A program made the translations under genes and the position numbers. DNA of 63,796 nucleotides, counting the filler, from Rhabdomonas costata (taxonomy: Eukaryota): the NCBI GenBank assembly GCA_019059605.1. It is 19 parts of 19 records of this genome, joined end to end, with 100 filler letters (N's around TTAATTAATTAA, not from the genome) between each part and the next. Parts side by side here need not be neighbours in the genome. Positions count along the whole stretch, not along the records: positions 30,305 to 33,567 come from JAHMHO010001099.1; 18 more parts are not named here. One strand, written 5' to 3'. Position 1 is the first letter of the stretch; every line of letters starts with the position of its first letter. The notes under the pieces are model-generated. The model was given only the letters and a program-made list of their open reading frames with translations, did no database searches and had not been told where the DNA came from. Positions 1 to 63,796 of the stretch are shown here, piece by piece.

Positions 1-3
1 TGT

Positions 4-117
4 GGGGAACGAGGAAAGTCATTCTTTCAACGAACATCGCTGAGGCAGCCATAACCCCGTCCACGGTTATGGCTGCCTCAGCGATGTTCGTTGAAAGAAT
101 GACTTTCCTCGTTCCCC
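4..117. repeat. Perfect 53-bp inverted repeat (arms 4-56 and 65-117, loop CCGTCCAC) at contig start; probable fold-back amplification chimera
   Basis: ggggaacgagg...gccataacc is the exact reverse complement of ggttatggc...cgttcccc; it duplicates helicase motif V coding sequence. Confidence 0.9.
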
Positions 118-1200
118 TCGGGAGCAAGAACTCACCTTTGTTCGAAATTGCCAGAGTTTGTTCCTGCTTTGGTAGCTCACTGTACAGAGGTAGTACACGA
201 GCTGCAAGATGGCACAGTGAGGCTGTTCGCAATCTGTTCTCAAGCTCTGCCGCAACAGCTGCAATTTCATCCTTCCCGGGAAGAAAAACCAAGAAATGAT
301 GAAACACATGTGTACCGTCAGGAGCTACACTGGGGGGAAATTCTGGGTCAGCGTGCATCAGAGCAACTTTCTCGGCAATCTTTTCTGCAAAGCCAGAACG
401 GCGCCAGTCAAAGAATCTGAGAGGGCAGTCCGCCGCAGGACTGTACTTCACGGTTACCGGGAACATCCTCCCAGGTATGCACGCAGAGGCGACTTTGAGA
501 CCTGCGGCTTCGAAAAAGGTCTCTGAAAAAGGTCGCAATTGAGAGTGGCACTCATGATTACAGCCTTTCCTGTCCATAACCTGGGCCTTACGGACAGGGC
601 ATGAGCGATCCACCCCAATAGAAGATCCTGGTTGAAGTTTCGCTCGTGAGCTTCGTCGACGACCAGACACCACACACGGGTACTTGCTCATCTGCCGGAG
701 ATCTGAAAGCTGCGCGACCAGCGTGGCGTCCTGGTCGTCTGTGCCTTGTAGGTGGAGTCGAATCTGGCGGCGTACCCAACAGGGCAGTCAGCATCATAAA
801 TACAAGACCCGAGCTCCTGAGCAAGTCGATGGGCAAGCAACCTCCTCGCTGGTAGCACACGCGGTTGTGCAAACCAACGTTCTCGCGGGGGAAAGCTCCA
901 ACAGCATCTTCGGTATTTGGGTGCTCTCCGAGCCCTGTCTCTCCAGAAATCAGGTGGACATTTCATAAAAGTTCGTCTCTCGCCAAAGCCGCGGGGAGCA
1001 GGGAATGACTTTCGCACTCCGATGAAGCTAGACATGGTGGCCGTTCAGCTGAGCAGTAGGCACACTGTGTTGCACAGGTGTGTTACCGTCGATTTTCCAG
1101 GAGGAACGCAAGAGGAGGAGAAGTTGGGAGAAGGAAGGAAGCCGAACGAACATGCTCGTAAAAACCCGATATAAGTGTCCGCTCACCAGTCTCGGCGTCC
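58..1200 (-). pseudogene. DEAH-box RNA helicase, frameshifted (pseudogene or error-prone assembly)
   Basis: Ordered motifs across shifting frames: DAETG/GKST (~1200-1085), AQPRVLPA and VGYAARFD, LVVDEAHER, IMSATL, IPGRMFPV, VFLPGKDEI, RKVILSTNIAEAAITVDG. At least three frame changes are needed, e.g. an extra AG in TTTCAGAGACC. Confidence 0.85.
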
Positions 1201-2519
1201 AAGATTTGTGCCCTGCTTGAAATCTCTTTGCCCAGCAGACTCTGGAGCAGTCATCGATGCAGAGACATCCCGGCGTTCATTACCTTAGCGATAGAAGTCT
1301 CCGCAAGGGAACCAGCTTTTCTGAAAACATAGGTGGGCTGTCGAACAACTGGGCCTGCTGAGGTGGTTGCGTTCCAAAAGAGCGACAGCCAGGGAGTCCG
1401 CCAGTGCCGAAGTGTCTGGTCCTCCACCAAACAACGGGACTTTCGGCCAGCAGCGAAGTAGAAACAACTCGAACTTGCTGCCCCATCACTGAAAGAGGGG
1501 CGCGACCAGAGTTGTGCAGCAGAATGCAGCCTCCGACCGACAGGGACACAGGAAAACGTTCGAAAACCCGGCTATGCAGTATCACCAGAAAGGACGGGTC
1601 GAGGGACGAGGAAACGATGACGTTGCACAACAAGTACGTGAAAGGACCCGCAAAAGATGCAGAGAACTCCACGTAGAACTCCACGTCACCTGTAACCTTC
1701 ACCTTCACCGAGGGCCAGAGGGGGCGTGCCAGCGCCTTGTCCACCACCCTCAACGGAAGGAGCGAGAGTGCAGCAGCGCCCCAAAAAAATAGTCCCCCGA
1801 GGAGACGTGACCCTTTGGCGTCTTTCGCTTCCCTTGTCGGGCACGAAACCCAGCCAGACATGGCCGGAAAGACCAGAGGAAGCGTTGGAGTGGACAAGAG
1901 GAGACAACCGTTGCATTTCTGAGTGATAAAATAACAAAAAAACAATATAACACCTGGCCAGAAGGTAAAATAAACGGTTCGTTAAGCAAACAGCCAGTGG
2001 TAGCTTTACACCACTTCAGCACAACACGTAGAAACACAAACATAAACTGGAAACATCAGGGAACCTGCTCCTATACGGATTAACGACAGATTAACGATAA
2101 TGCAATGGCGGTATAACCTTCGACGTTCAATGCGTGAGATGCTGAAACACCACCGTACCTTTCAAATACCAATCGGTCCCGGTGAAGAGTATCCTAACCT
2201 TGTCGACCTAGAGTCAGTTGACGCGGCAGATAGGAAGAGAAGGTGGTCTGAAGAATGCCCCTGGAAATTTTCTCACAAACAGCAGCGATGCCACCTCATT
2301 TTATTTTGATAGGACATTCATTTCATTTTGGTGCCTTTCCGGCTGGAAATTCGCGCTTTGGCTTGGGTACAATTTACTGCTATGCCCCTTCACCTTCCTC
2401 AGGTGCAGACATCAACCACAAGAACACATGAGATGGAACCAGATGCAGGGCGAGGGGATTCACCCTGACCTGTCCAAACTAAACTGCAAAAAGTACAACC
2501 CCGAAAAAAAAAAGCGGAC

Positions 2520-3169
2520 CTTGGCGCCGTCCATGCTGAAGCAGGCTGACCTCACCCAGTTGTTCTCCGCATCCAGGCAGGACAGCACCTGGCCTCCGCC
2601 CCAGTCCCACACCCGGGCAGTGGAGTCCGCGGAGCCGGTCACCACTCGGGACCCATCCCGTTCGCAGAAACGCACACTGAGCACCCTGAAGTCGAAAAGC
2701 ACGAGCAGCCCGGGTGATGCAGGAGAATGTGCGCGTTTAGGGCGCTGATGCCGGGGCCTTCTTGCTTAATTCGCTCGGTGGTGTATGCGCATTTCTGATG
2801 TTAAGCAATGGCATGACAAATCAGCAGGTGAAGAAATCACCCATCACCGATCGATCGCCCATTGGGTTACCTTTGCTGAAGTGTGCACGATCCGAATGAG
2901 ATTGCCAGGGTCGTCAAGCCCAGAATTGAAGCTCGCTGAGGGCATGTGTTGGTCCGGGACTTGGAAAATCTTGAACACCTCTTCAAAAAACTGTTCAGTG
3001 GGAGTTTCTGCACCTCCCCCCCCTCCATTCCCCAGAACCCGCACCTGTCGTTGTGTCCTTGAAGAACCGCCAGTGGCTTTCCACCGCCGAGGTCCCAGAC
3101 ACGTGCAGTGCAGTCACACGACGCGGTGGCCCCGACTCCCTCTGAAGGGGAGAAGGCCACAGCACGAAC
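2520..3169 (-). CDS. WD40-repeat protein, internal exons 3169-3045 and 2685-2520
   Basis: VRAVAFSP...ATASCDCTARVWD...LQGHNDR|VLSVRF...VVTGSADSTARVWD...WVRSACFS; the GT-AG intron keeps frame. Confidence 0.9.
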
Positions 3170-3271
3170 CTTTGCGCGACACGCAAAGGAGAGAGTAGAA
3201 ACAAGCCAGAAAAACAAAGCCAAGCGCACTCATGACAAAATGCACAACCAACCGAACCCAGCCCACGTGAC

Positions 3272-3371
3272 NNNNNNNNNNNNNNNNNNNNNNNNNNNNN
3301 NNNNNNNNNNNNNNNTTAATTAATTAANNNNNNNNNNNNNNNNNNNNNNNNNNNNNNNNNNNNNNNNNNNN
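3272..3371. other. Artificial contig linker (N44-TTAATTAATTAA-N44), first of 18; others start at 6647, 10015, 13382, 16747, 20112, 23474, 26838, 30205, 33568, 36929, 40290, 43653, 47011, 50366, 53722, 57078, 60438
   Basis: Identical 100-nt spacer with stops in all six frames every ~3.36 kb; flanking contigs are unrelated and of near-equal, slowly decreasing length. Confidence 0.98.
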
Positions 3372-4210
3372 ATTGACCCGGGCTGGCCAGTGCCCATCGG
3401 AGGGGGGCCTCCCAAATAGATACCTCCGACAGCACGCGCGTCCCTTCCATTGAGATTGCAGCGGAGGTGGAAGCCGAACCTGAAGCTCTCGGTGATCAAA
3501 CAACGAGTGGGCCGAGTAGCTGCGCGCTTCCCCGAGGGACCACCAGCGACTTCAGCCCGTGCTGCCCACCACACAGCCTCTACGAGCCGAAGAGGGGATC
3601 CTGTCACCCCTTTAATTGAGAGTGTGTCATCATCAAGGATCCGGCTTTGGCGGGACCCGAGCTCCTGCGCCACCACTCCTTTACACATTCCTCACCCAAA
3701 ACGTGAGAGAGAGAGAGAGAGAGAGGTGTCGCAAGCGAGGTAGGGGGATGGCAGCCCTTCTTTGAACAGCCCCAGCACAATCGGCCCACGTCTACTTCAA
3801 ACCAGGTCAATGTTGACCTCTGAGGCGGTTCGGACTGCTTTGTAATTAACTGTTTTTTATGAGTCCGTGTGAATCCCCCCTGGATTTTGATTTACCCCGC
3901 TTCATTTCCGCTCTCGCCTTCCTCCAATGGCGTGGTGCGTTTGAAGCTCCAACAGCACCGTTCTCCATTCCGCTGCAGCCAGTGTGTGCATGTCGGGTGT
4001 TTTTTTATAGTAAAATCATTCGTGCGTGATGACTTCGACAACAGCCTCTTGTTGCGTTGTGTCCATTCTTCTGGCTATCTGTTTTTTGTTTTCATCCAGA
4101 GGGGACTCAAGCAAGTCTGAGCATATAGTTCACGTGTATGCATTACAATTATCATCGGAATGTATGTGAGAGGTAGTTGTCAAGACTTATTCGGATGGCC
4201 TGGGCGACAG

Positions 4211-6625
4211 AACGGTGTTCCAGACGGCTCTGAAGGGCAACGAGAGCCGCATCCGAATCATACTAAACAAGGCAGACACGGTGGGCCAGCACGAGTTGAT
4301 GAAGGTCTGGTCCCCCCCATCCGGCTTTGGGTGGGCCGCTCCAAACTTCAAAACCTCCAAACTTCTTACTTTCCTAATTTGATCCTTAGACAGGCTGCAT
4401 TGGCTCTTTCCAACAACAGCTCCCCCTCCGTCAATTCCCCTTTTCCTGCTTCAATTGGCAACGATTCTACTGAGTTTGTAGAGTTGTTTTCCGTGAGTTT
4501 GGACCGAACAGGGCGGTTGAGCAGACCCCTCGCTGAGGTCCGCCGAGCTTTGGGCCCGTTGTGGAATTGTGGAAATTTCTTTGCTTCTTCAGCTTGAGCA
4601 CACCGCAGTGAGGTAGCATTATCGGTTCAGTGAACGGGTAATGGGGAATGGTGTTTCAGGTGCACGGCGCACTCTTCTGGAATCTGTCCAACCTCATCAC
4701 TACATCGGAACCACCTCGTGGTTTGAGTTGCGTTGCTTACTTTTTAAACCCGGTCTCTTTTTTTCAGCCTGTCTCTCTTGTTTTGCATTTCTTCCTGCGA
4801 AATGCACTCCTAGCTTTGTCGAGGTGGTTTGGGGTTTCCCTCTACGGAGGCCTGATGCAGTTTGTCAGGGGGTGCTTGCCTTGGCGAGTCATGCGGTTAC
4901 TATCTTTGGTTTGGGTGACTCGGACAGTGTATAAGTTTCTATATGTTTGTATATGTATTCACCATTTGTTGCCACCTCTTCCGCGTATCTGATAACTTTT
5001 GAGCGGTCTGTCAATGCTGCTATACCGTGTGCGTTTTACAATGCAAAAGTTCCTGGAGTTGTCTCATGGGTTTGCTTGTTGTGTTGCGCAGTGTATGTGT
5101 CCTCGTTTTGGGACAAGCCATACCGCCCGGACACCAACCACCGCCTCTTTGAGACGGAGAAGCAGGCATTGCTGTACGACATGCTGTACACCGTCCCAGT
5201 GGAAGCTCTCGACCGGAAAGTGGTGTGTGCCAAGCGGGACCGGACCACTGAAACCTTTAGGCAGACGCAACGGGCTACTCTCATCAGTTACCACAACAAT
5301 CGTCCCCCCCCCCCCTACTATTGCGTACTTTTCACCAGCAAACATTGCTGCACTGCGACGACAGGAGTCGCACTTATTGAAGGTGCATCAGTGATGAAGC
5401 AACGCAATTCGGGAAAGCAGTTCTTTACGTTCGTAAAAGAGACGGGAAAACGCAAATGAAAAATTGTCGCTGCTGAGAAACTCATGTTGGGACCTCTTTT
5501 ACTTACCCTTAGAGAAGGCGAGTACTGATTTCCAGGGCAAGAGCCTCTGGAAAGAAGAACCCGCAGACCAGGCCTGAGTTGCTTGTGGGTGTCAGCGCAA
5601 AGCTTTAGTAAAAATGGAGAGCCACGAGAAAGATAAGTGGGGAAGCATGGGGGACCTGCTCGGCTTCAGGCCGCTCTGCTCCGGCGAGCGCAGGATGTGT
5701 TTATCTTCTGCGCCGTGATCGGCACGGCCCGGGAGAAGCTCCCCAAGTACTTCTCGAAAAAGAAGACCAAGATCGAGACCATCGACAACATCGACCAAGT
5801 CTTTGCTGAGGTGCAAGGTGTGCCCTGGGCTGCCCTTGGGGCCGGTGGCCAGAAAGCGCAACGTGGGAGATTTGCTGTTTGGCTGTGCATGCGTTGTGGG
5901 TGCCGTCCGGGGCTGCGTGAGGCAAGAAGCGGCGCAAAACGGGATACTATAGAGCCGCCAAGCGGCACCACCACCACGAGGGTGAAAGATCAGGATAACC
6001 CTGACCCCAAGGACCGGCGAACCAGCGTTTCGTGAGGGCTGCCGTACATGCAAAAGACCCCAGGCCAGCTTCGGCTTAGTCCTCCTCTACTGCACACGCT
6101 CAGTCTTCCGGGGAGATCACATGTTAATGTTTGTGTGCCTGAATGGTGGGTCCCCTATTCCCATCGCCGACCAGATGGCCATTGGTACCCTTAAGCTATT
6201 CTCTTTCCCTGCAATCTCTTCTCTTGCTTCCTGCTCTCGGTTTCGTCGCTTCGCACTCTCTGACGCCCTCAGTACGTCATGGTTAGGGAGGAGATCTATG
6301 CTTCCGCAGTTTACCGGCAGAAACTACTCGCTTCCTAATCCTCTCGGAACAGCGAGCGTCCTTCCTTGATGGACGGTGAAGGAGAAGTATTGCGAACCAG
6401 TTATTCGATGTGATTTACGAGGAGCAGTATCATGGCAATGCATGAGTTATTGCAGAGTTATGTATGGTATGCGATCTAATTTATGCCTGAGCGACCCTCC
6501 TGTGCATCTTCCCCTTTTTCTTCGCCGCAGTGAAATATCGTCTTCCCGCGGCTAACTTTCCCAAGGATGTGGAGTTCAAGCAGTTCTTTACGCAGCACGA
6601 CCTCTATGACTTTCCAAAACTGCAC
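4211..6625 (+). CDS. Sarcalumenin/EHD-family dynamin-like GTPase, partial; exons ~4211-4304, 4660-4720, 5092-5222, 5670-5817, 6531-~6625
   Basis: Spliced protein LKGNESRIRIILNKAD..ELMK|VHGALFWNLSNLITTSEPPR|VYVSSFWDKP...|AALLRRA...|KYRLPAANFP...DFPKL matches the EHD/sarcalumenin G-domain and helical domain; all four introns are GT-AG and frame-consistent. Confidence 0.9.
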
Positions 6626-7653
6626 TCCTTTGAGACAAAAACAAAANNNNNNNNNNNNNNNNNNNNNNNNNNNNNNNNNNNNNNNNNNNNTTAATTAATT
6701 AANNNNNNNNNNNNNNNNNNNNNNNNNNNNNNNNNNNNNNNNNNNNGGGAGGGAGGGGGAAGATCTTCGGTTTGTGTGTCTGTATCGGTGCACTGCAGTG
6801 CAGTGCATAACTCGGAGAAGTCTGCCATGGTAATATCACCCACTCCTCATTCACACGGAAAAGACCACATATGTGCAGCGTGGGTGAAGAGGGTCCACAC
6901 AAAAGGTGTGTATACGTATGTGTGTGTGTTTTGTGGTCAGCTCCGTGGACTTGCGGTATCATCTGCTCTCCTCACATATATCTACAGAATGGGCTTCGCA
7001 GAAACAGAGGGAGGGGAACAAACCGGGGCAGCTCTGTACACCAAGAGCAGCGTAGAGATCGAGGTCACCCATCGCAGTTCTCAGGAAGGAGCGCCTAGTG
7101 TGTACCTAGTGTGTACCTGTAACCTCAATAACCCTGAAAGGGAAAAAAACCAACCAACCAACCTACCAACCAACTAATCGACCGAATAACCGAACAACGA
7201 AAGGGTGGATCAATGCAAAATGATGGTCAGGGATAACCTCGTGTGTGTATGTGGAAACGTCAGTGTGGTGCCTGCGTCCGCGCGACTGTGACCGGCCATA
7301 AACAAAACGTTCACAAATTCAAGTCAACAAGTCGCGTCGGTTCCAATGTCATTTTCGGTCAGATTTCTGTTGTAGGGTACGCTTTGGGGTGGGGGGTCAT
7401 AGTAAATACATGGTGTCCCATTAAAAATGATAAATATACTTTTTGAATATAACCTACTGAACACTGGGGGGTGTTGCCATTGCAGCTGACGGTGTGCATG
7501 GCTTGCCATTTTGTTTAACAGCAATATTAATCCCCATTGCGCTTTGAGCTTGTGCAGCGAGAATTTTTCCCTCCCCCCCTTTTGCCTTTTAACCGAATGG
7601 TTTGGCCAGTCAGCACCCGGGTCCGGGCTGTGCAGCTGCTGTGGCAGCCCGGG

Positions 7654-10002
7654 TCAGCAGCAGAAGCACGCCGAGCCCTGGCCACTGGCGTAAAGCGCCT
7701 CCTGCCTCCTGCCTCCATCACCCGATGGTTCAGGGATTTCTTTTTTTGGGGCCGTGTTTTATTGGGGGAAGAGGCGTGCCGGAGTAGGGTCCCCTTCTCG
7801 GTGGGGACCTTTTGGAAAATTCCGGTTTCCAGCCTCTTTTTTCAAGTCAATTGATTTTCGGAGCTAAGGGTATTCGGGCACCAGGACCCTATAGGAAAAG
7901 ATGGCAGCATCTGTATGAACCACCTACACTATAACCCGAGTACCAACAGGAAGGACACCCTGTATAGAGCAAATGCGCCAGGACTCTCACACTGTCCAAC
8001 TTACACCGCTCTAAAGCTCGAAAAACATTTCGTTCCTACCCAGCCGTGGATACGTTTGGCTGCAACTGGTTGAAGGAGGATCGCCTTCACACGAATAGAA
8101 CCACAGGTGAGAACCAACTGGCTGAAGCCAAAGGTGAAAATGACTAGTTCAGCGGGCTCACCGCCGCGCGGCCGAACGCTGGTGTGAGCGAGTAGGTGTG
8201 GTTTGTCTGAGTTAACTGTAAAGTCCACAATATACAATACGCCGCGTGGGGTTATCGACACTTTACAAGGGATCAGAGGTGGCTGGGACCTGCCTCGTCA
8301 CCCAGACCTCCGCTCGACGGGTGAAGATGCAGCGCCGCACATGTGCCCTGGAGAAGTACCGCCGCGGGCCAGCAGCGGCGGTGCCCGTGGGGGTGGCGGC
8401 GGGATCTCCAGAGAAGAAAACCCATTCTCCAAGCCCACGCACAGCCTGGGGCAGCAGCTCCAGGAAGGTCGTCGAGGGCCCCACGGGGAAGTGGCTCACT
8501 ACCGCCCCCGTTGGCGCGGCGCGCAAAGTGACCACCTCGCACACCTCTGGAAAAGTTCAAAACAGAATCCACTGGGCACAGTACTGAGATACTAGGTGCC
8601 AATCAAACATATCTGTATATCGCCAGCCTCCCTCCGGTTTCATAAGAACGGGACAGCCAGCTGGAACCTCATCCACCGCAATACAAAGAGACAGCAAGGT
8701 GGCAGCTTCCATCTGATGGAGATGAGTATAGAGCCTCAGTGAACACACTGTTTCACAATAATGAAGAAGCAAGCAAGGGCCAAATCAAATTAAAATAACC
8801 CTTCAAAGCGTTCACTGTTTGGCCGGAACCCAAGCGATGCAACAAAACAGAAAGAGCAGAAGCTGTACAACAGTCAATACAGTGGTACAGCATCGACATC
8901 AGCATCAGCGTCACATCCTGACATCCTGACATCCTCACTCACTCACTCTGACACCCTGACATCCTGGTAAGGGTAGCACGAGAAACGCAACTAGCCAACG
9001 AACGAAATCCTTTTCGTTGCCTGAGGCTCAAACTTTGTGCACGAGGTGGGAAGGTAACGCGAGGGGAGGACTTTGTTTGAATTGTTAGGGCTGCTTCCCC
9101 TCCACAAATAAGGAAATCTGACTGCACTGTGGGGAAGAGCGTCCAGATTTTGAATGAAAGAGGAAAGACCAAACTGGTAGAGAAGCACTGAAAGAGTATC
9201 AAAAAAGCACAAACCACCCCATCCCCATCCACCAGAAGGACAAAGCAGAGCTCAGGAAAACGCACCGCAAACACACGCCAGCAAAACATAGCACTCCGAT
9301 CAGTTTTTTCGAGCCGACAGCTGGAAAAGCAGCTGTACAATGCGCTACACACCACGGGCGGTGACGGGGTCTGTCAACTGCTTTGTGCAGTGGTGCCACC
9401 ACACCCCCAGCTGCACGAAGTCCACCACCACAAACCCGCATCTCAGGTGGGGGTACTCCTGGAACAGCGGGTGCACGGGCCAGGCCGGGGCGCGTTCCGG
9501 GGCCACCCCCAGCAGCACCACAAACACGGCGCTGTGCGGGAAGTGGGAGAAAGGAGCATCTCTCGTGGAAACGCCGTTCAAAAGAAACGGTAGCATCTTC
9601 AACACAAAAGAGGAGGCACGAAAGAGAGCGGCTGAAGCAATATCAGAGATGAGGGAAGGACATTACTGTCCCAGAAGCTCTGCCACGAAACGAAAGCCAA
9701 CCATCGCTGCACAAAAACTACTCCGAAACAACTGCGCAGTTCGGCGTTCGGTGGTTGTGCTCCACATCTGAACTGTTGGGACCCGGAGAAACAAGGCGGT
9801 CGAGGCATAAAAAAAGACAGATGAAACGCAAAACAACACCTTTGAGGATCAATGGTCGAAGGCCGAGCCGATCCGCTCAGGCCTCGCACAGGGGACGTGC
9901 CCGTGGCCCGTAGAAGGCCACGCCACGCGTCGCACGTTGCCACAAGCTCGTTCCGCGCCGCAACCGCGTCACCCTCCACGCACAGCTTGGCACGCAACAC
10001 CA
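7654..10002 (-). CDS. Uncharacterised protein, 3' part; exons 10002-9840, 9531-9353, 8546-8290, 7701-7654; ends ...GSACFCC*
   Basis: Four GC-rich segments joined by GT-AG introns with matching phases (2, 1, 0) to a TGA; no family recognised. Confidence 0.65.
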
Positions 10003-10297
10003 CTGACACACCACNNNNNNNNNNNNNNNNNNNNNNNNNNNNNNNNNNNNNNNNNNNNTTAATTAATTAANNNNNNNNNNNNNNNNNNNNNNNNNNNNNN
10101 NNNNNNNNNNNNNNGTGGGTGTGGTGTGAAGGTTACACCTGACATTTGCTCAATGCCTCTGGTGGTTGTGTGTGTGTGTGGGGGGGCTGCGTTCAAGATA
10201 CCGTCGAAGCGGCGCAGAAGCGGCCCTTGGCAGGTCGGTCCATTCTTCCCTCTCCCAAAACCGTATGCCCGGGTGAAAGTCGATAGGGTCCTCATAC

Positions 10298-11107
10298 CTT
10301 TGGGAGGCAGCAGGTGGACCTCATTAAGGTCGGTGTAGCTCTGGAAGAGAGCCTTGAGGTCCTCCTCGTACAAGTCCGGGGGGAGGTCACCGACAAACAC
10401 CTTCACATCGGGGGGCTGCACGTGGCACACCTAAAAAGGGGAGGCCGACGCAACGCACCTGACCACCTCCGGGAAAGGAGTTGCGGAGGATGCTTGAGAA
10501 ATACGGCCCTGTGGTCTCCACCGCGGTCCAACTCCCAGTTGGGCGCAGCCTCGATTTTTCGGTTCGCCGCCCAGCTCGCCCTACCCATTCGTTTCCGAAA
10601 TGGACAAATTACATTTTCTTTGGGGGTGTCTTGATATTTTTACGTTGAACGTCCACAGTTTCAGTGACTGCACCAGCGGAATCGTGGGATGGAGTAATCG
10701 ACCCCTCACTCAATGCACGGACCACCGAAACCGCAAAGTTCCGTTTCATACAGGGTAGGCCAGAAAATCCCAGAAGCAATGGTGATGCTCAATCGGTCGC
10801 CAAATGAGGAACCGTGGAGGATAAACACATTCAATCAGGGGCGGCGTACCTGGATGTTTCCACCGAGCAGGGGATTGAGGTGGAAGCTCGTTACCGCCTT
10901 CGTGGCACTGTCCTGCCTCAGGAAGGAGATCACCGCGCGCAGCCCTGGGAAGCTGCCGTAGCCTCCAGAGCCGTTGTCGGAGACCAGTGATACCGCGGTG
11001 ACCAGTCCACAGCTGGAAAAGAAGCCCCGCAGCGCGGACTCCGTGACGTCCGCAGAGAGGGGCCCCACAACAACCCGAAAACCCTCAATGGGCGCCGGCC
11101 CACTCAT
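10298..11107 (-). CDS. RRM-domain RNA-binding protein, 5' exons 11107-10850 and 10430-10298
   Basis: RVVVGPLSADVTESALRGFFSSCGLVTAV...AVISF...ATKAV and KVFVGDLPPDLYEEDLKALFQSY are two RRM starts; GT-AG intron. Confidence 0.85.
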
Positions 11108-12404
11108 TGTTCCAGAGCACTGCACAAACCTTTCCTCCTTCTCCCTTCCTTTCTTCTGGATCGGGATGCGTACCCTTTCTCGATTACAGAACCGTCAGCG
11201 GAAGAGTAGAGGCCATTCAAAAAGAAGGTGCTTTATGGCCTAAACTAAAGAAGAACTGCAAAGAAGCAATGACAAGAACAAAATCGTCTTTGGTGCCAAG
11301 ACGTTGGGGGCTGAGGGGCGGTGTGCCTACACGCGTACATTGCTTTCTCTTTGACAAAGAATGTGCTGGAAAATTCAGGCTCACCATGCAGGGCCACAGA
11401 CAGGCTATTATTAGAAACAGACCCTTTGACAGAAAGCATACCAAGCCTTTGGTCTCCCGGGTATATCTAAATATTTAAGAACAACAAGACAATGACTGGG
11501 ACCACCCAGTGATGATGAAAAATGAGGATGCCACTTCCCCATCCCACGATCAAAACTCTGCCGTGTAAAGCCAACAAAGGAATAAAACACAGCTGGGGAG
11601 GCCTCGGTCACAATCGACCCCCCAGACCTGTGCTACACAGGGAACATGTGCAACGCGCACGTGAACACACACACAACGGAGCGACAGCGGCTGCATCGCT
11701 GGGGAATGAACCCGAGCGAGAGCAGGGACCGACCGCACGTAAACACAAATGTTAAAGGGGAGAAGTACAACAGCAAATAGGAAGTGCAGCAAAATGTGCA
11801 CACGCACGCGCATGTACCCGCACACGCACACACACAGGAGATCAAAGTACGTCGTTTGGGGTGCCTTCCCCAAAGACATCGCACCGCGTCGGCTCGGGAC
11901 ATTCGTCCCTCAAACACTTACGCACACGCCTACACGCAGTTCTGCGGTGCCACGAAGTGTGCAGCAACCCACACCCGCACACCCGTCATCCTGGTGCGTG
12001 CACCCATTCTGGCATGCGTGCGGAGTTTTGGTTTTTTTTAGCAAATCCAGAATATGTTTTGCGTTTTGGGGGGGGCATGGGGGTGTAAAGCCCCTCCGCA
12101 ATTCTTGTCTTTCCCTCGAAAGAAGCTTCCACGAGGGCAGTATAATTTGCCCTCGCGGGCAATCGGACAGATGCCGAATTATTTCGAGGCATATTTCCCA
12201 GGTCCTCATAGAAACCAAGGCAAATTTTGCAGTTAATTATAGTGTATACACAAATTCCCGTGCTTGGACGCCAAAATGAAGGGTTAATTATAGGATGACT
12301 AGGATTATACACCACCAACTGCGGGCTGCATAGTTCGTGGCAAGTCGCTCCATCACCTGCACTCCACTTTCCTCAAAAACTTCGACTTATGCAGGTATAG
12401 ACCT

Positions 12405-13160
12405 TCACGCCGTGGGCTGCTGGATCTTCACCTGCTCCAGCCACTGGTCGATGATCACCTTCACGGCGCAGGGGTGGAAGTCGGGCTGCTTGCACCGCGC
12501 GGCCCTCTCCTCCCGGGTGAGGTTGTAACCCACAATCCGGCGCTCGCGGTGCAGGGCCTCGATGCTGTCCGAGGCGTGCGCGCTATTCCGCATGACGTCG
12601 CGGCCGTAGTCGCTGCGGATGGTGCCGACCTCGGCCTGCCCGGGGTCCGTGCTGCCCAGCTTGGTCCGGATTGTCTGGATGGCGTTCGGGCCGTGGTACA
12701 GAAGCGCCAGGCACCGTGCCGTGCCTCGCTTGCTCTGGGGAGAACCGCAAGTGAGAAATGCTCGGGGAGAAAGCAAATGCCTTTCCTCTCTCATCTCTCA
12801 TTTCTGCTCTTGGGGTTCTCGGCACAATGTGATGCCGTTCTTCAGCAACGCTGTGCAAACTCAGGAATTGTTCTTCATTTCCCAACGGCCCACACGGTTT
12901 AACACAAAACTCCCTTCAGGATCTCAGGAAGAGCTACAATTTCCGAAATGCAAGCATTCTACCGAAATCCCCAGCATCCGGCAAAGACAAGCACTTTCCG
13001 ATGTAGCAAAAGACCTTCTCCGCATCCGTCAAATCGTGGCGAGGATAGACCCCAGTCATGTAGTGGATGATGCTTGCCACCTCCGTGGCCGCGTGCTTCT
13101 GCTTCAGCAGCGCAGTCATAATCTCATACTCGTGGTCGGACAGCTGGAAGTCAAACGCTC
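12405..13160 (-). CDS. Nucleoside-diphosphate kinase-like protein, last two exons 13160-13015 and 12734-12405
   Basis: IIHYMTG...CLALLYHGPNAIQTIRTKLGSTDPGQAEVGTIRSDYGRDVMRNSAHASDS matches the NDK Kpn loop and catalytic NxxHxSD motif; ends at TGA. Confidence 0.88.
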
Positions 13161-13481
13161 CTGTGAAGAATCAGAGTTACAAATTGTCCAGGTCTGTGAG
13201 GATACACCTGGAAAAGGTCTGTGAAATACAAAAAGCAAAATGAACTGTCAGAAAATGACCGCACTCACTCAGTATTACACGGATGCTAACACATCCACGG
13301 ATTCCTCACTTTGGCCCAACTTTATTCTGGTTTGTGGTTTCTGACGCATTTTCTTTACCAAACCTACCTACCCTACCAAACNNNNNNNNNNNNNNNNNNN
13401 NNNNNNNNNNNNNNNNNNNNNNNNNTTAATTAATTAANNNNNNNNNNNNNNNNNNNNNNNNNNNNNNNNNNNNNNNNNNNN

Positions 13482-13557
13482 GATTCACGTCTTCCCTGTA
13501 GTTTCCAGAATATCTTGGGCCCAAGATATTCTGGAAACTACAGGGAAGACGTGAATC
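13482..13557. repeat. Perfect 76-bp palindrome with no loop (centre GGGCCC) at contig start
   Basis: gattcacgtc...tcttggg|cccaaga...gacgtgaatc is self-complementary over its whole length. Confidence 0.92.
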
Positions 13558-14334
13558 GAATCACCTAACCCTCGCATCTACAATGTTCTACAATGTGTAT
13601 CGTTTCAATGGGGTAGCCATTATACTGTACCTTGTTATTTTAATGCAAACTATTTGCTTTGCACACAGTCTGAATCATACTTCGGCTGTACAAAGTGCTT
13701 GCGGCTGCTGTTGGGAGGGGGGGTATGGTTTGCTGATTTCCCGTTAGCCTGGTAGATTTGGATCTGTCTTCCTGGCACGTCTTCCCTTTTGCGGAAGTCA
13801 GACAGCCTTTGCAGTGAGGGACCCACTGCCGCCCGGTCGTTTCACCTCTGGCCGGTCTGCGAAAATATATCTTGACAGTGGGTCAAATCAGGGAGAGCGA
13901 ATTTACACAGGAGAGAACAAGAGAGGGGAATGCAACGAACAAAAAGCGTCTCTTGTCCCTCCCGCCGCACCGTAGGGGTTTAGAGAGCAAATTCTGATGG
14001 TGCTTCAACCACGAAGCTCACGAGAAATATATATTAGGGTCAAATACATTTGTCCATTATCGTAACCCAGGCATAAGGACTGTCTTCCTTTTCCCGCAGT
14101 CGAGCCGCCGCGCATGAGGTTTTGGGAGTTATATGGAGTTAGGGTGTTAGAGGGCGATGCACGTGTCCCCTGAGGAATCTATATTTCAGCGCATTCTACG
14201 TGCCGTGGCTGCTCTTCGTGAAGATAGCGATTTTATGGAGAAGTTTCACGCTCTCTGTTTGGACGACTTACATGTATCTTGTCGTGATTGGTGGCTGACT
14301 TTTCGGGTGTACTGTGGGGCACGATAATGGATTT

Positions 14335-14462
14335 GTGTAATATATTATTTTATCATTATATGTATGGCATAATGGCATAATGGCATCATATGTATGGTAT
14401 GGTATAATTGGCTATAATATCATTATGGTATAATGGCATCACAGTATAATGATATTATTGTT
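14335..14462. repeat. AT-rich degenerate minisatellite (ATGGCATA/ATGGTATA units)
   Basis: Repeated atggcata, atggtat and tataat units. Confidence 0.7.
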
Positions 14463-16899
14463 CAATCGCTGGAATGGCAAAAAAACCCCATAGTACGGGC
14501 AGCCCCTCCCCCAAGCATCATTTCCCCAATTCTTTTGTCTCTCTGTACTATGCCCCGGCTTTGCCACTGTGTTGCCTTGGTTTAGCTTGGAGCCACGGCT
14601 GCGGACGAAGCTGCAGTTGCCCAAGAGGCACTCCATCGCGTTCTATGTCCCCGGGCCTGCGCCGGTGCCGCTGAATCCCACGCAGGTGCGCCGAGGACAG
14701 CCGCTGAGGAATTTACAGGAGATACAAGAGTGAAACACTCTGCGATGTGGAGGCCTTTTTTCAGGGTGTGCAGGGGATTTTTGCGAAGGGATCGGAAAGT
14801 TTTTTTACCATTATGGATACTGCTTTTGCGGATAGAAGGGAAAAGGGAAGTCATGAGAAAGCAGATGAATAAAAGCTCAGAAATAGACGTGAATCGAGGA
14901 AATTGTATTGTGATGGTCGTACTTTGGGGAGGGGGGTGTGTTGCTACTCCCTCCCCTTGCTGGCCGAGATAACGTCCTAGCTCAGTGTTGTTATTTCTGT
15001 CATAAGCACTCTATTTTGTGGGTGGGTATGACTGAGGAAACGGAAACGGATTAAAACGGATTACTGGCGTAACGCACGTTATATTCACACACACAGATAC
15101 ATGCAGAACTTTTGGATGGATGCAGACCCTCAGCAATTATCGGGATCCTCACCGGAAAGGATGGGTGCGATTGACGTGGGGGAGCGGGAGTCGTAAGCGT
15201 TCCCAGTGGTTTTCGTTACCAATGGTAACTATTTTTTCGCCAGTAAAATAATGCTGTCCTACTCGTCCCCCCATATCCCAGCCATAGGTTGTTCCTTAGC
15301 CATCACCTGATTTGACATGCAAACGTCTTCTTGGGAACATCGCCTGACTCCCTTCGACTGAAATGAAGTCATTTCAAAGTTGCATGCATCAGCAAAAGAA
15401 GAACAAGAAGAACCAGTAGCAACGGTAACCAGTGGTAACGGTTACCCTCCCCCCCCAAAAAAAATCACCAATTGGGCCTAATGGTGGGGTAGGACCCTAT
15501 TCGCTGGATGACAAACGCTTAGGTCACTCCCTGACCGGACCGGAGACCTACCATTGACCTCAGAGGAGACCTACGGATTGACCTGGTAACTCGAGCTAGA
15601 GCTCGGGGCCGCGGCTGGGTCGTAGCAGGCGGCTTGGGACGTTCCATGGAGTGGTTGCTAAGCGCTGAACATTCGCTTTTTAGGTCGCGTTAATTTTGCT
15701 GTGCATTTTATTTCAGCCAAAGGGGTTTGATATATCGTATGTTCGCTTCCGTAATATTACGATCATTGTGGTCACCCCCCTCCCCCGCAAAAATAAAATA
15801 GCCCCACATCGATTAATGAGCCTGTGGGGGATTAGGGTCGATGTTTTCAAAATGAGGATTCACATTCGTTTTATGGTTCTGGTGCTAATGGGCATTCTGT
15901 TCTGACCTGGGTTGTCTTGTTGCCTTTTGTTCAACTACTCCGCACAAGCGATGCTGGTCTATTTCCACACACCGTGCGCGTTGTAAACTGTGGGTTATCA
16001 CTTCAACACAGACCTTCAAGGAGCTGGCAGTACTGCTCCCGTGCAGGGTGCCTGGGCTTCTAATGGTGGAGTACTCGGTCTCTGAGCCTGATTCACAGGC
16101 AGCTGGCCGAAGGCCCGCTGGGTGATGAGACTGAATAAGATCGGACGTAACTGCGAGTGTTTGTGTGCGTTGTTTGTGGTTGTTACGGTGAGTTGGGGTT
16201 GTGTGTGTGTGTTATGTGCGTGTCCCTTCCGTGCCATTGGCGTCCCGGCTTTTTCGAAAGAGGTTTTTGGATTTCTTTCGCGTGCCCGTGTGGAGTTGTT
16301 GTACGGTTTTTCGCGTTGCCATTTGGACAATGAGTTTTGAAACTCCTTTTATGGTGTTTTGTCGCAGTAATTGTGAGATGAGAATGCGCAGCTGTCGTTC
16401 GGTGACTTTGCACGATTAGCGGTAAAGCACGGATTCCTTTTGTAACATTAAAAATGGTGAATTACAAAATAGAATATCATTTTGGGAAAATAAGTAAAAG
16501 AGGAATCCCTTCTGTAAAGTGGCCTGGGTCAATTTTATGCCTCCAGCGCAGGCGATCCTGGACCCAAGTACTCGAGGATTCATGCAAAAAATATTACACT
16601 GATGAGAAAAATTCGTGGTTACCTGGAAAATCTCCCATGGGGGGGGGCTGGCGGCGGGTCGAGTTTCAGCATCACATGGGCATCAGCCTTCACCCAGCGC
16701 ACCTTCAGAAAATGCAAGTCTGGGCCACCACCTCACCCACCCCACANNNNNNNNNNNNNNNNNNNNNNNNNNNNNNNNNNNNNNNNNNNNTTAATTAATT
16801 AANNNNNNNNNNNNNNNNNNNNNNNNNNNNNNNNNNNNNNNNNNNNGGTGGGGGGGTGTTACAAACCCGCAATGCCGACTTCCTTCTCGGCGCGAAACC

Positions 16900-18135
16900 C
16901 CGAGGTAAGCAGCATGTCCAACAGGAGGTCGCGTTGCAAATTGTGTGCGCCCGAAAATGAGCCTTCCGACAGCTCAGCAGGAGTTCACCATGTGGATGTG
17001 GTCGGAGACACTCGGGAAACGGCCGCCATACAGCGGACACCGGGATGAGTTGCACTCCGAGACGCAAACCCACAAGGAGCAAAAAGACGGATGTCTCAAT
17101 AGCAGTCCAAAATGTGTCGAGGTAACCACCCCAATCCACGCGCCAGATAAATGGTTTAAAAGGCACTGATGATGGAGTGAATCACGAGCATTGCCGAAAG
17201 CCAGGAGTTTAGTCCGCTGGTTTGCTGCGGATGCATTGCACCACCGTTGCTTGCTTGCCCCACGTTGCTTGCCCATGTGTCTCGCACTTCCTGATCGTTG
17301 AACAAGCAACAGCGGTTAAATAGCCATTTGGGCAGAGGGTACCGCTTGCTACCGCTCCAATCATGGGCGTGTAATAGAAGTGAATCATGTGTGAAGGCTA
17401 CCCAAAAACCCGGCACGTTCAGGAGGTCGTCAAGGTGTGGCTCCTATTGGGGTCTCCGATTGTGTTTCGACTGTGCGGTAGCACGGAACTGGCCGATATG
17501 CCCGCACTATTACTACGACTTTGCGTGGAGGGAATAATACTGCTTCTTCCTCACTTGATTTCTCGTCTCTCGCACGCTTTCCGCGGGTTATTCCCTTACG
17601 GATTCACGTGGTGCCGTCTATGTTTTCCGCATCCGCTGAAGGTCCAGGCCACTCACTTGTCTCATTGCAGTAGCCTATTTCCTCTTCATCCACTTTTTTC
17701 GTGTGCTTCGGCTATCTGCGCTTGATTGATAGTGTACTGATTCTTCGGGTTTTCTCAGTAGTCGTCTGGGCTCGTCTGCGCGCGTACCTGTAGCTACATG
17801 CACCGTTTTATATTTTTGTGTGGACTTCTGATATACATTGACCCCGATGCCGGTGGCTTTGGTGAAGGCAAAGATTTCAAGCGCTCCTACGTGCTCGGAG
17901 GTCTTCACGTTTTGCAAGTATTTGGTGATTGCTGCATTTTTATGATGCGCGTTGCCACGGCTGTACAGGTATGCTCTGCCCGCTGAGGCCAGAATCCAGT
18001 CCTGGAGATTGAGTTTACTAAAAATGTCTTGCTGCGCTGCATCCAGCTATGAGGCGGTCATTACTCGCAGGATTCGAATGGACTCCATGCAGTAATTTAC
18101 CAGTAGAGCGTGGTAGAGACAGTGCCCGTCGTATT
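16900..18135 (-). mobile_element. Degenerate intronless ORF with OTU cysteine-protease domain (~18135-17725) followed by possible decayed zinc fingers; probable transposable-element remnant
   Basis: One frame reads YDGHCLYHALL...LRVMTAS*LDAA...KYLQNVKTSEHVGALEIFAFTKATGIGVNVY...LL...VHYQS, giving the OTU Cys box, central EI-x-A box and His box with one TAG. Downstream CPLYGGRFPSVSDHIHMV resembles a broken C2H2 finger. Confidence 0.65.
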
Positions 18136-20248
18136 ATCTCTTGTTCTGGTGTGCTTTTACGACGGAATGATATCTCCAATGATTGTCCAGTGTTCTTGGG
18201 CTGAGCTTGCTTATCTTCTTCTTTTTATTCATTTTCCGCCTCTCAGAGTCTTCGATTTTACGTCTGCACGTACGGGCTTCAATCTCCTTTCGTGCTGCAG
18301 AGGTTGAGGTCGGGTTGAGTCTTCATCATGTTGCGTCCTCTGTCACGAGGTCGCGGCTTCTTCTTGTGGGTGTGGTGGCGGGCACTGCGATCCTGCCCGA
18401 GGCGATTCATTCGGGAATGATCTCTCCTCTGCTCGCTTAGTGGTCTCGGGATGGGTTTGCTGGGCAGCTGCTGTCCATTTTTGTCGACTTCTACGAGCAA
18501 TTTTTACTGCGTCCATCGTCCGTAAAGGTTCAGGAACTCATTTCTGGAAGACATCGCGGGTGCTTCCAAGGGGATTTGCTGCAATATTGCTTCCTTCTCC
18601 TCAGCGTGTATCGTGCTGCCCGGAGTGCCTTGTTGATCGAGGCTCTGAGCTCTGTGACCCTGACTTCTGCGGTCTTCCATTTACTGTGACACCTTTGTGT
18701 ATTGATTTTGGAGTTTTGATGCTCACTACAAGATGGATGATTCCCCGCTCTTTATTTGGCTCTTGGTTTCTTTTCCACCGAAAAAGGAACAAAGAGCCAT
18801 CAAAAATACACTTTTACTGATCCTATTTAAGATTATTTAAAAAAATTACGGTTACATATCTGCGATTGTCATCTGGTCCAAAACCATCCACCCTGATACC
18901 TTTCTATTGGCAAAGCATTGCTCTGACCAGAAAATACGTGGTTTGCACTCAGATGCTGCTCCTTTGTCTAAAAAATGATACCGTGTGATTTAAAATATTC
19001 CGCTCCATAGTTAGTGCTGGTGTTTGTGTGTGGATTTCATTCCATCAAGATTGTCTCCACCTAAAGTAACGACTTGTTGGTACTTAAGTCCAATCAGTAC
19101 TGCGCCGCCTCTAAAAGACCGACGCTTTGTGGGAGTTTACTATGTGCCTCTGTGCTCATGTTTCGCGGTTAGGTCTCTTCGGGTCATATGCGCCGCCGTT
19201 GAGCCCTTGTACGCCTTTCCTTTCAACTACTATTCACTTTGCGGATTAATCTGGTGTACGTAGATGGATTAGTTGACTATCTTCATCTGTGGTTGGTATT
19301 TTGCGCTCTAAACCACATGCAACTACTTTTAAACGTTGTTCACCATTTTTTCTTTCGCACGCAAAAAGAAGGCTATGAAAGTGGTATGACACAGCACAAA
19401 CAAACACACACACACACATTGTTCTGCGTTAAACTCAGTAGCGCGCACATGCAGGTCTTATTCCACTGTCTTCTACTATTCTGGTGCGCTTAGTCTCCGC
19501 AGCTATGGCCTGTGATTCCTCTGTTGTTATGCTGCGGCGCCTCCTCTGCAAAAAAAAGGCTATCCAAAATGAAATAAAAGAGACATATAAGAAAGCATTA
19601 AGGACTTACGCAATTTGTAAAATAATATAATAGGACCTATCCGTAATCATCGTAGTTCACGTTTTTTGGAGCAGCAAACAAAACCCCCTTTTTAATCCTC
19701 CTGCGACGTAATGCTCTGGATCTAGGTGTGGATACGGTGCTCTTCTTCTGGAACGCAGTAACTCTACCCTAGGTATTGTCGCATGTTGGCTACCGGCTTC
19801 AAAGTAACTCAATTCCATAGTCCGGGCGGTGTTCTGGCAGTGTCCCGGCAATTTACCAAGGCCGTGTTTCCCCCAATGTCCTATGCTCGAATTACTGGTT
19901 GACATATACCATGACCAATGGCTCGGCCAGGGACTGGCCCAAGCGGGTAGGGCGACTTTTTGCACAAGATGACCCTTGACAAGACGACGATATGAAAAAT
20001 CTCAAAGCCCACAGTGTACCCTTAGACTCGGAAAAATTGCCTGAAAAGGCATTGGGGGGCGGACGCCGATCTCCAATGCAACCTCACCCATGAAATTGAC
20101 GAGCACACCATNNNNNNNNNNNNNNNNNNNNNNNNNNNNNNNNNNNNNNNNNNNNTTAATTAATTAANNNNNNNNNNNNNNNNNNNNNNNNNNNNNNNNN
20201 NNNNNNNNNNNTTGTGGGTGTGCAGACAAGGAGGGATGTCCCGATGTT

Positions 20249-22174
20249 GTGAAAATCTGCTTACGAAACCATTCGATACGTTGGCATCGCAGAAACTTTT
20301 GCCCGGAGCTTTTGAAGTACACCAACGAGAAGCTGATTCGCTACTACCGCCCTGCGGACCTGGCGATGTTCTCTATGTTGGACGTTCCCGTCCCGTGGAA
20401 CATGCAATTCGAGAAGGTGCTTCGCCACTTGCACCTTGGTGTGTGCCCTGTGGGGTTTTGTCCACACTTCGCGCTTCGTTCAGGCTTCAAGCACCCCAGT
20501 CTGTGTTCAAAAAAAAATATGACCCGTTTCCGCCAGCAGTTTTTGAATCTTGCGCACACGATGCTTCCTCAGCATGCTTCACTACAAGTAAAGGCAGCCA
20601 TTGATACATCGAAAACTGTGAGTCACCAGTATCATCCCGCATCCCTCTCTTTCTTTTTCTCTTTCCCCCTGTGGTCTCAGTGGGTGCGGTAGGATGCGGG
20701 GAGGGCGACGAGCGACCGCGGTGCTCCTCGGACCCCGGCCGGAGTTACGAAACGGAGCCAGGCGTGACCCTCAGCGACCCCCGCCTGAGGGCACTGAAGC
20801 CCTGCGCATTGTCGGAGCTGGAGCGAGCTTCTCTGGAGAGCTCCCGGGTACCCTTGTGTCCCCAGTGCATTTCCAACGTGTCCACTTGCATGCAGATGCC
20901 TTGAGGAAAGAATGGATTGAGGATGCTGTTGTGATTGCCTGCAGGGTGTGCGGCCCAAGGAGCTGCTGAACTCTGGCATGGTGAAGGGGAAGGGTTGGCT
21001 GGGCTGCTTTGCCACCAAGAACATCTCTGCGGGCACCTTTCTAGGCGAGTACACCGGAGAGGTCATCGGCCACCGGGAGTACCACCGCCGCGCTCGCCTT
21101 TATGACTCCGTGCTCCACCGCAACTACATCTACACGGTGAGTGCACAGACCTGCTATAGTCTTCCTAAACAATAAACAACAACAAAAGATGGCCTCATCA
21201 GGCCTCGTCAGTGTTCAGCTTGTGGTACAGGCTTGGTCGGTGCTCTGTCGGTGCTTCGCGCTGCTGGTCTATAATTGTCGAACTCGGGTGGTCATATATA
21301 GAATGCCTCAAGTTCTTTCAGGATGCCTTCATATCAAAGAAGAGCAGCCAGTTGTTGGCCGTTTGGAGAGGTTCAGCTGAGAAATGCCTGGTACCATTGT
21401 CATTAGCAACCGAAACCGCGTCTATCAGAAAGGTGGGTCAGGCAAGTTCTGCTTTTTCATCAGATGCCTCCCCGTGACCTCTGTTCCTTGCTTACAGCTG
21501 TACTCCCCCAAGCCTGGGGAACCCAAGGACCGGGAGCTTTGCCTGGATGCCTTCCGCTTTGGCAGCATCCTGCGGTTCGTCAACCATGCTGGAGGGCCCC
21601 GTGCCAACGTCGCGGCAAAACCCTGGCTGGGTCACAAAGGCACCGACCCGGTGAGGATCCTCTTCTTCGCGAAGAGGGACGTGGCCTCCGGGCAGGAACT
21701 TTTGTATGGCAACAGAGTGGGGGCGGGAGCGGGACATGTTTGGGAGAACTCATTGAATAGGCAGACGCTCAAATCCCCTTAATTCTCCAGACGTATTGGG
21801 CCCTTTGGGCAGAATGGGCGTCGCCCCCTGGCCCCAGCTTTTCGCCCAAGCCCGATTGCCCTTTTTCAATTGAAAACTCGGTGGAGTTGGCCGCAAATTG
21901 TTCAAGTGTGTTGTTTTGTGTTCGCACGTAGACCCACCCACCCCGTTGCCCTTTCCACCTGTTTTGGCATTTATCACAGCGGGCCCGCTTCAGTTCCTTG
22001 CTGCCCACACGGGCATCACCTTCACTTCTTATTCCTGTTATACTCTCTATGTAGCGTGGACTACGGACCGGGCTACTTCTTTAACTTGAAGAAGAGCCGC
22101 CTCACGGTACCCATGGCTGTTCCCCTTCAGGGAAAGGTGCGCTTTTTTGCGCTCGCGCACAAACACAAAAAGCT

Positions 22175-22216
<42 letters not shown>

Positions 22217-23391
22217 GTCTTCAAGCCCAAGCAGACTCCGGGCATAATCGCAGCTCAACAGCGCACAAGACAAGGTTTTTACCGGAAGACCAAGACAACG
22301 TCAGCTCACAGCAGCCAACGCGCTATGTGGTCAACATGCACACACACAAATACAGTTAAGGCCTTTAGTTATATTTCCATCGGAATTCATCGAATATGCA
22401 CAGCACATTTCAATGATGCACGGCAACCCAGAGTTGAAGCTGAAAGGAAGCGGATACTTTCCTTCACGCTTGATTCTGGATAAGTGCCTCGGGTTCCGTG
22501 AACCACGTGCAATCTATGCGGGAGTCGAATAATAGCGGTTCTTCGTGTTTATTTTTGGGATCAGGGTGCCGGGGTGGTGGCTGGCAAAGGAACGTCAAAG
22601 AAAAGCTGGCGATGTCATATGGTGTTAGCCATGTTGTGTTCGTGTACATTTGATGTGCCAGGGGTTCACTTTTCCTTTCTTTTCTTTTCTTTTCCGCGAT
22701 ATCCAGAAGCTTTGATAATGTCGATTTAGTATCTCTCGATTTTGTCATGTCGATGATATGCACACAACCTTGATATCAAGTCATTTGTCCGGGTCTTCCC
22801 CACTTCACACTTCACACTTCACAATTCACACTTCCGCCCCAAGACAGCCACAACATTCCAATAAAGAAACCAGTGCTTTCCCGCCTTAAAAGGAATGCGC
22901 ACGTTCAAGTCCCCTTTTACCCGACCCAGCCCAATGCAACGCAACCCATGCGTACCACTCACATGTGAACGATGTGTCAATATTTGGGAAAACGTGTACT
23001 GCATCTGTTCGCGTAGTTTGAGGTGCAAGCAGTCACGTCAGTCACAGTCTGTGCTCCTTGCGGTGGGTCCGTGTGTGTGGGGGATGTCTTCAGATGAAAG
23101 GCTCGAAGGGGGAGGTAGTTGCCGTGCGCGCAACTCCTGCCGAGGATCTCGGTAACGAGCGCTTCTGGCTCGGTGTTGTACTGGACGGTGCAGGTCCTCC
23201 GGGCTGTGTCACGGTGCGGTGGCTGAACCGCCTGCTGCCCGCTCCTGGCGTGCAGGATATTGGGGAGAGGCGTTACCAGTTCACGGACCTCACGGACCCA
23301 GTGCACCAGGACAGCGTCCTTGTGTGCGGGGTAAAGTGCACCGTGGACCCCCGCTCGCAAGGTGTGGCGCGGAAACAGCGGAGGAAGGGAG
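20249..23391 (+). CDS. SET-domain lysine methyltransferase, partial; exons ~20249-20438, ~20681/20693-20847, 20945-21136, 21498-21703, 22055-22136, 23094-23391
   Basis: GKGWLGCFATKNISAGTFLGEYTGEVI, LDAFRFGSILRFVNHA, RILFFAKRDVASGQELF|VDYG are canonical SET motifs; GT-AG introns keep frame. Confidence 0.92.
22179..22211. repeat. (CA)n microsatellite; similar CA/GT or GA tracts at 3705-3725, 38083-38110, 55903-55982, 57240-57263, 59507-59529
   Basis: Direct reading of dinucleotide runs, mostly intronic. Confidence 0.9.
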
Positions 23392-23990
23392 GTGCATTTC
23401 TGGCTCGTTGTTGCCCCCCTTTCTCGCTGCTGTAATATCAGTCCACAGCTCTTCGGAAAGCGTACCAAAAAACNNNNNNNNNNNNNNNNNNNNNNNNNNN
23501 NNNNNNNNNNNNNNNNNTTAATTAATTAANNNNNNNNNNNNNNNNNNNNNNNNNNNNNNNNNNNNNNNNNNNNTTCAGGAAGGAGTGGTGCATGTCCACG
23601 AGCAAAAACACGTACAGTGTCCGAGCACACCCAAGGGCAAAAAAATACAGTGTGACAATCACAGCAACGTGGCTCCGTACCATGAAAAGATGTTGCCCAC
23701 AACACCTTAACAGTGAGTTTTCGGGATGTTCTCTAAAGGAGGCGTTTTAACCCAGGCTACAGGTGACCCTGCAACAGCACACTGAACCGCATGGTGCGCT
23801 ACTTTTTCCTTATCCAGGGTTCAGGATTTTTCAGTCTTTTCCGGACTTTTTGAGCTTAAATCATTATTAAATCTCGTCCTTGAGGTCCCATGGGCAGTTC
23901 TCGCAGAATTATTGTCTCAGTTGTAATTCTTACTATATACGCTCATTCTCCGCCATCTTCATCTTGCCGAAAGGAATTGCGGGTTTGCCA

Positions 23991-24960
23991 TCAGAAACCT
24001 GCTTCTTTGGTGCACATTTTTGAGCCCATCGCCGCCAGGTAGGTGCTGATGATTTCCTCGACTTGCTCTGGCTGCGTACGCACCACCGCTGAAAAGTCCG
24101 TGATGTCCACAAAAGCAGCGTCACCGCGCCACTTCGCAGCCCAAGCTCCGTCTGGGGCGTCGTCCCACAGGGGGCGCGGCCCTGCGAGGGCTGCAGCGGC
24201 GGGGATACATTCGTATTTTCGCCAAGACCAATCCAATCCCCAGGGAACAGATGGAAGGAAGAATCCCTCCGCTTCAATACTCATCACTGTTGAAGCAGCG
24301 GTCCACAAGCACGGTACATGACGAAACACACGCTACAGGTACAAGGCCGCAAGTACAAGTAACTAATCCCACAAAAAAAACATCCATAGCGGCAGCTTAT
24401 CCACCACATCGTCACAATGCCACAGCTCACACACACTCCGCGAATAAAGGAAACAGAATGTGTCCACGTGTGCGGGAGGAACGGCGATGAAAACCGCATC
24501 GCCCCTCCTAAAATTGGTCATCAATGTTGCCTGGCAGCGGGTGGCCCCGAGTCCGACGGCGCGCGTGGCCACCACCAGCCCGAGAGGACGGCTCTGCAGC
24601 ACCACTCTGAAGCAGAAAGGCACGAGAGCAATCGCTGGGAAGTACGAAGACCACTGCAAAGGCGTCATCCTCGCTCTTGTGGGTTTGTTCAGTCGAATTG
24701 AAAGTGATACGGAAATTCGGAAAGGGAAGAAGATCGCCCACGGTATTTTACATCATTGGTGTGGAACATCAAATAAGGCAAAGGCAACCGCAATGCTTTC
24801 ACGCACCGGCCCACCCGCCCTACACTCGACGGCAAAGCGACCAACCTGCGGCTTGGGGGGACCTGCTTGCTCGCGGGGGAGAGAGCTCAGCTCGGCCGCC
24901 CCTCTCTTCTCGAGCTCTTGCGCCATCACCTGCTTCACAACTTTCGCAATCCGTCCCTAC
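23991..24960 (-). CDS. Possible unknown spliced ORF or element remnant
   Basis: Two same-frame ORFs (24668-24363 and 24329-23991) could be joined by a short GT-AG intron; no motif recognised. Confidence 0.3.
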
Positions 24961-25255
24961 GTGCGAAGACACTCAGGCAAACCGGTCACTACCATTTTCC
25001 CATTCCCGTTAGCGTGGCTGGCCCCTCCTACACCAACCATCGGCATGTTAAAGCTAAAGAAAGAAAACGTCATGTCACGAGCACAGCGACCGCAACTATC
25101 GCAATGCACCATCCAACCCAACACTAAACGGCAGATCCACGAACCTGCGGTTTAGGGGGCCCTGCTTGCTCGCTGGAAGAAGGACCGAGCTCAACCACCC
25201 CTCTCTTCTCGAGCTCTTGCGCCAACATCTGCTTAACAACCTTTGCCATCCGCTC
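24825..25255 (-). repeat. Diverged tandem duplication of a ~125-bp coding-like segment (24825-24955 and 25124-25255)
   Basis: KQVMAQELEKRGAAELSSLPREQAGPPKPQV versus KQMLAQELEKRGVVELGPSSSEQAGPPKPQV. Confidence 0.85.
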
Positions 25256-27233
25256 CTTAGAACAAAAAAAGGCCAAGTGCTCAGGTCCCCAACAGACCCC
25301 TCCCATGCAAAATCCCCCCCCCGGCAACCATCAACCACTGGCACAGCAGTTCAAACATGAAAGCACGAAGTACACAAAGGGAAAAAAATCCAAGCACATG
25401 GGAAACATATCCCACGACAAGGGACTCATCATCCGCTGCCGCTGAATGTCCGACTCACTGGGTTCTACACTTCAAGCGCCCCGCGTGCAAAATACAAATG
25501 CATCTCTCAGTTGTGGGGGATCGTGTGATGGAGTAAGGTAAGTGTGGCAACAAAAAGGGAAAGCAAAACGGCTGAGCTTGGGTACAAAAACGGGACAACT
25601 TTGCGGGGGGGGGGACCGAGCCGTTACTCTTTTCCTCTTTCTTGTCGATGTTATTTTAGGGCCCAGGGGCCTGGCAAACGTTTTAACTGCCATGCACTAA
25701 TTATAGCGAAATGAGGTTATCTGTATTCCTTTTCTCTGGTATATTTAGTCTGGAAGTGGTCAATAAAATATGTCCAATGTGTCCGTTTTGCAGCGTTGAC
25801 CGTAAAACGCTCCCCACTCCCCTCCACAAAAATTCAAAAGCCTCCAAAATGGCCGTTCCTCACACCTCCAAAGCTGTCGAGGGCTTCTTCTTCTGAGTGA
25901 GTTGAAAAACGCGCCAAGGTACATCAATGCAAGCAATGTCTGAAAGGGATCCACTCGCCAGCTATTGAAGACCAACTTGCCAGACCCGAAGTCATCCCAC
26001 TCAGCACCGGAGCCCAGATAAACGCTACCTCCTTAGGTTTTGCGATGGCTGCGGATCGAGCCTAATACTAGTTTTCCACACCAGCACAGACCCCAAAACT
26101 GCCAAAGGAACTTCTTCATTGAAAACGTCTGACATGAGCATATCGGTGCTCCCCATCGTCACCTCCTTCTCCTTGCTTCGCTTGCTAACCTACGAAAACG
26201 CACCCGGTAAACTCTGTGCATCCATTCGCCTCATAGCACCCCCAAACCTTCTGGCGCTTTGAGGGACTGGTCGTCTTTCCCGATGGCGGTGTCTGAGAGT
26301 GGAAGGAATAGAGTAGGCGAACTCACATTTCCGCAACGTACCGTCTCAAAAAGAATAATAACCTCTCCGCAAAAAAAAAAGAGGGATGGATGCACATTGC
26401 AGTTAGGAGATGACTCTCAGAATGTTACATGTTAAAGACCTTCCTCATAGCGCAGGCCAAACGGAAGAAATTCTCTGCCTCGTCAAGGCTCATCGGGATA
26501 GTAGGAACAAAAGAGATCCATGAGAAACATGAGAGATATTTGTCCTTCGTAGTGGGGGCACAAGTGGAGAGCGGGGGATCCATATGACGTTGATGCGCTT
26601 CGGTTGAGATGTTTAGGGAGAACGCATTGGTACGGATGGGAAGAAGGCAAAAGCAGAGTCAGCAAGAAAACGCGGGAGGGCAATGCTGAGGAGAGGAGGC
26701 ACCGGCGGCGGCGACTCAGCCTCAGCGCGGAGAGGTGGAGGGCGGAGGTGTTGGAGGTCGCTCTGTGGGGATGGGATCAAAGACGCTCTGTCTCCTCCCC
26801 TACTAGCCTCTTCTCTGGTTTTGCACTTGCAAAAAACNNNNNNNNNNNNNNNNNNNNNNNNNNNNNNNNNNNNNNNNNNNNTTAATTAATTAANNNNNNN
26901 NNNNNNNNNNNNNNNNNNNNNNNNNNNNNNNNNNNNNCTGAAAACGCCGATTTTTGGCCGAATTTAGGACCTTTTCGAGGCCTGCCTCGGTGGTACCATG
27001 TAAGGGTCGAAAATGGGGTGTCCGGGGTGAAAAAATCGACCCTCCGGAAATCGACCCAACATGACGTTTTTGAGGTCGGGGGTTCGGAAAAACGCGCTTT
27101 TATGCGGATTTGAGGGTTTTTTGAGGCCCTGGGGACGGATTTTTGGGGGCAAAAAGCCTTGAAAAGGGGGCTTTCTGGTGTCGAAAAGGGTTCCAATTTT
27201 AAAGATTCCCCTTACCTGTGCATCCACCCGTAG

Positions 27234-29845
27234 GGTGACCCACATCCCGTTCACCCTGCAGCCCACAGTTTACCCCCGGAAGCTCTTTCAGCAGGCCCTG
27301 GACCTTTGCCTGCCCTTCAACCGCCTCGTGGATAGTGTCAGCCGAGTATGGGAGTATGAGTGTGGTCACATTGGAATGGGAAAAGGTCCATGGCCGTGGC
27401 AGTGTTTCTTGCCGTTAGATCCTGTAGTGCTATCCAGCTATGCACCTGGCACCTTGATGTATTCTTGCCCTACTTTCATTGGATGGACCTCTCAAATGAC
27501 AAGAACTGAACCCATTGCCATGGCATCGCTGACACTGACCTGTGGTGTGGTGTGGTTGCCATTTGGGTTGGAGGATAGAGGAGTGTTTATGGCATCCACC
27601 GCTGACGTTGTGGCAACCTCTGGTGTGGGACAAATTCACTATTTGTCGGAATTTATCGGAAATTGAGACGAAGGCTTACCTAGCAAGGCACACCACAAAC
27701 GCACAGATCCGCGATGCGCGTGAGCGTGCCCTCTGGCGCTTAGGCGGTATCGGGATTTTCTCCGGAATCTGACAGTGCGCATTCAGGGTTTACAACCACT
27801 GCCACTGCTACTAGTCTGGTCACCCTTGAACCAAGGGTAGTCTTAACTTTCACCCAGGGTGAAATTGGAGTGGATCAGTTTCATTTCTCTGCTCGCACAC
27901 AGGACGTCTCGTTTCTGCACAAGATTCACGCCCACGTTATTGAGGTCGACGACTTCACTGCACGGCTGGTGCAGATCTCGCAGGCCGTGCACCGTGAGGG
28001 ACTGGCTCAGACCACCTTCCTGGGCATGCACCGCTCCGACTACATGCTGGACGAGCCCAAGGCGGGCGGAGGTGAACTCCAGCTTCGCCAGGCGTGCCTC
28101 CTTCATCACTCCAATACAGGCGAAATTAAGAGATAGAGAGAGGAGGGGAAGCGATTTTGGGGTAGATAAGTCTATCTTTTCCTCTGATGCCGTGTACTCA
28201 GAACTTGCGGAGGTGTACGTGCATGTTGGTTCTATGGGTGTTGATGCTATGCTGCAAGGGCTTCACTTCGATGATGATATGCTCGCACCGACGCAACGAA
28301 CTTGTGGTGTGGATTCTAGCAACAGTGGCACCAGGGGAACCTCCCCCCCCCCCCCGCCTCTAATCCTCTTGAAATTAGGTGGAGATCAATACGATTGCAG
28401 CCTCCTTTGGGGCACTGTCCTCCAAGGCGGTCGCCCTACACCGCTTTCTGGCTGAGCAGGACTCCCCCGGGGCGGAGGCCTCCATTCCGGAGTCTCACTC
28501 AGGTCCTCATTTGAGCAGCTGTTTTTTCTTGCATATCGCAAGATTTTTCTTGTTTTTGTGAATTCATGGAATCTTGGAGAAACGCTTGAGATGTGGTTTT
28601 CAGGGGTAATGCCAACGCTGCATTGGTAGGGCTCAACCCTCGACTGTCTGGGTCACTTAATGCCCAGGGGCTTGAGCTAGTTACTCAAAAAAAAAGTGTG
28701 AAGTCTCGATCTCTCATTGGGCTCTCACGGCGCTTTCTTTGTTTCAGAGGTCCATCTCGCATCTCTCCCTCTTCTTCTTGTTATTTTTCATGCCTCGCAC
28801 TTCGCTTTTCATTGTCGCTCTCTCACGGTCACAGTTTCAATTGTGAACATTTTGGTGGGATGTGTCTCTTGGCCCTGTCTCCAAGGTCGGCTGCAGCCCG
28901 CGGGACTTGCGAAGGCCTTCGTGGCGAACACCGTGGTCCCGGAGACCGTGAAGCGGACCCGCGGGGTGTTGCTGGTGGTTGTGCAGGCAGGCGAGCGCAA
29001 CATCGCCGACCAGAGGCTGCTGGAGCTCGAGCTGTGGGCCACACACCGCATCCCCACAGTGCGGATGTCTTTGACGGAGATCGAGCGGGGCACCACCCTG
29101 GACCCCACCACCCGTCACCTCCTCCTGCCTGGGGACAAAGTGGTTTGCCACCTGTTCCTTCATGTTCACTTTTTCGCTGCCTCTGTGTTTCTGGTGGTGG
29201 TGGTTGTGCCTATTTCTAAGATTATCTCGTTCAGCCATTTGGTCTGTGGTCTGTGGTTGAGCGCTTCCTTTGTCCTTATCCTGAGCTCCTGAGCTTGTTC
29301 AAGTTAGGGCCGTTCCCCCATGGTTTCATCACTTCACCTTTGTCTTTCCTTTTATTAGAATATGATGGATAGGATGCCAGATCTCATCGTGATAATTACG
29401 CAAAGGGCTTAGGTAATGCTTGCGCGTTCCCTCCACACATCGCCGTATGGATATAAATGGCCCAGTATTGCAGCCTTGGACATCGACACACGAGAGAGGG
29501 GGGTAGGGGTAGGAAAGAGCACATAGGCTCCCTCAAGACCATTCATGCGCGTTGTTTTTCATTGAATAGGGCTAGTTGCCTGAGAAGCGGTACAAAGGGA
29601 TTTGCCGGATTTGTTTTGTGGACCTTCGTGGTCTGTGTGTGTGTGGGGGGGGGGTTGTCCCTGCAGGCCGTCGTGGTGTACTACCGCGCGGGGTACACCC
29701 CGGTGGACTACCCCACCCCGCAGTGCTGGGAGGCCCGGCTAAGGGTCGAGCGCAGCGCAGCCATCAAGTGCCCCTGCGTGGACTACCACCTGGCAGGCAC
29801 AAAGCTGGTGCAGCAGGTGCTGTGTGACCCTGAGATTTTACGCAG
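27234..29845 (+). CDS. GSS: Eukaryotic-type glutathione synthetase, internal exons 27234-27345, 27903-28091, 28379-28502, 28886-29142, 29667-29845
   Basis: [83 protein letters not shown] are diagnostic motifs. Confidence 0.96.
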
Positions 29846-30304
29846 GTATCTGGTGTGGGGTTGCTGGTTTACTGTGTATCCATGTGTATTGAATTCCTTC
29901 ACATACTCGGAGATATAGATGCGGTATGTTGACTTTGGGGGCGTGAGCATTTTGTTTGCTTTGTGTTGTAATTAATCTGATGCTGAACAAGTCCACTTGT
30001 GCAGACATGTTTCTCATTTGCGCATGCGTTTGTGTATTTTTTAGCAGCCACCATAACCCTAAAAATCGTGCTGGGTGCAGCGGGGTGCAGGTGGGCGGAC
30101 GGTGTGCCAGCCTACATTTCTTTCTCTTATCAAAGCCCAAGCCCCATGTAAGACAGTGCCAAAACAAAAGGTGTGTAAAGGCAGGAAGGCCCCCCCCCAA
30201 CAAANNNNNNNNNNNNNNNNNNNNNNNNNNNNNNNNNNNNNNNNNNNNTTAATTAATTAANNNNNNNNNNNNNNNNNNNNNNNNNNNNNNNNNNNNNNNN
30301 NNNN

Positions 30305-30533
30305 ATGTCTCAATGGCGGTGCGCGGGGGCCCGAAAGGCGGCGGGGTGGGCGGCACGACGTTCGCGGCGGGCTGAGCAGTGGACACTGCAGGGATGGTAA
30401 TAACCAGAGGGGCAGGGGTGATGGACTGCTGACTCCTTCCAGTGTAAGTATAAAGATGGAGGCATAGTACCACAACCAATATCAGCACAGCAAAAGGAAA
30501 AACTCGGCGCGACAGAGCGTCCCAGTCAGACAT
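30305..30533 (-). CDS. N-terminus of a probable type II membrane protein (signal anchor plus Pro/Thr-rich stem), truncated by contig end
   Basis: MSDWDALSRR-VFPFAVLILVVVLCLHLY-...PAPLVITIPAVSTAQPAANVVPPTPPP; pyrimidine tract and AG directly before the ATG. Confidence 0.55.
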
Positions 30534-30689
30534 CTTGGGTTTCGTCCGAGGAAAGGGGGCTGAGCCTCTCCGCAGCCCAACAAAGCGAATACAAAGCAGA
30601 AAAGAAAGAAAAGACGCCCCTGTGGTACACGCAGGCCAATCAGGAGTTGTAGCGTGATGGGAAGGAGGGGTCCCATCTATTCAACTAGC

Positions 30690-31125
30690 CAGTTTCTTCG
30701 AACCATTCTTACACAGACACATTTCCGATGCCGCCTGCAAGTCTAGAAGAGGGTTAGTTTGGTTCCTGCCTTCTTAATGACATGCCAGGACGTATAGGCT
30801 AACCGAATGACGTCAGAAATTTGGGAAACTGAAAATGTTAGGGACCTTCTTAAAACTGATGTGGGGCTGGAAGACATATCTCTTCAAAATTGCTACCTTG
30901 CACAAATGTCCAGTGGCACCGGTGACGCCTCATGAGTTGTCGAAAAGTGCCACGTGCCTCCCAATCACCTAACTCGTCTACTTCCAACCAACCATTCTTA
31001 TCCACAAAATGCTTCCGCCTGCAAGTCGGGAAGGGTGCATACTCTGCCTCCTGCCTCGTGGATGTCATGCCTGGACGTATCCAGCACCCGAATCAATTCA
31101 CATTTCGGGGATGGAAATGAAAAAT
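30690..31125. repeat. Diverged direct duplication of ~135 bp (30690-30835 and 30985-31125) in an intergenic region
   Basis: Shared blocks aaccattctta, ccgcctgcaagtc, cctgcct, catgccNggacgtat and ccgaat at ~290-bp spacing. Confidence 0.75.
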
Positions 31126-31521
31126 AAGAACGAAAGTGGCTCATGTAAAATCCAAATCTCGTCACTCCAAACATGGGTGTTTCCTTTAAAACTGACAGAA
31201 AAACAAGTGTCCAAAGCAATCTTCATTACCATCAAAGGGAGTTCGGCGAAGACCGGCATCCCTTCCGATGCACAGCCGTCATTCCCATCCAAGAAATCAG
31301 AGAAAAGTTTCATCAAAGCTGTCATTAAGAAGCGGGTATTTTCCCCGAACTCCCCTCTTCCAACTTCCCGCGATGCCTTTGCAAACGTCCCATACCTGGG
31401 AGGCGAAGACCAAAAGAAAGGGATAGGGGGGGGGAGTGTTGCAGCAGAAAGTCGAGTCGCTCGTGAAGAACTTGGAAAGGCACCTCCCTCATTCCTGCGG
31501 GGACTCACCCGGAGGGCCTTC

Positions 31522-33272
31522 TTAGTTCTTCTTAGCACGCTTGGGCGGCGAGGAGGACGCGATCTTCTCCACCTTGTCCACACTCTCACGGAACTCGATC
31601 CCCATCTGGGCCAGCTCCTGCAGGATCGGCTTGTACAGCTCGGGAATGACAGGGGTCTGGATCCCTGTTATTTGGCATGCGTGGTACTAGCGAAAATATG
31701 AAGGGCTACTATGTTGCTGGCCTGTTCGGTACGACGGACGAATGCTCCTGTTACATTGGCATTTGGCATGTGTGTTGCCTGATGGAGGGACCTGCCAAAA
31801 CGACCTTTGCCTCCCCCCCCCCCATCTCGAAGGCAGGTTCCGTTTCTAAGGGGACCAAAAACACCGTTCGCTTCAGTTCCATCTACCGACCACCGACGCT
31901 GAAGGCAGTAGCAGTGAGTGCGCCTGAGCCTGTACAACTGTTTGGCTGGCTCCACTACGAGCTACTCAGAATGTTTCGCTACATGTCACTGCGGACAGGT
32001 CAGCGCTGGCCTCTCCTCCATTGATGTCACACAGCCGACACAGCCGGACAGCAGTGGTGGGTCTGAGGAGGAGCGTGGCAAACAACAGAGCAATCTCTGC
32101 TGCACAAAATGACCTAAGAACGACACATCTGTTGCCGGACGAGGCGTACCACCCACGCACAAACAACTGCGCACCTGGGGTGGTGAACTTCCCGCTCAGC
32201 ACCAGGTTGCATGCGATGGCCACGGGGATGGAGACCGTGGTGCTCATGCTGGTGGCACCGTTGGGCTTCCCGATGTCCACCATGGTGGAGCTCAAGTACT
32301 CGCGGCGGTCGGGGTACTCCACCACGAACTCGTGCTTCATCAGGAGCATGTCCTGTGGACAAGGGACCATTCCCAGTTGCCTCGCTCTTTCACAGGGACT
32401 ACAAGGCCACAAGGGGCTTTTGTCCCTTTCGTCTGTGTGCGTCAGGCAGGTTGACGCCAGTGCTTCTTCAGTTTTTCACAGCACTGTACCGGGATAGCTG
32501 AAGTTCTTCGTCGCTTTTGTACTTCTGGTGGATTTGGAAGCGGTTGGCAGTCATCAGCGTTCACAAAGTGGGAAACGAAGTGATCATATTGATGTGTGCA
32601 TAGGTGCACATGCTTTAATTCATTGAGCGCATCGTTGAGCGCATAGCGCGCCAGCTGATGTCTTGATCCTCTGGCTATCCCAAACGTTGGGCGCAGCGCA
32701 TATGTGATCGTGATGTACAAAGAAGTGCGACGCACATACTCGCGAAAAGCCCGTGCGCGTTCCCCCATGACCCCGAGCCCATGGTGGTCATGCTGTGCGT
32801 TTGCGTAGTTCCAAAGGGGAAAGAAGGAAAGAAACCTTCTCGCCAGGGGCATACTGCATCCGGGGCAGCATTGCCTGGGCGACCATGTCCAGGCGGGTGT
32901 TCACAGAGCTGGGGACGCGGTCTGAGCTGAACAGCCCGAGCCATTCCATATCTGCCGCGGGGGAGGAATGTCGGCGGTAGGGGTGTGGGTGGTTAGGCGG
33001 GAACAAAACGGAGGGGTTTTAAACAGACCCGCGGTCCCCCACAAGCTCTTTCACGGCTGTTCAGTGAGAAAAGCACAGTAGCAGAATTTTCGAGCGCACC
33101 CAAGACAGGGCTGCGCCCAGCTGGAACACACTGACAGCTTGACAGCTGCTGAAACCAAGTCGGTTGGTAACACAAGAATGCTCACCCAGAAGTCCGGAAC
33201 TGCAAGCACCCAGGGCGAACCTGTGATCGGCTTATCCGTAAGAGCCAGGCCCAGCTTCTTGGCCACCGCTTC
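31522..33272 (-). CDS. Saccharopine dehydrogenase (glutamate-forming, Lys9/AASS-SDH type), C-terminal exons 33272-33221, 32951-32836, 32352-32175, 31664-31522
   Basis: MEWLGLFS...LDMVAQAMLPRMQYAPGEK|DMLLMKHEFVVEY...SMSTTVSIPVAIACNLVLSG...G|IQTPVIPELYKPILQELAQMGIEF. Confidence 0.94.
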
Positions 33273-36200
33273 CTGAGAATGCCAGCACCCACCATAAGAT
33301 GGATCGAGCCCAAAGCAAAGCATTCGCCAGCTGAGCTGAAACGAACAACGGTGCCCGGCGACCAGGGAAGAACCCCGTCCAAACCTTTCGGTCCTTGCCC
33401 ATGAAAAGTCGGTTGCGGTAATTAGGAAATCACGATGATCACTGACTTTCTCTCGCCCTCAAGCTCTCAACCGAAGGTGGGTCAGGCCCACACGCCATCT
33501 CCCATGATAGGGTACGGTACTGTAGATCGAGACCTGCAAATGGTCTATAGCCGCTTTCCACAACACCNNNNNNNNNNNNNNNNNNNNNNNNNNNNNNNNN
33601 NNNNNNNNNNNTTAATTAATTAANNNNNNNNNNNNNNNNNNNNNNNNNNNNNNNNNNNNNNNNNNNNGGTTTTTTGTAATCTTCGCAGAGCTGCATCGCA
33701 CGGGGGGGTCGCGCGGTTCAGCGGCGCAAGCAAATGCGGGGATGTTTGTTTGCTACAGAGACAGGGAGACAGGGAGTGGCCCAATCTGGCCACTCTCTTT
33801 CGTTCTCAAGCTGATCGATATCGGCAGTACAGGCAGTACAGTAACACTCCCAAAAGGCTAAATGAGCGTAATCTAGAGGTGAGCACACCATCAAGTAGAG
33901 GTGAGCACCACATCAATTGTTGGACGCTTCAAAACGGCACTGCTGATGCCACCCCGCAACATTTTCCCGTATTGTCTGAGGGATTGTTGGCGTTACATCA
34001 CCCTTTTCGAGCTTTGGGAAACTTGCTTTTCGATGTAAGGAAGAAAGATTGAAAAGATGGACCCACAAGTTCAGTGTGCTTGAGCTCAAGATGAGTTCTT
34101 CGGGGGGCAGAAAGGGATCCTCCCCATGGCAACACGTTCAGCCGCTTTCGTCCTCCTTCCGCTTCCGCGCTATAGCCGAGCTTTATGCCCGTATCGCTGT
34201 ATCGCTCGAGAGCAAAGGTACCTGCAATATGTGTGACGCCTATATTATGTGTTTGTGTTCAGCTTGGCAGAAACAGTACCATCACCAAAACTTAAACACG
34301 CTCACATCTGGCTGCACGCGCAGAAAGCTATGGGTGCAGTGTATGTGCAGGTCATAACAGCAGCAACCGGTAGAAAGCACAGGAGGACAATAACAATAGC
34401 GCGGACCTGTCGCCTTTGGTAACGAGGGCCTTGATTCTTTGCACATCCTCAAACTTCAGCTTGTCGAGACCCGAGATCTGCGCACCAGCGGTCACAAAAG
34501 CTTTCGAGAGCACACACACATACACACACTGGGACTACAGCCGAAGCACAGGAAACCGTTGTGCGCTGGTCCTTGCACCCCAGGCCAGTCACTTCCATTT
34601 TTGGCGGCTCATGTATGTTGTACAAAGAGAGCACAACTAAAATGTCCCCCAACCACACCAGTCGGAGCACGCAGAAAGACGACAAACCTGCGAAAGTGAC
34701 TTCAGCTTTCCCGCGTTCTTCACCATCCAAATGTCCCCAAAAAACTCAAATTTATGCCTGAAGACACCAACAGATCAACCCAAACGCAAGCGCGCGGTTG
34801 ACAAATGTCTGGTGGCAGCGAAGAGCGAATGATGGAGGAGGTGGAATGTAAGGCAAAACCTGGCTGAAGTACTCACTACAAACTAGAGCACTCATTTGTG
34901 CGCAGGAACAGCTCACGTTTTCAGCTCGTGAGAGAAAGGGCCAGCCCATAGCGGCCTAACAGACCAACACCTCAGGAACAATGTTCATCGCTGCGGAGAT
35001 CGAAACGCTGGTGGTGTGTGCGCGCAGGGCACGGCACGACAGAGGGTCGGGACAGTGGACAGCAGAGTATGGCAGCATACCATTGAGGGTACATCCCGTC
35101 AAACTTCGGGCTCTGCATCATCACCCCGATCCTGAGGGAGCCCTCGGGGATCAGCTGCTTGGAGGAATTACAGGTCGACCTTTACAACCACAGGACACCA
35201 CAGGACGCGGGTGCAATTGCGTTCAAAACGGGGGTCATGTTTCTGCCTTTGATCTACGGCTAATAGGGGCCTCCAAAAGAAGCTGGTCAAGCAGGTATCG
35301 CCGTGGATCACAGGGTCACAGTGTTGAAGCAGAAAACACACAACTTCTCTAAGCAAAAGTAAAAGCAATAGTGAGTTTGGTCTTTCCGGTTTCTTGGACA
35401 TTCAATTGGTCATGGCCAGCATCCATACCCCCTCCCCCCCGCAAACAGCCGTACAGAGGTCCTCCAAATAATCTCACTTGCGATGGAACAAGGGCTGCTG
35501 CCCGTAAAACCACCAAATGCGGCAGGACGTGGGCGGGGAGCGGAGGAAACAGTCAATCGATTCAGGAAAAACTGCTTCAAAGACAGCAAAAAGGGGACCT
35601 GCTGGAGAGTGCATAGTCCACCTTGAACTGTTGCACCTCTTCCGTGACGTCGTTATCCGCCATTCAACGCAAAAGGCTTCTCAGTTGCAAAAATGTGTGG
35701 GAGAGGAAAATCCCTCGAGCGATGCTGTGCAGACAGCGGCACCAAAAATGCTGGACGCCTACGTGCAGAACACATTCTCGATAGTGCTTCGCAGCTGCAG
35801 CAGCTGCCATAGATTCGCATTTAATAGTGCTTAGAAAGCTCCATTCAGCGCTCTTTTGAAACCTACTTGTACAACGAACAGGCCATGTGTTCAAATATGC
35901 TTGATTCGCAAACCTGCAACTTGTGTGATCCACTAGCGTGACACATATGGAGCCGGACTCCCCCAAAGTGCCAGTCAACTTAACCAGAACTGCCATATCT
36001 ATTGAAGACAATCGCCGAGATGAGCTCTATGAACACACCTTTCGAAGACTCACGCTTGCCACGACTTTGATGGCAAATAATCATGGACCATTGCAAATTT
36101 GAATATAGGCTTAACAACTCTTTCCGCCCTTCCTTCTGATTGAATGAGGGGCGGGAGCATGACAAGACCACGCGACACGAAGCAACGTGCGTGCACGTTT

Positions 36201-37287
36201 GCGAAACACAAAAGCTGAAAACTTGGGCGTTGCCTCACCGGTGGTGCAGAGAGTCACTGCAATCCGACGCGGCAGACGACAACGTCACGTCCACACGCAC
36301 ATTTAGGGCGCCCCTCAAGCCGGGGACCCGCTGGTCCTCACTGCTGCTAGCTTCATCCCCATCATGCTAGCACCACCCACTCAGAACTCAGCGCAGGGCT
36401 TGAGCAACTCTAGTACTCAACGGTTTGTATGTGCGCTGTGAAAAAAAAAGGGAAGACGCAAAGGGAAGGGGTCGGTCGGAAACAAAAAGAGAGACAGCTC
36501 TCCGTATTTTTCTGAACGAGACAGACAGGTGGAAAAAATGGAACTCAAAATAGGCGCAGTTCGAAAAGACTGGAAGTGCACCAATGCAAGCAGGAAAAGC
36601 CGTTCCATCTCTTGTAAATATGTTGTGGTGCCGTTGTTTTTGTTTTTGTGCCGCTGCGAAAGGAAACTCCTGACCCCAAGGACCGTTCACGCAGCCTTCT
36701 GGGAAGCCAGTTGTACATACGAAAAACCCGAGGTCTGCTCCGCTTCACTGACTGAGAAAAAACGAATTTCGTTTCACAAAGTAAGCTTTTCTCTCCCTTT
36801 GAAAAAGAACGACTCTATCTTGGTCAGACATGGAGAGACCTGTCCTTTCCATCAACCGAATGGCACCCGTTCTTTAATCCGAGTGCACCACCACCACCAG
36901 CAAAAATATTCGCCCCCAACCACAAACCNNNNNNNNNNNNNNNNNNNNNNNNNNNNNNNNNNNNNNNNNNNNTTAATTAATTAANNNNNNNNNNNNNNNN
37001 NNNNNNNNNNNNNNNNNNNNNNNNNNNNTTTTGGGGGTGGGATCAGTATTAACTCGAGCCAAGATAATGGATAACGGTTGGCTGCGGACTGCATAGCAGC
37101 AACGTCTCATCATAGCAACAGTGTTCATGGACCCCTTCCGGAGCATTTCGGAGTGCTTTGAAGGGGGACTTGTGCGGAAAGAGGGAAGGAGGTCCCAATA
37201 GAGGCATAGGAGTGTACGGGACAAGGGACCATGAGGGCAGGGCAGTTTTTTCATTGCCCCCACACGCCCTGCGGTGCTTTTCAAAAG

Positions 37288-39012
37288 GTGAAGGCATACC
37301 TCGAGTGGGGCCAGAAGGAGTTCCGCAACCTACCTGCCCCAATGCTGAACACCGCGGAGCACCTCAAGCAGCTTCCGCTGGCGATTCAGGTACTCTGTCA
37401 ATCCTAGCTCTCGAGCCCACCCATGAAGGGGCTTGCTTGGATGAGCTGTAACTGGGTGCTTGCTACCATTGTACCTTGCCGTTTCCCATCACATGTTCAG
37501 TGCTCAGAAATCTAAAAGTTTGCCTCCGCAGCTTGGCATGCACACAGTGAACGCACTGTGGGCCGCGCCATTTTCGACCCCGCATGAGTAAAAAAGCCCC
37601 TTGGGCACGTGGTTGCGTTCCTATGGAATAACACCAGTAGGTTCAGTCTCATCGCTCCAGGTTCCAGTATTGATTTGTGTGGAGTGAGTGAGAGGAAGAG
37701 GTAGATGTTCTTGGAACCTATCTTGTCTAGTTGCATTTCCGGGCAGACTGCGTTGGAACACAGCAGCTATTTGTGCGATCCCTGGCACACCCTCAGCCAG
37801 AACGTCAACAGAACCTCCAAGCTTATCCGGTTGGTTAGAGTTTGGGGTTCGCACGGTGGCACACAGATCCTGGACGGCACCCTGCTGGCCGGAGTTCCGG
37901 AGGAGCAGTGGGCTGCGCTGACCGCCGCGGCGCAGGCCATACTGCGAGGAGCGGCACGGGACCGCAACAAGGACGGCCGGGTGGAGTTCCTGGAGTTCGT
38001 GGTGTGGGCCGCGATGGAGGGCAAGGCCCGCCGTGGAGACCCGTTGGCCAGGCTGTGCATCACCTTCCGCCTGATGGATCTGGTGTGTGTGTGTGTGTGT
38101 GTGTGTGTGCGTTTTTGAGAGAGAGAGATAGACTTTTCTCAGTCATCATCTTAAATCTTAAGTCTCGCAACTGCTCGAGACTGCGCGTCATCTCCAGACA
38201 ACTTATGTCCCCAACCAGGCGCCTGCAGGGGAAGTCCTGGTTGGGTGGGGCCAGAGTTGCCTTCATCCCAACGCCCAATCGAGACCAACGGGTTAGACCG
38301 TGATATGGATTCGAGTCGACCTCGGTGCCTGACAGCATCCGTACCAGTGTTCTCCCTTCACACCCAGCTCAGTGTGTGTGCGTGTGTGTGACAGACCTTT
38401 GTCAGCCATCTTATTTAGTTTTGCGACTGCTGGAGACTCCGATCTTCACGCAACTTATGACCCCAACCAGCCAACCTGCTGGCCCCCGTGTTTCACAGGG
38501 GAAGACTTGGTTGGGATGAGTCCAAAGTTGTCCTCACCCTCCAGCCTAAGTCAGTAGGATTATGTGGGTGGGTACCCTTCCTCCGCCTTTCTCGCACAAC
38601 CAAATATACTGTTACTGTTCCAGTGGGCCAACCAATTGCGATTAATCCCTATGGAGATTTAGCGACCGAAGACTCGTTTGTCTGTACCAAATTCCATTTC
38701 CGCAAGTGCCCCGTTTGCGACCACCACAATGGCCTTCGCTGCCATTAGGATGGTGATGGCTTCCTGGAGCCCGAGGAGCTCGCGGCGTGGTTCCGGATCG
38801 GGATCCGCGCGGGCACCTTCCGGCTGCCTGTGGGGTGTGCCGGGACGGAGGAGCTGGCTCACGACTATGTCGGCCGCCACGCCTCGCAGCCCACCCGAGG
38901 GCTGAGCTTCGCGGAGTTCCTGCAGGCCGCCCTCGAGGCTGGCCCAGAACTCCCCGACACGGCGGCACAGCTGGTGTGTCGGTTGCTGGCTTGTGGGCTG
39001 CAGTGGTTGTGA
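37288..39012 (+). CDS. EF-hand calcium-binding protein (calcineurin-B/NCS-like), exons 37288-37389, 37867-38082, 38749-39012
   Basis: DRNKDGRVEFLEF and FRLMDL|DGDGFLEPEEL canonical EF loops, plus a degenerate LSFAEF loop; GT-AG introns. Confidence 0.88.
38130..38530. repeat. Two diverged copies (38130-38260, 38392-38530) of an intronic unit ending in a hairpin
   Basis: Both copies contain caacttatgNccccaaccag ... (c/t)tggttggg ... agttg and share the upstream tcagNcatc...actgctNgagact block. Confidence 0.75.
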
Positions 39013-40969
39013 GCGGCGCGTGTGGCGGGGGTCTTGGGGGTCGATTCGCTTGACGTTATAATGCACTGGCACGCTTCTGGGTGCGGGAACAAATGTATGG
39101 CAAAACGCAATTTTAGGGTAACGGTCATCCTCGCGTGGATCAAAGGCGATCCAGAGTTTGCTAGGTGGCAGTCTTGGTGGACAGCGGTAGACGCTAAGCA
39201 CCGGGTAACCGGAAACATCCTTCACATCATTTGACTGTTCTAGCTCGGTAAAGAACACTATCGAGGTTATTTGGCAGGCAAGAGCAAGCCTTGCGTCTCT
39301 TCCCGCATCCCTCCTCCCTTCCCTACATCCTCGAGAATACGAGGGCGTACGAGGCGAGTTCTTTTCACGCAGAGTTTGTAAAGGTAGGTTCCTATCTGTT
39401 TTCCACCCGTATCCTGGGGGCCAGCTCATCGCACTTGAAGCACGATCCTCTGTTTCATTGCGTTGGCCGTGAGATGATTTTCGGGCTTTGGGCTTCACCA
39501 CACCGACGCAGGTTCAGCACACCAAGTGGCGTCCTCATAAATTCGGTTTTGCACCTCGTTTTTCTTAATTCCATGCACCCGGCCAAAATCTTTTTGAGCG
39601 CCCGCTGCCCCGATTTCCTCACAGGTGTGATGGAGGTCCAGAGGAATGAAGAACCATTCCCCTAGGCTCTCCACCCGAATTCTGTGCCATCCTTCCCCTT
39701 GCCTGGTCCCGTGGGCAAGATCGCAACCTTCTGCTGCATTGGGCAACAGTGCCCGTCTCGTTGTGACTTTTTGGTATAGCGTTGGGCAGTTCATTCCATC
39801 GGTTGTTCCCTTCTTGAGGTTTTTTGTGCCGTTTATTTCGTCTGGGTGAGCTGAGCGGTCACTTACCTATGCTTGGTGGGACCCTGTCTCCCCTCCCCCA
39901 CCGTCGATTGCACTCGATGCGTGGGATGTCAAACGTCTCACTGACGCTCTTCTGAGAGGAGCACTTTTCGGGGAAGGGGGTGGGGGCAGAGGGAGACAGT
40001 GGTTAGAGGAAGAAGGATTGCCGCTCTCAGGGCATTCTAGATAGCAATGTGGCCTTGGTGCAGTCGGCTAAATGTCTTTCGAGCGGAGGGGAGGGGCATT
40101 ATGGTCTGAAAATCCACACACACGTCGATTTCGAAGTGCTGTGCGGTGTGTTTTCTGAATGATCGAGAAGTCTGCCTCTTTGGAGCAACCCGATGTGCAA
40201 CGCCCTTTTTTCCCCTGTCTTCAGCTGTTTTCTGCTTGCGCGTTTCAGTGTGAAGGACATACTTTTATGGTGTGCTGTGCGGCGCACTTNNNNNNNNNNN
40301 NNNNNNNNNNNNNNNNNNNNNNNNNNNNNNNNNTTAATTAATTAANNNNNNNNNNNNNNNNNNNNNNNNNNNNNNNNNNNNNNNNNNNNTGTTTTGGTTT
40401 TCTGTTGGATTCTGGTTTCCTTTGTTTTTTCTTCTGTTCCATGTTTCAATGAGATAGTCTTTGTCCAGGTCACGGGCATTGAAGAAGCACCCCAAGATGC
40501 CTGCATATGTATTCCAATGTGTAGATGCGTTTGTCGCGACACACCTGACCTGTCGGTGGTGCAAGAAAGCAGAGAGAAAAAAGAGCAGCGCAACGGGCAG
40601 GCGGACTAGCCGAGGGTGAAAGAACCGGTGCAACGTAAACTCAGGAGGGAAAGGAGTTTCGCACAATTCCCCTCTAAATCTCTGTACATGTCTTGACAAA
40701 CTGTTCGGAATCAGTAACTCAAATAAATTAAAAAAATAAAAAATAAATATTTGGCCATTTGGATTGAGGGGCTCATGACCCTTCAGAAGAAGCCTTTACT
40801 GACTATTCTCCCGTCCCCAGTGGACGACTTTCTTGCTTCCTCCTTTGTTTTTGCTGCAACTTTCGCCGATCGCACTCCTTTCTCCCTCATCTTTCTCTTC
40901 CGGGGTTTCACCCCGCGGCCCTACTATTGCCAGTCCGGTGGGTGGGGGTCGTCCTCGCGCTGACAGGCA

Positions 40970-43176
40970 ATGGCTGATGCTGCCAAGGCGGAGGCTGGCA
41001 AGGCGGAGGCTGATCCTGCCAAGGCGGCCTCTCCGAAGGAGTCTAATGTGAAGGTCTGTGATTCATAAACTGCCTTGTATCAAACGGTGAGTCCGGAAAC
41101 TCCCCTTTCCCGAAATGTATCGGATGGGTATCTGAATTTGGGACTGGCGGCACCCGCGGCTCTTAACACTGCTATAGGGTCCATCGTGCCAGCACCCTGC
41201 GCGCGTGCATGCAAAAGACTTCTTTTCTGTTCCATCTGTTATTCACGGCTCGATCCATTTTTCATCTTAATCCATCTGCCCTGTTTCAAAAAGTTTCGAC
41301 TCCGCAAAGTTCAGATTCCCACTTTCTTGGCTAGCGCTAGTTGTTTCCGGATTGGCTTCGTAGATAGAATGTTTGAGATGAAGAGTGAGATCCACAGCGG
41401 CAATAGATCCAGAACACTTTCCACAAGGAGAAAGTACCTCGGGTGCTCACCCCGTTGCTCACCATTCTGTTGCGTCGACCTTCCACGTTTGTGTCCCCAG
41501 TCCACGAACAAGCACTATAAAATGAGCTCACGCGTTTCCCGGCCAGTCTCCTATATTCTATCGTTTCTGTGCCTGTGCCTGCAAGTTCTAAGCGTCCTAC
41601 GCTCTTCTCATCCTGTCTGCTCGTCTGGCGTGGCGCAGATCATCCTCCTGGGGGACTCTGCCGTGGGAAAGTCCAAGCTGATGGAGCGGTACCTTATGGA
41701 GAACTACGAGCCGCAGCAGCTCTCCACGTACGCCCTAACACTGTTTCACGTTACCACAGAGCGCGACGGAAAGCCCGTGGAGGTACGCTTATCTTCATCT
41801 CCTCTCCTTTTGTATACATTCGCACAATTTACATCTGCTTAGAATGAAATTCTGCGTTTTTGGCCCGCGCAGTGGCTCAGCATTTGCTTCGGGGGTTCTC
41901 AATTTCTAGATGAGACGGGATTGCTCTCCCCCTCACACACACACCATCCTTCCAGTGTGATTTTCGTGGTGTTAAGTGGAGTTTAGTTCGATGTGTTGTT
42001 TTGTGTTCCTGTAATAGATAAACGTCTTTCTCCAGACAGGGAGTTTTCCATTTTTTTCTTCTCACCACTCTTACACCCGTTTTTTTCCGCATTCTTCACC
42101 CCTCAGTTGAACAGTCCTCTGGGCATTGTTGTTGTCAGTGCGTAGCTTCTGAAAAATCTGCAACGCACAGGTGGACTTTTGGGACACCGCGGGGCAGGAA
42201 CGCTTCAACACCATCCACCCCAGTTACTACCACGAGGCCCACTGCTGCATCCTGGTCTTCGACGTCACCCGAAAGGTGACCTACAAAAACCTCGAGAAGT
42301 GGCACGAGGAGCTGGTCTCGTTCCGGCCGGGCATCCCGTGCATCGTGGCCGCGAACAAGGTGGACGTCGACATGGAGGTGTGAGTGTGATTGTCTTTGCC
42401 CTCCCTCCTTCCCTGCAGGTGTCCTTTTTTCCGGAAGACCTGGCTTCCTTCAGGATCCCCTGAAGAAAACCCTAACGCCCTGGGCTTTGAAAATTGAGGG
42501 TCTTTGGACCATTGTGGGGTTAGGATTTGGGATCCGTCTGTAAGGAAGGGTTTATCAAAAAAGGCTGTGCAAAGATTGTTGTTGTAAAGTTGACTGCTGA
42601 CCCCTAAGAAAAAGAGGGGATTGTAATTTTCATTAGGTCAGTTGCTTCATCCGCATTGCTATAATTGTCCGCATATTTTGTCTGAGAGCAAATGCCGGTG
42701 GTTTAGTTCCGGAGGATAATCCTTCATCTGCAGCTCAACGCCCTTCCACTGCGGGCCTCTGCACAACTTCTCCAACATCGTTTGGGAATTTTATAGGGCA
42801 GCACACGCTATCGCGCCGCACTGGCCGCCGCAAAACTTCTCTGTAGAGTGTGTACGCTGTAACAGCACCAAATCGATTAAATTCTCGGGAACAGTGTGGT
42901 TCGCGGTACGCGCGACTGTCATGTCTTTGCTTTTCCTTTGTTCCTTTTGAGGGGGTGGGGGGGCGGTGCTGCAAGGTCATGAAGCGGACCTTCAACTTCG
43001 CCACGAAACGCAACCTGCCCTTCTTCTTTGTCTCTGCCTCCGAGGGCACCAACGTGGTGAAGCTCTTCGACGAGGCCATCACCACTGGAGTGAATTTCCG
43101 GGCCAACCCCCCGGCAGATGACCTGGTGGCCCAGGCCCTGGCCCTGCTGAAGGAGTCCGGCATCGACGATGCCTGA
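40970..43176 (+). CDS. RABL2: Rab-like protein 2 (IFT-associated GTPase), complete; exons 40970-41053, 41639-41782, 42171-42377, 42976-43176
   Basis: K|IILLGDSAVGKSKLMERYL...QQLSTYALTLF...DFWDTAGQERF..IHPSYY...RKVTYKNL..W...ANKVD...FVSASEGTNVVKLF, with no C-terminal prenylation motif, as in RABL2. Confidence 0.95.
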
Positions 43177-44180
43177 GCCTCGCCTCCTGGGGGCGGGGTG
43201 GGAGAGGGCTATAACTTTGTGGTAGCCGTCCGTGAAGCCTCGCCCCGCCTGCCTGTGACTGGACTGTGAGTTGGATGTAACCCCTCCCCCCGTGGTCCTC
43301 CTGCCGTATACATGAAGTGTGGTGTGTGGTGTTTGCAACCGTGCCGTGGGCAGAGGTGCTTTGTCTCGAATGTTCGGCGCGTTCTGCTCTCTCTGCTCTC
43401 CCAACAAAAGCGAGAGGGTAAATGTAACCGGCATACGTTCTGCAGTGAACCTTTTTCCTTGCCATCCAAGTTTGCTCTCCACTGGAACTCCTTTATTTAG
43501 CCCAACAAATCTCCGTCCAGAACGCCACCCCAGGAAGCCTCCTAGGTCATAACACATTGCCGAAACCGATCATTTCAGTCAGCAAAAGTAGCGCGACCAT
43601 GGCCCAGCATGTGCTCCGCCCTTGGCCCAGCACAGTCATGAGCCCACCAAAANNNNNNNNNNNNNNNNNNNNNNNNNNNNNNNNNNNNNNNNNNNNTTAA
43701 TTAATTAANNNNNNNNNNNNNNNNNNNNNNNNNNNNNNNNNNNNNNNNNNNNGTTTTTTTGGGGCTGGGGTGGTGGTGGCCTACGAGCACCTCGTCGTGC
43801 CTCCTGTGGTAACTGAGCACGCTCACTTGCATACCCCTTTCCTCCCGGTGCTTACCGAATGCCGCAGAGTTGAGACGTGACAGTCACGCTTCCGCCAGCA
43901 GCCAGCGTGCGAACTCACGTCGTGCCTGCGTGAGCGCTTCCCGTGAGTTCTTGGAAGCTTCGCTCAAGGCAGAAAACATCAAGAGGAAAGGTCAAGCTGG
44001 AGTGATTCACAGGATGAGAATGGAGCACCGACTTGGGCGTTGATTCGACTGAGTGGATGTTAAGTGTAGTCGAATGAAGACCAAGGAAATGAAGGTGAAA
44101 GAGCGTAGTTGCGGTGGTCATCTGTCCTGATGTACCAGGAATGGTTGCTCAGTGTTGCTGATGCTGTTGTCTTTTTGCAG

Positions 44181-44789
44181 GCCTTTCCGCTGGACCTTCA
44201 CGAGGTGGCCTTCTCGATGCTGGAGGTGCTACATCTCACCTACAAGAGGATGCTGGACGAGACCAGCGCGGCGCCCGCGCCCTTTGTTCTGGTCACGGCC
44301 CTGGATAAGAAGCTGAAGGTTAGCAGTCTCCTCCAGCATTCCTTGTTTTGTAATAGCAATTCTATTCTTTCTTTTTCCTCCGTTTCACTGAGCGTAATTA
44401 TTGGCCTGTTGTGATTTTTATTCTTTGCCATCCTTGCAGGTATGTGTGAATGTGATTCGGTAGCGTAAGTATTTGCGCACCCCATGTTTGCATCTCTTTG
44501 TTTCTCTTTGTGGGGGTGTGGGGTGCAGTCCCAGTTTCTCAGCCCGCTTTCCAAGATCCTGTCCTCGGTGGCGCAGACCGTCCTGCGCAAACGGGCGGCC
44601 CACCTGGAGTTCACCTTGAAGGGCAGCCTGGCCTCCTCGGCCTTCTGGCAGACCACCCGCCGCCCCAGCGGCTCCGAGGGAAGCGCCGCAGAACATCCCG
44701 AGGGGCCCTCCTCCTTGGACCCGCCCCCCTCCAGAGGTAGCGAGGCAGCGGTGGTAGAGAGGGACTGGGAAGTAGTCGGACAGCAGTAG
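44181..44789 (+). CDS. Uncharacterised protein, last two exons 44181-44318 and 44528-44789
   Basis: GC-rich coding-like segments, phase-0 GT-AG intron, TAG stop; no family recognised. Confidence 0.65.
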
Positions 44790-45401
44790 AGGTTTCTCCG
44801 CTCACGGTGTGGTGCAGCGAGTGAAGGGCCTTCTTATGGAGAGCGGTGGGTGTACAAAAGGTGCTACGCGGCGAGCTGCAATGAACACCCAGTTTTGGGT
44901 TGTACACCTTGTCACAGTGGTTGTGGGGCAGTCGTTCCTGCATCTGAACACGACCAGAGAAAGGAAGCACCAACCGATGAACCTTTGCTTACTCCCAATC
45001 CAAGTCCCGCGTAATGGTGGATTAGTGGAACAGATTTCTGACTATCGGTATTCCTTCGGGGCAGGTTGGGAGCTGAGGTGCCTGTATATACACCTCCCCC
45101 ACACACATACACACGAGAAGAATACTACATACATACATACGGGTCGCTTAGCCCCTATCACACGCACAACGTCGACATCATGGTCCCCATTTCTCACGCT
45201 CCATTCGCCAAGTGGTGGGCGCACATTCTCCGTCGTTCGTGGCTTCGATATTTCGAACTCGTTGCTCAGCATTGGACGAGTTGCTGAAGCGTCTTTCCTC
45301 TTGACAAGGCTTGTAAAAGCACGACCCTTCCCCTGCTCTGACGTAGCAACCCTGGTGTTGTTTCCTCTCTCCCCCTTTGCTGGTATTCGTACATTTCTGT
45401 T

Positions 45402-46612
45402 ATGGAGCCAGAGTGCTGTAGCTCTTCCGAAGCTCTAGCCCCCACTGACGCCGCGGCGGTCTCCGTTGTCTTGGAGGGTGGGGGTGCCTCCCCAGTGCCC
45501 CAAAGCTCTGCTCAGTGTGGAGGCGTGCGGGAGGGTCAGCGAGTGGCGCTTGTGCTGCAGAACGGAGGGGTGAAGTTCGTTGAGGTATGCACGGGCGCGG
45601 TGTCGCGGCTGGCCAAGGGGTGTGACGTCCCTCTGGGGCAGCTGCTGGGGGCCCCGCTGGGCTCCGTTTTTACCGTGGACTCCATCCGGAAGTCCTTAAC
45701 CCGAGTCAGGCAGCTGCCCAGCGAAGAGGTGCACCCCATACACTGAAACACACACACACACACAATTCTCTCCTCAGTCGTCAGTAAAAGAAGAATAACA
45801 CGAGAACCACACTGCCACCGGACGCGATTGACAACCACCGATACCAACCACCGCACAATATACATGCCTTGGAAACGAAGGTGCAAACGTGCGGTTGATT
45901 TCTTGTTCCGAAATCACACACGAGAAGCTCGGTGTAGAATGAATGAGCCCCTCAAGAATCCAGGTTCGCTGTTTCCGGTCGATCTTTAAGTTTATGTCCC
46001 ACTCAGAGGAAGGGACGGTCAGATCATGCTTTCGCTATTATGTGTGTCCTGAGTTTGCGATTGTCAGGCTTTGCGTGTGATGGGTTGCTGTTGTTGTTGT
46101 TGCAAAACGAGGACTGTTGCCATCTCGTCTGCAGGAGGAGTTTCCCAACGGCAAGCTCGATCCCCGCAACAACAGCGAGCTGCTGGACCTGAACGCCTCC
46201 CAGAAGCTGTCCACGAGAGACATCCAAAAGCTGAGGGACAGCGGAGAGGTACTGGGCAGCCACAGTGGCAATGCTCTGTAGCGCGTGCCCCTCGGCTAGT
46301 TTACACAGTTGCGCGCGAAAACACGAGGGGCGTCTCGTCTTCCCACATTCATGGAGAAATGTAGAGGGATTCGCAGACATAGCGAGAAGGCGAAGTTTAA
46401 GGCCACCCAAGTGTCATTGTGTGCGGCCACAGTCAGCTGCGCAAATTGTGGAGCAGCTGGTCAGCTCGTCGGCGACGTTTGACCAGAAGACCGCACTGTC
46501 GCAGCAGAAGTACGTGCAGCGCAAGCGGAAGAAGTACTGCCCACGGGTCTTCATGACCACCCCCTCACCAGCCAAGCTCTGTGAGCTGCACTACTCAAAC
46601 CACTCCCAGAAG
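45402..46612 (+). CDS. TRM6: tRNA m1A58 methyltransferase non-catalytic subunit (Trm6/Gcd10), 5' exons 45402-45728, 46135-46248, 46433-46612
   Basis: LLGAPLGSVF...RNNSELLDLNASQKLSTRDIQKLR..|SAAQIVEQLVSSSATFDQKTALSQQKYVQRKRKKY. Confidence 0.93.
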
Positions 46613-48338
46613 GTGCTTTCTCTCCCCCGTGCTGCTTGTGGTTCTCGTCGTTTTGGGTGCGTGGGGTGCGGTTTTACACGACCGCAAAAGCTTCTTAGAC
46701 CTCGAGAAGAATTTTCGAAGGTCTGTATTGATTAGTGAATATCAGAACAAAACGAAGGATCTGCCGGTTTTGCATTTTCGATGGTTCATTCGCTCAGTCA
46801 AGTGACACAAGTGGTTCCGTCCCCCCCCCCCCGGAACTTTTATGTGTCCTACTACGCTTTAGCGTGAGTGAAATCACTCTTTTTGGATACGCGAATGCTT
46901 GGGCTTGTGCCTACCATTGTGCCTACCTTTGCTGGTGCGCTAAAAATGGGACACGCTGGAGCGCTGCGTCACTTCCAGCAACTGCGTGTTGTCATTTACC
47001 GCGAGTGATGNNNNNNNNNNNNNNNNNNNNNNNNNNNNNNNNNNNNNNNNNNNNTTAATTAATTAANNNNNNNNNNNNNNNNNNNNNNNNNNNNNNNNNN
47101 NNNNNNNNNNTGTGGTGTTTCCCCCCGCTACGCGGTACGATCGTTCACCTTCTCCGCTCTCTCTCTCTCACTCATGTTGTTCCATTCTTTCGTCATGGCC
47201 CGTCATGTTCGACGGATTCTCTTGATCTCTCTCTCGCGCGCGCTGTGCTTCTGTCATGGCCCTTCGTAGGGGCCATACGGAAGCGACCCCAGGGTGCGCG
47301 CGGCACATTTCTGAAAACCCGTTTCCTGTGGGCACCCCGTTCGCTCACTCTGCCTTGTGATTTGCTGTTCTGGCGGCGCTGTCGGAATGGACCGGGACTG
47401 GTAGTCTGCACGTTTTTAAGTTGGCCATTTAACCTTTAATGGCCAATCAGGCTTGGTTGAGAGGAACGAAGACGAAGACGAAGACGAAGTTACAAGCTTT
47501 TTTGCAAACACACAGAGCATTTCTGGATTAAAGCGTTTTTGGATTCGATGGACCACGCGGTTGCAGACGCAAAAGCAGGAAAGACAACACAAACAGGAAA
47601 GAAAACAGGTTAAAACCGATTAAAAACAGGTTCAGGGTTATTACGAGGGGCTGATGGGAGCACAAAAGCTGACAAATCACACTAGATCACAGTCCGGCCA
47701 GAAGTGGGCAAAGATGAGCGAAGACTTTGGTGGAAAAGACAGCTGCTGTTGGATGCCTTTGCTTCTGCTTGCCGGTCGTGTATACGTCGTCATAAATGCA
47801 GACAAACAAACCCTTGATTTGACAAAATCACTTTCCTTGCGGTACACCTTGCTTTCACTTGACGACCAGAGCAGATTCAGGGAAAAAAGCCAAATTATTC
47901 ATGTTCAAGTGTTCTTGGGGAACCGGACTTGTAAATGAGACGAAAATTGCCGAAACGCTGAGCAGCTGAGACAGGAACTCAATCGCAAGCCCAATTTAAA
48001 CGAGGCACAAAAGCTTGCACAAAATATAGACAGCACGGTGCAAACCGTTGGTGGTATTGCTTCCTGTATGGCTTCATCTTCGGTTGGCAGTGAATCCACA
48101 CAGGTGTGGAGGGCTGACTTCCAAGCCGCAAACCACAGCTCACAGCATTGATATAAAAGCGAGGAGTCACATCCAAAGTGAAGGTGCCAGATTGCAACGA
48201 GAAAATAGCAAGAATCGAGCGATGTTGAAAATGATAAATACGTCGACATTAGAATATTCAATGAGGAGATTCTCCACGATAGCCTCACTCCAAAAAAATA
48301 CAGCAATACAACAACTGTCAAGGCATCGTAAAGTGCTC

Positions 48339-50213
48339 TTAGTCTTTGGCGTCCACAACACCCTCTTCGGCAATCGCGAATACCTGCAAAAAAACTAGAC
48401 CAATAACAACTGCACATCTGCAGCAAAAGTCAGTTTTCCGCAGTGTACGGGATGCTCATGCAACTCTTCGAAAGCTCTTGGGCTATCGAAGCCACAATAC
48501 CGCAAACTACCCATCACCAAAACATGCGCAGTGCACTCCTTCAGGGTCTTCAGCGCTCAGTGACGCCAGGGAGATCGGCGCCTTGGAATACGGGTGCATT
48601 CATTCATTTGGTTGTGGGTTCAAAATAATTGGCACCGAGCGGATCGATGAAATGCATCCAAGAAAAAGCAAAGCAGTCGACTTGTAGCAACAACTAAGCA
48701 TCACTTTGACGTTAAGCTCTTTTCTAGGCCGGAGTAGATACAGGTCTTTTACGAAATACAGTCACCTCACAGCAATTTTGCGTTATTTTCTTCTCCCCTG
48801 TCACCCCCTTCCCAACTACTCTGATTCCTCCTTCCCCTTCCTCCTGCCGTTATTGCCCAAGTTTCCACTCCCACGTCCATTTGACCCATTGTATTTGCTT
48901 ATTTTTGCCTGTAAATGAAGGAGAATACCGCTTCAGATTCAGGCAGGCAGGGGCTGTCATAAATCTTGCAGATCCTGAGGGATAAGGAAGAGGAGCACTC
49001 AAAAGATTTGTTAACATCTTGAACAAAAGGAACCAGAAACAAAGAGAAATCGACGGATACCTCTGCTCGCCACGGCCCTTCCGAAGGGAAAGCCGAGTGG
49101 TCGAGGCGTGAGCAAGGACGTGACCCCCTATGGGCTGAAGAAAAGTGAAGATATTACTCACTACACCTCAGACAAAAAACAAGAGACAATCGTACACCTG
49201 CGCCGTTGCCCACGCAGACCAACCCGCAATCTGAACCCCAACCCAGGCCTGGTGCAAACCTTCTTTGGGTCAGCCGTAAACATAGCAGCACCACCAGGGT
49301 CAGCAACCACGTGGTTGGTGAGCACCACCGCGACATTAAACTCCTCTGCAGTGGTGCAAAGCGTAGGTAAACGTTTCTGACAACCACTGGGCAGACTCCA
49401 GACACCCATCATGGAAAAGCCCTCCAAAACTCATGCCTGCACGCGCTCTGGGTTTTAGGGTCGCGGTGTGGAATTCTCTTCAGGGGCATCCAAGGACCGA
49501 AAGACAACGGGTATTTTGACACAGGTCAGGGCACGCCCATTGCTGTCTTGAAGGGTGGGAGCCGGGAGAGGGGTGAGGATGCGGCAGACCGGCCAACTTC
49601 ACCAGCTTGCTGAGCAGCAGCCCCAGCTTCTGCTGACGCTCCGCGAGCTCCCCGCGGCCTGTGAAGTCCACGCGGAAGAGCGCAGTGACGCTATCCATGA
49701 TCAGCACCCGGAAGCAGTCCTCCACCTGTTTTTGTGGGCAGGATTCGCACGTCTGTGCAAGGAAGGGTCGAGATCAGACCACGAAAAGGCGCCACAGACT
49801 GAGGAAACGCTGTGAGAAATGACGTTCTCCTGCACAAATTTGAGTGCATTCTGGACTGTCACATTGACCACACCGGAGGTAACTGGTGTGGAGTGAAGTG
49901 AATTCAACGGTTGTACCGAAGGCAGCAGGTCGTACTATCAAAAGGCCCACACCATTTTTGCTGCAACCATGCTCAGCAGCGTGAGCTGGTGCTCGTGGGT
50001 GTACGCCCGGGCCACCAAAATGTTCTCCAGTGTGGTGCTCTGATAGCATGGCAGGGGTGCACTGCAACCAAGAAAGCCGCATCTGTCCCAGTGGTAACAG
50101 TGATAACGAGGAGACGCATTCCCTGCGTCCCAAATAGGTTCTCAAGCTTTTCCGAGATAACAAAATGTCATGCAGAAGGTAAAGAAGGCGCAAACCACGT
50201 CGAGGCCGTAGCG
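48339..50213 (-). CDS. DMC1: Meiotic recombinase DMC1, C-terminal half; exons 50213-50196, 50039-49953, 49725-49590, 49345-49260, 49134-49061, 48974-48929, 48383-48339
   Basis: [84 protein letters not shown]. The residues RVDF, ERQQKL and GGHxLAH favour DMC1 over RAD51. Confidence 0.93.
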
Positions 50214-50465
50214 CTGCGAGAAAGAAAAGATGCATATGCACATGTGAAACGATGCCAAACCAAATCATGTCAAATACGTCTTCTTTTGCAATCGTTCAAC
50301 AAAAAAACCAAAAGGACAAAATGAGACAACAGAGAAAAACGTAACTGTACACCCCCCCCACCACCNNNNNNNNNNNNNNNNNNNNNNNNNNNNNNNNNNN
50401 NNNNNNNNNTTAATTAATTAANNNNNNNNNNNNNNNNNNNNNNNNNNNNNNNNNNNNNNNNNNNN

Positions 50466-50910
50466 GTTAGTGAAGATTAGCACATCGTCAGTGTACGCTC
50501 CGGCAAACTCACGGAGATCGTACAGGACAAAGTCCATCGTCAGTTGGAAGGCATATGGGGCGTTACACAACTCAAAGGGCATGACCCGGTAGTGAAACGT
50601 GCCGTACTTAGTCTTAAAGGCAGTACAGTGGACGTGCTTTGTGTACACTCGTATTTGGTGAAAGCCAAGCTTGGTGTGGTTGGAGCAATGGTATGCTGGG
50701 GCATGTCTATCTGCTAATGCTATGTGAACATGAGGTGAAGTCAAGCGTGACTTCTCGTAAGGGCAAACGGCGCTCACTCTCTCTTCCTTTGAATTGTTTG
50801 ATTCGATTTTCGCGAGGCTTCCTCTTGCTTCAGTGTCATGTCTCTTTGGTTATGCCCTATATGTCATGGACGGGTCTTGCTACCTGGCTTGTGATCGATG
50901 GCTTTATTGC
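50466..50910 (-). mobile_element. Ty3/Gypsy LTR-retrotransposon reverse transcriptase fragment, degenerate
   Basis: GFHQIRV...TAFKTKYGTFHYRVMPFELCNAPYAFQ..MD.V....FAGAYTDDVLIF; the upstream part has stops and frameshifts. Confidence 0.9.
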
Positions 50911-51291
50911 TTAGGTGTTGGCGGAGCGGAAGATGGGCGCAGAGCGATGGTTTGCCGTGGCGATGGGAGGTGGGCAGACCGATGAGGCCCTGGAGCTGCT
51001 GAAGAGGTTCCTTTGGATGCGTGGGGGGCGGGTGGGGGTTCAGTGATGAAGTTCTTTTTCGGTGAATCTGGATGTACCACTTGGCACGAAAGAAATAAAA
51101 GCGTTTCGGCCATTTTGCTGAAGAGCTTAATTATCTCTGACTTGTTTGAACTGGTGACTCGGCGGTTTTCATTCTGTTGGTAACGGTCTGCTTTTCATCT
51201 TTGGCCTTCACTTTCCGTTTACTTGACCCTCCGGACCCTCCGGCGGACCACAGGCACCCTCTCTCAACCCCTCCTGCATGCCTTTGTATAG

Positions 51292-51756
51292 GTGCGCCAA
51301 GGAAGGCTCGTGGCTCTGCCTGAAGAACCTTCACCTGGTGGTCAGCTGGGTCCCTGCGCTGGAGAAGGCCTTCAGCGCACTCCCCGAGCTGCACCCCTCG
51401 TTCCGCCTGTGGCTCACCAGCGAGCCCCATGACCTTTTCCCGGTACTGCTGCTGTCACAAAGCCTGAAGATCACCTACCAGGCCCCGCCCGGAATCAAGA
51501 AGAATCTCTTGAAGACGTACTCCCTGTGGACCCCAGAGTTTCTGGCAGGCCTGCCTCCAGTCACCGCCCAGGTACTTGTGCAGCATGCTTCCCCCCAGTG
51601 GTGACCCCTACCCGAGGCATCGATACTGAGCCCCAGTGTGTTCTTTGTCACGGCCATCGTTTTTGCGGTTTCTGCGGTTTTTCCTTCTCTCAGGTGCTAT
51701 TCGTGTTGGCGTGGTTCCACGCTGTGGTACAAGAGCGCCGCAGTTACATTCCTCAG
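51292..51756 (+). CDS. DYNC2H1: Cytoplasmic dynein-2 (IFT) heavy chain, AAA6-region exons 51292-51571 and 51694-51756
   Basis: WLCLKNLHLVVSW...FRLWLTSE...SLKITYQAPPGIKKNL..TY..W...|LFVLAWFHAVVQERRSYIPQ. Confidence 0.9.
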
Positions 51757-51963
51757 GCATGAATTCCCTTCGTTTCGGCATCATCCAACCCACCCCCTTC
51801 CCTCCTTCTTTATTCAACCGTGCCCGTATTTGAATGAAGTTGCACGTAACGCAGGATACGTGAATAAGACCTCGTTACGGGCTGTCTTGATTGTGTAAAT
51901 TAGAATGAACGCGTCCCATTAAAGGACACGACTGACCCATTCGTTTAACTCTGCTGCGAAGAA

Positions 51964-52850
51964 TCAGGCTGCCTCAGGTCGAGCAAACACTGCGGCATTA
52001 AACCGCAATCGAAAGCTTCTGCTTTTCACGAAGACTGCGGAGAAATCTCGGGGGAGAATAGACGCATAGACATCGAGATGGGTGTGGCAGAACAGGAGGT
52101 GGGACGACAGGTAGGCCGCGGATGGGCTAGTTGGACGGAAAATTCCCAGCCTTCGCACATGACGAGTGGGAGGTATGCTTGAAAGTGGGGACGGAGCACT
52201 TCCGACCCAGTAGGGTGGGACCAAGGACCCAATGAGAGCGCGTTCCACCCCAGCGGCAACCGTAGCATCGTCCGCAAAAGGGAGCGTACGCACCATGTAT
52301 GTCGCCCGGCATGTCCAAGCAGGATCAAAGGATGAGCACCGCTGTGTGGAGATGGAGAGACGACGCAACATTTTGAAGCACGCGTGGTGTTGGCGATGTA
52401 ATTCTGGATAAAAGCCGAGGTGAAGGAGCGTATCCCGATGGGTGAGCCAAGCGCCTCAAGCTCTTCGTCCCAGGTATTCTGGGAGCCTGTACATGTAGGG
52501 AATTCTCGGGCAGCGCGGGGGACGTTCCGCTCTGCGCTATGTGTATCTGCAGCCAGCCATTTTGCAAGCTCCGGTGGTCGGTCAGAACAGCGACAGGTTG
52601 TTTTCTGATACAGCTCGCAAACGTCGTCAATGCCATCTTTGTTTCGTGAATTGCGACCCTTGCTACCCTTTGGTGAGCTTAGGAGGGTAGAAGTGGCCTG
52701 AGCTCGTTTTTTTTTGGGAAAAAGCTGCTCCAGGACAGAACCAACCGCCACCTCAACGTCTTCTGCATGGAACAGCTAGGACAAAGAAACAGCAATTGCT
52801 CTCAGATTCACAGTCTGCAATTGCGTACCAACGCTGTCGAAGCAAATAGC
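51964..52850 (-). mobile_element. Degenerate non-LTR retrotransposon RT/thumb region (CRE-like)
   Basis: Across frameshifts: LRAIAV, GIDDV, LEALGSPIG..SF, S.Q...C..TYMVRTLP, PTRHVRRLGI...AAYLSS. These resemble the RPIAV, YxDD, LGxPIG, YLLRT and LPxRxGGLG...AYxSS motifs of restriction-like-endonuclease non-LTR elements. Confidence 0.6.
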
Positions 52851-53954
52851 ACGGGAGGCTCTCAAAGCTGTTTGGGAACGGTTCTAAAAGCCGGTGATGG
52901 TGTTTATGGCAAATGTCACCCAACAAGAATCGTCTGAATCGTCCGAGATCGATCGATGGGGGCAGAGCGAAGATGATGCTCTTGAGCAGACCGACAAGAC
53001 CAAACACTCACAGCCTTCGTTCGACTATGTCTTGGTGGAGTACCGATTAACCCCTTTCTGCGTGCATATCCGCGCGAACAAGGTGGTTCGAACTTCTGCT
53101 GTATTCTTTGGCGAATTTCTGCTGCTGTGGGTCTTCTCTTACTTGGGATTTTCCAGGCAGCTGGTGTCGGACCGGGATCCTTAATTAAATTCCCTCTGTT
53201 GTTCATTTCCCGCCGAGCACTCCCGGGGGGAGGGGGTGCTTCACTTTTGTTTTGCTTGTGTTTCGAACATGAAAGTCAACGAACGCCTTGTAGCCAAACG
53301 AGGGGACCCAGCACAACCGCTTACGCAAACCAGATGCGCGTGCATGCTGTTCGCATTGTGGTGTTGACCCGTGCATTGCTAGAGTGAATCCTCTTGATCA
53401 TGTTATCGGATGAAGACACATAAGTGGAACTTTCCTTCCAGAACACAGACGTCATTCCAGAGGCATACAAAGCTCGATCTACTGCATGATTCAACGAGAT
53501 GGCGCATTTGAGTTTTTGGTGAAGCAATCTCTTTCCAGAGCTCCGATTGAAACCGCAGTAAAACTTTGGACAGCTGCTCCATTTATGTGATCGAGGTGAA
53601 TAGCATTAGACGAGACCACATCATTGCTCCACTGCTCATGGGCGTTGGTATTGGCTGCTTCTGTTCTTTCTTGGAGTGAATTGCTGTGGCGCAGGACATT
53701 TGCCGCAGGAATTTGCTGACTNNNNNNNNNNNNNNNNNNNNNNNNNNNNNNNNNNNNNNNNNNNNTTAATTAATTAANNNNNNNNNNNNNNNNNNNNNNN
53801 NNNNNNNNNNNNNNNNNNNNNGTTTTTTTGTATATTAGCAGTGACGCAAACAAAATGTTATCAGACTGCAAAGAAAGACGAGAAAAGGAAAGGGAAAATT
53901 TGGGTTGCTGTGTCGCATTCGGCTTCCTTTTCTCCTTAACGCCGCTCTTTGCAG

Positions 53955-56576
53955 GCTTTGCCGGACCTTCTCTCCCACTGCGGCGGGCTCGGGTATCCCC
54001 GAGATCAAAACGATTCTGGGTGGAATCCACCTCCGGGGTTTTCTGGGAGGGTGGACCCTTTTGGTGAAGGTGGTCGGGCTGATCTTTTCCGTGGGCAGTG
54101 GCCTTTCTCTGGGGAAGGAGGGGTATGCCCCCCGCCCCAACCCCTAACAGGGCCATGTCAACACCTCATCGCAACCTTTTCCTCCTCACCTCCCACCGTC
54201 GTTTTCTTTCGGTGAGTGAGGTGTCACATTTGTGGAGGAATGGGACCTGCTTCGTGTTTCTTCGTCTACTGCTCATCGGCGGGATAGGTCATTCAGATTC
54301 GCCTATTAAACATTGATGGTGACGTTGCCTTGCCTCTTCCCAAAGTAGGACGTTTTGTGCGCCGTGTGTTTTAGGAAAGTTTTTTCTGTGTGTTGTCTTT
54401 TTATAAAGGCCTTATGTCCACGTCGCGTCCTGCGTGGGCAATGTGGTGGGGCGGCTGTTCACGAAGTTCCGCGCTAACGAGGCCAAGAAGCGCGAGCTGC
54501 TCTCCGCCTCGGCGGCCTCCGGGGTGGCCGTGGCCTTCGGCGCGCCAATCGGGGGCGTGCTGTTCAGCCTCGAGGAGGCTTCCTACTTCTTTCCTCACAA
54601 GGTGGGTACAGAGTGCTGCCTCACCACCTCTGTGACTTCCTCATGTTCTCTGAGTCTATCACGTCGGTACTTGGCTTGTGCATGGTCGCGAAAATGGCCA
54701 AAGCGTTGCACGCCTATTGCATGGATCTCGGAGATTGGCATCTAGCCTATCAAAAACAAGCGCAAGTGCCCCATCAGCCTGGAGGTTCCAAACGAGGGTG
54801 ATCTGAGGATGGAGACAACAGGTAACACATTGGCCAGCGCAGCGCACACAACACCCGCAGAGGCACAGAAAAATTTTCCCTGGCCTTCTCAGGTTATGTG
54901 GCGGGCATTCTTCTGCGCTGTTATGGCGTCTCTGGTGCTGCAGCAGATGGACCCCTTTGGGCGGGGCAAGCTGGTGATGTTCCAAGTCGACTACCGTCAC
55001 ATGTGGAGGTGGTTTGAACTGGGTATCTCTCGCGCTCACGAACCATTTTCACCTCTGCTCTTCATTCGCCCCTCATCTAAACTACTCGGAGGAGGGTTTC
55101 TCGTCAGATAATGCTGTAATGATGAAGCCGATCATACACCCCCCCTCCTTTGCCTTTCTTTATCGGGCTGAAATGACTTGCAAGGACGCCTGCTTTCGGT
55201 GTTTTGATGGTAGTCGTCTTAGTCTTCTTGGTGGAGTTGCCAGTAGTGGTCCCTATCATTGCAAATTGTCGCGAATTTGGCAGATGCCCCTGAAGCTGAT
55301 CGATTCCCCCCGCGACCATTCACATTACATGCCCCTTTACTTTCCCCTCTCTCCCCGCTTCTTCCCTAACTGTGTTCAGGCATCCTTCCTAAACTTTGCC
55401 CTGATGCCCCGTTTTCATTGCCGTGAGTTTCCGGTCTGCTCTCAGGTCCCTTCGTGTTCTTGGGGGTTGTGGGGGGCCTTATTGGAGGCCTTCTGGTGCA
55501 CGCGAATGTCTGGTGGTGCGGGGTGAAGCAGCGCAGCATTCTGGCCAGGCTGCCCGTCACCGAAGTCGCCTTGATCACTTTGGTGACCGTCGCGGTGCAG
55601 TATTCCAATCCCTTTCTGCGCATCGGGATTACCCGGGCCCTGGAGATGATGTTTGGGCGGTGCGGGGTGAACTCCCGGGAGCCCATCTGCGCGGAGGCCC
55701 AGGCGGAGGTCGCGCTGCAAGTCCTGGCCGCGGGGACACTGAAGGTGCTGCTGCTGGTGTTCACGTTTGGGATCCGGGTACGTCGGGCACCCAGCCACCC
55801 TTCCCTGTTTCCCCTTCTCCATTGGAGACCTTCTTGTATCTTGTATTTTGTCCTTCTTGACATTGTCCTCACACTGTGCACTTGCCATTTGGGCTGCGTG
55901 CTGTGTGTGTGTGTGTGTGTGTGTGTGTTTTGTGTGTACGTTTGTTTCGTGACGCGCGCGCGCACACACACACACACACGCACTGTGCATGATCAACTAC
56001 ACCCCACACCCCGCCTCGCCCCGCATCTGTGCCTTACTTTCTGTGAGTAGTTTGCACACTTTGGCGATTTTGAGACTCCCGCTGCGCCGCTATGGATATT
56101 GCCCGGTGAAGCTGAAGAATGTTGAGTGGTCCGGGTCCTGTGCTTTTGTGGGTCTCATATATACCAATTTGATAATCTTTGGCGTTTGAGCGAGAATAGG
56201 GGGGCATCTATTTGCCCATCTATCCATTTGACCTAGACCGGCTGAACCTTTTATAGTTTTATCGTCTCTGATTTTCCAAAGTATGGGAGCGGAGTGTTAG
56301 CGGGGTCATGTATTTTGGATCCTTGGGTGTGTTTGCCTTCCGCTTACCTTGGTCACGGGTGCTTCGGCCGCGCCTCCGCATCGTCGGGTTGCCTGTGCTC
56401 CAAAGGTGCCCGCGGGTATCTTTGTCCCCGCTCTGTTCAGCGGGGGCGCGTTTGGCCGCGCGGTGGGGATCGCCGTCTCGCTGGCCCAGGCCCGGCACCC
56501 CCAATGGGCGGTCTTTGGACAGTGCCGGGAGCAGCCCGAGGCGAACTGTGTGGTGCCCGGGGTCTACGCGATTATG
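53955..56576 (+). CDS. CLC chloride/proton exchanger (ClC-3/4/5-like), internal exons 53955-54122, 54409-54601, 54893-55022, 55446-55777, 56406-56576
   Basis: [46 protein letters not shown] signature motifs; gating and proton glutamates are present. Confidence 0.96.
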
Positions 56577-57275
56577 GTCCTCTGACCCATCGCGCACTCT
56601 CTGTTTTTCCAACCCATCGTCCTCTTTGATGTATCCACCCTATGGTGGTTCGGGGAACCCTTGAAAGAGGATTATTGTAGTTTTGCTTCCTGGCTTTGTG
56701 TCCATTGTCGGCGGCATCCGCGAGATCCATAGTTCCAAGCGCCCGAATGGGTGGAACCCAGCCTGGGGGGGCTGTCTTGGCTCGAACCGGGGCTTTTATA
56801 GAATGTCTTGCTCCCTGATGACTGATGGTCGGATGATTGCAGTTTTGCCACTGCACCACCTGCATTTTCAAATTACACTTTCTCAAACACACACCCACAT
56901 ACACACACGCAAACACGAGGAGGTTACCGCATGGGGAAAATTCGGCGTTAAGCCAGAGCCAGCTAGAGGTATCGTTTGCTCCCAAGGTACCTCTTGCGAC
57001 CAGTCGTGCCCGCCAGTCGACAGTGGCCTCCAACTGTCAGGCTACAGCCAATCAGCAGCAGCAAGTGTCCACACACCNNNNNNNNNNNNNNNNNNNNNNN
57101 NNNNNNNNNNNNNNNNNNNNNTTAATTAATTAANNNNNNNNNNNNNNNNNNNNNNNNNNNNNNNNNNNNNNNNNNNNGGGTGGTGGGGATGATGGGATGA
57201 AGTGGCGCTTGGGAGTGAGTACGGGGAAGTCCTTCCAAGAGAGAGAGAGAGAGAGAGAGAGAGTAGGGGGCATAC

Positions 57276-59920
57276 GCACGCAGCAGTCCGACTGAGAACA
57301 GGTGAAATTAGAGCAGTACGTGGACCCTGAGGCGTTCGCGTAGCCGACCGGGCAGGTCAGGCCGGCGCTGCTGCAGGTTGGCATGTCTGTGCGCAAAAAC
57401 CGTACAGTGGAGGTACCCTTCAGGAAAATTTTATGCGGAGGGGGGTGGGCGCACCGCTCCTTGTCCGCTATCATTCCCCAGAAAAAGCTTCACCCTTGCA
57501 GCGGGGCAGCAAGATACCTCCCTCCCAACTACTAATCCAGCCAGCCTTCCATCCTTCGTGGCGAGGGGGGTGAGGGGTTCCATCGGTTGCTGTCAGACCT
57601 GCTCCCTGGTGGTTTGCTTGCCCTCCATTGAAACCTACGGTCACACTGAGGGCTACGGTCACCCACGCCATCCAGTGTACACATCCTCTGCTAGACCCTG
57701 TTCCGGCCCCTTTGGTCAGAGAATTTAACCTGGCGCAATGTCGTCGACTCATTTTTAAGCCACGCAATGTGCACACAACGGTCTCCAGGGCAGCAGCACA
57801 AGGGTACTCGGGCTCAACCCAGCGTGAAGTACTTCAGACCCCTGAAGATGAACCAAAAACAAAACTAAACTGTGCCCATCCGTAAGAAGGTGGACAACTG
57901 GACAGAGATAAAATCCGGCAGGACGTGCTGCCCCCTCCCTGGTCTAGCGCCGGGACCGGAGGGCCCTGCAGGCCCTGCGTTCACATAGAAAAAGATAAAA
58001 TGGACAGAAAAAGAGGCAGGGACAGGGCAAGGGCACGGCGGCAAGTCAAGCCCCCCCCCCCGAACCTATCGCCCACGTGCCCGTGGCGCCAAAGCCCGTG
58101 GCGAGCCCGACATAGGTCATTGTAGTCGTCAAGCTCCAATCGTAGTAACTCACCATGGTGTTCTGTGAGACGGTCCTCCCCGAGCCTGCGGCCAGGAGGC
58201 CGCCCTCCCAGCTCACCCAGAACCACTGCGGGGAGCCCGTGCAGGCGTGGGACGGGCCACCCGCAGCAACGTTCGCTCCCGGGATGGCGTACCCTTCGCA
58301 GGTGGAAAACATACGATTACGGAAGTGATGAAGCAGGGCTCATGCCTTGGTGTCGGTACGTTCCTGGTTCTGTCGTCTAGTTTTTGCAGCAGGACCTATA
58401 CTGAGGCTTCCAGCCTCCAGGTCTGTGCAGTCGGGTGTGTGAGGACGGGATGTGTCCACTTCTTCAGCTTAGATAAAATGTTCTATTCGCCGGGTGACCT
58501 TCAGAGACCGGCGCCGGCGCCGGAGCAGCCTATATTGCAAAATTAGACAAAGGCCCACAGTTGGCGGGGTGGCAATGCTGCTGACACACTCAAACACAAG
58601 TCAGTGCACAGTCGATTTTGAAAATCGCATACATACACACACCCCTGCCTAGGTCTGGGGGTCCACCATTGCCGATGCGGATCGCGGTCTGCGTGTTGCT
58701 GAATGAGCCGAAAGTGAACAGATACATAAACGAATTGGAGTCTCTGGCGTCAGGCAGGGTGCCCACAAGGATAGCGGCGTCGTTGCTGGCGGTGACCTGT
58801 GGAGATTTCGATGCGCGGGGGCACTTCCTTTTTCTTTTCCTGAGACGTTTGCAGTGTGCCGCATCAACGGCCATGTAAAGACAAGAAGCAAGAGATCTTC
58901 CCGTTCACAGCAGGACCGAGTTGAGCCTGCTTCCGCGTTTCTGTTGAAGAGGAGCTGGGCTTAGGGTAACACCGAATAGGTGACCCAAAAACCCGGTAAA
59001 AGCCTGGGGGCTGGGGGAGGGGAGAGGAGACTCCTGCCTTTGCACAAGAGAAATTCACCCAACTTTTCGTTCCTATATAAAATGCAAGATCCATTTACCG
59101 CTCTGCCTTCGTCGATTCCTACGGACACAAGTTTTATTCCGTAATTTCTTTTCAGTTTTATCTTGGAAACCCGTCCAATTCATCCTGTCAAAATATCTAC
59201 TTGCGGAGGACGCTATCTGTCATTGTGCGTGGCCTTCGATGTACCGGTGGAGGCGCCGGTGGTGGGTCATTATCATTGCTCGACTTTTTCTTTTTGCCGC
59301 TTCTTGACCCACGCAGCGGAGGGTTTAACCACGGCACTCACAACGTAGATATACTAAGCCCAAGCAAACAATATAGCAAGTCCAGGCAACTGGCTCGGGC
59401 AACCTGCTGCCCACACGTTCCCTGAGAACGTGGGGCTCGTTAGACAACAAGAAGGTATTCCCCGATGCGTGGTTGCTTTTTTGAACACCGTGAAAAGGCC
59501 GAGGCGACTCTCTCTCTCTCTCTCTCTCTGTCTTTACACAATGCCCGTGCAGCTGATCTGACCTTGAAGAAAGTGCAGCGCTTGTTTATTTGTGAATGCG
59601 GCAAAAGGGTCGCCAGGTGGGATGTAGTGAGTTAAAAAATATTCAGATCAACATGCGCTCTTTTCTTTTTTTGCATCACATCAAAATGAACGTTACACTC
59701 TGTCTGTGCATCACTTCAAGCAAAGGATCCCGGTTGGCATACGCTCCTCTCCGCGCATGGGCTTTCTCGCATCGCCCCCCACCCCAAACCCAAAGCGGAC
59801 GTATGCAACGTAGTCTGGGCAGCAGCACCTGGAACCGGATAGAGGTCATTTGCGGTGGCAGCGTAAACGGCAGGAACAGGAACTCAGTGTAGTCGTCCGG
59901 GGTGGTGTACGATGGCATCC
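57276..59920 (-). CDS. Protein with farnesoic-acid-O-methyltransferase-like (Methyltransf_FA) domain followed by a Cys-rich module; exons 59920-59829, 58796-~58645, 58293-58066, 57386-57276
   Basis: IRFQ|VTASNDAAILV...MYLFTFGSFSNTQTAIR...WFWVSWEGGLLAAGSG...MVSYYD...YVGLATGFGATGTW follows the FAMeT pattern; then TCSSAGLTCPVGY...CSNFTCSQSDCC. Confidence 0.75.
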
Positions 59921-62900
59921 CTGTAAGTCCCAGACGAAAAAAAGGAAAAGAAAGTAGATGCAGGGGAAAGACCTGCAAGGTGATGCAAACCGAAAAAAAA
60001 GCTTTGGCCCTTGGGATGTGCCAGGTCAAAAGTGAGTGGCGAAAAAAAAACACAGGCAGACTCACCCAGACATCTGAAAACCATCGGTAAACTCAAGGAT
60101 ACGGACACCACACTGTGGCGCTTTGAACGCAAACAGAAGCAATTCTACAGTCCAGGTTTACAGGGGATGACAGTTTTACTATCCTAAACCCTCTGTAAGT
60201 CCAAACCCTGACTTTGTGGTAGCACGTTTCTCATCTCTCACTTTTGAAGTGACAAGGGCGATATAATAGACGGGAGGGCCCTGGTCAGCACGCTCATCTA
60301 ACTACATAACTACAAAAGTAGTGATCCACTTTCCGCTTGCCACCTTTCGGTGCGGCCCCTCAAATACCAACAGGATACGATTCAATACCGGAAAGCGCAG
60401 GTTGAATCAGTGTGCGCGCGCGTTGACCCCACCACACNNNNNNNNNNNNNNNNNNNNNNNNNNNNNNNNNNNNNNNNNNNNTTAATTAATTAANNNNNNN
60501 NNNNNNNNNNNNNNNNNNNNNNNNNNNNNNNNNNNNNGTGAACGTATCAGGACGCAAAGCCGTGCGATGTCGAGCGTGGCGATCATTACGTGGATGCCTC
60601 CTGCATGTCCTTTGAAGAAGAGGAGTACGAGTTTGATTATGGCTCTGGTGGGGAGGAGGATGACGAAGAATAGTAATGGAAGTGCAGTGCTGCTTCCTGT
60701 GTGATGGCGCGGCTCCGTTTCTTTTTCGCGCCGAATTATGTTGTCTCACCCCTGTCCTTTGTGCTTCGCTTGAGAATTGGACAATGGAGATGCTGTTGCA
60801 GATCCAACCCCCCTGCCAGTGTCGCTGTGCTTCTTGCTTCTGCCGTGGTGTTCCTACCTTCATCAGTGTCTCTAGTAATTTCTGTATCTTTGTGGTGGGT
60901 GGATGTGGAGGCCCAGCCACGGTCCTCCCCGTTTGGCGGGCAGTGAACCGTGCTGAAACTTTGGCATTTTCGAGCAAGACGGTGGTTGTCAGAGCGTGGG
61001 TTGGCCCCACCTCGCCCTGCGCTCGCGCTGCTGTCGTCTCATTGCTCGGGACCAGCATTTCTCCACACGCCCTGCTGGGCCTCTCCCACCCCTTGGGTTT
61101 TGCGACGTTTATGTTGCTGCTCTCGCTTGCTGTGTTGATTTGTGGTGTGCTGTCTCGCAGTTAATGGGGTGAACACAAACACACGCTCACTCACACCCAC
61201 TGCGATTGCTACTTTCCCGCACCCCTTCGTCGCTTGGTGGCAACGTGCCGAAGCTGGGAGACGTTTCGTGAACGCCTGCGATGCCTTTTATTACCGAGGA
61301 GGAAAGTCTGTTGTGACCAGCAGCGCCGCACTTCAGGATCAATTCTGAAAATTCAACCAGACCCCGTCACTTTCAGCTGGCTGGAAGACAACGCCGAGTT
61401 GGCTGGAAATCTGCGGTACGTCCTTTTCGTCTCTTTTGCGCAGAAGATAGTGTGAGGCAATGAACTTCATTACTTCGTGCACATATCACATATCTTGGTT
61501 CTAATGACTACCCTATGACTACCCTATGTGCTGCAATTTTTGTCCTTGCGCTGGACACCTTCGCTATGTACGCAATGCTTTTTGCCGTGCTGAAGGAGGC
61601 TGGTGAGGGTAAAGGCCGCTAGGACGTAACACTTGAGTGGGATTAGTCACTCATATCTCTTAATTGGGCACTGTTGTGCGAAAAGATCTCGTATTCTACC
61701 GCCTTTCCGTTGCCATAAAGGCGCGGTCCTATTGGCGCGTACGCCGTTGATTTTATTCAAGATACCCCCGGCGTTGGTTGTGGTCCGTTGGGACTGCACT
61801 GGGTGCGGTGATCAAAACGACTATTGTGTGAAAGCGGTGCTGGCACCGTTGAATGCTCGAATATGCGACCGCGTCAACAACAAGCGCCTTAGAAATGTGA
61901 GAAAATTTCCAACCGCTTTTCCTCTTACGGAAAAGCTACAAATTTACAAAAGAAACGGAAGGGCCTTGAAAAAGGCGAAGTCAAATAATCCGGCAAACAG
62001 GAGCTTGCATCATGCGTCAAGCAACATGTTTGCAACGCGCAAAAAAAACCACGTTACCAGGGCTAAATCCTCATAACAATCATAGTTGCCGGGCTTTGAG
62101 AAAACCATGCCATTAAATCAAACTCCGAGGTTTGCACTGTTGTAAGTTGAATCGACCCTTTGACATTGGAAACAATGCGCGCGGGTTTTGGAATCGCCGC
62201 GGGGCAAAGCTCGGGCGGATGGTGGCGCGCTGCTCGCTTTAACGGCCCTCCTAATGTCAGAAACCGAATCTTCCTCCACGGCCAGGATCACCCCTTGCCT
62301 GGAAACACATACTCACTTCATACTCGCTTTCACCTACGCTGTTCCCCTCTGCCCCATAACCCTTGTAATTTTCGTGCTTTTCTTACTGCGTTTGGATCCC
62401 TTTTGTACCGCTTTTCCCCCAAGGACAATTCGGTCACTCAATGCGACCGGTTTGTTTTTAAATTTACAACCGCTTTAGACCAAAATTAAAGGAATCCAAT
62501 TGGAAACCCCTTTTTCTAGACCAAAACTCCCATCCCCACAAAACTACCGGATTTGACCCGAAAACTTAGCCCAATGAATTTTTGTAAATATTTCCCATTC
62601 TTCCCATGCACATTTGTGTTCCTTTTCCAAGTGTTTACACACTCTTCTCCCCTCCTTCAATTCCAGTATTTTCCTAATTCCGAAGTGAACGTGGAAGCTG
62701 TGTGTGTTTTTGGTTTCCTTCTAACGCCTTTGTTTTGGGATTGGGAAAGAGATAACTTTAAACTGAATTCCTACCAAAATCAGCGACGTATTTTGTAAAT
62801 TAAGTAAGTATCAGTAAACCTGGCCCTGAGCCCAGTACAAGGTTCGGGAGACCAAGCCCTTTGAGTAGCGTGGAGGGTGATTCGCAACTTGCTACCTTGA

Positions 62901-63796
62901 AGTTCGTCGATGAAAGTGCTTTATACTTTTCTATTTCGAAGGACGTTGGACTGTGGTATTCTTAACTCCTGCAGTAAACAAAATAATAGCCACGTTGAAA
63001 AGAAATTGATTAATGGAAAGTGTCAGAAGGCGGAAATGCATAAAGAGCATGTTGCGGCGCTCTTCAATTTGAATTCAAAATTTGCATAGGCTGTCGGTTA
63101 ATGGCGAGAAACGGAATCGAGATGCCGTTTCAAAGTCATGACCCTGGCAGCTTATGATGAACAAGAGAAAGTTTTCAGATAAGTCAACAAGTGAAGACGT
63201 CGAGCCCTCTCGGTGATACTGTTCTGGAAGACGTTCCACAACAACACCCAAGTCCATGAAAAAGCAAAAATGGCTGCAAATTAACGGAAGATATACAAAT
63301 AGATAATTTCAGTGAAAAGATGAGAAATTTCATAACGGAAGCATTCCATCTTTTGGCCTTGCTACAAGGAAACTAAATGCATTGAAGCGAATTCCAATAT
63401 CACCACGTAAAAACACAAAACCTGTGTACGGCCTATCTGCAAATGGTGGTATCTTTGAAGCACATAATATCGCACACTTTTCTTGACGTTATTGTGCGCA
63501 CGAGTTCGCTTGATTCTGGTGGACGTCAAGAACACTCCACAATCATCTGCTCCTAGAGAATTGTGGTACCTAAGAATCATTTCTAATTCCCGCTGGAAAT
63601 GCACCAAACCTTCCCAGCTCGCAAAACCTGCTATGGTGCCACTTTGTATGGTCCAACTATTCTGCAGTGCTTAATGAAATTGAAATGCATCTCCGAACTA
63701 ATAGATTAAGCAAGTAAACGGACCACCAAACCTCTGGATTACATGCTGCTGTCACCATTAAAGGTGAAAAATATGTCAATAGAACACCACCCCCAC

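Follow-up and report, generated by a model that had tools for sequence, protein, structure and literature searches.

The intron and its host gene

The window, the whole stretch of DNA analysed here, comprises 63,796 nucleotides, in which short contigs of the Rhabdomonas costata assembly GCA_019059605.1 are strung together with N linkers between them. One of its contigs (JAHMHO010001099.1, positions 30,305 to 33,567) carries part of a saccharopine dehydrogenase gene on the minus strand, and the last intron of this gene is a 510-nt GT-AG intron in phase 1 at 31665..32174. It is preceded by an exon at 32175..32352, which encodes residues 355–413, and followed by the last exon, whose coding part at 31522..31664 encodes residues 414–460 and the stop codon. 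The intron splits the codon of Gly414, a residue that is invariant in 24 of 24 aligned proteins. In the following, intron positions are counted from the first base (+1) and from the last base (−1).

The boundaries are supported by contigs of two sequencing runs from two studies, X4 and X5, and by exon mapping of the protein P0001 (eukprot:RCo010678), which is 100% identical to the product encoded by the exons. One contig from each run lacks stretches of 510, 483, and 269 nt of the genomic contig, all three of which are GT-AG on the minus strand. The 510-nt omission is exact (CT..AC on the plus strand) in both the X4 contig (depth 31), which runs on to 31357, and the X5 contig (depth 4.6). This exact loss of three introns marks the X4 and X5 contigs as transcripts, though they are not on record as RNA. 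The junction of the 510-nt intron is ambiguous by four letters, and its CAGG repeat allows five equivalent registers, only one of which is GT-AG. Both the coordinates and the end sequences given for the intron in the earlier note proved correct. Boundaries moved by +2 to +4, which would place a CAG at +4, were ruled out by the transcript contigs.

Several minor features surround the gene. Its first intron, 467 nt long, lies on the minus strand of L008 (G000:C2404, where G000 denotes the assembly). Provided that P0001 is correct, its borders are GT...AT (or TC...TG), the acceptor lacks AG, and the ends form no stem (−8.7 kcal/mol); a rare noncanonical acceptor, allelic variation, or a mistake in the assembly could each explain this. 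Small insertions relative to the window occur in the 3′ untranslated region of X4 and X3 at 31425 and 31482-31483, and X1 and X3 show several base differences; together, these suggest heterozygosity or assembly errors. The neighbouring contig contains a tandem pair of a 21-nt unit at 33874-33916, with copies 90% alike. In an unrooted tree of 34 of 121 proteins, P0001 groups with P0003 among transcript-like entries, separately from 14 archaeal-type entries, and the tree is silent on the age of the intron. Most of the named prokaryotic relatives among the best 120 matches of P0001 belong to the Thorarchaeota (Asgard archaea), with ~50% identity; in the same tree, the named prokaryotic relatives are set apart on one side of a branch with full support.

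For comparison, we compiled an intron set from 723,210 bases in 139 contigs, which yielded 181 predicted GT/GC-AG introns, 111 of them with high confidence. These introns are predicted rather than transcript-mapped. The predictor located the focal intron unaided and recovered two of the three transcript-confirmed introns of its contig; its placement of one protein-derived donor in L008 missed by 18 nt, and errors of this kind could dilute a weak signal.

A long helix joins the intron ends

The two ends of the intron are complementary. The 5′ arm (+8..+29; 32146..32167, minus strand), with pair probabilities of at least 0.99 with and without exon flanks, is predicted to pair with an A/C-rich 3′ arm (−23..−3; 31667..31687, minus strand), which leaves 7 nt free at the intron's 5′ end and 2 nt at its 3′ end. 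The resulting stem has 20 base pairs, 18 Watson–Crick and 2 G-U, interrupted by a bulge at +16 and a G.G mismatch at +22/−16, and it continues beyond an A.A mismatch to one more pair, C+6:G−1. The earlier note had described a stem of ~21 bp with two G-U pairs, one bulge, and one mismatch; these irregularities stood, but the length in the window is 20 bp, and 21 bp are reached only with a base seen in the DNA run X1. The X1 contig (depth 7.16) reads C>A at 32153, which on the minus strand replaces the window's G at intron position +22 with U, closes the mismatch as a U.G pair, and shifts the duplex energy from −31.5 to −33.2 kcal/mol. The X1 base is either an allele or an assembly error. With it, all three inner substitutions are G-U compatible, for which the chance of three out of three is ~1 in 8.

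Folding of the 510-nt intron, which had been proposed as a check, favours end-to-end pairing, with each pair of the stem above 0.99. The end-to-end helix is real and dominates the predicted fold, in agreement with the earlier proposal that the paired ends bring the splice sites together. The focal intron contains 20 pairs with a probability above 0.9, the most among 128 folded introns, compared with at most 10 in the other 127. The duplex is more stable in the sense than in the antisense orientation (−31.5 vs −20.2 kcal/mol). Taken over its full length, the intron shows no unusual stability (z −0.25; equalled by 38 of 100 shuffles).

Parts of the arms recur within the intron. A second copy of the core of the 3′ arm, identical at 13 of 14 positions, lies at +401..+414 (31761..31774, minus strand); of 139 other introns, 1 matches its own body equally well when scored strictly and 6 do so when scored leniently. 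From the 5′ arm, the first 8 bases are found again at +89 (window 32079-32086), and a comparable repeat is present in 5 of 144 other introns. A long imperfect inverted repeat behind the arms was considered and rejected, with 60 of 144 other introns equally good.

Splice signals and an upstream TAG

The donor GTGCGCA (+1..+7; 32168..32174, minus strand) is near the local consensus, a form that should be able to pair with U1. Its first four bases are mostly unpaired, and C+6 can pair with G−1. GTG[CT]G opens 21 of the 111 high-confidence introns, and the donor score equals or exceeds that of 91 of the 111; in Euglena gracilis the donor consensus is given as GTGTG in the available part of PMC11170887. 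The acceptor is the second weakest of the 111 and the most A-rich, with six A in −15..−4, a value reached by the focal intron only. It had been described as A/C-rich and devoid of a pyrimidine tract. The first part of this description holds, but a run of 13 pyrimidines out of 16 lies at −41..−26, just upstream of the 3′ arm (as rich there in 13 of 110 other introns), and the 8 pyrimidines out of 16 in −20..−5 are matched by equally few in 24 of the 110.

The pyrimidine run leads into a TAG at −25..−23 (31687..31705 for both, minus strand), an out-of-frame candidate acceptor 22 nt upstream of the real site, whose G closes the stem. The predicted unpaired probability is 0.79–0.98 across −40..−28 and 0.01 at G−23. 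Since stems occlude cryptic 3′ splice sites in yeast, according to the accessible part of PMC12350175, this arrangement suggests by analogy that the stem may mask the nearer acceptor. There may, however, be nothing to mask, because the TAG scores poorly, as does the real site (−2.4 and −2.9, respectively), and few of the 110 other introns (7) have T at −3. Stronger AGs upstream of the acceptor occur in 13 of the 110, and 32 have an upstream AG within 22 nt.

Terminal stems are rare among predicted GT-AG introns of this genome

With 30-nt ends, the pairing of the focal intron was equalled by 4 of 5000 shuffles and by 0 of 4115 random 510-nt segments of the window, and 9 of 7203 mismatched intron ends were as good by energy. 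Its Watson–Crick score of 13 places it at the top of the set as the only one of 181 introns to reach this value, which 6 of 32,580 mismatched end pairs also reach, so that 0.03 such stems are expected among 181 introns and one is seen. The signal is weaker with 40-nt ends, where 41 of 5000 shuffles and 43 of 4130 random segments are as good and 22 of 32,580 mismatched pairs match the Watson–Crick score; by energy, 3 of 181 introns compare with 2.2 expected, which is not exceptional. General end pairing of GT-AG introns was not found when own and mismatched ends were compared across the 181 introns (Mann–Whitney p 0.65 and 0.45), nor did 101 introns show an excess at any of 24 combinations of offsets (smallest p among 48 tests, 0.046). 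End-paired stems are rare among the GT-AG introns of this organism. A rate of 1.8e-4 per intron means that roughly one such stem is expected by chance in several thousand introns, and inverted repeats scoring at least 13 are common anywhere in the 723 kb (664 vs 507 in a Markov control).

The next strongest end-paired predicted GT-AG introns lie in L064 (plus strand, 3542-3834), L088 (minus strand, 3257-3697), and L022 (minus strand, 2772-3176). Their coordinates are counted on the given strand. They have 5, 10, and 10 pairs above 0.9, respectively, are supported by prediction only, and fall within chance expectation. A repeat scan that needed no boundaries was run on 244 gaps but failed to pick up the focal intron, and was hence set aside.

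One copy in the searched assembly

The ends of the intron had been likened to an imperfect terminal inverted repeat, and a MITE- or introner-like insertion had been proposed as its possible source, with selection on structure as the other option. Searching the assembly with the whole intron and with three of its parts, termini and body alike, gave self-matches only, and each arm is unique in the assembly at up to three mismatches; the copy count is a lower bound, as the assembly is fragmented and the DNA search skips common words. The DNA depth of X1 is even across the intron (7.16). A dispersed family made of this intron is not supported by these results, nor by its junction repeat: the direct repeat CAGG at the 5′ junction (32174..32177, minus strand) and the 3′ junction (31664..31667, minus strand) is of a common kind, with junction repeats of at least 4 nt in 25 of 111 introns, 10 of which or of the remainder carry CAG|G at either end, and it is not flush with the 5′ arm, which begins 6–7 nt inside the repeat. 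No target-site duplication adjoins the stem: the exact duplication measures one base around +6..−1 or +8..−3, and CAGG appears only around +2..−4.

A 13-mer across the donor occurs at one other place in the assembly (0 in the control), where the likeness, judged by eye, ends a few bases later. Rfam returned 0 matches at E ≤1 for the intron, and the scanned metagenome contigs contained no related locus. Elsewhere in the assembly, other strong inverted-repeat pairs lie in L033 (2467-3195), L032 (2347-2703), L019 (429-1576), L113 (4290-4669), L042 (1-422), and L078 (3021-4512). These six score 21–56 against a control maximum of 19, none of them lies at a predicted intron end, and they are probably further MITE families.

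Likeness of the 3′ arm to a Merlin-type transposon

The assembly has three further occurrences of a 14-mer from the 3′-arm core (1 in the control). One of them, in L133, is the end of a dispersed element with GG termini, which shows 15 matches. The family to which it belongs has an inverted repeat of at least 21 bp (26 matches vs 0 in the control), a GG terminus, and non-autonomous copies of 220–275 bp. Five complete elements were found, three of which have exact 8-bp AT-rich target duplications, and L140 contains a fragment of a broken IS1595-type transposase (PF12762, E 0.0061, below the curated cut-off, 1 of 4 fragments). We call these elements Merlin because their features agree with those that the available part of PMC8101967 gives for this superfamily, namely GG termini and an 8- or 9-bp target duplication, with two families in E. 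gracilis. Family loci are L160, L161, L166, L158, L090, L133, L140, L143, L146, L148-L157, and L162-L169.

Positions −20..−10 of the 3′ arm resemble the 11 outermost bases of the inverted repeat of Merlin. When the arm was scored by weight matrix as a repeat tip plus flank, with the discovery locus L133 left out, 6 of 1,424,326 sites were as good (0 of 1,415,140 with an earlier, smaller matrix), a test that is partly circular, the family having been reached through the arm's own 14-mer. On the repeat alone 66 sites were as good, a number that rose to 128 when two bases were added. At +22, X1 carries the base that the repeat predicts (A at −7 in 27 of 29 ends). In addition, a 12-nt block at +334..+345 (31830..31841, minus strand) is identical to a stretch just inside the right end of the longer Merlin subfamily; 55 nt separate it from the internal arm copy downstream, and block and copy follow each other as in the element. 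Of 19,819 random 120-nt windows, 10 score as well for the block, and for block and arm copy chained together 1 of 2,602.

The likeness stops after 11 of the ~21 repeat bases. A full inverted repeat with a GG terminus at both ends was not found: the outer 11 bases are present at the 3′ arm only, and the 5′ arm needs a gap. Neither the right-end nor the whole-element nhmmer profile matched within the intron, and alignments of whole elements do not favour the focal intron, with 10 to 118 of 118 other introns equally good. Around +15..−10, where an 8-bp target duplication was sought, only two of eight bases are alike as direct repeats, and the flanks are inverted rather than direct. A search for a subfamily with the arm's inner bases found none (4 matches vs 14 in the control). 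Compared with the elements of PMC8101967, as far as described in its available part, the 3′ arm and its internal copy thus resemble the last 10–11 bases of the local repeat with AT-rich flank, but the inner half of the repeat, the element body, and the target duplication were not found in the intron.

Comparison with nonconventional introns

Nonconventional introns of Euglena follow the code 5′-N3CDG-/-CH'GN5-6|R (PMC12501133, in the part available). In the focal intron, none of the five transcript-compatible registers fits N3-CDG ... CH'G-N5-6|R; pairing just inside motifs of the nonconventional type is present, but in another register. For R. costata itself, Table S6 of PMC8219788 lists seven nonconventional candidates, all with a GC start and two pyrimidines before the final G. 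In the three of these seven that we counted by eye, the stem starts at +10 or +11 and at −9 to −14, compared with +8/−3 in the focal intron, which has neither the GC start nor the YY|G tail. Scans with both signatures gave 382 Euglena-type and 78 R. costata-type matches, which are unvalidated candidates only.

As described in the accessible parts of PMC12501133 and PMC8219788, these introns share with the focal intron a long imperfect helix joining the ends, a CAG near the 5′ end, and a short junction repeat. They differ in that the focal intron has GT-AG borders, its CAG at +6 rather than +4, no CTG, and no GC start, and in the number of unpaired 3′ bases, which is 2 in the focal intron vs 5–6 in Euglena and ~8–13, rich in pyrimidines, in R. 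costata.

Possible origins of the intron and its stem

Given a donor near consensus and the lack of a register that fits the nonconventional rules, the sequence leads us to believe that the spliceosome very probably cuts this intron. We favour, at roughly even confidence, a spliceosomal (U2-type) GT-AG intron of the conventional/intermediate type with an isolated, single-copy terminal stem. The main competitor is chance, in which an ordinary spliceosomal intron has ends that are complementary by accident, and the neutral stem is simply the best of many introns. This is somewhat unlikely in our view. It accounts well for the lack of any general excess of end pairing, the abundance of inverted repeats of this strength, and the report, in the available part of PMC4770533, that a conserved intron of Euglena agilis has such a structure in only some strains. 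It fits less well with the small number of stems expected among the 181 introns, the internal second copy of the arm, a repeat that is flush to the last intron base, and an X1 variant that improves the pairing. Descent from an introner or MITE family with recent activity, through insertion into the exon and duplication of CAGG, would explain the inverted ends and the 4-nt direct repeat at the junctions, but is highly improbable in light of the single copy in all searches of a fragmented assembly, the even X1 depth, the offset of the 5′ arm from the repeat, and the presence of CAG|G at both junctions of other introns.

The arms could be the decayed tips of a Merlin (IS1595-like) transposon whose AT-rich target flank supplied the acceptor; the intron would be spliced by the spliceosome, with a 3′ end that the element had shaped. 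We consider this unlikely: the presence of the family, the score of the 3′ arm, the ordered 12-nt block, and the agreement of the X1 base speak for it, against which stand the partly circular discovery, the short likeness, the negative profiles and whole-element alignments, the missing target duplication and inner bases, and the fact that only ~15 nt would be left over as pre-existing intron. A decayed transposon origin keeps some ground from the resemblance of the 3′ arm to a Merlin tip and loses some to the partly circular test and the negative profile searches. That Merlin-derived sequence lies somewhere in the 3′ part of the intron is a fair deal more plausible, if still short of probable. 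A more specific version, in which stem and acceptor are relics of Merlin ends with AT-rich flank, copied three times (twice direct, once inverted), and the stem selects the 3′ splice site by hiding the nearer one, is slightly less credible than the tip origin itself. Finally, the intron might be a nonconventional, stem-defined intron that merely looks GT-AG, or a converted one. Here, CAG at +6..+8 (as in 3 of 111 predicted introns) faces CAG at −3..−1, where Euglena nonconventional introns have CTG, one substitution would make the CAG/CTG closure, the acceptor is A-rich, and conversion has been proposed in PMC3935182 and PMC4770533, with tubA intron 5 of E. gracilis as a precedent in the parts available. 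This reading is quite improbable, considering that no register fits, that the R. costata candidates differ in their start and stem geometry, and that conversion would require a further loss of 3 nt.

Under the favoured reading of a spliceosomal intron with an isolated stem, the arms would most likely stem from a piece, possibly a transposon tip, that was copied locally in inverted orientation and has decayed since; local duplication is suggested by the internal copy of the 3′ arm. The stem would hold the intron ends 7 and 2 nt apart and leave the pyrimidine run single-stranded just upstream of the 3′ arm. By tying up the G of the out-of-frame TAG 22 nt upstream, it would cause the distal CAG to be used despite its A-rich context. 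Because the stem covers −3 and starts at +8, it would have to melt before catalysis. On this model it is conceivable, though on balance doubtful, that the stem helps early splice-site recognition. By analogy with yeast, it could also hinder splicing, since it is closer to the donor than the 42–85 nt linkers of yeast zipper stems allow (PMC12350175, available part).

Relation to known end-paired introns

Conventional/intermediate introns of euglenids are defined by GT-AG borders and a stable structure joining the ends (PMC3935182). In PMC4770533 they are regarded as spliceosomal, with a structure probably unrelated to that of nonconventional introns, and end-paired noncanonical introns are described from diplonemids in PMC12621601 (each in the part available). 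With GT-AG in one possible register and a predicted stable end-joining structure, the focal intron fits this already described class as one more member, a placement that the earlier note had not made. Its contribution is a single clean case, confirmed by transcripts, from a heterotrophic euglenid, and it would matter more if its arms were Merlin relics or if the stem set the acceptor. The case bears on two questions that the available parts of PMC3935182, PMC4770533, and PMC11282704 leave open, the transposon origin of euglenid end-paired introns and the standing of intermediate introns as real transitional forms, and the intron could readily serve as a test case in the knock-in assay described in PMC12501133.

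A MITE origin of euglenid introns has already been proposed in print (PMC3935182, available part). Merlin relics, if true, would tie an end-paired intron of a euglenid directly to a transposon family with a name, a connection that this hypothesis has so far been missing; none showed among the records listed by our literature search, and the word "intron" has 0 occurrences in the available part of PMC8101967. Introner elements of Micromonas and others resemble the focal intron in their inverted ends and a short duplicated junction with AG (PMC11282704, available part), but the focal intron is single-copy and its inverted repeat is not adjacent to the duplication on the 5′ side.

The closest counterparts are tubA intron 4 of Phacus limnophila, tubB intron 1 of Euglena agilis, and tubA intron 5 and gapC intron 1 of E. 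gracilis (PMC3935182; PMC4770533). As far as the available parts of these papers describe them, they share a junction that can slide over several registers, one of them with GT/C-AG borders, a stable end-joining structure, and a poor fit to the nonconventional model, and tubA intron 5 also resembles the focal intron in its lack of a typical pyrimidine tract. The focal intron differs in its host, a primary osmotroph, and in a helix that begins at +8 and reaches −3; tubA intron 5 has an alternative register that fits the nonconventional model, and the focal intron has none. Zipper and downstream stems of yeast, as presented in the accessible part of PMC12350175, likewise shorten distances within the intron and may hide a cryptic 3′ splice site, but in the focal intron one helix joins the 5′ end directly to the 3′ splice-site region, with linkers of 7 and 2 nt.
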